DNA of 63,854 nt, the filler included, from Choristocarpus tenellus KU-1152 (lineage: Eukaryota > Protista > Phaeophyceae): assembly GCA_964200185.2 (NCBI GenBank). It is 6 parts of 6 records of this genome, joined end to end, with 100 filler letters (N's around TTAATTAATTAA, not from the genome) between each part and the next. Parts side by side here need not be neighbours in the genome. Positions count along the whole stretch, not along the records: positions 27,450 to 38,984 come from CAXNAD020002272.1; 5 more parts are not named here. One strand, 5' to 3'. Positions 1 to 63,854 of the stretch are shown in pieces (position 1 is the first letter of the stretch; every line of letters begins with the position of its first letter). The notes below the pieces were generated by a model. It was given only the letters and a program-made list of their open reading frames with translations. It made no database searches and was not told the origin of the DNA. Both the position numbers and the translations under genes were made by a program.

Positions 1-69
1 CAAAAATCGTGACATTAAGAAATTGACCCCAAATGGACAGTCGCTACCCCCTCCCAGATACTTTGAGCC
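1..69. mobile_element. Partial MITE family B
   Basis: gaccccaaatggacag...cccagatactttgagcc. Confidence 0.8.
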
Positions 70-271
70 TTTCCCATGTCACACACATAGCTTGAATGCT
101 TTGTGTGTATTTCAAATACTACATATCCCCATCTACAGCAAATCAACTTACCTTGAAGTAGCTTGTTCACGAGATCAAGGGAAGTGGATCACAACAGAGG
201 GCATGCATGTAACTAACCCAACCAGGATATCAAGGGAACATTCATAGTTTTGCCATGTAATACCTGCATCA

Positions 272-534
272 GAGTCAAAATATACAAGAGGTATTCAGTT
301 GCATTTTAAGGATGCCAGCAACTGTGTGCAGAATTCGACTCTTTTTTCAAATGCGTATAGTATAGGGTATTTCCAAATTATGTCAAAAAGTTTCAAACAA
401 TAGAGAAATCAACTATCTCAAGTCAAACTTGACACTTCATCTATAGAAGTGTGGATGAATTGAAAGAGATAAAAACAACCCGACTTAGAGTGCAAAACGG
501 TCAAAACCTGGGGACCTCTTGTGTCCTTTGACTC
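272..534. mobile_element. MITE family C
   Basis: gagtcaaaatatacaagagg...cctcttgtgtcctttgactc. Confidence 0.85.
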
Positions 535-870
535 CCATCAATCAGCATTTGCCAACTTATCTCTTCCTTGTACGTTCAACAGAATCAATGGCGCGCTCCA
601 GTCGAATTGCAAGCACATATATATATATATCTCAGCTATCTCCTTATGATTTGGGTGGTTAAAGTTAATGATACCTATGTGACATGAGATGTGACAGGCA
701 TTGCGTGCAATGGAATCGGACATGAGAATACATCACAGTTACCACACTCATCAGGACGTTGCTAAACGAAAAATAAGACATACTTGTCTCTATGACTGAC
801 TCTAGATCTGTTGAGTTTGTTTGCAGGTCTCTATTGCACAAGGAAATCAATACGCAAGAGGGTCTCTAAC

Positions 871-1056
871 CTGTCCTTTCTCTACGTAGAGGTTCCATAT
901 CCTCTCATGCACTCTCTGACGCTTCAACTGAAGTCTTCGATCAAACAGCTCTTGGCCCAACCACAACACCAGGATGAGAACTATAATTCCCAGTGTAATT
1001 GCAAATCCCAGGGCGGACCTGTCCAATAGAGCTGAGAATAGCTTCAGGCCTCCACC
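871..1056 (-). CDS. Exon encoding first transmembrane helix after GPS (missed by ORF track)
   Basis: ctcctcag|GGGLKLFSALLDRSALGFAITLGIIVLILVLWLGQELFDRRLQLKRQR...GQ|gttaga; hydrophobic stretch followed by a basic DRR/KRQR segment. Confidence 0.85.
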
Positions 1057-4000
1057 CTGAGGAGAGTGAACAGCGAATGCATATATAACTTTTCAAAAGA
1101 GCCCTTAGACTGAGTATAAACCCCAGATGAGAGGTATATTTCTCTCATAGCAGGTTATCAGGGTGTTAAACGAGACTGAAAACGTGGCGCCCCCCCCCTT
1201 TCTGATGGAGATGGGCAACGATTGTATTCGGAGTAGTATGACTCCTTTAAGCGTTACTCATCATGCTGATAGGATGAATGAAAAGAGAAGCCTTGATTGC
1301 ATTTAGAGCATTTGATAACTGAACATATGCATTGGGCAAATGGAGATGACGTCAACACCCCTAACGTGATAGCACAGTTCAAAACAAGCTATTGATGGGG
1401 GTGCTATGTGTATTAGACCACTGACCTTACACTATATCATGGATGCTCACCAATTCGACATGGGTAATTTGGAGAGTGGAATCTTCGCTGGAACTGATGG
1501 CAAATTCCGTCAAGTGAACACTGGTGCATGAGACCATCATATTGGACTGTGTATTGTTCATCTCCTTAACATTGCCTGCAGGATCGGCACTTATCCCGCT
1601 GAGAAAAACCCCGGCATCATCCCACACGTTTGCTGCAGCATCCCAGAAGGCACACAGTGGGTTGGAACCGGCAGTCTTTGACACATTAACCTTCATGTTG
1701 ACTGTCACAGGCAGAGCAAGAGTTTTCACCTTGGTCGTAGTGGGAATAAGAGGTATGGAGATGTTGGTTGTGATGAGGGAGAACATTTTGACTTGTGATT
1801 GCAATTGGAGGGATTAACTCCGCCTTCATCCCAAAATTGTAATATATGTGCTTTGAAGCATATATTAACTTCAATGTGACCTGGTTGCGGGAAACTCCTT
1901 GTTAATAATAGAGCATGCTTCCATGTATGTGTTCTCCATGTTGCATGATGTGCAAGGGACCAATAGGAAGAACATGCATCTCCCCGACTGTGGAACTTCT
2001 TGCTACCATACGTAGACTCAGGTTTTACCTCCTGTTGACCTCTTAGGATCGTAACACTTGTAACCCCTGTGTCCACCAGCATGCTTGGCTGACCATGCAT
2101 CACGAATTGGTAGGATCCCAGGAGCACTGACACCTCTGACTTTGAAGATGCTTGAAGAGGGTGACCTCCAAGACGGCTGTGATCAACATCAGTTGTCGAA
2201 TCCTCAGGAAGGTGCACTGTTGATGATCCTGCAGTCAGAGAGAGGAAAATGTTCCACAATTTTCCACAACAGGTGACCAAGCAAACGAATGAATCCCAAT
2301 TATTTGCCTACATCCAAAGCCAGTGACTCTTGTCCCACAATACAAGAGTGTCTGCCTTGCAATATGTTCAATGATAACATATATATATATATGTTATTCA
2401 ATATACAGGACTATGTGTTGAGAAAAGTGAACTAACAAAGCTCTTACACTTGGTGAACTGAAATAGTCTACTCTATCCTATTTACCGTTTCACTGTTCTA
2501 TGCAGGGCACCAAGTGGATTTGATCCAGTTTTGCAGATGAGATGCATCCTTATACCATCTTCCAATGAAAGCCTGATGTGGGTTTGCAAGCAAGCATCCA
2601 CCAAGACCATTTTAGCTTCTTTGTCCAATCAGGCAGAAAATTCCGAGAGAGGCGAAGGCAAAACCAAGTATTGAAATCGCGTTTCATGTCCTTGTTTTTC
2701 ATGGCAGTTGCAGTGCTTCACGCTATTATATCACCTGCAGACAAAGTACCCTCATCTTCAGATGACCATACAACTGAAGCAAGATTCATCGTTGCCCCGT
2801 TAACGACTGATGGTTCCTCACCAACCTCGAGCTCTGCGACCATCGACTCTAAGAGTTGAGGAAGAAGAACTATCAGCCTGGTAGGTACACAAGTTGTAGT
2901 AGCAATAGGCATGAGATGGGTTGGTCCCGAATAGTCTTCCGGAGTTTGTCAGAGTTTCCACAACCCAAAATAAGCGAGAGGTGCCTAGGTTTTGGTCGTT
3001 TCGCATTGTAAGCGCCAGTTTTTCCAATCTTTTGTAGTACATATTTCTATGGATAAAGTGCTAACTTTGACTTGAGAGCGTTTATTTATCTATTGTTTCT
3101 AACTTTCAACGCAGTTTATGAAAGTTCCAATACGCATTTGTAAAAAAAACCCAAATTTTGCATATACTTGTTGCCCTCCTTAAAATGCAGCTCTGGGTAC
3201 CTCTTATTAACTTTGGCCCTGTCAAGGATAAGATGCAGCAGGTGTCGGAGAGTGGTACCTAATCCGAAAGGTCAAGAGTTCTTGGCATGCCTCACCCGTG
3301 CCAGTCTTTGCACTACCATAAACCTGAAAACTTGTATAAATTTCCATCAAAGCAAAGATACTATTTCCAGATACAGGGTGGTCCATTGGGTGCAGATCTT
3401 CACTTCTTCGACCTGAACCGTACACCCCATACTTCCTATTCTACATACACTCAGAGTCGATTCGAATACCTATCAGTGACATCATCTGACGCAGATTGTA
3501 CGGGAGATGAAGGTGTGGAGGAATTGCTGATGCCACTGGCCACCAACACGCTGTCCAGGGTCTCCACCATGAGATCGACTGCGTCAATATTGATATTTGT
3601 AGAGGTGTTTGTCATGTACATCTGGTTGGACAGTATCCCTACCTGAAAGAGGTTGTTGGGTGATGAGAAGTTGGTGCCTGGGTAAGCAGCCTTGCTCACC
3701 TTTTTGGTTGGGGTAGAGACAAGACCTCGTGTACAGACTCGAGTGACCACCTTGATCGTACCAGGGGATTCCTTGTGTAGCATAAATATTCTTCCGTCAC
3801 AATGGTGACAGTTAACTCGAGAGTGATTGTCGTCAGCTAACACGGTCATATCATTGACTATTGAGGCTTACATTTTTCTAGGGGTATATGCAGGGGAATC
3901 AATAAGAGTTCCTAGCCTGAGTGGTATTGACAGTTGGTTGTTGCTCACTTGAATTAGTTTGTCAGGTTGTAAAACAGTAATGTGCTATATCTCTCCTCAT

Positions 4001-7000
4001 TTGACCCATATGCAGGGTTCCTGGACTAAGGGGAGAACAATTCCTGACTGGTTGGGGTTTGGGGTTCCAATGAAGGTAGAGGTTAATGGCTAAAGCTAAA
4101 GTCAACAGTCAACTGCACAGAAGGTAGTGACCTGGCTCGGACCTGCCAGATTTTGCTTCTGAGTAGCACAGACGAATTGTTGACAAGTGCAAGCCGAGAT
4201 TACATATTCCATTGCAACCAAGTCAAAATCTGTACATTATATGCTTCCTCCTTGGCCCTTGATGAAGCTGTTGTGAAAATCGATTGAAGTTGGAGGAGGG
4301 ATCAACAAAAATATGTTCCTAGATGGATTGAAAGCCAAAAAGAGTCTGAGGGAGGCTGCTACAGAGTCTGAGGGAGGCTGCTACAGAGCCAAAGGGTGCA
4401 ACCAGATATCGCAAGCTACCTTGAGGCAAGATAAGAGATCGACACAGGACATGATATGGTACTGGCAGAATTTGAAAGGGGGGATAGGCACTGCAGGGAG
4501 TAGCGATGTAGCTTAGGATGAAATCTGTCTGGGTGATCTCATGCACTTACGCACCTAATAGAATAGATTACAAAAAAATGTTCAACTATTTGAAAAACAT
4601 AAAATTGTATGATCTTGGCACATCTACTGTAACACTAAATTCAGGGCGCTTAAGAGCTGATATTGGGTCCAGCTCTTGCGTTGCTCCAGGAGATAAACTC
4701 TGGCATGATCATAAATGCTATGGAAATTAATGAATGAATTAATGGACCCTCTTCCCCACAAGTAACACAATGGCTTGAGGATATCTTTACTATCCTATTT
4801 ATTGAGAAATATACCTTAATACCATACTCCGGAGTATACAGTGCTACTGACCCAAAGCATTTAAGAGGGTAGGAGTTTTGCCCTGTTTGTTTCTTTGGGG
4901 CTTGACTTCCCACATGTGTTTTACACCCTTTTTCAGTTTTCTGTTTGAGCACAGATACCTATAATGTATACGACTATGAAAGGTGTGTCTGGAGCAAGGA
5001 TATTGACACTTGCTAACAAACACCATAGCCAAAATTAATCAAAATCACACCATTGAACGGACACGACCCTACCCTCTTAAATGCTTTAACTCACTCTAGG
5101 CTGCTTCCCCAGTCCACCTAGATGTATTGATACGAAGTTGGGTGGAACAAGCAAAAGGAACTATGGGAAAGGGATTCCCACCCCTGGGATTTAGTGCTGG
5201 ATGTTGAAGAATTGTTTTTACGCATCACAGGATGGGACTATCAATTTGTCCAATGCCATACCTTAACTTTCCCCCCCCTTTACCTCCTAACTGCTCTGCC
5301 CTGCCATTTGTTTCGCCAGGGAGAGATTTTTGATACCCTTATTGAGTCTAGCTTTAGGAGGTTACAGTTTGATCGACCCAGTAAGAAAGATCTTGCTAGA
5401 CCTACTACTTAGGTACAGCACTTGTAACCAAACAACACACTCCAGCGGTCCAAAGCACAACCTTTGGACCTTGAACAAGGCTGGGTGCCCGTGTAGTTTC
5501 TTGGTAGCCCCTAATAGTAATATGGCCATGAGAATGCTGTGCGTAACCCAATAGGACCAGGAAGTGAGTGAATCAACTTGAAGATTTGACAACCCTGTGA
5601 TATGGATGGGAGATGCCATCAATGAACCAATCGTAGAAGACAGTCAGGTAGGACTATTTCCCTTCTCCTAACCACCATCTCTCTGCATATGTACATGTAT
5701 GACCATAGACAGAATCTGGGACTAACCTGAGCACTGCTGGTCAAAGTTTCTGGGTACATGGACAAACTAACAAGCACCTCACAGACGGCGGTGATGCTAT
5801 CAGCTGAAAGGTCCATGCCAGTCACATCGCTTGAGACATGCTCAACCATTGTCGTGATGAGAGCCTGCATTGGGGTCAGACAACAAGAATTGAGAGGTTA
5901 GAGATCCTAAATTCTACGTCAATATCGCTTCTTGTGGGTTCCCAGTTGTTCACACTACAACAAATCAAAAGTAGTATTCCTCATATAAGGCTCTAGTAGA
6001 TAGCTGGACATCAGATTGTAACTTTGTGTGCACCTGCGTGTCTTGCATTTCCTCGCCCACATCATCCGTGCTTTCAAGATGGCTGAGTGCTAGAGTTAAG
6101 TATGCCCTAACACTCGCCACAGCATCTCCTGGCTGTACATTCTGGACAGATCCATTCAGCTGTCCTGATGCCTGCTCCAGTAGATATGATGGAAAGGTCT
6201 GCCGAAAGGCAATTGCACAGGCAGGCGATCTGGTGAGTTTGTTTATATTTCCCCCTGTACATTGTACGGAAGTGACAGAAGTGACAGTGGACAGGAAGAG
6301 CTGGAAATGCGATATTTTCGTAAGCTGGTGTAGGTCAAGGATGACATTTTGTACTGTCAGAAATGCAAGCAATGGCTTTTGTCCCAACCTCATAATTAAA
6401 CATGTTGCTATGAGTTCCATGGTGTGCGAGAAGAGCAGGCACCGTGCTTTGGGTCAAGACAGTGATCACTGCAGTTGGGAATACACTGATATTGGAATAT
6501 TTGCAAGGACAGTGTTCAGCATTAGTGGGAAATGGGCAACTGGTTGGCTGATACCTACTCTTTTTCAATGGCAGAAAAAAGTCCAGTTTAGTCACTTGCC
6601 AAGCTCAAAGTGTCTCCAGAATATAATATTTTCAGTCGATGACTTAGTACAGCATCAAAATGACAGGTAATTATTCATAGTGGGGAATGTGCTTTTTGTA
6701 ATCCAAGGTTTGTTTACAGAGGGTTCTGAATGTATGCTGTTCGCAAAGTACTTCATATCTGGTTTGATTTTTTCTCATCTCAGCAAGGCGCCATTGTTTT
6801 TTTGTGCAGATTACATCATTGGTTTGATCAGAGTACCCCAGACAATTGACACATTTCACACAGAGGCCCACGTCAACGTGCACTAGTCCCCAATGGAGTA
6901 TATGAGTGTACTCTGGTGAACTTACACAACAGAGTGTTACGTCGAGCGTCTACACTCCTAAGGCCTTGCAATCAGTAATGAAGCTCTGATAATATGTTTG

Positions 7001-10000
7001 TTATTCCCTCAGCTTCATCAACCTCACCTTGTTTGAGGCGAGAGGGTCATATGAGATGTTGGTGACTTGTACTGTAGCCACACCGCCATCCTTGTCAATA
7101 TATGAGGTTCCCTCTGCACCAAGGCTGTCCGATGCATGGCCTGAGGAATACATCAAGTTTTTGTGCAAGGCTATACAATCGTGTATTCTCTGAACTTACA
7201 TTGGCTGGCACATAGTCGTTCAATAGATTAAAGAAACCAATTAGTCACGATTATTCCCATTAACTTGGATATCCAGTAAGGATTGTAAACGCTGCCATGA
7301 TACTTTAAAAGGCGCTGTATTGTTTTCTTTTGGTAGCCTTGGGCCCCTTCTTAGCATAGTAGCATGAAATCAACAAGATATCTGGTTCTGTTTCTATATA
7401 TATATTGACCTCATCAGAGTGGAAAGTTGACTTTCTGAACGGTACTGCTGTGATAGGTCGAAGTTCCCTTTGACCCATAATGTCCTAGAGGGAATGTCAG
7501 GCATCCATTCGGGGCCTGTGGGAATCTGTAGTGATTTTCATGTCATCTGAGTGAGTTTGTCAAATGAAAGAACAATTTCCTTTGTCTGAACGCACCTTCC
7601 TTCCTCATCCCCCCGTTTCAACCAAATCCGAAGGAAATCACTTGCAAAACGGGCATCAATCTGGGGTATCTTACAACGCCCCATCAAACCCTGAATGGAC
7701 AACCTGGTCTAAACACCCCTTTCCTCTAAGATACTATAGGTCCGTAGACTAAAGTTGGGCAATTCAAGTACAGAGTAGAATCAGTAGGCATGCTTTGACA
7801 GACATTGTGCATGATATTAGTGGGATGATACTGGACATACACCTAGCCCAAAAAAACTCTGACCAGCTTTCTCCAGGAGAAGTGGCATGCAAACATATAG
7901 AGAGTATCATGTAAACAATTGTTGGGATTGTTGGATAGCTCTTGCTTGGGACTTGCCAATCAAGGTGATGGTGAAGTTGTTGGCCGATTCTCCCATAGGT
8001 AAAGGACCAGACCACTCCACTGACTCACTCTTTGATAGGGACAGACTGAGATAATCTCCGCTTCCATCCTGTTTGTCCAGTAACTCATTTCAGAGGTCGG
8101 GAGTGGTAATTGAGTGTGGTGCAGAGTGTACTATACCTTTGTCTAGACACCTTTGACGAATGTAGCTGGGGTGTGGAAACCAAAAGAAAATGTGTCAAGT
8201 GGATGAGCAATGCATTAAATTTGCTCCTCCAAAAACAGACGTAGATGCCTAGGCCTCTCCATACCAATTGGAGCACAACATCATTCATTAAGTTGAAAAC
8301 ACACGCAAAGTAGCAAGCAAACCTCAGTAAGTGTGTATACATATGGACAACAACATATGATTACCACAACACAACATGCATTGTTCTTGTCCAGTGCAAA
8401 AAAACGCACCTTCAGGTTTCTCGCAGGCTGCTCTCTCACCTTGCTATGTGCATAGGAGAAACTAAGAAGGATTGGTAGGTCGTCCTCATCATCTGTCCAG
8501 GATAAGTTCTCCAGAAAGAATGTGTCTAGTGCCGCCTCACCTTTCAGAGGGCTAGCACCGATGAATCCTCCATGTGGTGCTGAGTTCACCAAGATTGAGA
8601 CTTCACTAAATCCTGTGGTTGAGAGGAGAGTTAACCACGAAATTGTAAGCCTCTTAACTGTAGGCAGTGGACCATTTTAGCGGGGTTCATCTACTGGTAT
8701 GCCTCTTGGAAAAAAAAATAATGGGAAGCACAACCTATGTTCTTGGTGAAAGGATCTTGAGCCGAGAGCCTAAAGGTGTAGCTTCCCCCACTTGAGAGTT
8801 TGTTTGGACGGATGATGAGGTTTATCCTGCAGGGTGTGGAAAATAATTTTCAGCAAATAATGGTTTGTCATGGCTCATGGAATTGGATGTGAGGTATCAA
8901 AATTAGGCGAGGACATGCCAAAAAAGAATAAAGTGTCAGGTAGTCAAAGTGTTCAATGAGTATCATTTTGAAGTGTGTTCATGTGCGTGCCAGTTCTTGA
9001 GCATCAACTTGCCCAATTTGAGAGGCCAACAGATCGGATAATAGCAATAAGGCAAACTTGACTTTCTTCTTTGTGACACTAGCAATCACTGTTGTACTAG
9101 TAATGCGTGTCTGTAGCTTCGTCCAAAATAGAACTCCAACAGCAAGTGCTGAGTGAAAGTATCTTAGAGGCTACGAGTTTTGCCCTGTTTGTCCATTTGG
9201 GACTTTGCTTCCCATGGGTTCTTTTATGACATTTTCCTACTCCAAAATGTTCAGGAGTAGTTACAGTGTATAAGTTATGAAAAGGTGTGTCCGTGACAAG
9301 GATATTGGCACTTACTGACAAACACGATAGCCAAAATTACATCAAAATCTAAACATTGGGTTTTGGCCCCCAAATGGACGCGGCCCTAACCTCTAAGATA
9401 CGTTGGTTCACTGCCATCATCTTTGAGTCAAGCCAAGTGAGAGGTAAGCTGGGTTGCATTGTAAGGATCCCCCAAAAGGTAATATGTATGTCATTTAGTA
9501 CAATTGCAGAAGCAACCTTCTCCTGAATTGTGGTATCCCTTTGTATGTGGAAAGGGGGAATAACAACGTTGCATACCATATTGTGTACACGGAGCAATGA
9601 AATACATTGTATTGCTCGGGGAAAGAAAGATGGCTTAGAATTCAAAAGAGTCTAAGCCTGACCACCTCTCACTTGGTTTGACTCTTTCCTCTTCAGTGTT
9701 GAGATGGTTTTGGTCAGAGTTTGTTGCAACATGCTATTTCGTTCATTAAACCACCACGGTGTGCCTTACCCGTGCATGGAAGTGGAGAACACATCCTCCC
9801 AGAGTGAAATGTCTAAGTCACCTTCCTCCTGCCGTTTTGGAAGGTATATGTTATTGTCAATATAACAATAAAACGTAAGTCTCGTGTTGCAGCACCTAGG
9901 GAAAAGGATATCTATAGCAACACACAGTGCTATCTTCCTATTCACTGTGATCACATTCATTTAATGTGGAACCAATTTCCAATCATCAAACACACACTCA

Positions 10001-13000
10001 CAACAACCCACCACCACACCAACATGGCACTGTAATTTGACTCCAGGTTATGCTTGCAAAATCGCTGGATGCTGAACATGGATTGGAGAGATACACAGGA
10101 TAGACTGTATGTGTAAAACGTTTTGCCTGCTTGGGGTATGTCAAATAGGATTCTAACAAACTCGATCCTATACTGACTACATGCACAAACTTGTACCTGG
10201 GTCCAAGTTATGTTGTTCGTTGAATTGGTGGTGCCATATATCACCAGTTTGGAGGTGGGATCGTGTCTGGTTTTGTCATTTTTGAGGGCCACGGCCACCT
10301 CAGGATAGGAGTAGGAGACAACCTGCCGTGAAAGACTTTTGTTGTTTGTTGCAAGCACTGGGTTGCAGAGAACTGACTGTCTTGTGACAGAGCAAAATAT
10401 GTGGCATTCTTCACTCTCATCCAACTCACTAGAATATTTCTTGACTAGAGTGAGAGCCACAAACGGAATACGGTGGTCGGTTCTTGACCTACAAAGCTTG
10501 TAGCATGATCTGCCATGCGCCTTGTTTCTTTCTAATCCCTACCTTGACTTTGCACATAGTGGAGTCTGTACGCAGCAGGCGGTATGTCTCATTAGCATCA
10601 CGGCTTCCCTTCGTCACGTTGAGGACAAAGGTGTATATCTGATCGATCAGGAGTTGAAAAATAGTATTAGCGACTGAGGTTTCAGGAGTGCAAGATATGT
10701 TGTTTTGCCCATCATTGACAAAATTAGTTGGTATAGTGGGTCGATCAGATTTTCTACTTCCTGAACTACAGTTTCTTATGCTCTATTTTATTCAACTACT
10801 GTGGAATGGCCTCCTCCACCTGATCATATCAATTACCTAGCCATCGGTACTTTTTCCTACTGGACACCTGAAACCTTTGGGAGGACAAAAAATGTTGAAG
10901 GTACTCTGGAAAATACAATCCCGAGTTCAAGAATAACAACAGGGTGTTGAAGAAATGACAAGGAATATTACCAAAGTTGAGCATAATTGTTTGGGGCAAA
11001 TACCAGTGGAATTTCACCTCTCTTTAATCCCTATGTGATTTGGGAAGCTTCACCAAGACGTTGAAAAACCACAACCTTTCGAAAAATCGGTTCAACACAA
11101 AGAACATCTCACATTCCGACTTCTTTTAACTCTTTAAAATACTAATTGAAGGGGAGATTTTCAAACCTGAAAAACCTAGTATGTTGACAAAAATGTCTGT
11201 TTTGTCCAAAATCACTTCGGGTAAGACGGTTATCAATATAGAGAGATTCTGCAATATTAACCAATACCACAAATCATTTACATTCTAAATACACAATACA
11301 TAGATATATAGATTCATAGATACATAGATATATAGATTCATAGATACATAGATACATAGATTCATACATACATACATACATACATACATACATACATACA
11401 TACATACATACATACATACATACATACATACATACATACATACATACATACATACATAAAAACTACTACATATTGACGTATATATATACATATTACACAT
11501 ATTTGATCTGTTCAGTATATATTATGTATATGAAGTAGTTGTAATCCAACGTTTGTCTAACGTGTGACATACGTATATCGAGCCAGCTAGACAGATACCC
11601 TCCCCCGAATTTTGCCTCTAGGGGTAGAAGAGGCGCTCTCCAATGGCTACCCAGTGGAGGAATGAAGGAGGCAAAGGGGGAACACTGGTCATGCTCGCAC
11701 ATGCCCCCAAGCTATTGGTCAAGTACAGCAGCACTCACTCATAGTCCAGCAAGTAGGCAACATGTGCTGGCAAATGGTTACCCCCTGCACCTTGGAGAAC
11801 AGCAGTCCCTTAACTGTCAACCGCAATTTCCGTATGGATGCGATCTTCCATGCAGGAACTCCCTCCAATACAACCTACTGCCCTATACAGTGAAAAGAGA
11901 CTACTCCTGGATGTGACCTTTGCTAAATTACAAGTGGACTGCCAACTCCTCAGCTCGTCAAACAGCAATGGCATTGCTCCTGTTGCAGCAAAGGCATGTA
12001 AAGTGTATCCACTACAAGGGATCCTTTCACCCTCTTAGTCTTAACCTCAACCAACACCTTTGTTGTAGAAACCTTCCAGCATTTTGACACACAGGTCGAG
12101 CTTTTCTGCACAAGCTAGAGACTCTTATTGTAGGAGGGAGTAGGGAACGGGTGGGGGTTTCAGCAGAAAGGGAGCTATAAAACCACATTGAAGACAGATT
12201 ACAGCTCAACTGGCCATCTCCAGAAGAGTTTTGTGTTATAATTAGAGACTCCCCTTTCCATTTCTTGTTTTGCCTACATGATAATCCCTGCAACTTATCA
12301 GCGAATATAATGATATGCATACTCTGGAGTATATTAATTATCAATGTTCTTGAAGACACAGAGTTTTGATGAAGAGTTTTGGTTTCAGATGTCAGAGTTT
12401 TTGTTTCAGATGCCATGTTTTAGTACCTAAACCTCTTGAGGCCATCCAAAACAAGCGACCAAAATCTTGTGGAAGAAGCTATGATAATATTAGAGTTGGA
12501 AGAGTAACTCAGACTCAACTTGTACTTGAGAAGAAATTCAACATCACTACCTTAAATATATTAGAAAGAAGTTGTCTGTAGATCGCCATGTTGAATGCTA
12601 CCTCCTCTGTTCGGAATTAAATGTAACGTGATTTTTGCAGCCCTCATGAACAAGTAAGATGTTTTTCCACATGTGCAATTTTTTTATGGGTGTATTGCAC
12701 AGACACCAAAAGTTTGCCCACCAAAATCTCAAGCAAAATGGGCAGCCTACACCCACCTATGATCCTACCCCCGAAGCCCTCCAAAACTCTGTTCCAGGAT
12801 GGTATGTTGCTGTATCCACCATCAGGGAGCTTGCCCACCTTCTCGGCCTTTTCCTTGCTAAGATGGGGAATTTTGAAGGACCCAAAGCATCTAAGAGGGT
12901 AGGGTCTCGTCCGTTCGGGATCATACATCCAATGATGCGATTTTGATTAATATTGACTATCGTGTTTGTTAGCAAGTGTCAATATCCTTGCTTCGAGCAC

Positions 13001-16000
13001 ACCTTTCTTAATTGTATACACTTTAGGTAGCTGGGTTCACACAGAAACCGAAACAAGGCATAAAAAACCTGTGGGAAGCCAAGTCCCGAACGGGCAAACA
13101 GGGAAAAATTCCTACCCCTCTTAAATGCTTTGGGTCAAGACATTGTCACCCTTGAACCTCGGTACTTCACTGTAGACTGTGAAGAGTCTCTGCCTTGATA
13201 TGTCGCATTCCCCCATCCTGCTGCACATAGGTGGTGTGTCCTTCCAGCATAGGTATGCGGGCCTTGATTGCAGACCCAAAGTGTCTGGAGGAGGGGGGGG
13301 TCTACGCCAGGGTGTCCATTTGGGGCATAACCAGGAAAAGTGCACTCACATTATCCATCTGACCTACGCAACCAAATCACCCAAAGATCTCGACATGAAA
13401 AAATTGGCCCAAATGGACAGCCGCCACCCCCACCCCCAGATACTTTGATCCTGCAGGGATGACATCCTCGACCATGAGCTTCTTACACCTCTCCCCATGC
13501 ACCGTGACCGGCGCAAGTATCTTGGTGCACTTGGGGTGGTGTTTGTTGTACTGTTGAGCGACCTTAGTGGCCATGATTGGCCAGATCCTGCACCTGTGGC
13601 TAACCCTAGGAAACATAACCTTTGTAATGTAATGCTTATTCTGTGCCCGTGGGGGGTCAGGGGGGTCCTCAGTGTGGTGCAGGAACACACCTTGCCCATC
13701 TTTGAGGATGTAAACCATGTATCATCCACATGCACCCAGTCATGTAGATCGTTCACTAATACCCATTTTCTCCCCTCCTGTGCATGTGAGTGGTGAGTTA
13801 ATCCACCCTGTTGACTTTCTGCTGGTCTGATAGGACTGGCTTAATCTACTGCTTGACCTTCTTCCCCTTTTCACACACAGATCCCACAACGAGGCAAGGG
13901 AAAACCCTGCTTTGGCTGCCCAGTGGTGGAAGGATGTACTGTGTACCGATGGGACATCCGAAACATTGAGGAAACTTGTATGGCGGCCATATCACCACTT
14001 ATAACGTCATACAAGGTCCATCCGTTCACCCTGTGTGATTTGGCTGTCATAATCCTTCAGATGACTGAACAGGGTGATTCGGGAAATTTTGAAGTCGTCC
14101 ATGATGGCTGCCACCATCCCCCAAGGCATCTGAGTCTCACACCCTCTCACCATCATCACGCCTTTCTTTGGTGGGGCATTTGAGTCTGGACCCCTGATAC
14201 ATTTCCTGGGTCGAAGAATTGGGACCGACTGGTGATGACAGGATGGGCGAGGTGCTCAAAGGATGAGGGGCTTTCATCCTACGCATCCCAATAAACACCC
14301 ACTTCAGGTTAAAAGTATTTGTGGGGGGGCGGGTGGCGGCTGTCCATTTGGGGTCAATTTTTTTATGTCGCGATTTTTGGGTGATTTGGTTGCATACATC
14401 GGATGCATAGTGTAAATGCACTTTTCCTGATTTGGACCCAAATGGACAACCTGGTGTAGATCCTCCCCCCCCCTAGATACTTTGGGTCTTCAAAAGTTTC
14501 ATGAGGTTCTTGAACCCTGTCAAATGTGACTTGGTCAACTTTGAGCTGGCCATCCTCAACAGTCGCAACAGCCCACACTCCCAAACTTTGCACACCTCCC
14601 AATCTTTACAAGAACTAAGCTTTGTGCAGAGGGCATATCAGATTGACCATTCGTAGGCGAGAACGGGGCTTGCAAGAGTCAAGCTACATTTAATTCCGAC
14701 CGGAGGAAGTACCACAGAAAAACAGACAAAATACTTCGAAGTTCATCAAGGATGAGAGATGAAAACTTGAAAGAGGAGGTTTCACTTGAAATTGGGGGAA
14801 GGCAAAGGGTCTTTATTAGTTTTTTTATAGGGTTTTCAGTGGGCGAAACAATATGACTAAGAGAAAACATACCTTGGCGGTATAAGCACAACTACTTACA
14901 CTGTTGAGTGGTAAATAATAGCACAATACCACCTTACCAAGTGCCCACTTCCAAGTCGGTGATAATTGGCGAGAAAATGCATTCACTACGAGGGATCTTT
15001 TGACATTCATAGTTATAACCTCAACACCTTCACGGTGGAAAGTGTTGGGTGCCTCAGTAAGCAAGCGGAACGTTTTCTGAATGAGCCAACTACACACATG
15101 GTGGGGGGGAGGGGGACAAGAGTCTACACCAGAAAATGGGCTGTCAAATCCCGTCTACGACAGATTGTCTTAGTCACAATGCAAGTAGCACTGTCTAGAC
15201 GTGTTATGTGTTTTAAGCTGGAGATACCAGGGAGATGGACAAGGAGGGACTTGTTAGATTCTTGGGATGTTTCCCTAGTTCCTCACCCTGGGGTGCTGGA
15301 CTAAGCTAGGTTGGAGGCACAGGACGGCAACGGTGCAGCATAGCTGGTAGTAAAATAGTAATTACATTAATGTCTTTCACATTTATAACAACTGTTACTT
15401 TTTTAGTTTTTTTCTGACACGTAAATAGTTTTCATTAGTTTTTCCCCTGGCACATAGGCAAAATGTTAGAGGGTATATAATAAAACAATCTGGATACTTG
15501 TTCGAGATTGGTAGGCAGTCCACGGAGCTACATGATTCATATTTAGAATCTTAGATCTAAGTTCTCGGTGACCAATCATCACTAGTCACGGTTTCACCTA
15601 AAGGAAAATATTGTTGAACTCAAAGCGCCGCCTATCCCATTACATATTCAAGATCTTTATAGAGTAGAGGTGAGCAAATCTGTCAATGAAGGAACCCATA
15701 TACTACTACTGTTGTAGAGGCATGCAAGGAGGTAGGTTGGAGTTAGGATATCTTTTGCACTGAACACCTTCCGAGAGAAAGTATCTTCGAGGGTACGAGT
15801 TTTGCCCTGTTTGTCCATTTGGGGCTTGGCTTCCCATGGGTTCTTTTATGACATTTTCCTACTCCAAAGTGGTTCAGAGTAGGTAAAATTTATACATTAC
15901 GAAAAGGTCTGTCCGGAACAGGGATATTGACACTTCCTAATAAACACAATAGCCAAAATTACATCAAAATCGCAACATTGGATTTTGGTTTCCAAATGGA

Positions 16001-19000
16001 CACGGCTCTACTCTCCAAGATACTTTGGCTCTTCTCACAATGTTCAAATTCACCATAAATGAACTTTTCGGATCACTCCATTTGGAATGTTTTCGTGGCC
16101 CTCTACACTAAAGAATTTTAAGACCCTAAGAAACATTTGTACCATGAAAGACCCAGGCGATTTGATGAGAAATTTTGAAGAAAAATCAGCGAGTTTTGAT
16201 TGGTAGGTGGAGCAACGTAATGGAAGCATTTTCCAACTCAAGTCAAAAGATGGTTCTTAGCCACCATTAATAATCAGATATACTGGAAATAGTATACTAC
16301 CCACCCGCAATTGTAATGCAGTATATCATATTTCAGTGGTTCATTCTCAACATGATACCAATAGGAACGAGTCTAACACATGTTTAAATTTCGTTTTGAA
16401 CCTACACACACATTGCCTATTCTCCACTCTGTTTTCATTTGGGGTCTTTTCCAAAATATCACGTAGTTCTGTAGTTTCGAGGCGGTATTCTGAACAATCA
16501 AGAAAATGTGGGGTTCATGGAGTCTGTCAAGATTATGCTTTACTGTTTGTGAGAATATGATTTGAAGTATTATTTTATGTATGCACGGACGAGAATGTGG
16601 GACATTTGGGATATTTAGACGGGGTATTTGACCAGAAGCAATTGGAGGAGTGTTAGAGTCGGAGTGTTTCTGATGGGTAATAGAGAACCGTTGAGTCATT
16701 TGGTATTCTGAGTCATTCAATGTTAGGATTGATGAGTCCCACCTAGTGAAGGTATCTCACTCTCTTCTCAACTGTGATAAAAGCTAATAAACAATAATAT
16801 AACTAGTTTTGTGGGACAACAGATCGTTAAGGACAGCTTACCAGAGTCTGTAAGTCCCTGCTCAGAAGCAATTTAGCATCTACTTGACGTGAGCCAAAGT
16901 AAACGAGAGGTACCCAGTATTAGGTTGTTTTGCATTATAAGCCACTTTTTCGATATTTTACAATTCACCCATATTTCTATGATGTAGTGCCAAGTATTTC
17001 TTGAGTGAGTTGATTTCTCTAGTGTTTGGACGTTTTCGACACAATTCGGAAAATATCACATACACAATTGTAAAAAAGACAAATTTTGCACATATTTATC
17101 AGCATCCTCAAAAATGAAAAACCTGGGTACCTCCTGTTTACTTTGACTCTGTAGTGAGATATGTATGCATGCATATATATACACACTCTGCCCCGGTGTA
17201 TACACACTGGCCATAACTACTCACACACCTGTCCACTTCTGAGAGAATCCCCTTGCACCACAAACAATGTACCATTGTCAGTTGTGTATGAGCTGTCACT
17301 CACAGAGGTATTTTCCCCTACCCCAAGGCAGTTGCCAGAGCAGGCCCAGTCATAACTGGAGAGGGAATTGAATGAATGTGTGGTAGAAGAGAAATTGAAC
17401 ACCTTCAAGTACATGAACGTGTATGCATAGTGGGCGGGAGGAGGCAGTATACTGCCAAGGAATGACTTATAACTAGTCCCATGACTATCAATAGTCCATT
17501 ATCAATACCAAATGTTCTTGCATGTGGCAATGAGCTTCTACCCCTTGGATTAAGTAACAACCGTTTCATCTTTTGGTGGGGAGTGCGAGTCAAAGTGAGA
17601 GAGCATGTGTGACAGGAAGCCTATATGTAATCTGTTGTGTTCAATTTTTGCTGTAGTGGCACAGAGTGAAGGCACCCTAACACATGAGCTAAAATGAAGA
17701 TTTAATTGAACTACCCCCACCTGAAGGAAAGCTCAGATATTTGGTCCTCATCTGTCGATCCACTGGCATCCAACACCAGGGATTCACCTGACCATAGCCA
17801 AAGCGCATGAAACATTTGGTTGATGTAGCAGCTGGGAGTTGTGATAGGGACGAATTCAGGAGTGGAAGCAACCTCGTACTCTTACAGTGTGCCACCAGTA
17901 TGGTGAGGGACACATACATGCAGCATTGAGGTATTAGGGTTTTCCTCGGAAATATAGGTTGTTCAAGGGATGATACAGGTAGAATGCGAGTAAAGGTTGG
18001 GATTTCATTTCACCAAACGTTTCAAACAAGTGAACAAACTCTTTGCTAAATGCAACATACGCCTGATACTACCATTATGAGATACGTCAACTCGCCTCGT
18101 GCATCAAGTACAGCATACAGGTGCAGGGCAGTATAAGCACCTGCAGGCATGATGACAATATTTCGTCTGACAGTGTGTCTGCACTATCAAACCCAAATAT
18201 GACGCCGAGTTTCGAGTAGAATCTTCATCAAATCTCAGAAACACATCCTTCGAAATGTAACGGATTCTATAAGTGTGAGGCACTGCATGTTAGTGCTGTA
18301 GTCTTGGTCCTCTTAGAACGAGTTGATTAATGATTCACCTCTATCTCATGAAACCGTTCGTGGCACAGGTAGAAACATAGGACAAGGTCATACTAAACGT
18401 CTCCCCTCCCAGCAATGGCATAATCACCAACAAGAACTTGTGATTTGCAAAATATTTTGCACACCTGCCTCATGAAGGCGATAAGATCCTCCAGCAATTA
18501 GGGCCCTCAGAGCCCCTTGCTCCACACTGACCTTTGAATGTTCATGCACCAAGAACAGATACAAATAGATGTGGCAGGCACATTTTAGAAATAGGTACAG
18601 GACGGAGAGGGGCAAATCACAACACGTGACAAGAAAATTCTCATAACACCCAACAAGAAGGTACCACACACAGAGGTGCTCTTCCGGCATTCCTCTGACA
18701 CCTGACTTCAATATTAATTTCATTGGTTTATTCTTTTCACTATACAATGTGCTGCATCTTATTAGGTTTGTTTTGATCTCACTCCCTTGCCTGGTGACCC
18801 GGCAGTATTCCGAGATCCACATCCACAACTTCTTTAGTAGATAAGGAACTCCACATCCATGAAACGCATCACAACGAAATCTCCCCCACTTCTTTCCTCT
18901 TAACCAACTTCCTCCTCCCCCAAAGAATCGAGTACCCCACACAACATCAAAGTTCCCCTGCTAGCACTCCGTAACTTGAGCTCATTTGACTCAAAGGCAT

Positions 19001-22000
19001 TTAGACCTAGTTGCACTGAAAATCAACTTTTGAGTAGTGCTTCATGCCCTGGACCACCATAATACTAGTAGTATACAGACTGTGTTCCGTGTGCTGCGGT
19101 GTGGTTTGGGGTGTATCATCATAGAAGCACGAGCTCACCCCCCCTGGCAATTGGTTCGAGAATCGTATCCGATGCTATTCACACTCAGTTGAATGGGATA
19201 CAAAGCAAACATGCACAGCCTTGATTAGCTCCAAAGTATCGCACGACCTACTGTGTGGAACAGTTGAGATGCAATATATCTCGACTCGTGCCAAGTAAGT
19301 TTCTGTCTAGAGGATATATATGGTTTTGCAATGTGTGCCATTAACATATTGTAATTCTTACATACGAGGAAAATTACCTGTAGGTATGCCAACATACACT
19401 TAGCTGCGAACTTTATGGGAAGCTGCATGGTGCCATTACCAGCTGCCCTCTGAACAATGAGACTGTGCAGCAATACACTTTTGCGAACTAAAATCACTAC
19501 TGGAGCTGCTACTAATAGCTGGCCTGGACCTCAGAGAAGTGTGGTTGGACACAAACTCGGAATACTGTCTGGTTCCAATGAAATTATACTGTATTGTAGT
19601 ACCATGCTCCAAGGCGATCTATGCAAAAGGCAATAGTTCAGAAAAGGTTCTAAGCTCCATTACTTGGGTACCTACTCTATGCTGCAAGGATCCCTGCTGC
19701 TTCAATATCAGAAAAAAATTAGGAATCAACCAACAAAAGAAATGGACTACCTGCGTAAGGGCTGATGAATTTAGCCTTGGATCGGACAGAGCGGATGCTA
19801 TTCCCCGGAAAAGGTAGGTCTGACCAGGGTATCCAAGGGAGAATGGTGGAAGCCTTAGGACAATTTTGTCATTGGCACCAGCAACAGCCTGTTGTCAGCG
19901 GATGGAAATGCCCTTGAGTTCACAGGGCAACTAACAGAGAGTGTTTTTTGAGCAGGTCAATCAAATCAAAGATGTGGATCAGGCAGATCCGACTTAAGAC
20001 ATCCACATCTGAGAGTAGGTGATGGCTTCAGTGGGCTCAGTAGAGTGGGTGGTTTACTCTCCTTCAAAGTGTTGAGTATGAAATTGGGTGAGAGTATCTT
20101 AGAGGGTATGAGGTTTGCCCTGTTTGTCCGTTCGGGGCTTGGCTTCCCACAGATTTTTTGCAACATTTTACGTACTCTGAAACTTTTTCTGAGAAGGTAA
20201 AATGTATACGTTATGGAAGGGTCTGTCCGGAAAGTGGATATTGACACTTCCTAATAAACACGATAGCCAAAATTACTTCAAAATCGTAACATTGGATTTT
20301 GGACCCCAAACGAACATGGCTCTACCCTCTAAGATACTTTGACTTGTTTGAATATGGTGGTGCTTGCCTGAATGCTGTCCCCCAGGTTGTTATATCCCTG
20401 CCCACCCGCATCCTCCCAGAGATAAGAAAATGAACCAGTTGTACTGGCTGTATGAGGAAAAGATGTGTGATAGAGTCACTATTGGTTGCTGATACGCATG
20501 TGTAGAGTGATGAGGCACAAGGGGGAAGTGGTTCACTGTGACTCAGATCTTGCCACTCTACTCCAACTCATTTCTCCTCACCCTCAGCAATTCCAATGTA
20601 ATATCTTTATTTGGTCAGTCCAAGCATGCAATATTGCAATATGCAACAATATGTATCAAATCTTCAACCCAATAGACCCTTCTGCGGATATAGGATCAAC
20701 AATAGTAAAATTAGAATGATTTGTAATAACCAGGGGTTGCAGCCCTAACACAACCAAACCTGGAGTATCCCACGGCATCACCATGATCATTTTGGAATAG
20801 TAGGTGCAGGGCTCATGCACAGTTGTAGTAGCATCATGAAGGTGTAGGACACCCTTGACAAAGGTGCCTCATGGTCAAGACCTACCTATCAATGCTTTGA
20901 GAATACTACAGGTACACTGGGTGCGAGAAAATGATATACTCCAAAGTACGATTCTCGCACTCTAAATTGTATACTATTTGGTTCATTATGCACATCGTCG
21001 TGTGCTCTTGAGTAACGTGAGAAGGAGGAACGAGGATTGTTCGTTACTACAACTATGCCAGTATGACACAATTTGTACCAAATCTAAATTGGTAAAATAC
21101 CGTTTGTATTAATCACTCACAGCACTCCGAGTGTGTCGCCTTCATCCATAGAGTTAGAGGTTGACTCCGGCGAACAGCCCGTAACGATGATCCCATGACC
21201 AAAAGAGAAGGAATAGATGCGTTTCTGTAGAGATATGAGGGTTGAGTCTTGTTGCATTGAGAATGCGTTTTCCCGTCCGTTGGATTACGCAAGAATACAC
21301 CCCAATTAATATTTTCTAGGCAATCTGATGTTGATTTTCTCGAGGGGAAAAAAAGGATAACAGAACACTCCTGTTCACAGCTTCAACAAGCTCACAAGAT
21401 CAGATGTTGATTCAATGCCTGGGTGGCACATCATCTCACTTATGGAAGATCTGTTTGACAATACATGAATAGCACACAGGTAGATCAGGTCTACAGGCAC
21501 TGGTTTTGGCGTGAAACATTTTTCAAACTCCATGAAACGTATCGACAAGAGATGTGATCATTCCTAGTATGATTTAAGGCAATCATGGCATTCCATGTAT
21601 GTTACGCACTCCCAGGAAGATGTCCACACAATAAGCTTGAAGAAGAACCTTTGATATATAGGGGCATATACTGTGTTCTTAATGCAAACTTCAGACGCAA
21701 GTGAGCATCAGAAGAACTGGATTGCAGAACAGTCCCCCCCCCTTGTATATCATAGATTGTTAACCAACCTGCGCTTGACATAGATTGTAGAAGTGTCCTG
21801 AAAACCCTGTTCCAGAAAGTTTCCAACAGCCACAGAGAATCCAAACAACACACCCGGTTCCAGGGCAGACACATTCAGAGTTGAATAGAGGGTCCCATTG
21901 AAGGGAGCAAGTGCAGCTGTTGCAGCTGAAACAGCAACCGCTGTTGATGAAGTATCATCTTGAGCAGAGACCAGCCAAATCGATGACAGCGCCCTACCAG

Positions 22001-25000
22001 CCCCACCCGAGGAAGAGCGTGCATCAAGGGAAAACTGACCACAACTTCCAACCACCTGATTGAAGAAGTGTGGGTGCGCATTTGGGTGTGATGCGCTGAG
22101 GGGAAGCTAGTCATTCGGTTATGGATGATGAATTTGCTGGGCTAGGGATTGGCAATGCAGCATATGGTATTGCTCCTGATGGTAGCCTGTATTTTGTTGG
22201 CTTCAAAACGTCAGTAGTTTTCCTCCCCCCATGGCCACATCAAGTGCTATCCTTCTACCCCACCTCCACCTGAAAGACTCTTTGTCACACAATCCTCCAG
22301 AAAATGCACTCACGTCAGAAATTTGGCAACTGCAGAAAGTGAGAGGTAGTAAAGCAGAGCACCGCTTTGTCTATATCATTCTCATTAGAACGTGTGGGAG
22401 AGATATCATTTTCACTTTCAAAACTTCAACTTCTTCCTTGATATCTTCACGGTGTACTGGTGACATCACCACCTTCCAAGGGGTGAAGAACAAGGCCCTC
22501 TCCATATCCTTTCCTTCACCTCAGGTGGGCCATGCCTCCCACGACATGGATATGTAGTTGCATCATGTGAGTCCTCAGAAATACAACGAGTCATATTTCA
22601 AACCGTTAGGACGGAGAAGAATCACACACATCACACTTCAAAGTTCTCACAGTTACCATGTCCTGTGATAGCCCCCACCCAGATCGCTTAGGTTATTTCC
22701 ACCTACTTTGTTTGACTTTTGAGTTATTTACTCCTCTACCTTCCGACACACTCCAAACTCTGAGCGAGACGTTTCACTCTGCAGCTTGATTACTGGAACT
22801 TCACAAGAACAGTTGTTAGGGGCAATGGTTGTAATATACTGGTCCTTTTGATAGAGTTGAGATGGCATATAGGCTCAAAGTATCTGGGGGGGGGTTCTAC
22901 ACCAGGGTGTCCATTTGGGCCCTGACCAGGAGAAGTGTACTAACATTATCCATCCAACGCATGCAACCAAATCACCCAAAAATGTGAAATAGAAAAGTAG
23001 ACCCCAAATGGACAGCCACCACCCCCCTCCAGATACTCTTCCCCTTACTTCGATGATTGAATTGGGTTAGAGATCCCTCCAGTGTGGAGCAGAAACAGGA
23101 AACTACCTCGATGTAGGCAATAAGTTGATTTTTTAATGTAGACAAGGCCTATTTTCGTCCTTGGACACAGGGTAGTATCAACTATATATGTCTAATTACC
23201 TAATTGGGCTTGCACCACTCGGGGGTGCTACTATCTCATCCCATTCTTCATCCTACACCTTGCGCACAGTTAATTGTAGGCTTTGTAGCTCTTGGAGGTG
23301 CTGGTGTTTTGTGATGACCTCTGTACTTCAGCTAGGGGAGGAGATCAGCATGTTATTTACCTGTGGACTTGAGATCTCAGCAGTCGCTCGCACTGGTGAA
23401 TTGGGTGGGAGCAGCGGGAGACACCCAGTGGATGAGAGCAAAGCGCCTGCCTCTGTTCTGACACCTCCTGACCTCAGTGTTACTGATTTATTGGCGTGGC
23501 AAAATGAGGACGCATTGAAGTCGGGTTTTATGGTTGCCCCTAACCCAAGAGTGACTTCAAGTGTGTGCGCATCAGTCCAGAGACCTGCCACAAGCCGCAC
23601 AAGTGCATTGAAATCATGTGGCATGGTGAGGAAAGTAGCTAGGAGATTGTGCCAGCACAAAAATATGTTTTCCTTAAAGTTCCTGCCATCAAACTGTAAC
23701 CAAGAGAGATCTCAATGCCTACGTGGTGGATGGAGCCTTCCATTTTCGAGTCCTCCATAGATCTCCATTTTGGACAGAGGAAACTTGTGTACTCAAGACC
23801 CCACAACTCTTTTTTTATCTAGTTGTATTTCTGTCTTTTTCGATGCCCATGCAGCTACCTACCATGGTTGATAGTATTGCAAAATGCTTTGGATGCTTCT
23901 GATAATTGGAGTATCCACGTTTCTGTATTTTAACTGATATCAATTGGTTGGTATTATTTCTGACTCAGAAAGGTCAGAGATCAGCATATATTTTTTAATT
24001 GTCTGTAGCACTCTACAGTGGTGTGGAGATTCATGATGGAGTACTGGTCATTACTGTCTAATCACAAACATTTTCTTTTAGAGATTGGATATCGTCTGCT
24101 GCACGCTAGCTGCACCCTGATCATGCTTACTTACGTTAGTGTGTGTGGCACCGGGCAAGACTGGCTACTCACAGAGCCTCACAATGTCTGAATTCGTCCA
24201 TACATTCAAGTCAATTCAGGTTGTATATTTTATTTTCAACTGCTTGAGTAGCTGAACGGTGTTTGAGTGTGTTCCAGACAAGCCAGGTATCTCCACTTCT
24301 ATCTCATCAAACTGGTTCTACTCTCACTCCAATGATAATGACTTCTGCACTCATGGTCTTTGAAACAAGACCTCTCTCAAATGGAACAATGCTTCACTCA
24401 CACAATTCTTACCAACAGCACGCCCCACAATGCCTCAACCCCCTCACCAACCTCCCTTGGCAATCTCCCTCTGCCCCCTCCCTCCTGGCCACCACAACCA
24501 ATGAAGGAGGCTCTCCTGAAGTGGTTTTCATAGTTTGCATTGTCTTGGCTTGTACAGATTGGTACTTGTTTCAGAATATACCTTAGGATAGAGTGCTAAA
24601 TCATCTCCTCCACAATTGAAACATGAAACAGAAATCACACTTGAGGGAAATGGAATTAACTCACAGAGTGCATCCGCCCCCAATGATACTGAGCTATCTT
24701 TGAGGATTGAAAGGCAGTCTCCTGGTCCAGACCCAGAGGAGACACTGGCAGGATCAATCAACATGCTGCTTGAGGAGCCTGATGTGGAGAATATCACTGA
24801 GAGTGATAAGCCATTGTCAGAGAGAAGTACCTGAGGATGTGGCATTTGGAATATGGTCAGTCAGGTGAGGTGCAGTTGGGTGTACCGAACGATTATATTG
24901 GCCAATCAAACACCCATGACATGCAGGCTCAAAGTATCTGGGATGGGGTGGTAGCTGTCTATTTGGGGTCAACTTTCTCATATCGCGATTTTTGGGTGAT

Positions 25001-27349
25001 TTGGTTGCCATACGTTGGATGGATAATGCAAATACGCTTTTCCCGATTTTGGTGCAAATGGACACCCTCGTGTAGACCCTCCTCCCCCCCCCCCGCCAGA
25101 TACTTTGGATTTGCAGCTGCGCTGGGTTGTAGACCCAAAGCTGTACATTGGGTATTGGTTTAACATGTTTTTCGACCCTAGGTCTTACCATGTGGGGATC
25201 GTTACCATATTTCTAACTTCAGTCATTTCCTTTCGATCAGCAATGACTGGGTACCTACAATGTACTCTGAGTGGTATACAGCACCAGTCTCTTTGACTAC
25301 TGTGTCCCCAAGATGGAAACCAGGGCTTGTACAACAAGATTTAGGGTGCATGTTACGTGGACAAAGAGTATACCCATGTGCACTGTACACAGTTGAAGAT
25401 GCGGGCCACCAAGAAGTGAGGGAGGGAGCACGAGGAAAAATGACTCTTCTATCAAACACCTTCCTCAGGCCCTCAATAAGCTTGAACTCCTCCACCAATG
25501 CCAATTCCTTGGTGTTTGAGTCGTCGGATACAAATGTTGATCATTCCATCTTCATCGATTTCCCACAGTCTGCTGACAAAGACATATGAACAATGTTTTA
25601 CATTCCCCGTACTATTGCCTGATGTTCTGTCATTACCTCACACTGTTTGCACCTCCAGTTACTACATACAGGAGTCGTTGCAGTGAAGCACACAGTGAGA
25701 CCCTCACAGAAGGGTCCTTCTTCAATTCCCCAAGAACTCTACACTGACAATGAGCATTGACAATAACGAGTTCTCCGGTATCCCTTCCAAACATACCGAT
25801 AAGAACGCTCTCTCTATATATATATACATATATTTCCCTTTAATCCCACTACTGCAGGTGGCCATGTCTTGCAAAGGTCGGCAAGTGTACTCAAGTAACA
25901 GTGGTTTATTGAAGAATTAGCACATTGTTCAGATTCACAAAGTATGCTATCCTCAAACGATCAACAATTGGATTCTTGGGACAAGCCTGATACGCATGAG
26001 ATAGGGTCGGACACTGCGTTATACTTCATATCATGCACACCTGATTGAGGACAGGTGCCGGGGTACGTGCCTCGAGAATTGCAGAAGCATTTGTATGTAG
26101 GAGGTCAGTTTCGTCTCCAGATGCTGCAGCATCGCCGTGAATATAGCTGATGGGGATATGAGTCAAAGTGTCTTAGAGGGTAGAGCCGCGTCCGTTTGGG
26201 GGTCAAAATCCAATGTTGGGATATTGATGTAATTTTGGTTATTGTGTTTGTTAGGAAGTGTAAATATCCTTGTTCCAGACACACCTTTTCACAATGTATA
26301 CATTTTTCCTACTCTGAAACATTTCGGAGTTGGAAAATGTCATAAAAAACCTTGGGAAGCCAAGTCCCAAATGGACAAACAGAGCAAAATCTGTACCCTC
26401 TAAGATACTTTCACTCTACTGCAATAGTGCTTGGGTGTGTACACTGCTCAGTTTGTTGTTTTTTGAAGAGTGTGTTGGAACTTTATTCCCCTGAGTACGA
26501 AGATGGCTATCTCCACAATTTTCTAATCTGCACTATGGACCCACACAAATTGGTAAAACGGGTATCAATGTTTTTATCGTTTTTCTGGGGAGTGTCAAAC
26601 TCTTAACAAGACAGTGGCATGCACCCATGGCATTGTGTGAAGGAAATCTAGCATACTACTCTCGGACAAAAGTGGGGAAGTTGTCACCATAAGGCAAATG
26701 AGACCTCTATTGAAAATTCTGCATGCACCCACCCTCCAGCAAGGAAGATGGTTTGACCTGCCACCAAGGTTGCAGTTTCATTGTCGTACACAACCTCTGC
26801 CTGGGTCCCAGTTGGCCATATGCACCAGTAGTCTTCACCTAGAGTTCTTCGAGTGGCAAATGACAGCAGCCGGGTGATGTTGCACCTATACCAGACACCA
26901 CCATCAAAGCCAAATGAAGGGAGACTTAGGATTGCGGCAATTGGTATTGTGGGAGAAATGTTTCTTTTTCCAATCCTCACAACTGGTTGTGTATGAATTA
27001 TGAGATGGTGGGACACCAGGTGGTAAATACAGCAGTGTTATTTGCGATTGAAGTCTCTAAACAAACGGCACCCTACCAGTCATATGATCAACACCAAACA
27101 AAATCTGGTTAACGAAAGGAGCTCACCCTGAGCGATGTGAGAGGCAAGGCTCTGAACCGTCCCAGTCACTACAAAACCCATAGCCATCGAACGTTAAGGT
27201 AAACATGAAGGATGTGTCAGACAGAATTGCCGACATAAGTCCTGGAGAGGGTGCCAGTATATGTGTTGGTTCCAGTGTAAAAGGTGATTGTGTTGGAGAT
27301 GGAGTGGGATGTGGGGTGGGATGTGGGGTGGGATGTGGTGTGGGATGTG
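871..27349 (-). CDS. Large multi-exon polycystin-1 (PKD1)/REJ-GAIN-GPS membrane receptor-like protein, partial at both ends
   Basis: Manual splicing gives 26 phase-consistent exons (5'->3'): 27349-27127, 26885-26733, 26146-26041, 24830-24665, 23584-23361, 22055-21769, 21224-21121, 20447-20368, 19888-19751, 18531-18465, 17787-17721, 17355-17229, 10638-10543, 10322-10197, 9828-9770, 8826-8735, 8612-8440, 8068-7957, 7140-7028, 6198-6034 (alternative acceptor near 6300), 5864-5727, 3642-3470, 2877-2735, 2228-2029, 1729-1451, 1056-871. REJ-type motifs: VGSCGQFSLDARSSSGGAGRAL..W, LVLDASGSTDED, YTFVLNVTK, LIIRPNKL..G.SYTFRL, VNSAPHGG, WTDDEDDLP, LPMG....N..ITL...SDSLGA. These are followed by GPS and TM. 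Small extra exons may be missed. Confidence 0.9.
1451..1729 (-). CDS. Exon encoding GPS autoproteolysis motif of the REJ-GPS protein
   Basis: VKTLALPVTVNM...CAFWDAAANVWDDAGV...VSCTSVHLTEFAI; AAG acceptor and GTGAGC donor; phase 0/0. Confidence 0.92.
2962..3219. mobile_element. MITE family C (reverse, degenerate ends)
   Basis: Internal atttctatggataaagtgcta...gggtacctcttattaactttggccc shared with other C copies. Confidence 0.8.
4849..5092. mobile_element. MITE family A (variant), 3-bp TSD ACT
   Basis: TIR gacccaaagcatttaagagggtagg / cctaccctcttaaatgctttaactc flanked by act/act. Confidence 0.9.
7472..7742. mobile_element. Single divergent MITE related to A/B (family D)
   Basis: gacccataatgtcctagagg / cctctaagatactataggtc termini, with subterminal tccattcgggg / cctgaatggac. 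Confidence 0.6.
8440..8612 (-). CDS. REJ-domain exon
   Basis: FSEVSILVNSAPHGGFIGASPLKGEAALDTFFLENLSWTDDEDDLPILLSFSY; CAG acceptor, GTGAGA donor. Confidence 0.9.
9151..9409. mobile_element. MITE family A
   Basis: gagtgaaagtatcttagagg...cctctaagatacgttggttc; internal sequence shared with other A copies. Confidence 0.9.
11363..11458. repeat. (CATA)n microsatellite
   Basis: About 24 perfect CATA units preceded by degenerate catagata units. Confidence 0.98.
12879..13136. mobile_element. MITE family A (variant, reverse orientation), TSD AAG
   Basis: gacccaaagcatctaagaggg...cctcttaaatgctttgggtc flanked by aag/aag; splits the transposase motif GDNVFKIPH. Confidence 0.92.
13273..13451. mobile_element. 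MITE family B, 4-bp TSD TGCA
   Basis: gacccaaagtgtctgg...ccagatactttgatcc flanked by tgca/tgca; removal restores VIPAIKAR. Confidence 0.92.
14307..14488. mobile_element. MITE family B, TSD TTCA
   Basis: ggttaaaagtatttg...agatactttgggtc flanked by ttca/ttca. Confidence 0.9.
15773..16031. mobile_element. MITE family A
   Basis: gagagaaagtatcttcgagggtac...caagatactttggctc. Confidence 0.9.
16891..17149. mobile_element. MITE family C
   Basis: gagccaaagtaaacgagaggtacccag...ctgggtacctcctgtttactttgactc; flanks cgt/tgt. Confidence 0.9.
20086..20345. mobile_element. MITE family A
   Basis: gggtgagagtatcttagagggta...taccctctaagatactttgactt. Confidence 0.9.
21769..22055 (-). CDS. Exon at start of REJ region
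   Basis: VVGSCGQFSLDARSSSGGAGRALSSIW...LEPGVLFGFSVAVGNFL; joins in frame to the preceding exon ending SSPQ. Confidence 0.88.
22872..23044. mobile_element. MITE family B
   Basis: ggctcaaagtatctggggg...ccagatactctt; right end degenerate. Confidence 0.85.
23361..23584 (-). CDS. Exon of second pre-REJ Cys/Trp module
   Basis: Phase-1 join T|GT gives LGADALCLWTDAHTLEVTLGLGATI; GTAAAT donor. Confidence 0.85.
24926..25111. mobile_element. MITE family B, TSD TGCA
   Basis: ggctcaaagtatctgg...ccagatactttggatt flanked by tgca/tgca. Confidence 0.9.
26160..26416. mobile_element. MITE family A (reverse orientation)
   Basis: gagtcaaagtgtcttagagggtag...taccctctaagatactttcactc. Confidence 0.9.
27304..27349 (-). 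repeat. 12-bp coding minisatellite encoding (HPTP)n stalk of the REJ-GPS protein
   Basis: gtgggatgtggg units, in frame with exon 27349-27127; the contig breaks inside it. Confidence 0.85.
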
Positions 27350-27449
27350 NNNNNNNNNNNNNNNNNNNNNNNNNNNNNNNNNNNNNNNNNNNNTTAATTA
27401 ATTAANNNNNNNNNNNNNNNNNNNNNNNNNNNNNNNNNNNNNNNNNNNN
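27350..27449. other. Artificial contig spacer (also at 38985-39084, 48091-48190, 55365-55464, 60689-60788)
   Basis: Identical N44-TTAATTAATTAA-N44 blocks that place stop codons in all six frames. Confidence 0.98.
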
Positions 27450-27612
27450 CAACCCATAGGGAGCAGTGCGACTAACTCCCTGTGCCCCCCCCCCCCCCCT
27501 CAATTTTAGCGAGCAGTGCAGATTACCCACACTTTTCATCCCTCTAATTAACTAACCATGACCCTATCACATGATCTCTCCCTTAACCATTCTGTTGCCT
27601 GTGTGTTCCAAG

Positions 27613-28254
27613 CTCCTCTGGGCAACCAGTGTCTGGTTTCATGGAAAGGTTTCATTCGTCAGAGAGTATTTTGATGCGATACGAAAGACGAAGTTTCCAT
27701 CCTCCCACGACAAGGAGGAGGGTGTGCCCCAGAGTCGGTCCCTTGTAGCACCAGTGCGTACCCTTTCTACCAGGAGCTCACAGTCTATTCCGATAAACCA
27801 AATCAATTCCGAAATGGAACAAAGAAACAGCTTCCGAATTCCAGAGCGACTTGGAAGCACCTGGCGTGCCAGGCCTTCAAGCTCCCGGCGCACTGGAAGT
27901 GATGATTTCTTGCTTCGCAGTCTTAGTAAAGGTGATGTTTACAGTGGGTCTGACAAAGTTATTTGATATATCAACCATTATCGTTTACCCTGGAGGTTTG
28001 TTTTCTAAACATTCCATGCGCACACCTTTTCATTCATATGCGTGTGTGTGTGTATGTGTGTGTACCTGAATACATACAGCTCTATGCATGCCATCCCAAT
28101 TGACATTTTTACCTCTTTGGCAGGTGGGTCTGGTGTAAATGAACTGCAGACACCGATGAAGTCTAGTCTGCATGTGAAGGAGTCGTATGCTCCTGAAAAG
28201 AAGAAGGTTGATCCTCAATACCCACATTCAGCACTACGTGGGCAGGCAAAATAA
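27613..28254 (+). CDS. Last two exons of an unidentified gene (27613-27931, 28124-28254)
   Basis: Open exon LLWATSVWFHGKVSFVREYFDAIRK...LRSLSK, then G|GTGATG donor, ttggcag| acceptor in matching phase 1, ending ...ALRGQAK TAA; no recognisable family. Confidence 0.55.
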
Positions 28255-30024
28255 GGACATTTTCTTGTGTCTCACATGGAGAAAAATATATTGTGGGCAT
28301 GTGTCTAATGACTGAGAATGCTGGGATGGAAATAAAAAATGGCAGTGGGGAAAACTTTGTGTATTTGTTTACACAGATCATGATCGGCACATAAATGAAG
28401 GTGGACTGGAAGATTGCAATCCAGTCTATGAACTTGATGGGAATGACCTAACTGGTATTATTGTCAGTATTATTAGTAGTACGCATATGAAGTTTTGCCC
28501 ATTCTTAGCCCCTTGTGGTTAACGGGAACAGTGTCAGTGATGTAGATGTATCTATTTAGGAAGCCATGCCTGGCATACTGTCAGGTAGTGTGGAATGATG
28601 CAGACAGCTCAAAGGAATGCAATATGCATCCCAAGTCTCAGGGGCAGGTGCCCCTCCCATGCCATTCCGGCAAGAACACACACACACATACACACACACA
28701 TACAGAGAGAGAGAGAGAGTAACATAGTGAAGAAGTAAAATATTTTCACGTGGAGTAATGCTATATTGTACCATCTTTGAACGCAAAAAAGCAGCCACAA
28801 TGAACTACATCGGCATGAGTTACACAGCTAGTGAACATTCTTCAATTTGGAAGGTGTGTCCACTAGGTCGGAGAGTCACAACTCCCTATCTTTCTGCTGT
28901 TGGTTTCAAAGTCATCAATCCATCGCTAATCTGATGCTTTATAATACAATGTGTCAGTAGTGCTTGTCCATAACATACCTGTTCTGTATCAGGCAGGCTA
29001 AATTCATTCTCGTTGAAAAAGGGTGGTGGTCCCTACTCCTTCCAACTCAAAGGTCGACTGTTCTCTCTACTGTGATATCTGTCTAGCGTATTTTACTCCA
29101 GAGTGCTTCGAAGAATTAAGTAATCAGGTGGAGTTAAATTGATCGATTTTCCATGCTGGTATCAAACTTGTGATTTAACGCATCATGCACCAATGACCCT
29201 CAACCAGAATTCCTAGACACATAGTATATCATACCATCACAGAAACACTTTGTCTGAGAGTGGGTATATCGAAGGCTACTTCTATGCATCAAAGTCATTC
29301 ACAGCCATCCTCACTTAGGAGAGAGAGATCAATTTTGAAGATCCTTGAGAATTTAAGTTCCTTTTTGAATCTCCTGTCAGGCACCCAATTTCCCATGCCT
29401 GACATGTAGCAAATTTACATTAGGAGGTAGTGATTGTAGAAGAGGAGAACATTTGTCCACATAATGAGTGCGAAATAGCCCTCAGAGTGTTGGAAGCATA
29501 TGGACTGGAAGGAGGTTACGGGGTCCCAAATACTCAAACACACACACCCTTAGGATATGGTGGCTTTCATGACTGCTGTTGTGAATCAGGGATATAGCAG
29601 TAGTAGCATGACTTAGATTATAGTCAGGTACTGCTTTCTTTCTTTTGGCACCTTTTCATAAGTCCTGAGTAGGACCACACAACTCCAAGTGCCCCTGGTC
29701 AACTGTCGAGACCACCTACGTAATACAACTTCAAGTATACACTTTAAACTCGGAAGGCATTCCTCCTACACTACACAAAAAACTATATTCTACTTACTAG
29801 CTATTATATTGGTATAGTATGGGGTGGTGGTTGTTTATGGTATAGCAGTACATAGAATATATCCAGCAGCTCAAGGTTATTATTTTAGCACATTGATTTT
29901 TTAGGTTATACTTTCAAGTATGAAACAGTTTCTGCTTGTTTGTATGCCATTTGTCCTGGAGTAGCTATTGTAAACAGTACTGTCTTTACATGGTTACTAT
30001 AATATTGTAATAGCTTTCCTTTCT

Positions 30025-30284
30025 GAGTCAAGGTAAACAAGAAGTACCAGGGTTGCATTTTAAGAATGCTGACAAATGTGTGCAGATCTCGTTTTTTTAC
30101 AAGTGCTTAAACGAACTTTTCTGAATGATGTGTCGAAAAATTTCAAATAATAGAGAGAGATCAACAGTATCAAGTTAAAATTAGCAAGTCATCCATAGAA
30201 ATATGGGTGAATTGCAAAATATTGAAAAACAGGTTTTTAATGAAAAATGGTCAAAACCTGGGTACCTCTCATTTTCTTTGGCTC
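30025..30284. mobile_element. MITE family C, TSD TCT
   Basis: gagtcaaggtaaacaag...ttctttggctc flanked by tct/tct. Confidence 0.88.
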
Positions 30285-33200
30285 TCTATGAATAAAGAAG
30301 AGGTTATGAATGGTATGAGAAAGAAATGGACTTAATACACATTTAACTGGGGTAATAATGAGCACTGCCAACCCTACAAAAAAAAAATGTAGTTGAGTAG
30401 TAGTGAGTCGAGTTGATTCAACCCAATCCGATCAAAGGTATCCAGCATATCAGAAAGCCATCCAACAATACATCACTCACTCGAATTCTGTGGTAGTTGT
30501 GTTTATTACCCCGAATGAATTGGACTCATTGTCCTAAGTGCTGTTTCAGAGGCCTGACCTTGATACCATTTTTTGTTGGACTTCTGTTAGGGTCCATGCA
30601 TGACGTCATAGCACTGGATTTAGTTCCGTTATTGAGAGGTACGCTGACAGTACAGGGTTGAGAACGGGCAATACCTTAGTCACACCCAGGGCACTAGGCT
30701 CAAGTCTAGAAACAGGTCACACGGGTCTACTGATATATTATGGCAGCATAAGCCCTCCACCTTCACACTCTAAAATAGCATTCTACAGTCAGGAAAAAAC
30801 GCGGAAGGACAAAGTGAGACCCAAAACAGATAGTCACTTATCACACACCAATAATTGTCAAGATCGTATAGATAGCAGAGTCCTCGAATATATATATTTT
30901 TTTAACTGTGAAGCCAAGGGTCGATCCGAAATATTTCGACATGTATCACCTCAAAATATAACACATACACAGATCTTAAAACAGAGCGGATGGTCCCCCA
31001 GCAGCATCAAGATCCAAATGCAATACTAGGATTTTACAGTGTCGCAGTGAAACAAGTTCTTGGTTCGCAAGAGGATGTCTGAACCTACACAACACAAGAA
31101 CTCAGGTCCAAGGGGGTACAAATCAAGTCAACAACCATTCGGCCATGCTCTCGCCCACAGAAGGAGGATCTGCCCTTGTCAGTGGCTCCAAACCATCACA
31201 CAGCTGGGTCATGGTCCAGCGTGTTGTTGGATTAGGGTCCAGACTTCCACAGAGGATTTCCCTCATCTGGATCTACACGTTTGGGCCGCCGGGAGCTATG
31301 CTGACTACTAGGTAGAAGGATGTTGACCACAGCAGGGTGAACACCAACACAACACTCCTCAGTAGTGCGCTGCTGATTAAATCTACAATACTGAGTCAAG
31401 AAAATTGAGAGATGGTTTTGAACTCTTTGCATTCTAAGTCATCTTTCTTAACCTGTGCATTTTACTCTATTTCATTGCCTAATTTCCATAATAGTGTACA
31501 CAACATTGATCATTCCCCTTTCTGCGCACAAGGTGACACCAAATTTCACCAAAGATTCCTTCTCCAAGAGTATAAAGAGGTTATTATTGCCCTATCTCAG
31601 AATCCTTAAAATGAAATCCTACCTACCCCTCGATTTGATTCACAGCCAAGTTGTAGCTCAGACACAAGAAAAAAAAAAAAGATAGGATGCTGTCCTATAT
31701 CTTTTCAAAGCTATTGCTACCAGTCACAATGATGTGAAAAATCCCCTCAAACTCTGCACCCTGCAAAGTTTTAAATAGACGTAATTGCCCAATGTACACT
31801 GCACTACACTTACATTTCATTCTTAAACCAACAAAACCACACCCCAAATTCATACCCCTTCCCCTCCACCACTGCCATTGCATACTACCTCATAGGTTCT
31901 GCCCTCCAGTTCCAAGGAGCTGACCTCCAGCAACTCCTCAATTGCAACAGTCTGTTGGCATTACAGCAAACATTCAACATTGTATCACCAGTCACATCAA
32001 CATTAGAAATATATGACACAGTATTATTGTACATAATCCAAATGGCCCTTGCAAAGTGTGCCTGTTGTTGAAGTATTCCTCACTGGACCCGTGGCTTTGG
32101 TGCTTTGATGAAGGACAATGAATAGCTTGATGTAGATATGCAATGTTAATATTACAAGGGGCTTGTGGTCTCAATTCCGTTGACAGAATAGGTGGGTGAG
32201 ACAAGCCTAGACTATCGTTACTATTCCTATAGTGTGGGGTTTGCAATCGTCGACACTATTTTACTATGAATCACTCATTTACTTGTCTTAAGTATGGTAA
32301 GTGTATCTTGAACATAAACACAGAAATCAATGGACACTAGTGAGTCAATATAGTTTATGGTATAACTATCGCTGGCTCTCCATCCTATTATCTAATCCAC
32401 CGGTGGTGTCTATAGTGTATCACTAGAACTATCTACGAACACCTGTGGCGTATGTACTGTAGGCAATGGGAAATCAATAGCCAAAGGGTCCATACACCCC
32501 ACCATTGCTCCGTACAGTCTACTACACCTCCAAAAGTGGTTCAAGCTACATTGCTACTGCATGCAAATGCACTAATCAAATCCAGTTACTTAATTGTTGA
32601 AAAATAGTGGAATAACCCTCTCAAGGAAGACCACAACAAGCAGCAGCCATGAAAGAAAGTTCGCCATACATCAATACGTGTCTTGAGGTGGGCTTATCAG
32701 GATTTCTAACCCTAAGTGAGAAACAAATACAAGTGAAGGCTTGCTATTAAGACTAGAAATTTCAGGAACATGCTCCATCAAAACTGACTATTGGTATTAC
32801 TAGATTTCAACTCACAGTGCAGTCACTCTTAATGTGTCAGAAAGCAGGTATGCTCCACAGAAACGTATAATCACATTTAGGTCACAATTTGCATTGCTGC
32901 AGCAAGATCACATTGAGAGGGGGTGCCCACAAGACACATCATGTATGCTGAGACTGCAAGGAATGCCAAGTTTCATTGATTTCATAGAGAGTGAACGGGT
33001 GGTACAGAGATTTTTTTTGTTGCTGCTGAGGATGAGATTTTCTGTCTACATTGAACCCCACAAGCTACAGTACTCCAGTGATCCTAAATGCTGCGATGAT
33101 CAAACATCATACAAGCAGTTTCTATTTTCCAGGTGAATATTGAGTTCAGACCAGGGTGGCATGTTTTTCCCTATATGCTTTTCGACTAAGCAAAATATGA

Positions 33201-33754
33201 CTTGTTTCATATGGTTTGTGAAGAGTTTGTTCAATGTGTGAGGTGAGGTGAAGCAGAAGTAGAGACAAGTGTGGCTCTAAATTGTAGGGCCCACTGCACA
33301 CTGTGGAGGTATCATGTGCCCACTCTACACACTACATCCTACCCCCGGTTTAACAAAACAGGTATGTGCTCATGGGCAACTGGAGGAGGTCACATTTCTC
33401 CAATGGTGATAGTTAGATGCCTCAGTACTGTTGAAGTTGTGATGATTACAACTCTTTGGTCATCCTTTTGGACACTGCAATATATAGGTCATGAAGTAGC
33501 TGTTGATTCAAGAACACGGTCTTGGAGGTTTTGTTCTACCTGTGGCCTCCACTCCACACCTGTTCTACAACGAGAGTGAGACTAATGTTGCATGCCCACC
33601 CCTGAAAACCGCATTCTGGATCATTGAATTGTCTTTGAAAAATGTGTCCTACTAGTGGCAGTGGCAGTGGTTATCCCTAGCTGAAGTCCAAACGGCCTGT
33701 TCGTAACTAGAGCCGGTCAGGGGGATTGTTGTCATCATGTCAACCTTCACTTCT

Positions 33755-34274
33755 GAGTGAAAGTATCTTAGAGGGTACGAATTTTTTCCTGTTTGTCCAT
33801 GTGGGGATTGGCTTCCCATGGTTTTTTATTGACATTTTATCTACTCCAAAATGTTTCGGAGTAGGTAAAATCTATACATTATGAAATAGTGAAAGTATCT
33901 TAGAGGGTAGAGCCGCGTCCATTTAGGGGACAAATCCAATGTTGCAATTTTGATGTAGTTTTGGTTATCATATATTTTAGGAGATGTCAATATCCTTGTT
34001 GCAGACTCACCTTTTCGTAACGTATGCATTCTACCTACTCTGAAACATTTTGGAGTAGGTAAAATGCCATTAAAAACCCGTGGGAAACCAGGCCCCAAAT
34101 GGACAAACAGGGCAAAACTCGTACCCTCTAAGATACTTTCACTCAATAGGAGTGTCCAGACAAGGATATTGACATCTCCTAACAAACATGACAGTCAAAA
34201 TTACATCAAAATTGCAACATTGGATTTTGGCCCCCAAATGGACGCGGCTCTACCCTCTAAGATACTTTTGGCTT
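33755..34274. mobile_element. MITE A (TSD TCT) containing a second, inverted MITE A at 33888-34144 (TSD AAT)
   Basis: Host halves 33755-33887 and 34148-34274 rejoin into the family A consensus; the inner copy is complete and reversed. Confidence 0.9.
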
Positions 34275-34871
34275 TCTTCAAGTGGCACGGTTCCCACTCA
34301 AGTGCATTTGGTGAAGCTCCTGGCTTCTAGCGGCAAAGAAGCAGGTTATCCTGTTTTTCTCCGGGTGGTAGTAAGACAAAGCTCCTTCAACAAGAGGTTT
34401 GTTGGCAAGTTTGGAGATCGACATAATTATCTACAGCCACCTGAAGATAGTAGGTATGGTAAATATTGAGGCTGAGCTCGGGCTATCCCTTGATCAACCA
34501 ATCTTTACTTGTATGTGGCCGACTGTGACTGATTCCTCTTCTCCATTGAGGGCAATGGGCTGAGAAATTTTGGAATAGGGAAGCAGACTGCTTCAAACTC
34601 CAACACCTCATACCCAAACATCTTGTGTCCGGCAAGCACAGCTCTTATGATTGAGGTCAAACTCCATTGAAGCTGCACCTTAGTTACAACCCTGTGACTT
34701 TATCACACCATAGAATAATCTTGGTCCTATCAAGACAAAAGTGATTCCTTGTTTGCAAGGCAATAACCCTGATCCCTTATTCCACATGTGGCTCTCCGTC
34801 CATGTGATTGGTCCTACTGGTGCTGCTGAAATTTGTTGCAGTTTGCCTCCTCATGTCAATGTGGTACAGCT

Positions 34872-35054
34872 GGCCAAACATATCTGAGAGGGGGTGGCGG
34901 CTGTCCATTTGGGGTCAATTTTTTCATGTCGCGATTTTTGGGTGGTTTGGGTTGCATATGTCTGAAGGATATAATGTAAATGCACGTTTCCTGATTTAGG
35001 GCCAAATGGACACCCTAGTGTAGACCCCCCCCCCTCCCCGAGATAACTTTAGTC
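34872..35054. mobile_element. MITE family B, TSD AGCT
   Basis: Family B internal sequence flanked by agct/agct. Confidence 0.88.
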
Positions 35055-35505
35055 AGCTACATGCCGATGGTCTTGGAGGCGTGGGATGGGAATGTTAGGG
35101 AGTACCTCACTGAGAGGTACACCCAGTATGCTCTCAATCAGGACTTGATTTACCATCTGTACAAATGTTTGTAAGGTGAAAAATCTCTAGAAATATTTGT
35201 ATATGCTGAAATGGGATAGTCCACCATGACGAAAAGACTGCAAATTTGATCATTTCTAACGCAAGACTATTCCCCCAATCGAGGTTGGTGTTCCTCTCTG
35301 TCTCCTAAAGATGTACTCTCGCAGATGCCGTTGCAAATGATCAAATTTGCGGGTTTTACATCATGTTGGACTATCCCACTTCAGCTTGTACAAATACTAT
35401 TAGGGAATTGACATTTCACCTCGGAATTTTGTACAGATGTCATGTCAAGTACTGATTAAGAGCATACTGGGTAAACCCGCCTACAAGACCATTGACAGTT
35501 TGCTG
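35055..35505 (+). ncRNA. Long imperfect fold-back 1, candidate miRNA/hairpin-RNA precursor
   Basis: Colinear complementary blocks: atggtctt/aagaccat, cccagtatgctct/agagcatactggg, catctgtacaaa/tttgtacagatg, gctgaaatgggatagtcca/tggactatcccacttcagc, gcaaatttgatcattt/aaatgatcaaatttgc. The inverted repeat is certain; RNA function and strand are inferred. Confidence 0.55.
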
Positions 35506-35850
35506 GGGAAGATTGGTTAGGTTTGCTTTGCTTTTTGGAGTACGATGGACGGACGACTCGAATCCCACACTCCCACTCTAACTCCCTTAGATTGACTTGT
35601 ACTACCTTGAACGGGTCTGCTACACATGTATAGTACAAAGGGATGTTGATTGTGTTGAAATTTGGTTGGTGGAGTTTGGACTGGTGTTAGGGTCATGGTA
35701 GCTAGCAGTATATATTGATTGATTTGTGACATGTACTACATTCAAAAATATTCATGCTGCTTGGTTTCAAGTTCTCAGGGTTGCAATGATGCTACAATCT
35801 GGATGAGTACAGTGGGTTGATCTGGGGGCAGTGTGGACAAATAATTAATC

Positions 35851-36380
35851 CTTTCCCTAAACCTTATTTGCATTACCATGAGTGTGAGGTTCAGAACTAA
35901 GGTTGGATGAACTAGCCACTTCAATCCTCAAACGGTAACTGAGTGGATGGAGGCCCAGACACATCTTCATATGTCAAACCCGCAGATGGGAGATGTAGAG
36001 ACCGTTTGGGCAACATCTGACGCATTACCACCAGTTGATGTGTACAGCATGGACATTTACCTTTTGGGAGGTGCTTGCTGGGAAATACTTCGACAATCAA
36101 CACTGCTGCTGAGCTCAGCTTCCTTTGCTCACAATATCTTGATTGTCAACAGGTTTCCAACAAGCACCTCCAGAAATCACATGCCATGCTGTACACATCC
36201 ACAGGTGGAAATGCAGCAGACTTTGCCCATAGAGTCTCCACATCACCCATCTGTGGATCTCGTGCAGGGACACGTCCCTGCCTCCATCCACCCAGTCACC
36301 TCAGGAGGCATAAAGAGGCTAGTACATCCTACCTCCGACTTGTACCCCGCATCTGGTATTGCAAACAAGGGCAGAGGAAT
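35851..36380 (-). ncRNA. Long imperfect fold-back 2A (~250-bp arms), candidate small-RNA precursor
   Basis: tttgcattacca/tggtattgcaaa, gtggatggaggc/gcctccatccac, gatgtgtacagcatgg/ccatgctgtacacatc, ggaggtgcttg/caagcacctcc, gacaatcaa/ttgattgtc around a short loop. Confidence 0.55.
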
Positions 36381-36391
36381 GCATTCGAACA

Positions 36392-36847
36392 TCCTGAGGT
36401 GACTGAGTAGATGGAGGCTCAGGGACGTGTTCTTGCACAATATCCACAGATGGGTGATGTGGAGACCGTTTGGGCAACATCTGACGCATTACCACCTGTT
36501 GATATGTAAAGCATGGACATTTACCTTTTGGGAGGTTCTTGCTGGAAAATACTTCGACAATCAACACTGCTGCTGAGCTCAGCTTCCTTTGCTCACAATA
36601 TCTTGATTGTCAACAGGTTTCCAGCAAGCACCTCCAGAAATCACATGCCATGCTGTACACATCCACGGGTGGAAATGCAGCAGACTTTGCCCATAGAGTC
36701 TCCACATCACCCATCTGTGGATTTCGTGCAGGGACACGTCCCTGTGCCTCCATCCACCCAGTCACCTCAGGAGGCATAAAGAGGCTAGTACATTCTACCT
36801 CCGACTTGTACCCCGCATCTGGTAATGCAAACAAGGGCAGAGGAAAG
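36392..36847 (-). ncRNA. Long imperfect fold-back 2B, tandem duplicate of 2A with a shortened left arm
   Basis: ~36430-36847 is a near-identical direct repeat of ~35970-36380; stem runs from tcctgaggtgactg (36392) to cagtcacctcagga (36772). Confidence 0.55.
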
Positions 36848-37091
36848 CATTTGTGTAACGCTATATTTATCCTCAGACTAATCTTCCACCAAACATTGCA
36901 CTGATCGAGATTGCAGCAAAATGTCAGCTCTTAGAACCCGGAATAACCAGCACATTCCTATATGAATGCAGTACACATCATGGACCAATTAATATTTTCT
37001 ACGTATGTACGTAGCAGTATATATTAGCATGTCCCTAACAATAGCACAAATGTTACTAAATGTAATTCAAGAGATGATGATGCTTTGAATA

Positions 37092-37268
37092 TCTCAAAGT
37101 GTCTTGGAGGGGTTGGCGGCTGTCCATTTGGGGTCAATTTTTGTATGTCGCGAGTTTGGGGTTATTTGGTTGCATACGTCAGATAGATACTGTAAAAGTA
37201 CTTTTCCTGATTTTGGACGAAATGGACACCCTGGTGTAGACCGCCCCCCCGCCCAGATACTTTGGGTC
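37092..37268. mobile_element. MITE family B
   Basis: tctcaaagtgtcttgg...ccagatactttgggtc; flanks aata/tata. Confidence 0.88.
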
Positions 37269-38716
37269 TATAACTAACATCCTTTATTACTACAAGTACA
37301 AGCAGTTGAAATGTATATAGCAGATCCATTCATGGTGGAAGTCAGCTTAAGGAGGTGGAATTTAGGTCATCCATGTATTTAATCTAAAAAGTACATTGAA
37401 ATAGACTGTTGCACGCATCTTAACATGCCTCCAATGAAGTCCAAGATCTTGAAGGTAAGGGAAGCTGCCAATAGTAGTGCAGAAATACCGATTAAACAAA
37501 TATAATATTTCAGCACATACAAGTAGGGAAATTGTGTTTTTCAGGTAAAGAACGTGTTCAAATGGCAAGTAAAGTCCTGGTGGAGAGCGTACTTGGGTTA
37601 CCTCTTACTGGTTACTCTTTAACAGTACAATCTCCTGCCTCCAGAATGATTGGAAACCCCAACTCTCACCTTTAAAGACCAGAAACTAGACGAAATCGAC
37701 ATGGGGATGAACCGCACCAAGTTTCATTAGCACTAGTACAACCAAACAAATGGATGGAGGCATGGGGAAAGAGGGAAGAGGATGGGCCCAGACAAGGACT
37801 GCTTATTGACACAATAATAGTCACTGCCTTGCCTGCGTGATCAAGTCACAGCATTGCTGCTCAAGTGCGAATTTGCTCCGATTGGAGTTCCACCCGAGTT
37901 CTTCTCAACATCTCCGCTTCCAAGATGCAAGATGTTTGGGTCCTAGAGGTCAAAATTTGACATAGTTTGATTCCCTACAGCAAAATTTCTGTCCATTCCC
38001 TTCGCCTGGGAACAAGTGGCCATACCCAAGCATGATCCTTGATTTTGGTTGAAGTTCAATTCAGTATTGGTAGATCAAGAGGTAGCCTGAGCCCAGTTTC
38101 AATATTTGCCATACCTACCATCTTCAAAAGTGCATGTACATGTTAATTATATCAATATCAAGACTGCCCAATCAACCACTGGGTGAAGCAATTTGGCCTT
38201 GCTACCATATGGAGAACCCTAGGATAACCTCCTTGTTTGCCGCTAAAGGCAAGGAGCATCACAAAGTACACTGGGTTGGGAACTGTGCCACATGAAGAAG
38301 TGAATGTTGACATAGAGCAAATATATCTAATCAGCAGTCACTCGTTGTTGGCAGGTAGATAATCTTCTCCTTAAGTCTCTCATGTACCTCTGCACTCATG
38401 ATGTCACCTACTGCTATGGAAACATGGCACAGCCTTCGTCCACATGAAAATGTTGGCAGGTACTTGTTTTTGGTGGTTAAGCAGGTGAACTTAACAATTG
38501 TCTCGGAAAATGGAGAAAAGACAGGGAGTACCTTGCAGATAGGTACACCTGAACTGCTCATGACAAGGAACACACTTGTTTCCTTACAACATCGTCTCGG
38601 CCGCACCATTGCTGTGGCAGAGCAATGCGGTCTCATGCATGCTCATGAAAATTGATATGTCAAAGAACATATGGCAAAGATGGCAAGTGCTGTACTGGTG
38701 CTGGATGACCAGAGTT

Positions 38717-38984
38717 GAGTCAAAGTAAACAAGAGGTGCCCAAATTTTGTCCGCTTTGCATGTTTAGCCACATAGTACATATTTTGCAACTCACCCATAT
38801 TTCTATGGATGAAGTGCTAGGATTGACCTGAGAGCGTTGCTTTCTCTATTGCTAAAAAAAAATGAACAGAATTCAAGAGAATTCCTATAGGCATTTGTAC
38901 ACAAAGTCGAATTCTGTACATTTGACAGCATCCTTAAAATGAAACCCTGGATACCTCCTGTAGACTCAAAGTATCTGGGGGGGG
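38717..38984. mobile_element. MITE family C interrupted at 38963 by the start of a family B element
   Basis: gagtcaaagtaaacaagagg...ctggatacctcctgta|gactcaaagtatctgggg. Confidence 0.85.
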
Positions 38985-39084
38985 NNNNNNNNNNNNNNNN
39001 NNNNNNNNNNNNNNNNNNNNNNNNNNNNTTAATTAATTAANNNNNNNNNNNNNNNNNNNNNNNNNNNNNNNNNNNNNNNNNNNN

Positions 39085-39152
39085 CCAAAATCGCGACATG
39101 AAAAAATTCGCCCCAAATGGACAGCCACTTCCCCCCCCAGATACTTTGAGCC
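39085..39152. mobile_element. Partial MITE family B at contig start
   Basis: gccccaaatggacag...cccagatactttgagcc. Confidence 0.8.
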
Positions 39153-40231
39153 TGAAAAATGTCAATCTGTTGTACCATCCACGTTTGAACAGGCTCACAC
39201 CCTGGTCCCGTTACAATATTGACGGTTCGAGACCAGTGATGGTTAGCCATATCTCATGGGAGACGGACGACCTTGTTAAAACAAATTTCACCCGTAAAAA
39301 TATCTACTTTATATGTGCACTTTCTAGATGTGAGACTATAGCGCTCCCCCTCAAGATCACTGTCCTTGCCTAGCCACCTGACCCTGGTTGTTGTCGTGCC
39401 GTAGAACACCTAACTGTGATTTGGGTGAAGTCTTCATCTTTCCAGAAGACTAACTAAAAATACATATAGGATAGGAATACCTGGTGTCGTTTATGCTCAG
39501 TACCTTAGGTGGCCATCGTTCATCATCAGCAGTCTGGTACTGTTTACCCTTTTGTTGGCACTCACTGTTCCCTCTGTAATGAGGTCTCTCTCAAGCTGCA
39601 AGTGAGGAGTTTGTAGAAAACTGTCACAACGAAACCTACTTTTGGAACCTACTTCCTGCCATTCAAAATTGGTAACGTGAGGGTGTCATTCAAAATCTAT
39701 GCAGGTGAATGGTGATAAGGACTTTCCTCCGTAGTACATCCCAAAGTGTGATTGCCTTTGAGATAGGAGCTGCGGGATCCACACTAATGGACGCAACCAG
39801 GAGAACCGAAGTGGAAGTATGGTCTGTGTTTCATTCACGTTGCTGCATTTGTATCTGTTCCTCTGACTAACATGTGGCGAAGATGCTTTTTCTTCCTCTG
39901 TGTATGTCCTTTTTTAAATTCCATTTCTTGTGTCCTTGGTCCCTTCACCCCACTTTGCAACAATTTCTTTGCGACTTGTCTACAGAATTGAGGGTTGTAG
40001 TATCCTTGGCCGGGGTATTGTTCAGTTCAAAGGGCCTTCTGTCAAGGCCTTCTAGTACACGTGTTCCTATTACGCTGGTAGGCAATTTCACCCTTGTGTG
40101 GACGAACGTTCTTCTCCTCTTCTATAGTTACAGACTCCTGATGGGATTTTGTTGCATTCTGGGCAATAGGGATGTCAGGGAGAAGAGTTTATAAGCCCCT
40201 TACACAAGAAGGGCCTAAATGACCCCCCTCT

Positions 40232-40479
40232 GAGCCAAAGTAAACAAGAGGTACGTAATTTTTTGACGTTTTGCATCATAAGCCAGTTTTTCAATCTTTG
40301 CAGTTCACCCTTACTTCTATGGATGAAGTGCTACGTTTTACTTGAAAGGATTGATTCTCCTATGTCTGAAAGTTTTCCACACAAATCAGGAAATATCCTA
40401 CGCGCATTTGAAAAAAAATACGAATTTTGTACATTTTTGTTCGCATCCTTACCTGGGTACCTCTCGTTTGCTTTGACTC
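40232..40479. mobile_element. MITE family C, TSD TCT
   Basis: gagccaaagtaaacaagaggtac...gtacctctcgtttgctttgactc flanked by tct/tct. Confidence 0.9.
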
Positions 40480-41851
40480 TCTAGGATACAATGGCTCATT
40501 CCACCTGTGCACAGGTTTACTGGACTCAGACAAAAATGCGGTGACCGTCTTGTTAACAATAATCTGGTGGAGTACTCCTGTTTTTCACTTACAACAATCA
40601 TATTGGACTAGGGTTGACCTTTCATGACCAGCGTGGGTGTATCGATGGGCGCAATTGGTGTGAGTTGGTAACAGGGGGGAACTTCTGTACTAGGAGGGAA
40701 AGAGGAGGGAAAGCTCTGCAAGGTTGTAACCACCGTGCTCTGGTAGCTCCGAAAGGAACAGAACGGTGGTGTGTGTGCCTAGGTAACCCTGGGGGGGACT
40801 GTGCTGGGGAGGGAGAGAGGAGAAAGGAGAACATTCACCACTAAGCATCACAGTGCTCCTCTCGCAGTACCAAGAGGAGATGTACAGGGGAGGGCTATAC
40901 TTACAGGAAAGGAATAGGATGAGTTCCATAACCTAGCAACCGTGGTCCTCCAGGAGGAGGAAGGTGGTAGGGGGAGTCATGCCTTGTTAGAAGGGATGAG
41001 CTGTGACAAACAGGGGTCTGTGTCTATCTGTACTACTGGTGCAAATTTTGATGATCGAGCTATACTGTCTTGTCTGTGTAACTGTGGGACCTGCTTGTAA
41101 CTTTGAGCCACAGCAATTGAGAGGGAGGCAGGTTTGGACCCTTTTTCATTCCAGGCCATCCTCACTACTACCCTGTACAACACACCCTACCTACCGCTTT
41201 TATATGCACAGTAATGGTTTACACAAAACGGAGACTTCCCCTTGCACACACATACACAGAGTGACACCACAGTTCAGTAAATAAACTCTCTGCAATTGAT
41301 AGTAAAAAATAGCGTCTTTTTGCTACTTCAGGATCCTTAAAATGCAACCTTTGCCTAACTCTCAATTACTTTTCCTCTTTGACCCTGAATGTGTGACAAT
41401 CAGACTGTAGTATGGACATTTTATGAGAAGAGTCATAGGCCAGGGCTTCCTAGACAACATAAACAAACAAACAATACTCTTTGTCAGTTCCCATCCCCTA
41501 TTTTCATAAAAGATTTGCCCTCAAAGAGAAAGAGAGAGTGGAAGAGCGGTCATCTGAAGAGAGGTAGAAATATTCCCTTTTTTGGGTCCATCTTGTCCTA
41601 CTACATAGAGGATACCACTATATTGATTAATAATATCTTATTACATGGCGACAAAATGTTCCTGGTCTGTGTGGAAAGCATGTTTGTTTGTTGTTATACC
41701 GTTATACCGATTGAGGTTTCCTTGTCAGGGTTTTCTGATTCTAGTGGAGAGTCTTCAAAATAATCGAGGTGGGGAATTTTGTCCAAGAAACCAATCCCAC
41801 AAGAAATACACATCCCTGCAACCAAAGATGTGCATTACTTGGGGAATTTTG

Positions 41852-43450
41852 TGATGATTCCCCTATCGTAAGTTTCTCATCACCCCACAGTTTTTCTGCA
41901 AGTCCTTGCAGTCTTGCACTTGTCCAACCTTAACCTCGTCCTCTCGGTTACGGTTCGTCTTGGTCCGTCTGGTCTACAGACGTCTTGCCCGGTGATTCTC
42001 TTCGCCACCCTTCTTGGCTGAGTGAACCACGCCGCCACAGAATCACACGATTGATATCTGTCCAGCTTCTATCTCGAGTGCGATGGTGTGTTGTTCTAAT
42101 ACTCAGTATATTAAGTGCTTTTCGCCATTCTGGGCAGTACTATCGACCATATGGCTGAGGGACGACCCACACAGTGACCATGTTGAAGGGTTGGTCGTCG
42201 TGGACTCGGTCATGTTCGAAGTTGATTGTACGTGGCCATTTAGCCAAGTTGGTCATGTAGAGTATTGGCGGCCATGGACTCGGGCATGTCTGACCACTTA
42301 GTATTTTGTTGATAATCAGTCAATTACGGTCGTGGCAATGCCTCCCTAATCAACATTCACTCCCCTTCACAAAGAAAAAATGTGGATATTGTTTCCAACT
42401 ATACATTTTGTTTTTACTCTAATAATAAAACATTGAGTACAAATACATCGTTGTGATTTAAAGATGTATTTTGACATATATTTTGAGATCCATTTGTCAT
42501 GGGTCAGATATGTAAATTCGAACCATCTAAATTAGAAGAACTTTCATCACCTCCTCCCATTCTCGGTACATTCTCAGTATATTCTTGGTATATATGTTCT
42601 TCATGTTTCGAACGAAGAAAAGTCTAAAGATAGGTTGAAAGAGTACACAATCTACATGGAAATAGCGGAGTATAAACTCAACCTTCAACATGATAATGTA
42701 CACATTTTTCATTGTCGAACTAGCACAATATGTAGAGGACATCGTCCAGACATGTTAGAGAAGATAGACTGGTCTGCCACCACCACTATCGTCCGCCCTT
42801 GGAAGAAAAAAGTTAGGCGGACAAGGTCTGGAAATGTTCGAGAATGTGTGAACCTGTAGTTCACACCCAATAGACATGGACACGGACCTAAAAAATAATT
42901 GTGAGACTGGTCCGCTGACGGATGGAACGATTTTAAGTGGTCACGAGGTGCAAAACCCTATTCTCATTACATACTCCCCAACATATGAGCGTAAATACTA
43001 TATTACTGCTCTTGCCATTATTTTAATAATTCTATTGGGTAAGGAATTGTGATTTATTTATACCTTCGTGTTTTGTTCATGAACTTCCTTAATGCAACCC
43101 ACATCTAATAAATGAGAAGCATATCATCCCTACTACCTTTTGACATTATGGAGATGTGTCAGGAGGAAACCAATGCCATCCATATGGCATCGATATCGTT
43201 ATTTGGGAGATATTCGGAGCGGTTTATATACAAAATATCAGAGGGCAAAATAATAAAACTATACCTAACCGAAAAAGTCTCATACCTTCCAAAAGTTTAC
43301 CATATCTAAGGGAATATCCCGTTCCCCAAATGGGTGTCATATGTCATTGGAAAATTCTGAACCCCTTTCCCGAGCAACATACTGAACCATTATTCGCATT
43401 CTGGAACCCGGTAAAAGGTTTGTTCCTACATACACACTAATACCTACTTA
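41852..43450 (-). mobile_element. Degenerate Ty1/Copia LTR retrotransposon 3' part with putative 3' LTR 41852-42355
   Basis: On the minus strand, polypurine tract AAGGGGAGTG directly precedes TGTTGATT, and the far end is an inverted TGATGATT. Upstream decayed RNase H/RT-like words: DNEKC, RLFFVRNM, VYVG.NLL.GS. Confidence 0.55.
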
Positions 43451-43859
43451 ATAACAGAACGAAACCCGACCAGGTTTCCAAGTGAAAATAGAATAAGGCA
43501 CATCTTACCTTCAAATACCAAAGTAAGCATTTGGACAACTTGTCAAAGCGCCTTCAAGTCTTCTCTGCGTTCCTTGCGCTTGCATTATGGAAATTCATTC
43601 GGAATCTGATGGAACCATCAGTTCGGTTTGATTAAATTTTGAATCACTTTCCTCGAAAATAGACCCACTACGAAGCAAGTGGCATTTGAGTTGAGTACAG
43701 TAGTTTGTGTTATTTTTAGATTCACTTTAAAGTGAAAGGTACTACTACTTGTTTGAAAATATCACCATCAACGGCGTCACTAGAATACTTGAGGTGTGCA
43801 CCAGGGTGAAATAATCGTTTACTCCAGATCCCCTGGTTCCAGAAGGGACAGGGTCACCA

Positions 43860-44110
43860 GACATTTAAACATACCTCGGTTGATAGTTGGGGCGGTTCGC
43901 TGAAGGCGCCTGATCTTGTGAGAACATGACCAACAAACCTGGAGACTGGTTGGGGGACTCACGATGGCAACTATTAGCTGGTCCGGGGATGGAGGCGAGG
44001 ACAAGAGGCGGACTAGGACCGCCGTACCAGTGCTTAAAAGGTGGCAGGGTCTGGCCAGGCGGTGGCAGCAATCGGAGCAGGTGGAGTGCAGCGCTGGGCA
44101 TAAGGGTGAT
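43860..44110 (+). mobile_element. Possible RTE-type LINE 3' remnant
   Basis: Fragments VR*RRLIL and LAGPG...RTRGG...QCLK...VW....NRSRWSAAL resemble the RTE C-terminus (RRL..AGH, RG.P...W, W...A.DR..W); heavily decayed. Confidence 0.3.
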
Positions 44111-47100
44111 GTTAGGAATGGCCATTGCCATGAAATGTTCTCTAGGTGAGAGATACAGGACCCAGGGTGATATGATGGGGTTGAGAAAGGATACAAGTAA
44201 ACGTGTAACGCCGCTGTGACCCTTCTGTCCCTCCTTCTCTACCGATGGGGGAACACGTCTACACTGTTTGCTTAGGCATGCATACGAATGCGGCCTTGTT
44301 TGGGGTTTGAGGGTAAAGTATGACTAAAGTATGTGCGCTCAGAAGATGTTCTAAGGAGATGCGCCCCACTCCGCCCCCAGCTTAAATCCAAAGTTTCAGA
44401 ATGAGAAACGGTCATAGAGTCGGGCTTATCAGGAGGCAAGCTTGTGGGTGCTATTTGTTTCACGTGTAGACCTTTTCGGCGACATCCCTCTGGTACTTTT
44501 GCTTATCTGGTTAAGAAACCGATGGTGACCCTGGTGCCTTTGCCCTCATGCAATGTAGATTATCACTTCGACATTACTGACGTAGAAGGGAGGGGGCATT
44601 GGTGCTGGTAACAAAGGCATGGTTTGAGTTATGTTACAGGTTTGTGGCAGAGGGGGGGGGGGGGGTAAGATGTGGAATGAATTCTCGATCGGGTGGTGTT
44701 CTTGTTGAACAGATGTGTGTATCTACCTCTCTTTGGCAGTACCAGGGGGGATGGGTTGGGATGCACACACCCTTGCGGTTATTGGGGTAGGTTATAAATA
44801 ACCATGTCTGTCATGCCTAATTCTGTATCTGAACTTGAAGGAGAAGAGAGGCCCTCCAGAAGTACTCTGTGGAATGACCGATCCCTGAACAGCCATCGTT
44901 ACTCTGTGATTGCAGTTGAGGAGGGGGGGTGGAATTGGACGGGATCTCGTAGAATACTTCTGGAATGTAGGGCAGGAAAGATAGACGCAGTGGTGAGGTG
45001 ATGTGAGTTTGGATACCTTGAGCATGCTTTACAAAGGTGCTTGCTCTGTTGCTAATGGATGATGATGATGGGTTGTTGATTCCATGCTCCTGGCTGTTGG
45101 AGGAGAAATACTGGAGATCATTCCGTATCATTCTTTTTTTATTTATTTATCACTTTTGAACTTTCCCCTATTCCCCAAACCTTGATCCTCCTGGTCCTAA
45201 CCCTAATCCTGAGCCCAAGCCCAAGCCCTCATTCTGCCACAATTCTGGCATACTGCATTTTCATTTCAAATGAAAGGGCTAATCTTGACTGCACTCTATT
45301 CCTGCACCGTATTCACTGAGGGGAAACCAGCAACAGGTTGTGTGTGTGATGAATTGAACAACCAAAGTTATTCACATTTTGGTACAATGCCAGTTGACCC
45401 TTTTTCTGTACCCATAAGGGAGGCGTTTTGTGTCGCACAACTCTTTCATGATTGATGGCATTTCTTTCTCACCTCTGGCAACCCCAACACCAGGCAACAA
45501 GTCCCCAACCAATCAATAGTGTAGTATGCCTTAGATACTGACTGAGGCACCTGTTCTGATTTGACAAGCTTATTGAGCGATGTGAGGTGGCATCTGTCTT
45601 TATCATGTCTGTCGCCTTTCAATGGATTTGCCTGTCAATGGATCTTAGGGTGTTGAGACCAAAATGTTGCAGTTCTTTTTGTTGGGATCAAAATTATTTT
45701 TTTCTTGGAAATTACATAGTTTTTTTTGAATTATTTTAGTCTACCAATAATAAACAGCACAAAAAGCAGGCTAAAGATCTTTTCAGGAATGATCTTACCT
45801 TTTGATTGGAACCACAACTGTTCGAAAATTCTTGTGTTCTGGGGGCTCCCATCCACAGGAGGTCTTGTTGATGCTACTGACGATACCAGCCAGAGGGATC
45901 GCAATGAAGTGCTTGAGGGTTTCCATTCCCTACAGGGAGTAGGCGTTTCTAGTCAACAGGAGGAGTTGTACTCATTGGAAGGAACAGACCGTGGTAATGA
46001 TGATAATCGTTTCAGTTTCAGAACCAAAAGAGGTGAGAATTCTAGACAAGGACAGAAACACGTCAGTGATGGACAGGGGGGGGGGGGACGGAGGAACGGT
46101 GGAAGGGGGTGCAATGGACCACGGGGGGGGGGGAACGATTGGGATGGAGAGGTGGAGAGTGGGGAGATGCAGGATGGGGGCTTGCAGCAGAAGATTTGGA
46201 TGATGTGGCTTGGGGAGGCGGCGTGGTTACAGAATTTGGGGAAGGTGTGGGGGATAGGGGAAGAGAAGGTTGGGAAGGAGCAGAGGGTGAAGCACGGGTG
46301 GGTAGAGGATCTGGAGCACAACAGAGGAAAGAAACGTTTCAGGGAAGAGGGGACACAATAGAGTTGGTGGAAGGGGAGGAGACCGAGGTACTGTTGAAGA
46401 GGGTGCAATTGAACACCGGGGGGGGGGAGGGATCATTTCCACCGAGCCTGGGCGAGGCCGAGAGCATTGGGGGAGAGAGGGGGGTTACAGAGAGCAGAAT
46501 CAGGGGTTGGCAAAGAGAAACGCCCCATTTTCGTCTGAGGGATGATGGCGGAGGACAAGGGCAGGGGAATGAGGGGAGGTTGTTCCCGCAAGGTCAGCGT
46601 CAGTTGGCCACGGAGGTTGTGGGAGGTCTGGCACTTAATTGCTCGGTGGGGAAGAGTTTCACCGGTGAATTCAATGTAGTAGTGGAGGGGATTGGAACCC
46701 CACACCCCCCTGGTGACGTACGGGTTGTCCGTGGAGAAAAGGCGTTGGTGAACTGGACAGATGAGGTGTTCAGCTCAGCCTTAACGGTGAGAGTTAAGAA
46801 AAATAAATAAATGGTATCGCTCTCGCTAGTATTACGTTTTCTCTTTTTTTTGTTTTCTTCCCGCTTTTTTATTTTTTATTTTTTATTATTTTTTATTGTG
46901 CTACTTTGTATTTTTTTTATTGCGTAGGTTGCGCCAGAGAGGGAGGGAGGAAAACACTTTGCACTTTCCGTCACTTTTATTATCTCGCCTGATTTAAATT
47001 TTTTTTATTTATTTATTTTCTTGCAGCGCATGCTGGGTTAAGGGCATAATTCCGTTTTTTTTTTTCCCATGAGCGTTTTTTTTTCTTCGACAAGAGTGTT

Positions 47101-47384
47101 CCGTTTTGTATTGATCTGTTGTACTGGAGGTGCACAGGTCAACGCAAGATTGGTGAGGCCCAATTGTATGCTAATCTTGGTTTTAGGGATTTGTCTCAGG
47201 GTTAGGGATTGATAACTTGCAGTGAGATTCTCATTGTGCAACACAACAGAGTGCAGAAAAACAATTAATTGCTGGTCTGTCTCGATGGTTTTTATATTTT
47301 CAGTGAAATAAAATAAGTAAAACATTTTTTGGTCTTGGATGGATCACTTTCTTCAGTTTTTTGGTTTTGACCTCTAACCCACAG

Positions 47385-47385
<1 letters not shown>

Positions 47386-47418
<33 letters not shown>
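47386..47418. repeat. (AC)n microsatellite
   Basis: Direct reading. Confidence 0.9.
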
Positions 47419-47420
<2 letters not shown>

Positions 47421-47756
47421 AATATATACAAATATATATTTTTAAAGTGGAAGAGAGCAATTTTTTTGGGGGGGGTCTCCAGTTTGTCTGGAGTGACAGC
47501 TAAGATTAATAAATATGTGTAGTTTTTTTGTATTTTTTGTATTTTCAAATTCGGAAGAAAAGACCAAAAAAAAAGAATATGGTGTAATAATCCTAGATTT
47601 TTGTTTGTTTTCACTGTCTACATCTTTCCATCAATTCTTACTTATAATTTATTTATTTTGTGGGGTGCATGTGAGAACCTTCCTCCGGATGGGTTCACTA
47701 CACATTTAAAAAAACAAAATGGGTCCCAGGAAGTGACAATGTGGACCGGGAGAACC

Positions 47757-47786
47757 AACCCTAACCCTAACCCTAACCCTAACCCT
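47757..47786. repeat. Interstitial telomere-type repeat (AACCCT)5
   Basis: aaccctaaccctaaccctaaccctaaccct. Confidence 0.9.
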
Positions 47787-48950
47787 AGCCTGTTCTTTTC
47801 TTCTGGCTTTGAAACACAAAAAGGCGTCCGTTGTGACTCAAAGGGTAATTGAGCTCAACAAGAGGGCAAGCCGTATGATAGGGTGGATTTTACTCTGTGC
47901 ATCCATGGCATGAATTGACTTGTTGTTGGACTACCTTCTTGACCCAGTCCTGGTGTTTGCCAGAAATTTCTCTTGGGACTTGAGAACCAACAGCCCCCAG
48001 TTTTCCGGTTCTCAGAGCCCCTTGAGTGTCGAAGTATCTGGGGGGGGGGTGCTGGCGTCCTTTTTTGACCCTGGCTTAAATGTATCTGGGNNNNNNNNNN
48101 NNNNNNNNNNNNNNNNNNNNNNNNNNNNNNNNNNTTAATTAATTAANNNNNNNNNNNNNNNNNNNNNNNNNNNNNNNNNNNNNNNNNNNNCCCTATACCC
48201 TTTCCTCCCATACCTATGCCCCATCTTTCCCCCTCCCCCCTCCCCGCCTGTGTTGCTATACTGGATATAACTAAATGATGGTCTTTGTCAAGGTGACATA
48301 CTCTGGACTTCTAAGATTAAAAATAAAAAAGTTCAAAAATGGTCGCGTCCACAGCAGCTCTAATATTCACTACTTTACTCATACCTCAAATAGAGTCAGT
48401 TAGTGACCTAATTTTTTCTCAATTTTTGTTTTGTTGTGAGTGTGTGTGTGTGTGTCTCCCTCTCTATGGAGTGGAAAGATTAATTTATATCTTCTGGTGC
48501 ATTACAGAACCAGAACTCAATGTTATGGAAGGAAAGGTCTGCTTCCCCACCAGGTCACCCTGACTTATATAATTTATATGTGTGTTCAATGTACTATTGA
48601 TGTGTGTTATTAATTGAGCTTCACATCCCTGCCCTACATCTACCTCCGCCCCAGTCTAATTGATCCCTACATCATACCTCCTTTCTGTGCACCCCCTTCC
48701 CATCCTACAGTTGCAGAGCCTCCTGTGTAAGCTCTAGAGCCCTCACCCTCTCCTTTTTTTAATTATTATTCTCACCTGTCATGCTCCACTCTACTTCGCC
48801 TCCAAATTTTCATAGGAAAATCTACTGAACCTCTGTTGTGCAAACGCCTCCCTTCCTAGCTTCCTAGATTGGCACAAGACAAACCGTTACGTCAATTCCG
48901 CTGTGCTGGCTCTTTTATTTTTATTTTTTCTTGGGGACGTGTTTCAACAG

Positions 48951-51247
48951 GTGCTGGGCGTATGAGACAGCAGTTCTTCTTGGGGAGGAAGTATCGGACG
49001 ATATCCCATACAACGATTACTTTGAGTACTTTGCCCCAGACTTCAAGCTGCACTTGTCGCCTGTAAGTTTTATTTTATTTTAAGTTTTTGTCTTGCAGCG
49101 TGGTTTCCTCCTCCCCTTGCCCCTGTTGAGAATGAAAGAGTGTTGTAGTATTGTAGTATTTAGTATTGTAGTATTTAGTGTTGTAGTATTTCTTGAGGCG
49201 TGTTTGTGCTCGTGACACAGTGATGTGAACAACTTTTTTTTTTTAAGGCAATTTCAAACATCTGTATCTTGAAGTATAGTGTGTGTGTGTGGGGGGGGGG
49301 GTTGCATGACAGATTGTATCCTATTGACTGATTGTGAGATGAAAATCGTCCTATTGGTTGAAATGTTGGCATTTGTGCCGTGCCCCTTACCCCTCTATCT
49401 TATTACTCCTCTGTAAGTATTTGTTTTGTGGAAGTGAAGGCCCTTATATTCTTTATATTTATTTGTTCTGGATCTTTTTTTTTGAAGGATCATGATGCTC
49501 TCTGTGGTAATCAGTAGTGTTGTGATGATAATAGTGGGAAATAGTGACATCTTTTGATATTAAATAAATAAACTGTAGTCTGACCTATACGGTAAGAAAA
49601 ATTGAGTGTTTTCTTATTGTTTTTAGTATTGGGTGAAACTGTCGTAGAGGTTACGAGTTTTTAATGACACCCTGTTTGTACATTTGGGGCTTGGCTTTCC
49701 ACGGGTTTTTAATGACATTTTACATTTTACCTACTCCAAAATGTTTCGGAGTATGTAAAATGTATACGTTATGAAAATGTGTGTCCGGAACAAGGATATT
49801 GACATCTCCTAACAAAAACGTGATGGCCTAAATTCCTTTCAAATTGCAACATTGGATTTTGGCCCCCAAATGGACGTGACTCTACCCTCTAAGATTCTTT
49901 AACTCATTAATGCTCTACTGTTGTGGTAGTAGCTTATGAAAAAGAAATCATGTAGTTGTGTTACCAAATTAAGTTGGATTGAAAGGAAACATTCCCCCAT
50001 GGTTTTGATGAAGGGAGTTGAGTCTTCAAATTCTATGTTTTTATTTCTGAATATAGTTTTAAACCTTGTTATTTATGTATCCGTCATACTGATCAACCTT
50101 ACCACTGAAACATACCCCAATTTCCCTATTTATAGCTGATTTAATCAAAGTAGGTAGACTCTCCTTTTTTTTATGAGATTGGTGATAATAATAATAATAA
50201 TAATAATAATATTAATACCTTTATCATCCAATAGTAGTGGGGGGTTTTCAGAGCCAATCAGGCTGAGATGTTTCACAAGAATAATAATAATTTCTTGTCA
50301 GTATGATGTATATAATATTTCATTGCAAAAGGACTGTTCAATATATTATTGACAAACGTATTGTGTACACAAATGAATTATTCCACTGCAACCCACCCTG
50401 GACATGGTGTTTGGCAGTTCCCCTCCATGGAAAACCATAACAGCAAGGAAACACTTGAGAAGAACACCAACATCATCCTCAGGCAGCTGGGAGGCCTTCA
50501 GGGAGCCCCTAGTGTGCAGTTTCAGGAGGTGAGCAAGAAGAAAAAAGCCTTCCATGTATCTAGACGATGAATCAATTTGATTTCTGGTCCTGCACAATTT
50601 CAAGGTGTTTTATATGTGTATATAGTGAAGGATCTCAAGAGGCAAGGAATGCACTAGCAAGAGTAGGACATTCCTCATCAAGCTCCCACCCTGCCCTATT
50701 CCACCTTCATTTGCTTGGTATTTGTTCTGAATCGTGTATTAATTAATTTGTTGATTTTTTTTTATAAATGCAGCTACCTCCAGATTACATCACCCCCCAA
50801 CGGAGTGAGGACTCAGCAGACCCAGACCAGCGGTCACAACGCCTTACCAAGGAGGGAGCCAAGCGGCGTAGACACCCAGCCGAGCTGTACGACCCTAAGG
50901 GAACAAATGGTGGTGGTGGTAAGGCAAAGGGAGGGGGTGGGGGGGGGGGTGGTACTGGCTCCAGTGGTACAGGTGGTAACAGTATGGATACATCACAAAC
51001 AGGACCAGCGATGGACCAGAAGTCAGATGTTGAGATGGGTGAGGCAACAGAGGAATCGAAAAGTAGTGCTGGGGAGGGGACAACAGCGGAGGGAGTGCAG
51101 AAGACTTTGTTGGGGTCAGAATCAGGGTCAGTTGGAGGGATGGGAGGAAATGGAGAGGAGGGGGGAGATGCCATGTCAACTGAGCGTAATGGATCGGCTG
51201 GGGACAGGGGGGATAGCAAGGGGAACAACAGTATGGAGGACGATTGA
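48951..51247 (+). CDS. RPD3: Class I (RPD3/HDAC1-3-type) histone deacetylase, 3' portion; exons 48951-49062, 50418-50528, 50774-51247
   Basis: Spliced translation (R)[52 protein letters not shown]...[13 protein letters not shown]...EDSADPDQR matches the class I HDAC C-terminal signature RCWxYET...[16 protein letters not shown]...MxNxN...APSVQ. Canonical GT-AG sites in phase. The 5' exons lie outside this contig; exact paralogue unresolved. Confidence 0.95.
49631..49905. mobile_element. MITE family A in HDAC intron, TSD ATT
   Basis: gggtgaaactgtcgtagagg...ccctctaagattctttaactc flanked by att/att. Confidence 0.88.
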
Positions 51248-53623
51248 TGGGGTGATTGATGGTTAGAAATGTTCTCCTTTGTTAGTGAAGAGGATTGAGA
51301 CTTCAGTGCCAAATGAATGAAGTTTGTTGTGGAGGTAAGATAAGCTCAGGGTCAGGTGTTGGTAGGGTGTGGTGAGGATGTGGTGAGACTGCAGAGAAGT
51401 ATTTGAGAGGGTTGTGGAGAGGTGTGAGCTGCCAAGTCGTCTTTGGTAAGGCAGGAGTGAACAAGTGTTGATGGAAGTGAATGTGAGAGTGGCACAGCGG
51501 GAATGAGATGGGTTGTTGTCGTATGATGAGACTTGTGGAGACTGGTGGTTTTGTGCGTTAATAATTAGTAAATATTCATAGTATTGATAGTGTGGTTCGA
51601 TCAATATCAACATGTGGGAACATCTGATTTTGTGTGTGTAACATAAGTTGAAAGGGGGGCTCTTTTTGGATCAATTGTTTTAGTTAGTATTCTTGTACAG
51701 AGTGCATTACTCACCTTGGATAAGTACATGCACATAAACACCAGTCACTATCTAAGTATACTGACAAGGGTTTCTATTTCCACAGGTAAGTAACCATGGA
51801 GAGGTTATGTTAGGTAGGAAGGGTTTGGACTTTCATGTTAATCCTCACTTTTGTGTCAATTTTGAGCTAATAGTATAACCAGGAGTGATACTGTGAGTTC
51901 TTATTGCCTTTGTATTCTTGCCAAAAAGAGCACTTCTGACGAGACATGGGGATGTTTCTCCTTAAGATGGTTGTGGAAGGCAAGATTATGAGGAGTTTGA
52001 GCAACGGTCTGCAGCAATGGTCCTTAGCAAACTCAGTGCTTTAGGCTGCTTGTGTGGAGATGAACCAGAAGATGCAATGGCAAAAGTATGTTTGCCTGCA
52101 TTGGTGATAGGGAGGGATATCTCCCATACACTGCTTACCACCACTGGGAGGCATTTGTATACCATAACCACTCTGACAATGTCTGTTTACTCGCCTTTTT
52201 TCTTATTAAGTCGATGTTTTAAGAGTGGTACTCTGGAGGGACCTCCAACTTCTGGCAGGGACATTATGCCGGGCCATAGTTAGTGGTTAGACTCGATCTG
52301 AACCAGCCACTGCACCAACTACGATGGACAACACTAGCTTTGACAAGAGAAACAAGGTGGATTTACATAGTAGTGTGTTGTTCGAGAGAGCACGTAGTAG
52401 AGAACTCTCATAAGAGTAGTTGGGGTGACTAGAAATAGTTGTCATTTACAAAAAGGTCTATGGTCAAGTAAATTCCAGAGTCGTGAGTTCTGAAGAATCA
52501 ATGCTGACGCTTCTTCGGGCATTAGGTGAACTGGGGAGGTCCACCTCGCCGCGCAGAATGACTTTTTCACATTGACTACCTTTCCTTATTCCTTAGCAGG
52601 TGTCAGGCACCCCCGGTCGGCTTAGAAATAAGATCGATCAATCTTTCTCTAGATTCTTCTCCTTCAACGCGTTGAACTGAACATAGCATGTAATTCAAGG
52701 TGGGAACTACACGTTGTAGTAGTGAGAGATTACTTCTCCATCGTCTTGAAAGGTGTTGAAGGACTGAGGCATGTTCGCTTTTTGTCTCCTTCATGATGAA
52801 TCTGAGGGCAACAATGTACCAATGATAGGTGGAGCTAACTTTGTCTGAGACGCAATGCAAACTATAATGATGATTCGATGGCGAGAATTCAACCTCGATG
52901 TATATCCAGGAACCTGTCTTGTGCGACGAGGGTTGTCAAGGTTATCTGAAGGTGAAACGTCGCTTCTCTCAAACTGATAGACCTAGCTTCGGTGCATGCT
53001 TCCTCAATGGTTGTGTCCCCGACTATTGAAACTCCCTCCTACATACCACTGTGCCAGGATATAGTAAACAGGAGGAGAAACATGGAATATATCGTCGATG
53101 TGCTTCTTGCACCTAACATGGACCGGACCATAAGAATGTTAACGAAAAAAGGGTGCATCGAATTTGTAGGGTGAGACATTCTTCACCTCATCCTCTGCTC
53201 TTCCGAAACACATGAATGCTATATTGTGGAGGAGATGCAAGGCCACCTCATATGTGGTACCGATCGATGTTGTCGAGAAAACATATTGATCAAATTATTT
53301 AGGATAAGAGATGAAAAAATATAATACGAGATGACCAACCTAATGGTAAGTAAATTGAAAAAAAGAAAAACGAATTACAATCTTCTTTTAGCGGTTTCTT
53401 GTCGTTTTTCCGCAGAAACACCATTGCGATTTGCGTTCGTTCTCTATGCTCAATTCGTTTGGGAGGGAAATCTTCGAGACTCTTTAGAGGTAGTCCTCAC
53501 GAAAACTTGGTGGGCACTGACCCCATAGTTACTCTATCTGGGACAAAAGTAGACCATCAACGACATCCAAGCGTGTGCACATTTCCAGCCTGGTTTTGCA
53601 ACGTGTCATACACTATCTTGAAC

Positions 53624-54254
53624 ATGGAGGACACGGGTAGTACAGACAAGGAAAAGGCGGCGAACGCTAAGCCACGATCCGGATTCCTGGCATGTCTCCT
53701 TGAAATGGTCAAAGTTGAGGACCAGTCGATCATACGCTGGGACTCAGAACAAGGTATAGTGGTGTTTGGGAGTGTTCGCGGTAGGTACTTGTTCTTTGCA
53801 CTCAAATGAGCAACGTGATCCATATTTGAACTGCTGCGATGTTTTGCTTACCTGATCATGTCCAACTGTTACGTACCAATCCACGAAATCAGGGAGGTTG
53901 ATCATTCAGGACCCCCGACGACTCGGGGAGGAGGTGCTCTCGAAACACTTCAGGCATAAAAGATACACCTCGTTTCAAAGGCAATTGAACAATTTCAACT
54001 TCCACAAGGTCGAGGGGAAGGGTCAACTTGCTCCTTCGATCTATGCTCACGAGCATCTCAAGGGCCTAGCAGCGGAATCTATTCTAACCGTGGAGCGTAA
54101 AGCCATTTTAGCCGTGCAGAGTAGACGGGGCAATTCAAAGGGGTCCTCAACTCCAACAAGCCCTTCCGTCTCGGCAGACAGCGACTCGTCTAGTGGCGTT
54201 GGCGGTTCTACTTCTGCAAACGAGGTGCGGGTCTTCAGTACGAAGAAGAAGTGA
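53624..54254 (+). CDS. HSF: HSF-type DNA-binding domain transcription factor; exons 53624-53753 and 53893-54224 (or read-through to stop at 54254)
   Basis: GFLACLLEMVKVEDQSIIRWDSEQG|RLIIQDPRRLGEEVLSKHFRHKRYTSFQRQLNNFNFHK contains the HSF signature F..K/CL..M...I.W...F(Q/V)RQLN..F.K; phase-1 intron 53754-53892; 3' structure uncertain. Confidence 0.9.
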
Positions 54255-55489
54255 TACATTCGCTCTGCTCGCTACACCACTATTATGAGTCGCTGCCAAG
54301 TATCAAACCCAGCCAAAGAAGAGGCAATGGGTTGGGTTTACCATTATAAAATGCACGTATGTCTCTTGTGACATATCCATTGAATGAGCCCCAACTCCCG
54401 CATACCCACCCATCTTATGGTATTGGCAGTTGAGGAAGAGAGTGGTAACACAAGGTGTTCACAGGAACTACTTTTTTGCCTTGCTGGTGGATCTGATATT
54501 GTTCGTGTTGCAAAACTCACACGTTGTCCCCAACCCAAAACCTAACCCCAATGTTGACTCCCCATGTTTCTTTGTAACGACCTGTTTACAGCATGATTGG
54601 TCCTACTACACAGAGGTATTCCCTTCAGCATCAGTCTTCAAGACCTTCAGACATATGGCCAAGACAAAGTGAGAGAAGAGAAGTAAATTTTCAAGGCTCA
54701 ATTCATGGTCTTCTGTCCATCAGAACATGAGTATCCCCAATCTTAGTCCTTGCGCCCACTGTAGACCTGACGTTGGTTGAGAATGCCTCTACCCCAAGAG
54801 TAGAGTAATATATACGATACCCAGACTAATGTTCTAATTCTCTCAACTGATCATTGTTTTTAAGCAACCCTCCTGCATTAACCACTTTAACTAGCTTTTT
54901 CTGTGTATACAGTAATTACTAGCTCTACACACAAATCCTCCTGGTGGTTGTGCCGTCTTCCCCTATCCCTAAGAGCACATTACATTCCTCCCCTCGAGTA
55001 TCTTTTGCAGATCCTCGATTCCGAAGACTTTAATAGCCATTTCAATGATTCCTGCTGGAGGAATGGTCTAAGATCCACACCTTTGCAGGAATTGAACCAC
55101 CCCAATCCAAGTGCTAAGCATAACCCTATATCCCTAGCACCCCAATATCTCCAGTTCCTGACCACCAGCAGGCCCTCTTTCAATGCATGTGATCCTGTAG
55201 TCTGCCCTAGCCTGTTCCAACCTCAAACTTACTCCTAACACTGAAACACAAGCTTAACCGCACTCTTCTACCCAAGCAATTAGACCCTCTTTGATCCCCC
55301 CCCCCCCCACCATGACCGACTAGTTGTTCTTTTTTGCCGTGGGGCCGTGTCAAACCCATGCAAANNNNNNNNNNNNNNNNNNNNNNNNNNNNNNNNNNNN
55401 NNNNNNNNTTAATTAATTAANNNNNNNNNNNNNNNNNNNNNNNNNNNNNNNNNNNNNNNNNNNNGCATTGACGAGGACTGGAACTCATG

Positions 55490-55567
55490 ATCCTGCACTT
55501 TTCCTACTTTTGGTCCAAAATGGACACCCTGGCGTAGAACCCCCTCCCCCCACAGATACTTTGGGTC
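55490..55567. mobile_element. Partial MITE family B
   Basis: aaatggacaccctggcgtagaacccc...cagatactttgggtc. Confidence 0.8.
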
Positions 55568-58500
55568 TGGGTGCTTAACATCCCTACTGTCAGACAAGTG
55601 AGCGAAATAATTCCTTGATGATTGAGAACCAAAGTTTTGCCTATATTGTCATCCTGGGATGACAAATCACAATGACACACTGTGGGCAATTCGCAACCCT
55701 AAAAGAACACTACCGGAATCTGTGAACAATGTAACGAATCCCTGCTTTCAAAAATAAAATGGATCGATTTTGCCCTGAAACATTCTAAGAGCAAACAAGT
55801 ATCTACCTTGAAGCATAAGAACCTATAACCCTTCATCTAATAAATATTTATTCGATACATATATTTATATATATATATAATAAATAAATAAATATTTCTT
55901 ATAATATTGCGTACAAGGGCAAAGTACACTTTCGAGATGGAAGATAATATTATCCTCACAATCAGATCAGACACTGCTACTACACAGACTCCCACCCATC
56001 ACCTTTATCCCTCTAAGTTGGCTACATTGCTGACAACCCATTCTGAACGAAATGTAGACAGTCTAAAAATAAGCGCTTTGTTCAGTCACACGTACTACGC
56101 GAAAGGGTATGATATCCCAATCCCTCTTGAGCATCATGTTAAATGGGAAACAAAGCATCGCACTCCACTTCACTTCACCATACAACACAACACCCAAGAA
56201 AGAAGACGAGCCAAGGAAGTGGTCTTATCGTGTTGAATTTCTTTTACCGTCTGTCCAAAACATTAGTTTAACCTGACTGAAGATATTTACTATATTTTAA
56301 TCTACCTTTGACAAAACCTTAGAAATATGTCACCTCACCTTGCCAACAGTAAAGTCAAGGTCTACAATAAATATCCACAATGAGAGGGCTGAGACTCCAC
56401 TAGGAATCGAGATCGCCACAGGCCACCCACCATGCCATGTCAAGCGTGGCTTTCACACGCACATAACCTAACCCATAAAATCAACGACATCTATGAGTCA
56501 CTCCGCGCATCAAACAATCGCCCAATATTTGTGCTCGGAAAATCATCCCGCTGATGGATGCCCGCAGAACACAAGCAATCCACGGCTGTAGACCTCATCC
56601 AATTAGCTAAGTTTCCTTTACCCTGTATTCCTGGCATCTTCTCTCTACCAGACCCTAATTGACGTTAAAGAAGAGCATCCTGTCTCTGCTTCGTCCTCGT
56701 GTTTTCCAGGTGTCTCGTTCACCTTGTCGCCTGATTGTGAAGTAGCTATGTTGGTGTGCTTGGGAAGAAGCTCAAGGAGTATCCGTGCACTGGAGACAAC
56801 ACTCCCTCGATTCCGGTTGCTGTATCTGTTTCTTCAAAGGGACTACCACTTCCTGAAGAATAGCACCAAGGCCCTTGGAAGGAGACTACCAGATAATAAT
56901 CCAAACTATGCGCTAGCTAGCCCAGCGCTTACCATCTGCGAGGGAAGATAATGGAGAACATAATGGAGAACAGCTTGGAGTTGATGACTCATTGGTTGAT
57001 GGCTCATTTGAAGTCAGTCGTAAAGGAAGAAGGCCCAGGATTGTATTAGACGGCTTGCAGACGCCGACGCCGGCACCACAACAGGTCGGAGAAGTCAGCA
57101 TGCTTCCCACGTTGGCAGATCTTGGGTAGGGGACAACTTCTTAGGTGATTTGGTACTTGGAACAAGCCTGTAACGTAGTGTAGATACCCCCAAATGTGTA
57201 CGGGGCTAAATCCACAAAAATAAACCTACGTACCCCATTATTTCCTACCTATGAGAAAACTGTAACATATATTAAACAGTAGAAACGGACAATTCCCATT
57301 TGTAGGTCACACAGATAAATCCTAGGATAAATCCTAGTGGGTGGTACATTGGATAGGATCAACTACACAACCCACGGCACATATATTTATATTTCTTAAA
57401 ACAGACTTGGATTTGTTCTGTTTCGTTATTTCAGTAAGGGTTAGGGTTTTTATTCTAATATACTTGCACACACGTGATGATGATGTCTATATATAAAACA
57501 TACGCCCAAAGTTAGATCACGAGATAAATCCTAGTGACTTTAGAAATAATCAGTACAATATTTGTAACTCCGAATGGGAAATAGATGAAAATTTATGAAG
57601 AGCAATCCCTTAATTGAGACAATTCTAAGAGGCCTCCGTTTTTTTCATGATATATTTATTACGTACAAGAAATATACAAAGAAACGAAAGAAGAAAAAGA
57701 AGGACGCGAGGAAGTTGTAAAATTATAAATGCCGTTTTGTGTGAATGATACCCTCACCAACATACACCTCCACTAAGGTGTACACCCACTAAGATTTGTC
57801 TCTCTGTGATCTACCTCATTTATATCTGGTACCCACATAAGGAACAGGGTAACGCCCACGCCCACGCCCACTACGATTTTCCAATACAAAACATTTATTC
57901 TTCCGTTACAATTCTCACCTTGTTTTTTCTAATTTCCGCTGACTACAAATAGATAATACTTCGCCTTCCGTACATCTACGAACGTTCATCTCTGCCATCT
58001 ACTACATACGTTTTTTCATACCCACATAGAAATACCAGAGAGGAGGAGTGCCCACACACAACAAAATTTCTAAGACAAAATATCATTCTTCTCCTTTACA
58101 ATTCCCACTTTTTTCCCCCATTTCAATTCACTATTTAATGTATAATGCCTCCTTTTGTCAAACAGATTGAAACAGGCAGACAGATTATTCAGACTGAAGT
58201 GGACTGGGAAGACCCGCAGGAGAAGGAAGGAATTCGAGAGAGAGAAAGTAGGAGGGTGAGCAATCCCCCAGGAGGTCACTCAGGAAAGAGTGAACAGACA
58301 AAAGTGAATGAGGGGAGCTCTTATGGTCCACTCAAACCACCCAATATTTACTGCAACAAGCAAATACGGATGTCATATGAAACAACAGACCCTGAAGTGC
58401 ATCTTCTCAAGGAAGGTCACCTTAAAGGCATGACTTTAGTTGGAAGATGATGACCATCACGGTTTTTCTCTACAACAACATTTCCAATTTCGAATTCCCC

Positions 58501-60272
58501 CATCCAAATGTCACACCGATGTAGTGTGATATCGAACTAGTGTGACTTGAGAACTTGGTAATGACCTCTCCCACAAATATTATGTTGGGTGCGAGTGATT
58601 GGGGTTGTGCCAACCCACACATTGCAACGCATGTCAAATTGATCTTGCATTGACTCGGACTAGGGCATGGTGGCACACAGCTCCCTCAAATAATTGTGCG
58701 AATGGGCTTGTGTCTCTCTCTCCCCATGGATTATAACTTCCACTTCGTTGACCAATTGCATGTACAGTTTCTACTGCTCCTCCTATATCTCTTCAATCAT
58801 GTTTTATCTCCTCTGATAAATCCATCCCGTCATAATTGATTTTAGGAAAACCAACTCCGCGAAAAAAAGCTTGATCCCCCCCCCCTTTCAATCGTTGAGA
58901 TTTCTGGAACCAAAATACTCTACTACTACCTCGTACCTCTTTCCTCGGTTGAAATAAAATCATATTACGTCTTCGCTGATATTTCTACCCTAGACACACA
59001 CAGAGGATATGTTACAGCACACTCCAGAGCTTACCTCCGCGGAATTGTATAGCTCCAACCCGCAGGCCTATAGATGCCGCTGATGCTTGTAGAGGACTCC
59101 TGGGATACTCCGACGGCCAAAAGGCCCAACGAGGATGATGAATATCAGGTCAGCAGATAAGGGCACTCTTGTGAATCAATAAGCATGTGTATGAGAATTG
59201 GTACCAGTTAAGAGTGAGCCGTTTGGGGTCTGAGCCGTTTGGTGCCTCTTGTCATCATTTACCACCGTTTTATTTTTGCTTCAGTATTTACAGACGTTGA
59301 AATACATCTGAGAACCGTTGCGCATACACTCCCGAGGTACAGATCTTACCGTGCAACCTTACGCATATCGGAGTTTCCCCTTTTGGGGTTCCACACGCAC
59401 GTACACACTACTCGCGCTGGTTAAAGCGCAGGAAGAAATACTTGCGCTATTTGCCTGTAACAGATACATTTAATCGAGACTCCTTTCATCGTGTACCTGA
59501 GATGTGGGTCTGCCTTATCCTTTTCTCACGAAGTTCTGGATGATATTGTTAAACCTTTCTCTCCCTCCAGACAAATGACTCCAGCATCTTGCTAATAGAG
59601 TGCTTCATTGATTGGATGGACACTACTTCCCTCCAAACCTCTTGGAGGAAATCTCAACATCTTGCCAAATAGTGCACTTGGGGGTAGTTGTGGGTAGTCC
59701 ATCACATCAACGTTGGTACTACTTTCATTTCCACTGCCCCATCTCCCGTCCCTTAGTCTCCTACCTCGTGCAACAGTTCTCTTTCTTGGTCCCTCTTCGA
59801 ACCGTAAAAGAACAGCTGACTTTCTTTACCTCTACCTTTCCTTGCTATTCATTTCATCATCTGACTTGATGCTGGGATGGCTGATACGTATCTAGATCTA
59901 CACCTATGCAATCAATGATTGTGGTATTGAACAGCTAGCTGACGTCCTTCCTTAGTGTGCATGCAACTAAAATTCCCGATTTTGTAATTCCCTAGGTGGG
60001 ACACATATGAATCAACCCCTGGTATTTCAAATGATGCAAGGTCATCGAGATAGAGGTCAGAATGGAAAATTGAGCTCCCTTGATCATTCGATGGCCATTC
60101 AGAACCCTCGGTATGGGTTGCACTCGAGATCATGGCTTCTGGGTGTCTCTCTCTTCGACCTTGTGAGACCATCTCAATGAGTGCAGTTCACGTTCCTTGG
60201 TGTGCACAGAAACAACTACTACACATAGCCCTCTAAGTTCAAGAAAGCTCTTGGGTGCTTCACATAAATAAG

Positions 60273-60464
60273 CTATAAATTGACGCTATAAAAATCTGAC
60301 CGTCTGCTACCCAAGTCCCTCAGAAAAGGGTGTCGTGCATCCATATGCTTGGTCCTGCCTGGACTCAGGGGCTTGTTAGTCAAACGAATGGCCGATGCAT
60401 TGTCCTCGCACATTCTCACTGTAGACACTACATCGCTTTCTACGTAAAGCAAAACGCAGGGCAT
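60273..60464 (-). mobile_element. Ty1/Copia RNase H remnant
   Basis: MCEDNASAIRLTNKPLSPGRTKHMDARHPFLRD matches the Copia RNase H consensus EDNxxAIxLxxNPxxxxRTKHIDxRxHFxRD. Confidence 0.85.
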
Positions 60465-60788
60465 ACTCTCTACACTGATTGTTCACAAGCATGATTCTCC
60501 AAAACATGTTCGGAGTTGATCTCTCTGCTTGCGTGCTTGATCCGACACAGAGTGTTCTGAGCAAACAATAACATTTCCCTACCACAGACCACACCCATTA
60601 CACAAACAAGCATACATATCGTCCTGGCTATTAGCCTGAACAAACAGTTGCCAAATTTAGTTGCCAAATATACATCCAATATAACATCNNNNNNNNNNNN
60701 NNNNNNNNNNNNNNNNNNNNNNNNNNNNNNNNTTAATTAATTAANNNNNNNNNNNNNNNNNNNNNNNNNNNNNNNNNNNNNNNNNNNN

Positions 60789-60887
60789 CAGATACTTTGA
60801 CCCGATAGCCAAAACTACACCAAAATCGCAACATTGAACTTTGGCCCCCAATTGGATGCGGCTCTACCCTCTAAGATACTTTGACTC
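60789..60887. mobile_element. End of a family B MITE followed by the right half of a family A MITE
   Basis: cagatactttgaccc then gatagccaaaa...ctaccctctaagatactttgactc. Confidence 0.8.
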
Positions 60888-60999
60888 GTCTGTGAGGGTC
60901 TAGGCAGTGTGTTTGGTGTAGGGACCGATGTTTGATGCTAACGTATGGTGATGTACAATGATATAATTGCTTGCCTGTGTGTTCGCCACTGGTGTTCAG

Positions 61000-63820
61000 G
61001 GCAATGCCCTCAGAGTATTTGACGATATGTCCAGGTATTTTGTACCCTCCTCCACATCCTCCCTCAACACGAGGTCCCTTTTCATCTGTGCATTTTATGA
61101 GGTTACATTAATGTGCGCGATCAGGGCGTTTATGGTGAGGTGACTTACTACGAACTCAAATTCGATGGACAGATGAGATGATGAACCTCACACTTCGTTG
61201 AGTACCTCTTCACTCAGGATGTATTTTTTCTTTGGGGGAGCCTCTTCTGAAGACCCTGCTGAGGAGTCATCGGCGTAGGGGTCAATCCTGAGCTCGTCTT
61301 TCCTTTTGAGGTCATTCATGACCTGCATGGCGACCTCCAGGACAGCCTTCTTGATGAGGACATTATTGGTGTGCGTTCTTCTTAAGTATGTCTATTGGAT
61401 CTTCCACGGCTGCAATGCCCACTCCTCCTCGGCCTGGGCGGCAGACACAGGGTCTGGATCGCCGTCCCCTGGTCTGTTCTTCTTCCCCTTTCCTCGCGTC
61501 CTCTTCTTCTTTCTTTTGTCCTGGTCAGCCAGGGGTCGTTTGTTCTGGACGCCCCTTAGAGTGTGGGAGAACGTTCATGGAGAAGAGCATGGGTAGTGGA
61601 ATGGCAAGTCATATGCAGGACATGGGTGCCTGCCTCACAAGGCACGAACTTGATGGTAAACATTGCGACTGTTGCATGGTCAGCAGAGGGGTATATGTAT
61701 ATACATCCATACGTTGGTTGAATCGTCACGGCCAAAGATTGACTTACCCATTCCTCTGGAAATGTCTCCGTCCCGACAACAAATATCGATGAGAGCGTGT
61801 CAGTAGGCAATTTTTTGGCTGCCTGCTCTGAGAAGACGCGCGCAGCTACTTCGACAATGCTGCGCCAACGATGGCCTTGGGGGGTCTCCCCTCTGAGGAT
61901 GGCTAGTCCGACTCCAGCGAGGACATCAGTGCACATTCTTGCGAAGTACTGCTCCTTGACCTCGTCTGTGAGCTACATGTACATCAAATGTGCGATGGTG
62001 TGTCGTTAGGAACCCGTTAAAGAACGAGCTTTGAGGATGTGAAGGATTTAGGGTTAACAGTGAATCGATCAGAGAAGGGTTGCCAGGGGATGCGTGTAGC
62101 ACAGCAGAACCCTAGGGACTTAGGGTTCTTTGAAAATTGATGGCCTTTTCCGTTCGACATATCACATCAAATTCCTTCATTACGGTCTGCCCTATGTCAT
62201 GTGTGGCATCGTGTGGGGACAACTTAGTTGGGAATGTTTAACCCACCTTCAACCTGTAGGTGTGTGTGAACCCCCCGCTGTTCTTGAGGGATTCGATGGC
62301 GGCGTTCGGGTTAGCTTATCACAGCACAGTGAACATGTGAACCGCTCTAAAGTCGAATTTGTCCTAGTTGGGTGCGTGTTGGGTGTGTGGAGGATAAGGT
62401 CACATAATCAGGACAGAAGAACGAGGGAATGGGAGTGAGTTTGTTGGTTAATGGCGTATGCCATATGGCCGATAGCGATACACATGTATGAAACGTCAAT
62501 TCAAGCACAGAGTGCGAAGGCAGGGGCTACTATGTTGTTGTTGGACCGTTAGTGATGGGGTATTGGATGTATAAATGTGCGGATGGCTGCACCGCACTCA
62601 CATTGGAGCCGTCGCACTTCTTGTGCTCTCTCCACACACCGAAAAGGATATCCTCCAGTTCTTTTGTCTCTGGTGGAACATAGTGAGGGGAAGAAAGGGA
62701 TCGGGTTCGTTGGATCACCAACGCGGAATTAATATGGATATGGGCGGCGAAAACTATGCGATGCTTCACAATCGTTTCACGAATTGTTTCCTGGGGAAGG
62801 AGCCTTGAGAATCTCACCTTCTCTCGCGCATATATGCACAAGGGTGGCGATCGAATTGTGTAACTGGACGGAAGTTTGGTCGCTGAGTCTACTCATCCCG
62901 GCTTCCATGTGTGTGTCCTCCCTCGCTTTTTTGAGGAATGCCTTTATCTTGGCAGCAACCCTCCTCTTAATAGCCATCTGCAACGCGGCGTCGGCACTCC
63001 GGAAGTCTATGTCTCCCAGACAGTATTGGTTGCACCTGGTGACCAATGTCGTCATGCGTGTGCGACGATCAGAGTCCTCTTCCGTTTCCTGGACGTAGGG
63101 ATGGGACCTATCGCAACTGAAGTCGCGCCTATACTCCAGGATAGCAGCAACCCAATGGAATATGTTGAGAATATTGGGCACATGCGACCAACTGGCCGCC
63201 ACACTCTCCCCTATCGAAATAGATTCAGAATTTTCGCGACTGCAGTGTGGATAGATCTTCCACATGAACCTCCTGTGATCGCCGATCTGTGTGTTCGCTC
63301 CGATGTCCGAGGCCCATCGCGTTGTGACATGGGCCGGGAGGTTGATGCCACATGGGACATTGTCCTCCTTCATCACACATTCGATTTCCCTCAGGAGCAT
63401 TTTGTTGTGTTGTCCATTCAGGCAAAATAAGAGGTTACTGTATCCCTATCGTCGCCATTCTCATTTAAGTCCAGGTTGCTGTTGGCAACGTAGTGTGCGA
63501 GCAGGTCGCCGTCGGGCACATCAGAGGGTACCTTTGCCCTGCTCATGTCGGCCTTGAAGTTACTGATGGTTTTCCATCTCGAGCACAAAGAGAAAGGCTG
63601 TTAACTCAGGATCCCCGCGAGCTTACCGGCGGCGACCTGTGGGTCCGGCCCCAGCTTCGAGAACATTGATCTACTCTATCCTTGTCAAGGAGGTTGGCGT
63701 TGTACCTCTGGGACAGGAAGGCAGATGTGGCCAGGTCCATCGTAGGTGTTGCGCTGAGAGTTGACGTGATCAACTCTGTCGTCTTTTCGTCTTCAGGATT
63801 CCTTGGGCCTCCGGTCGACT
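61000..63820 (-). pseudogene. Probable hAT-like transposase pseudogene
   Basis: Frameshifted/stop-interrupted coding-like frames with LPAHVTTRWAS (hAT TRW motif) and LAGVGLAIL...Q.....IVEVAARVFSEQ..KKL.TDTL (resembles the hAT C-terminal dimerisation domain), then a K/R-rich segment. Confidence 0.45.
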
Positions 63821-63854
63821 GAGTGAAACTATCTTAGAGGGTACGAATTTTTCC
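63821..63854. mobile_element. Start of MITE family A (cut by window end)
   Basis: gagtgaaactatcttagagggtacgaatt. Confidence 0.8.

Follow-up and report, generated by a model that had tools for sequence, protein, structure and literature searches.

We describe a cluster of three long, imperfect fold-backs in the genome of Choristocarpus tenellus KU-1152, an early-diverging brown alga. All arms of these fold-backs are almost certainly decayed exons of a single Ser/Thr kinase gene, an intact paralog of which, coding for the protein CAM9246362.1, is present in the same genome. The cluster was found in a window of 63,854 nucleotides (filler included) joined from six parts of assembly GCA_964200185.2, within the piece that comes from record CAXNAD020002272.1 (positions 27450-38984; all coordinates refer to the whole window unless assigned to the paralog). 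Judged from sequence, the feature is real and its origin is explained by rearrangement of kinase paralogs. We propose, with a probability of about 0.5, that it presents a hairpin-RNA (hpRNA or proto-miRNA) locus, built from the host's own kinase exons and working as a source of kinase-directed small RNAs.

Hairpin 1 occupies approximately positions 35054-35505, hairpin 2 positions 35847-36385 and hairpin 3 positions 36392-36851, which confirms the three long fold-backs of the original prediction. Folded as RNA, they reach minimum free energies of -210, -236 and -263 kcal/mol, respectively, with z-scores of -15.6, -15.6 and -16.5 against shuffled sequences, and none of 100 shuffles was equally stable. 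All three stems are stable imperfect fold-backs, as is characteristic of inverted-duplication hairpin loci, with MFEI of about -1.0 to -1.2. The arms align over 151, 254 and 173 columns with 81%, 73% and 83% identity. Because only 7, 7 and 3 of these columns contain gaps, the mismatches are mostly of equal length and the arms stay in register, just as had been predicted. The short loops expected by the same prediction are found in hairpins 2 and 3 (about 25 nt); hairpin 1 possesses a loop of about 55 nt and, besides, a 34-nt side branch. Hairpins 2 and 3 are tandem duplicates with a period of 464 bp, 93% identical overall and 98% between right arms, a relationship that had been overlooked.

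Table 1. Features of the hairpin locus and its surroundings (window coordinates; paralog coordinates refer to contig L001)
Feature	Position	Strand	Remarks
L001 kinase 3' end counterpart	30988-32863	-	from alignment with L001
Last kinase exon (copy C)	31123-31266	-	6/144 nt differ from paralog; acceptor and stop intact
Penultimate kinase exon (copy C)	31889-31951	-	3/63 nt differ from paralog; AG/GT intact
Kinase pseudogene copy A	32941-36096	+	paralog 7823-10038; introns 81-90% to paralog; broken up by MITEs
Nested high-copy MITEs	33755-34268		inserted in copy A intron
High-copy MITE	34882-35050		inserted in copy A exon V, at base of hairpin 1
Hairpin 1 left arm (L1)	35054-35262	+	3' part of subdomain V exon fused to part of catalytic-loop exon (VIb) through genomic deletion (paralog 8872-9350)
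Hairpin 1 loop	35263-35317		mostly non-homologous filler
Hairpin 1 right arm (R1)	35318-35505	-	inverted L1 copy with same deletion; 81% to L1
Spacer between hairpins 1 and 2	35498-35846	+	kinase intron, ~88% to paralog 9437-9790
Hairpin 2 left arm (L2)	35847-36100	+	intron end and subdomains VIII-IX kinase exon; stop and frameshift
Tandem duplication, 464 bp	35934-36851	+	units 35934-36385 and 36398-36851, 93%; one hairpin made into two
Hairpin 2 right arm (R2)	36111-36385	-	subdomains VIII-IX exon in opposite orientation; frameshifted
Hairpin 3 left arm (L3)	36392-36564	+	mosaic of R-like and L2-like sequence
Hairpin 3 right arm (R3)	36575-36851	-	98% to R2; contains the 106-codon open stretch that revealed the kinase
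Kinase pseudogene copy B, older	36575-38313	-	inverted relative to A, ~72% to A; introns 68-76% to paralog; three stops in exon V
High-copy MITE	37093-37270		within copy B

Kinase motifs were recognised by eye in the six-frame translation of the locus. An open stretch of 106 codons (36613-36930, minus strand) was put near kinase clusters by a protein-feature search and matched one real protein among 1.84 billion representatives, namely CAM9246362.1 of C. tenellus (605 aa, Pkinase domain), with 60% identity and E-value 7e-16. TBLASTN of this protein against the piece 27450-38984 located subdomains V and VIb on both arms of hairpin 1 and subdomains VIII-IX on all four arms of hairpins 2 and 3. 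Homology to a protein-coding gene, represented by exons V, VIb and VIII-IX of the kinase on contig L001, is therefore present on both arms of each stem and extends beyond any single target site. The original prediction saw no credible exon here and took the stems for two unrelated sequence types; in fact the arms are recognisable, though broken, exons, and both types are neighbouring exons of one kinase gene. Contig L001 is collinear with the window over exons and introns and carries the same MITE families as the window piece. In the runs holding the window locus, 20 of 20 checked paralog variants equal L001 bases; these runs therefore hold L001 as well, and the two loci belong to the same genome.

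Other searches were less productive. Pfam models gave no kinase match on 20 stop-free window pieces, which are too short and too decayed, and three matches obtained in a search of window pieces (P0001, P0003 and P0004) were discarded as repeat-driven chance. Word-indexed search for homologs of the 106-aa piece yielded none, and the same search with the kinase domain of the paralog returned only the domain itself, so that relatives from other algae were not available for comparison. Similarity to PDB entries is that of kinases in general, the best being TTK/Mps1 at 1e-9, and we claim no orthology.

The fold-backs form the middle of a far larger inverted pair of gene copies, which had also escaped attention. 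Self-comparison identified 34274-34706 as inverted homolog of 37837-38299 and 35074-35163 as inverted homolog of 37555-37643. With MITEs removed, the left side (copy A, plus strand) and the right side (copy B, minus strand) align collinearly at about 72%, and the hairpins are therefore the centre of this older pair. Copies A and B are dead, being disrupted by stops and frameshifts, by a MITE within exon V and by the loss of half of exon VIb; neither retains an intact reading frame across subdomains V-IX. The two terminal exons of copy C differ from the paralog in 9 of 207 bases, while their flanks are only about 80% identical (p 7e-8). These exons may belong to a third kinase copy that is still working or was so until recently. 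Upstream exons of copy C would be located beyond the edge of the piece, and the hairpins would then lie in its intron. Scrambled kinase remnants occur at 38434-38707 (plus strand), where a piece resembling exon V precedes a piece of an N-lobe exon, in wrong order and on the strand opposite to copy B. Several open stretches with possible splice sites and no Pfam match at 27560-28256 (plus strand) may represent the 3' terminus of an adjacent gene.

Comparison of the arms with the paralog indicates how the hairpins arose. Deletion of paralog bases 8872-9350 is common to both arms of hairpin 1 and absent from copy B; R1 was therefore copied from L1 within the already broken copy A. Copies A and B meet in hairpin 2, at the VIII-IX exon. 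In the intron preceding this exon, copy A is closer to the paralog (12 private changes in A versus 41 in B), whereas in the exon itself the order flips in favour of copy B (34 versus 17). Arm L3 is composite: its first 60 nt are nearer to the R arms (15 of 19 informative sites) and the remainder is nearer to L2 (22 of 24). Exchange between inverted arms would be the simplest reading of both the A/B switch and the L3 mosaic. The kinase gene went through several duplications, and two of its dead copies, A and B, lie inverted, meeting at the VIII-IX exon; within copy A, the V-VIb exons were doubled by a local fold-back, giving rise to hairpin 1, and the 464-bp tandem duplication later turned the central hairpin into hairpins 2 and 3. 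Gene conversion of L1 by the paralog is unsupported, L1 retaining the ancestral base at 5 paralog-only sites. A deamination-type (methylation) signature was not seen in arm comparisons, where transitions are no more frequent than transversions.

Contigs of three public runs (X1, X2 and X3), the only ones that hold the locus, were aligned to positions 33000-38984. None of the runs is recorded as RNA, and we infer from its contigs that X2 is. Over the paralog intron 9437-9824, X2 contains a contig of 446 nt, identical at every base with the unitig expected for this intron when the spliced form is present too; as predicted, it runs from base 9407 to base 9852 and has base 9740 at record position 113. 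The corresponding stretch of X1 belongs to an unbroken 2416-nt contig. X2 thus behaves as RNA, since the intron-bounded unitig matches exactly what is predicted for a mixture of spliced and unspliced transcripts. Its depth over the paralog is 117 in exon and 16 in intron, and there is good support for the intact paralog being spliced and expressed in X2. The same unitig test could serve for typing other unlabelled runs of the study.

Over the hairpin locus, X2 provides near-identical, unbroken contigs with depths of 24.5, 27.2, 14.9, 16.4 and 7.3. Its unbroken cover extends over 35008-36221 and exceeds the DNA background; thin cover at 36200-36599 is seen in the DNA runs also. In the lowest bins, MITE sums of X2 are 0.07-0.16 times those of X1, so that DNA carry-over is at most about 2-3; this bound is indirect and has the spread of the X3/X1 MITE ratios (0.18-0.35 versus the expected 0.32). 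As the X2 cover of 7-27 lies above this background, the locus is probably transcribed, in unspliced form and at an intron-like level, as far as contig depth, a poor measure of expression, can indicate. The RNA would possibly be an intron or upstream part of a minus-strand kinase paralog with well-kept last two exons.

Potential targeting of the paralog was evaluated with 21-mers in good duplex context, scored by plant-type rules against its coding exons (joined and checked against the deposited protein). Scores of 2 or lower were reached by 5 21-mers from the minus strand of hairpin 1, by 13 from the plus and 1 from the minus strand of hairpin 2, and by 28 from the plus and 26 from the minus strand of hairpin 3. 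One 21-mer matches the paralog perfectly, and 5'-U candidates are among the scoring ones. An expressed transcript of the parent family with near-perfect complementarity (scores 0-2) to the stems therefore exists in the form of the paralog mRNA spliced in X2. This complementarity is automatic, since the arms are homologous to the paralog, and is no proof of use. The original prediction did not notice that the arms, being kinase exons, have an expressed paralog as obvious candidate target. Pairing of at least 15 nt, as demanded by Tarver 2015, occurs in many windows (16-19 of 19) and is not discriminating. Rfam returned only sub-threshold plant MIR models, the best with 58.6 bits versus a gathering threshold of 245; failure to match a described miRNA family is expected for lineage-specific loci.

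The stems show only weak and inconsistent signs of selection. Private changes in exon V of hairpin 1 number 1 in the left arm and 15 in the right arm (p 0.0005; 7 versus 18 in a three-way count, p 0.04), and L1 is better conserved than the intron of its own copy A (1/97 versus 12/156, p 0.02). The left arm is antisense on the minus strand, and its low change count suggests a putative guide arm. In the exon of hairpins 2 and 3, changes shared by the arms are enriched (19/212 versus 5/156, p 0.03). G:U strand bias is not significant in the three stems (p 1.0, 0.07 and 0.77), the match-run test of the stems revealed no surplus of long paired blocks, and the arms of hairpin 2 (73%) are no more similar than flanks in unpaired context (72%). 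The better-conserved arm is antisense on the minus strand in hairpin 1 and on the plus strand in hairpins 2 and 3, so a single transcript cannot explain the arm pattern. The codon-position test on 14 listed variants, a partial list, was uninformative.

Several explanations of the locus have to be weighed. The fold-backs are neither chance, transposon nor assembly error; a fold-back transposon or MITE, or an assembly artefact, is extremely improbable and largely refuted. Although the inverted arms are long and genuine MITEs nearby fold equally well, summed depth of the hairpins is about 20, 15 and 6, i.e. single-copy level plus one paralog, compared with 1e4 to 1e6 in MITE bins, and the arms map onto kinase exons. 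Neither a GAGTCAAAGTA-like end (within 2 mismatches) nor a TSD was detected at the hairpin ends, in line with the original prediction. Hairpin 3 is covered in pieces only, no single contig spanning it whole, but hairpin 1 is spanned by contigs of three runs with 0-1 differences, one contig (35947-36413) crosses most of hairpin 2 together with the duplication junction, and arms divergent by 17-27% are unlike chimeric reads. Both findings that the original prediction named as fatal to itself, dispersed transposon copies and the absence of the inverted structure from independent data, thereby fail to apply. The prediction of one or few precise miRNA/miRNA* duplexes per stem, a true miRNA cluster, is quite unlikely. 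The stems are imperfect and in register, their MFEI is suitable, and in 5 of 6 hairpin/strand cases they contain 5'-U 21-mers with at least 14/19 paired positions and good target scores; fold-backs of 450-540 nt, however, far exceed the 170 nt that is the mean in Ectocarpus, clustering is rare among miRNAs of Ectocarpus and Saccharina and none was traced to a protein-coding gene (PMC4513859, PMC5381526), no 21-nt window is clearly the best, and the Rfam matches are driven by shape.

Neutral wreckage, left by fold-back and tandem rearrangements of a dying kinase cluster and giving no small RNAs of consequence, is a serious possibility, albeit short of an even chance. The hairpins would then exist in DNA and passing intronic RNA, and the arm asymmetry would be due to error-prone template switching and inverted-arm exchange. 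MITE insertions, stops and frameshifts throughout, the further scrambled kinase pieces, hairpin 2 arms just as similar as their flanks, the missing structural-selection signal and the A-to-B switch of the paralog-closer side, as a recombinational arm swap would give, all agree with it. It is opposed by RNA cover above background, by the conservation of L1 in an already dead copy, by the retention of three stems within 1.8 kb and by the fact that transcribed stems of 170-250 bp are likely Dicer substrates. In the hairpin-RNA locus that we prefer, Dicer would cut the imperfect stems into mixed 21-nt RNAs, some of which would enter Argonaute and dampen the paralog mRNA, by a mode that is probably translational repression in Ectocarpus. 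The chance that small RNAs are made from the stems is slightly better than even, and a selected regulatory role of the hairpins is doubtful. Compared with a set of discrete miRNAs, a hairpin-siRNA or proto-miRNA locus with heterogeneous products is the likelier interpretation. By its make-up, the locus is built like an inverted-duplication hairpin locus, which fits the originally predicted small-RNA-capable character, and is not to be filed as miRNA. Rather unlikely is its more elaborate version, a polycistronic hairpin locus in an intron of a working kinase paralog, with AGO-loaded 21-nt RNAs directed against two exon blocks of its own family. If true, it would be the first gene-derived (inverted-duplication) birth of miRNAs or siRNAs caught in brown algae, in their earliest-diverging order and with a single defined target.

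This kind of locus is known from plants. Young Arabidopsis MIRNA and inverted-repeat loci, such as MIR161, MIR163 and MIR846, arose by inverted duplication of target genes, according to Allen 2004 as cited in Fahlgren 2007 (PMC1790633). The products of loci formed in this way vary between precise miRNAs and mixed siRNAs, and such loci often become irrelevant as they drift (PMC1790633). In A. halleri, miR217 is another inverted-duplication case, and the route was found to be rare (bioRxiv 10.1101/2024.07.25.605110). The hairpins described here share with young Arabidopsis loci fold-back arms with extended gene-family similarity, drift mismatches in the stem and the parent family as predicted target; MIR846 likewise joins related duplicated sequences. 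Contrary to the Arabidopsis loci, they are known from sequence alone, they comprise three stems that represent two exon blocks of a single gene, one of the stems is formed between two old paralogous copies, and brown algae are an independent miRNA lineage. Drosophila hpRNAs and mouse oocyte pseudogene endo-siRNAs likewise come from long, imperfect hairpins, which consist of duplicated gene fragments and act on the parent gene. These employ animal pathways (Dcr-2/AGO2 and oocyte Dicer, respectively), and their likeness to our locus may be taken as resemblance only.

Within stramenopiles, Phytophthora produces 21-nt RNAs, from heterogeneous to precise, at inverted repeats and gene/pseudogene clusters (PMC3804510). 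Our locus is likewise a stramenopile combination of inverted repeats with a gene/pseudogene cluster; in the oomycete, however, small RNAs were sequenced, whereas here the source is a two-to-few-member kinase family read from sequence. Fold-backs of Ectocarpus miRNAs have a mean of 170 nt (PMC4513859), and miRNAs of Ectocarpus and Saccharina are mostly intronic, seldom clustered and reported not to derive from protein-coding genes (PMC4513859, PMC5381526). Small RNAs of brown algae (Ectocarpus) are 21 nt long with 5'-U, and their one AGO seemingly acts on translation (PMC12867755, PMC12477816). The hairpins of C. tenellus belong to the same algal class and are long and probably intronic; unlike the shorter, rarely clustered algal miRNAs, they occur as a cluster and clearly stem from a gene. 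The miRNAs of brown algae evolved independently, and two surveys list no miRNA from a duplicated protein-coding gene, one of them noting that no miRNA target was confirmed (PMC4513859, PMC5381526). The present locus bears on both points, as it unites a gene-derived triple hairpin, a parent gene that is expressed and lies in the same genome, and near-perfect sites by prediction. As far as our literature searches reached, it is the first brown-algal candidate of its kind. Small RNAs from the stems, if detected, would mean that miRNAs are born in the plant manner in stramenopile algae, too, and the hairpins together with their parent gene would make it possible to examine whether an algal AGO slices a perfectly matched target or represses it; otherwise, the locus is an ordinary rearranged pseudogene.

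Some properties of the paralog and of the MITEs deserve mention in their own right. In the intact kinase (L001 4649-11542), HRD is replaced by HHD and DFG by DLG (non-RD type), and the searched databases contain no close relative of it; its N-terminus contains a helical stretch and spaced Trp-Arg motifs with no Pfam match. A degenerate fold-back, 66% identical over 458 nt, is situated just upstream of this gene (L001 3933-4376). In both DNA runs, depth over the paralog (L001 8546-10961) is roughly double that of the window locus (31.7 versus 14-21 and 14.2 versus 4-7.5), as would result from two nearly identical copies of the paralog or from hemizygosity of the window locus. Termini of GAGTCAAAGTA-like type are common to several MITE families, whose summed depth rises to about 50,000x single copy; besides the sites in Table 1, such MITEs occupy 30025-30284 and 38717-38984 in the window and 1-165, 6853-7015 and 13426-13688 on L001. 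Their GAG...CTC ends are reminiscent of Sola2 elements, to which we presume a resemblance.
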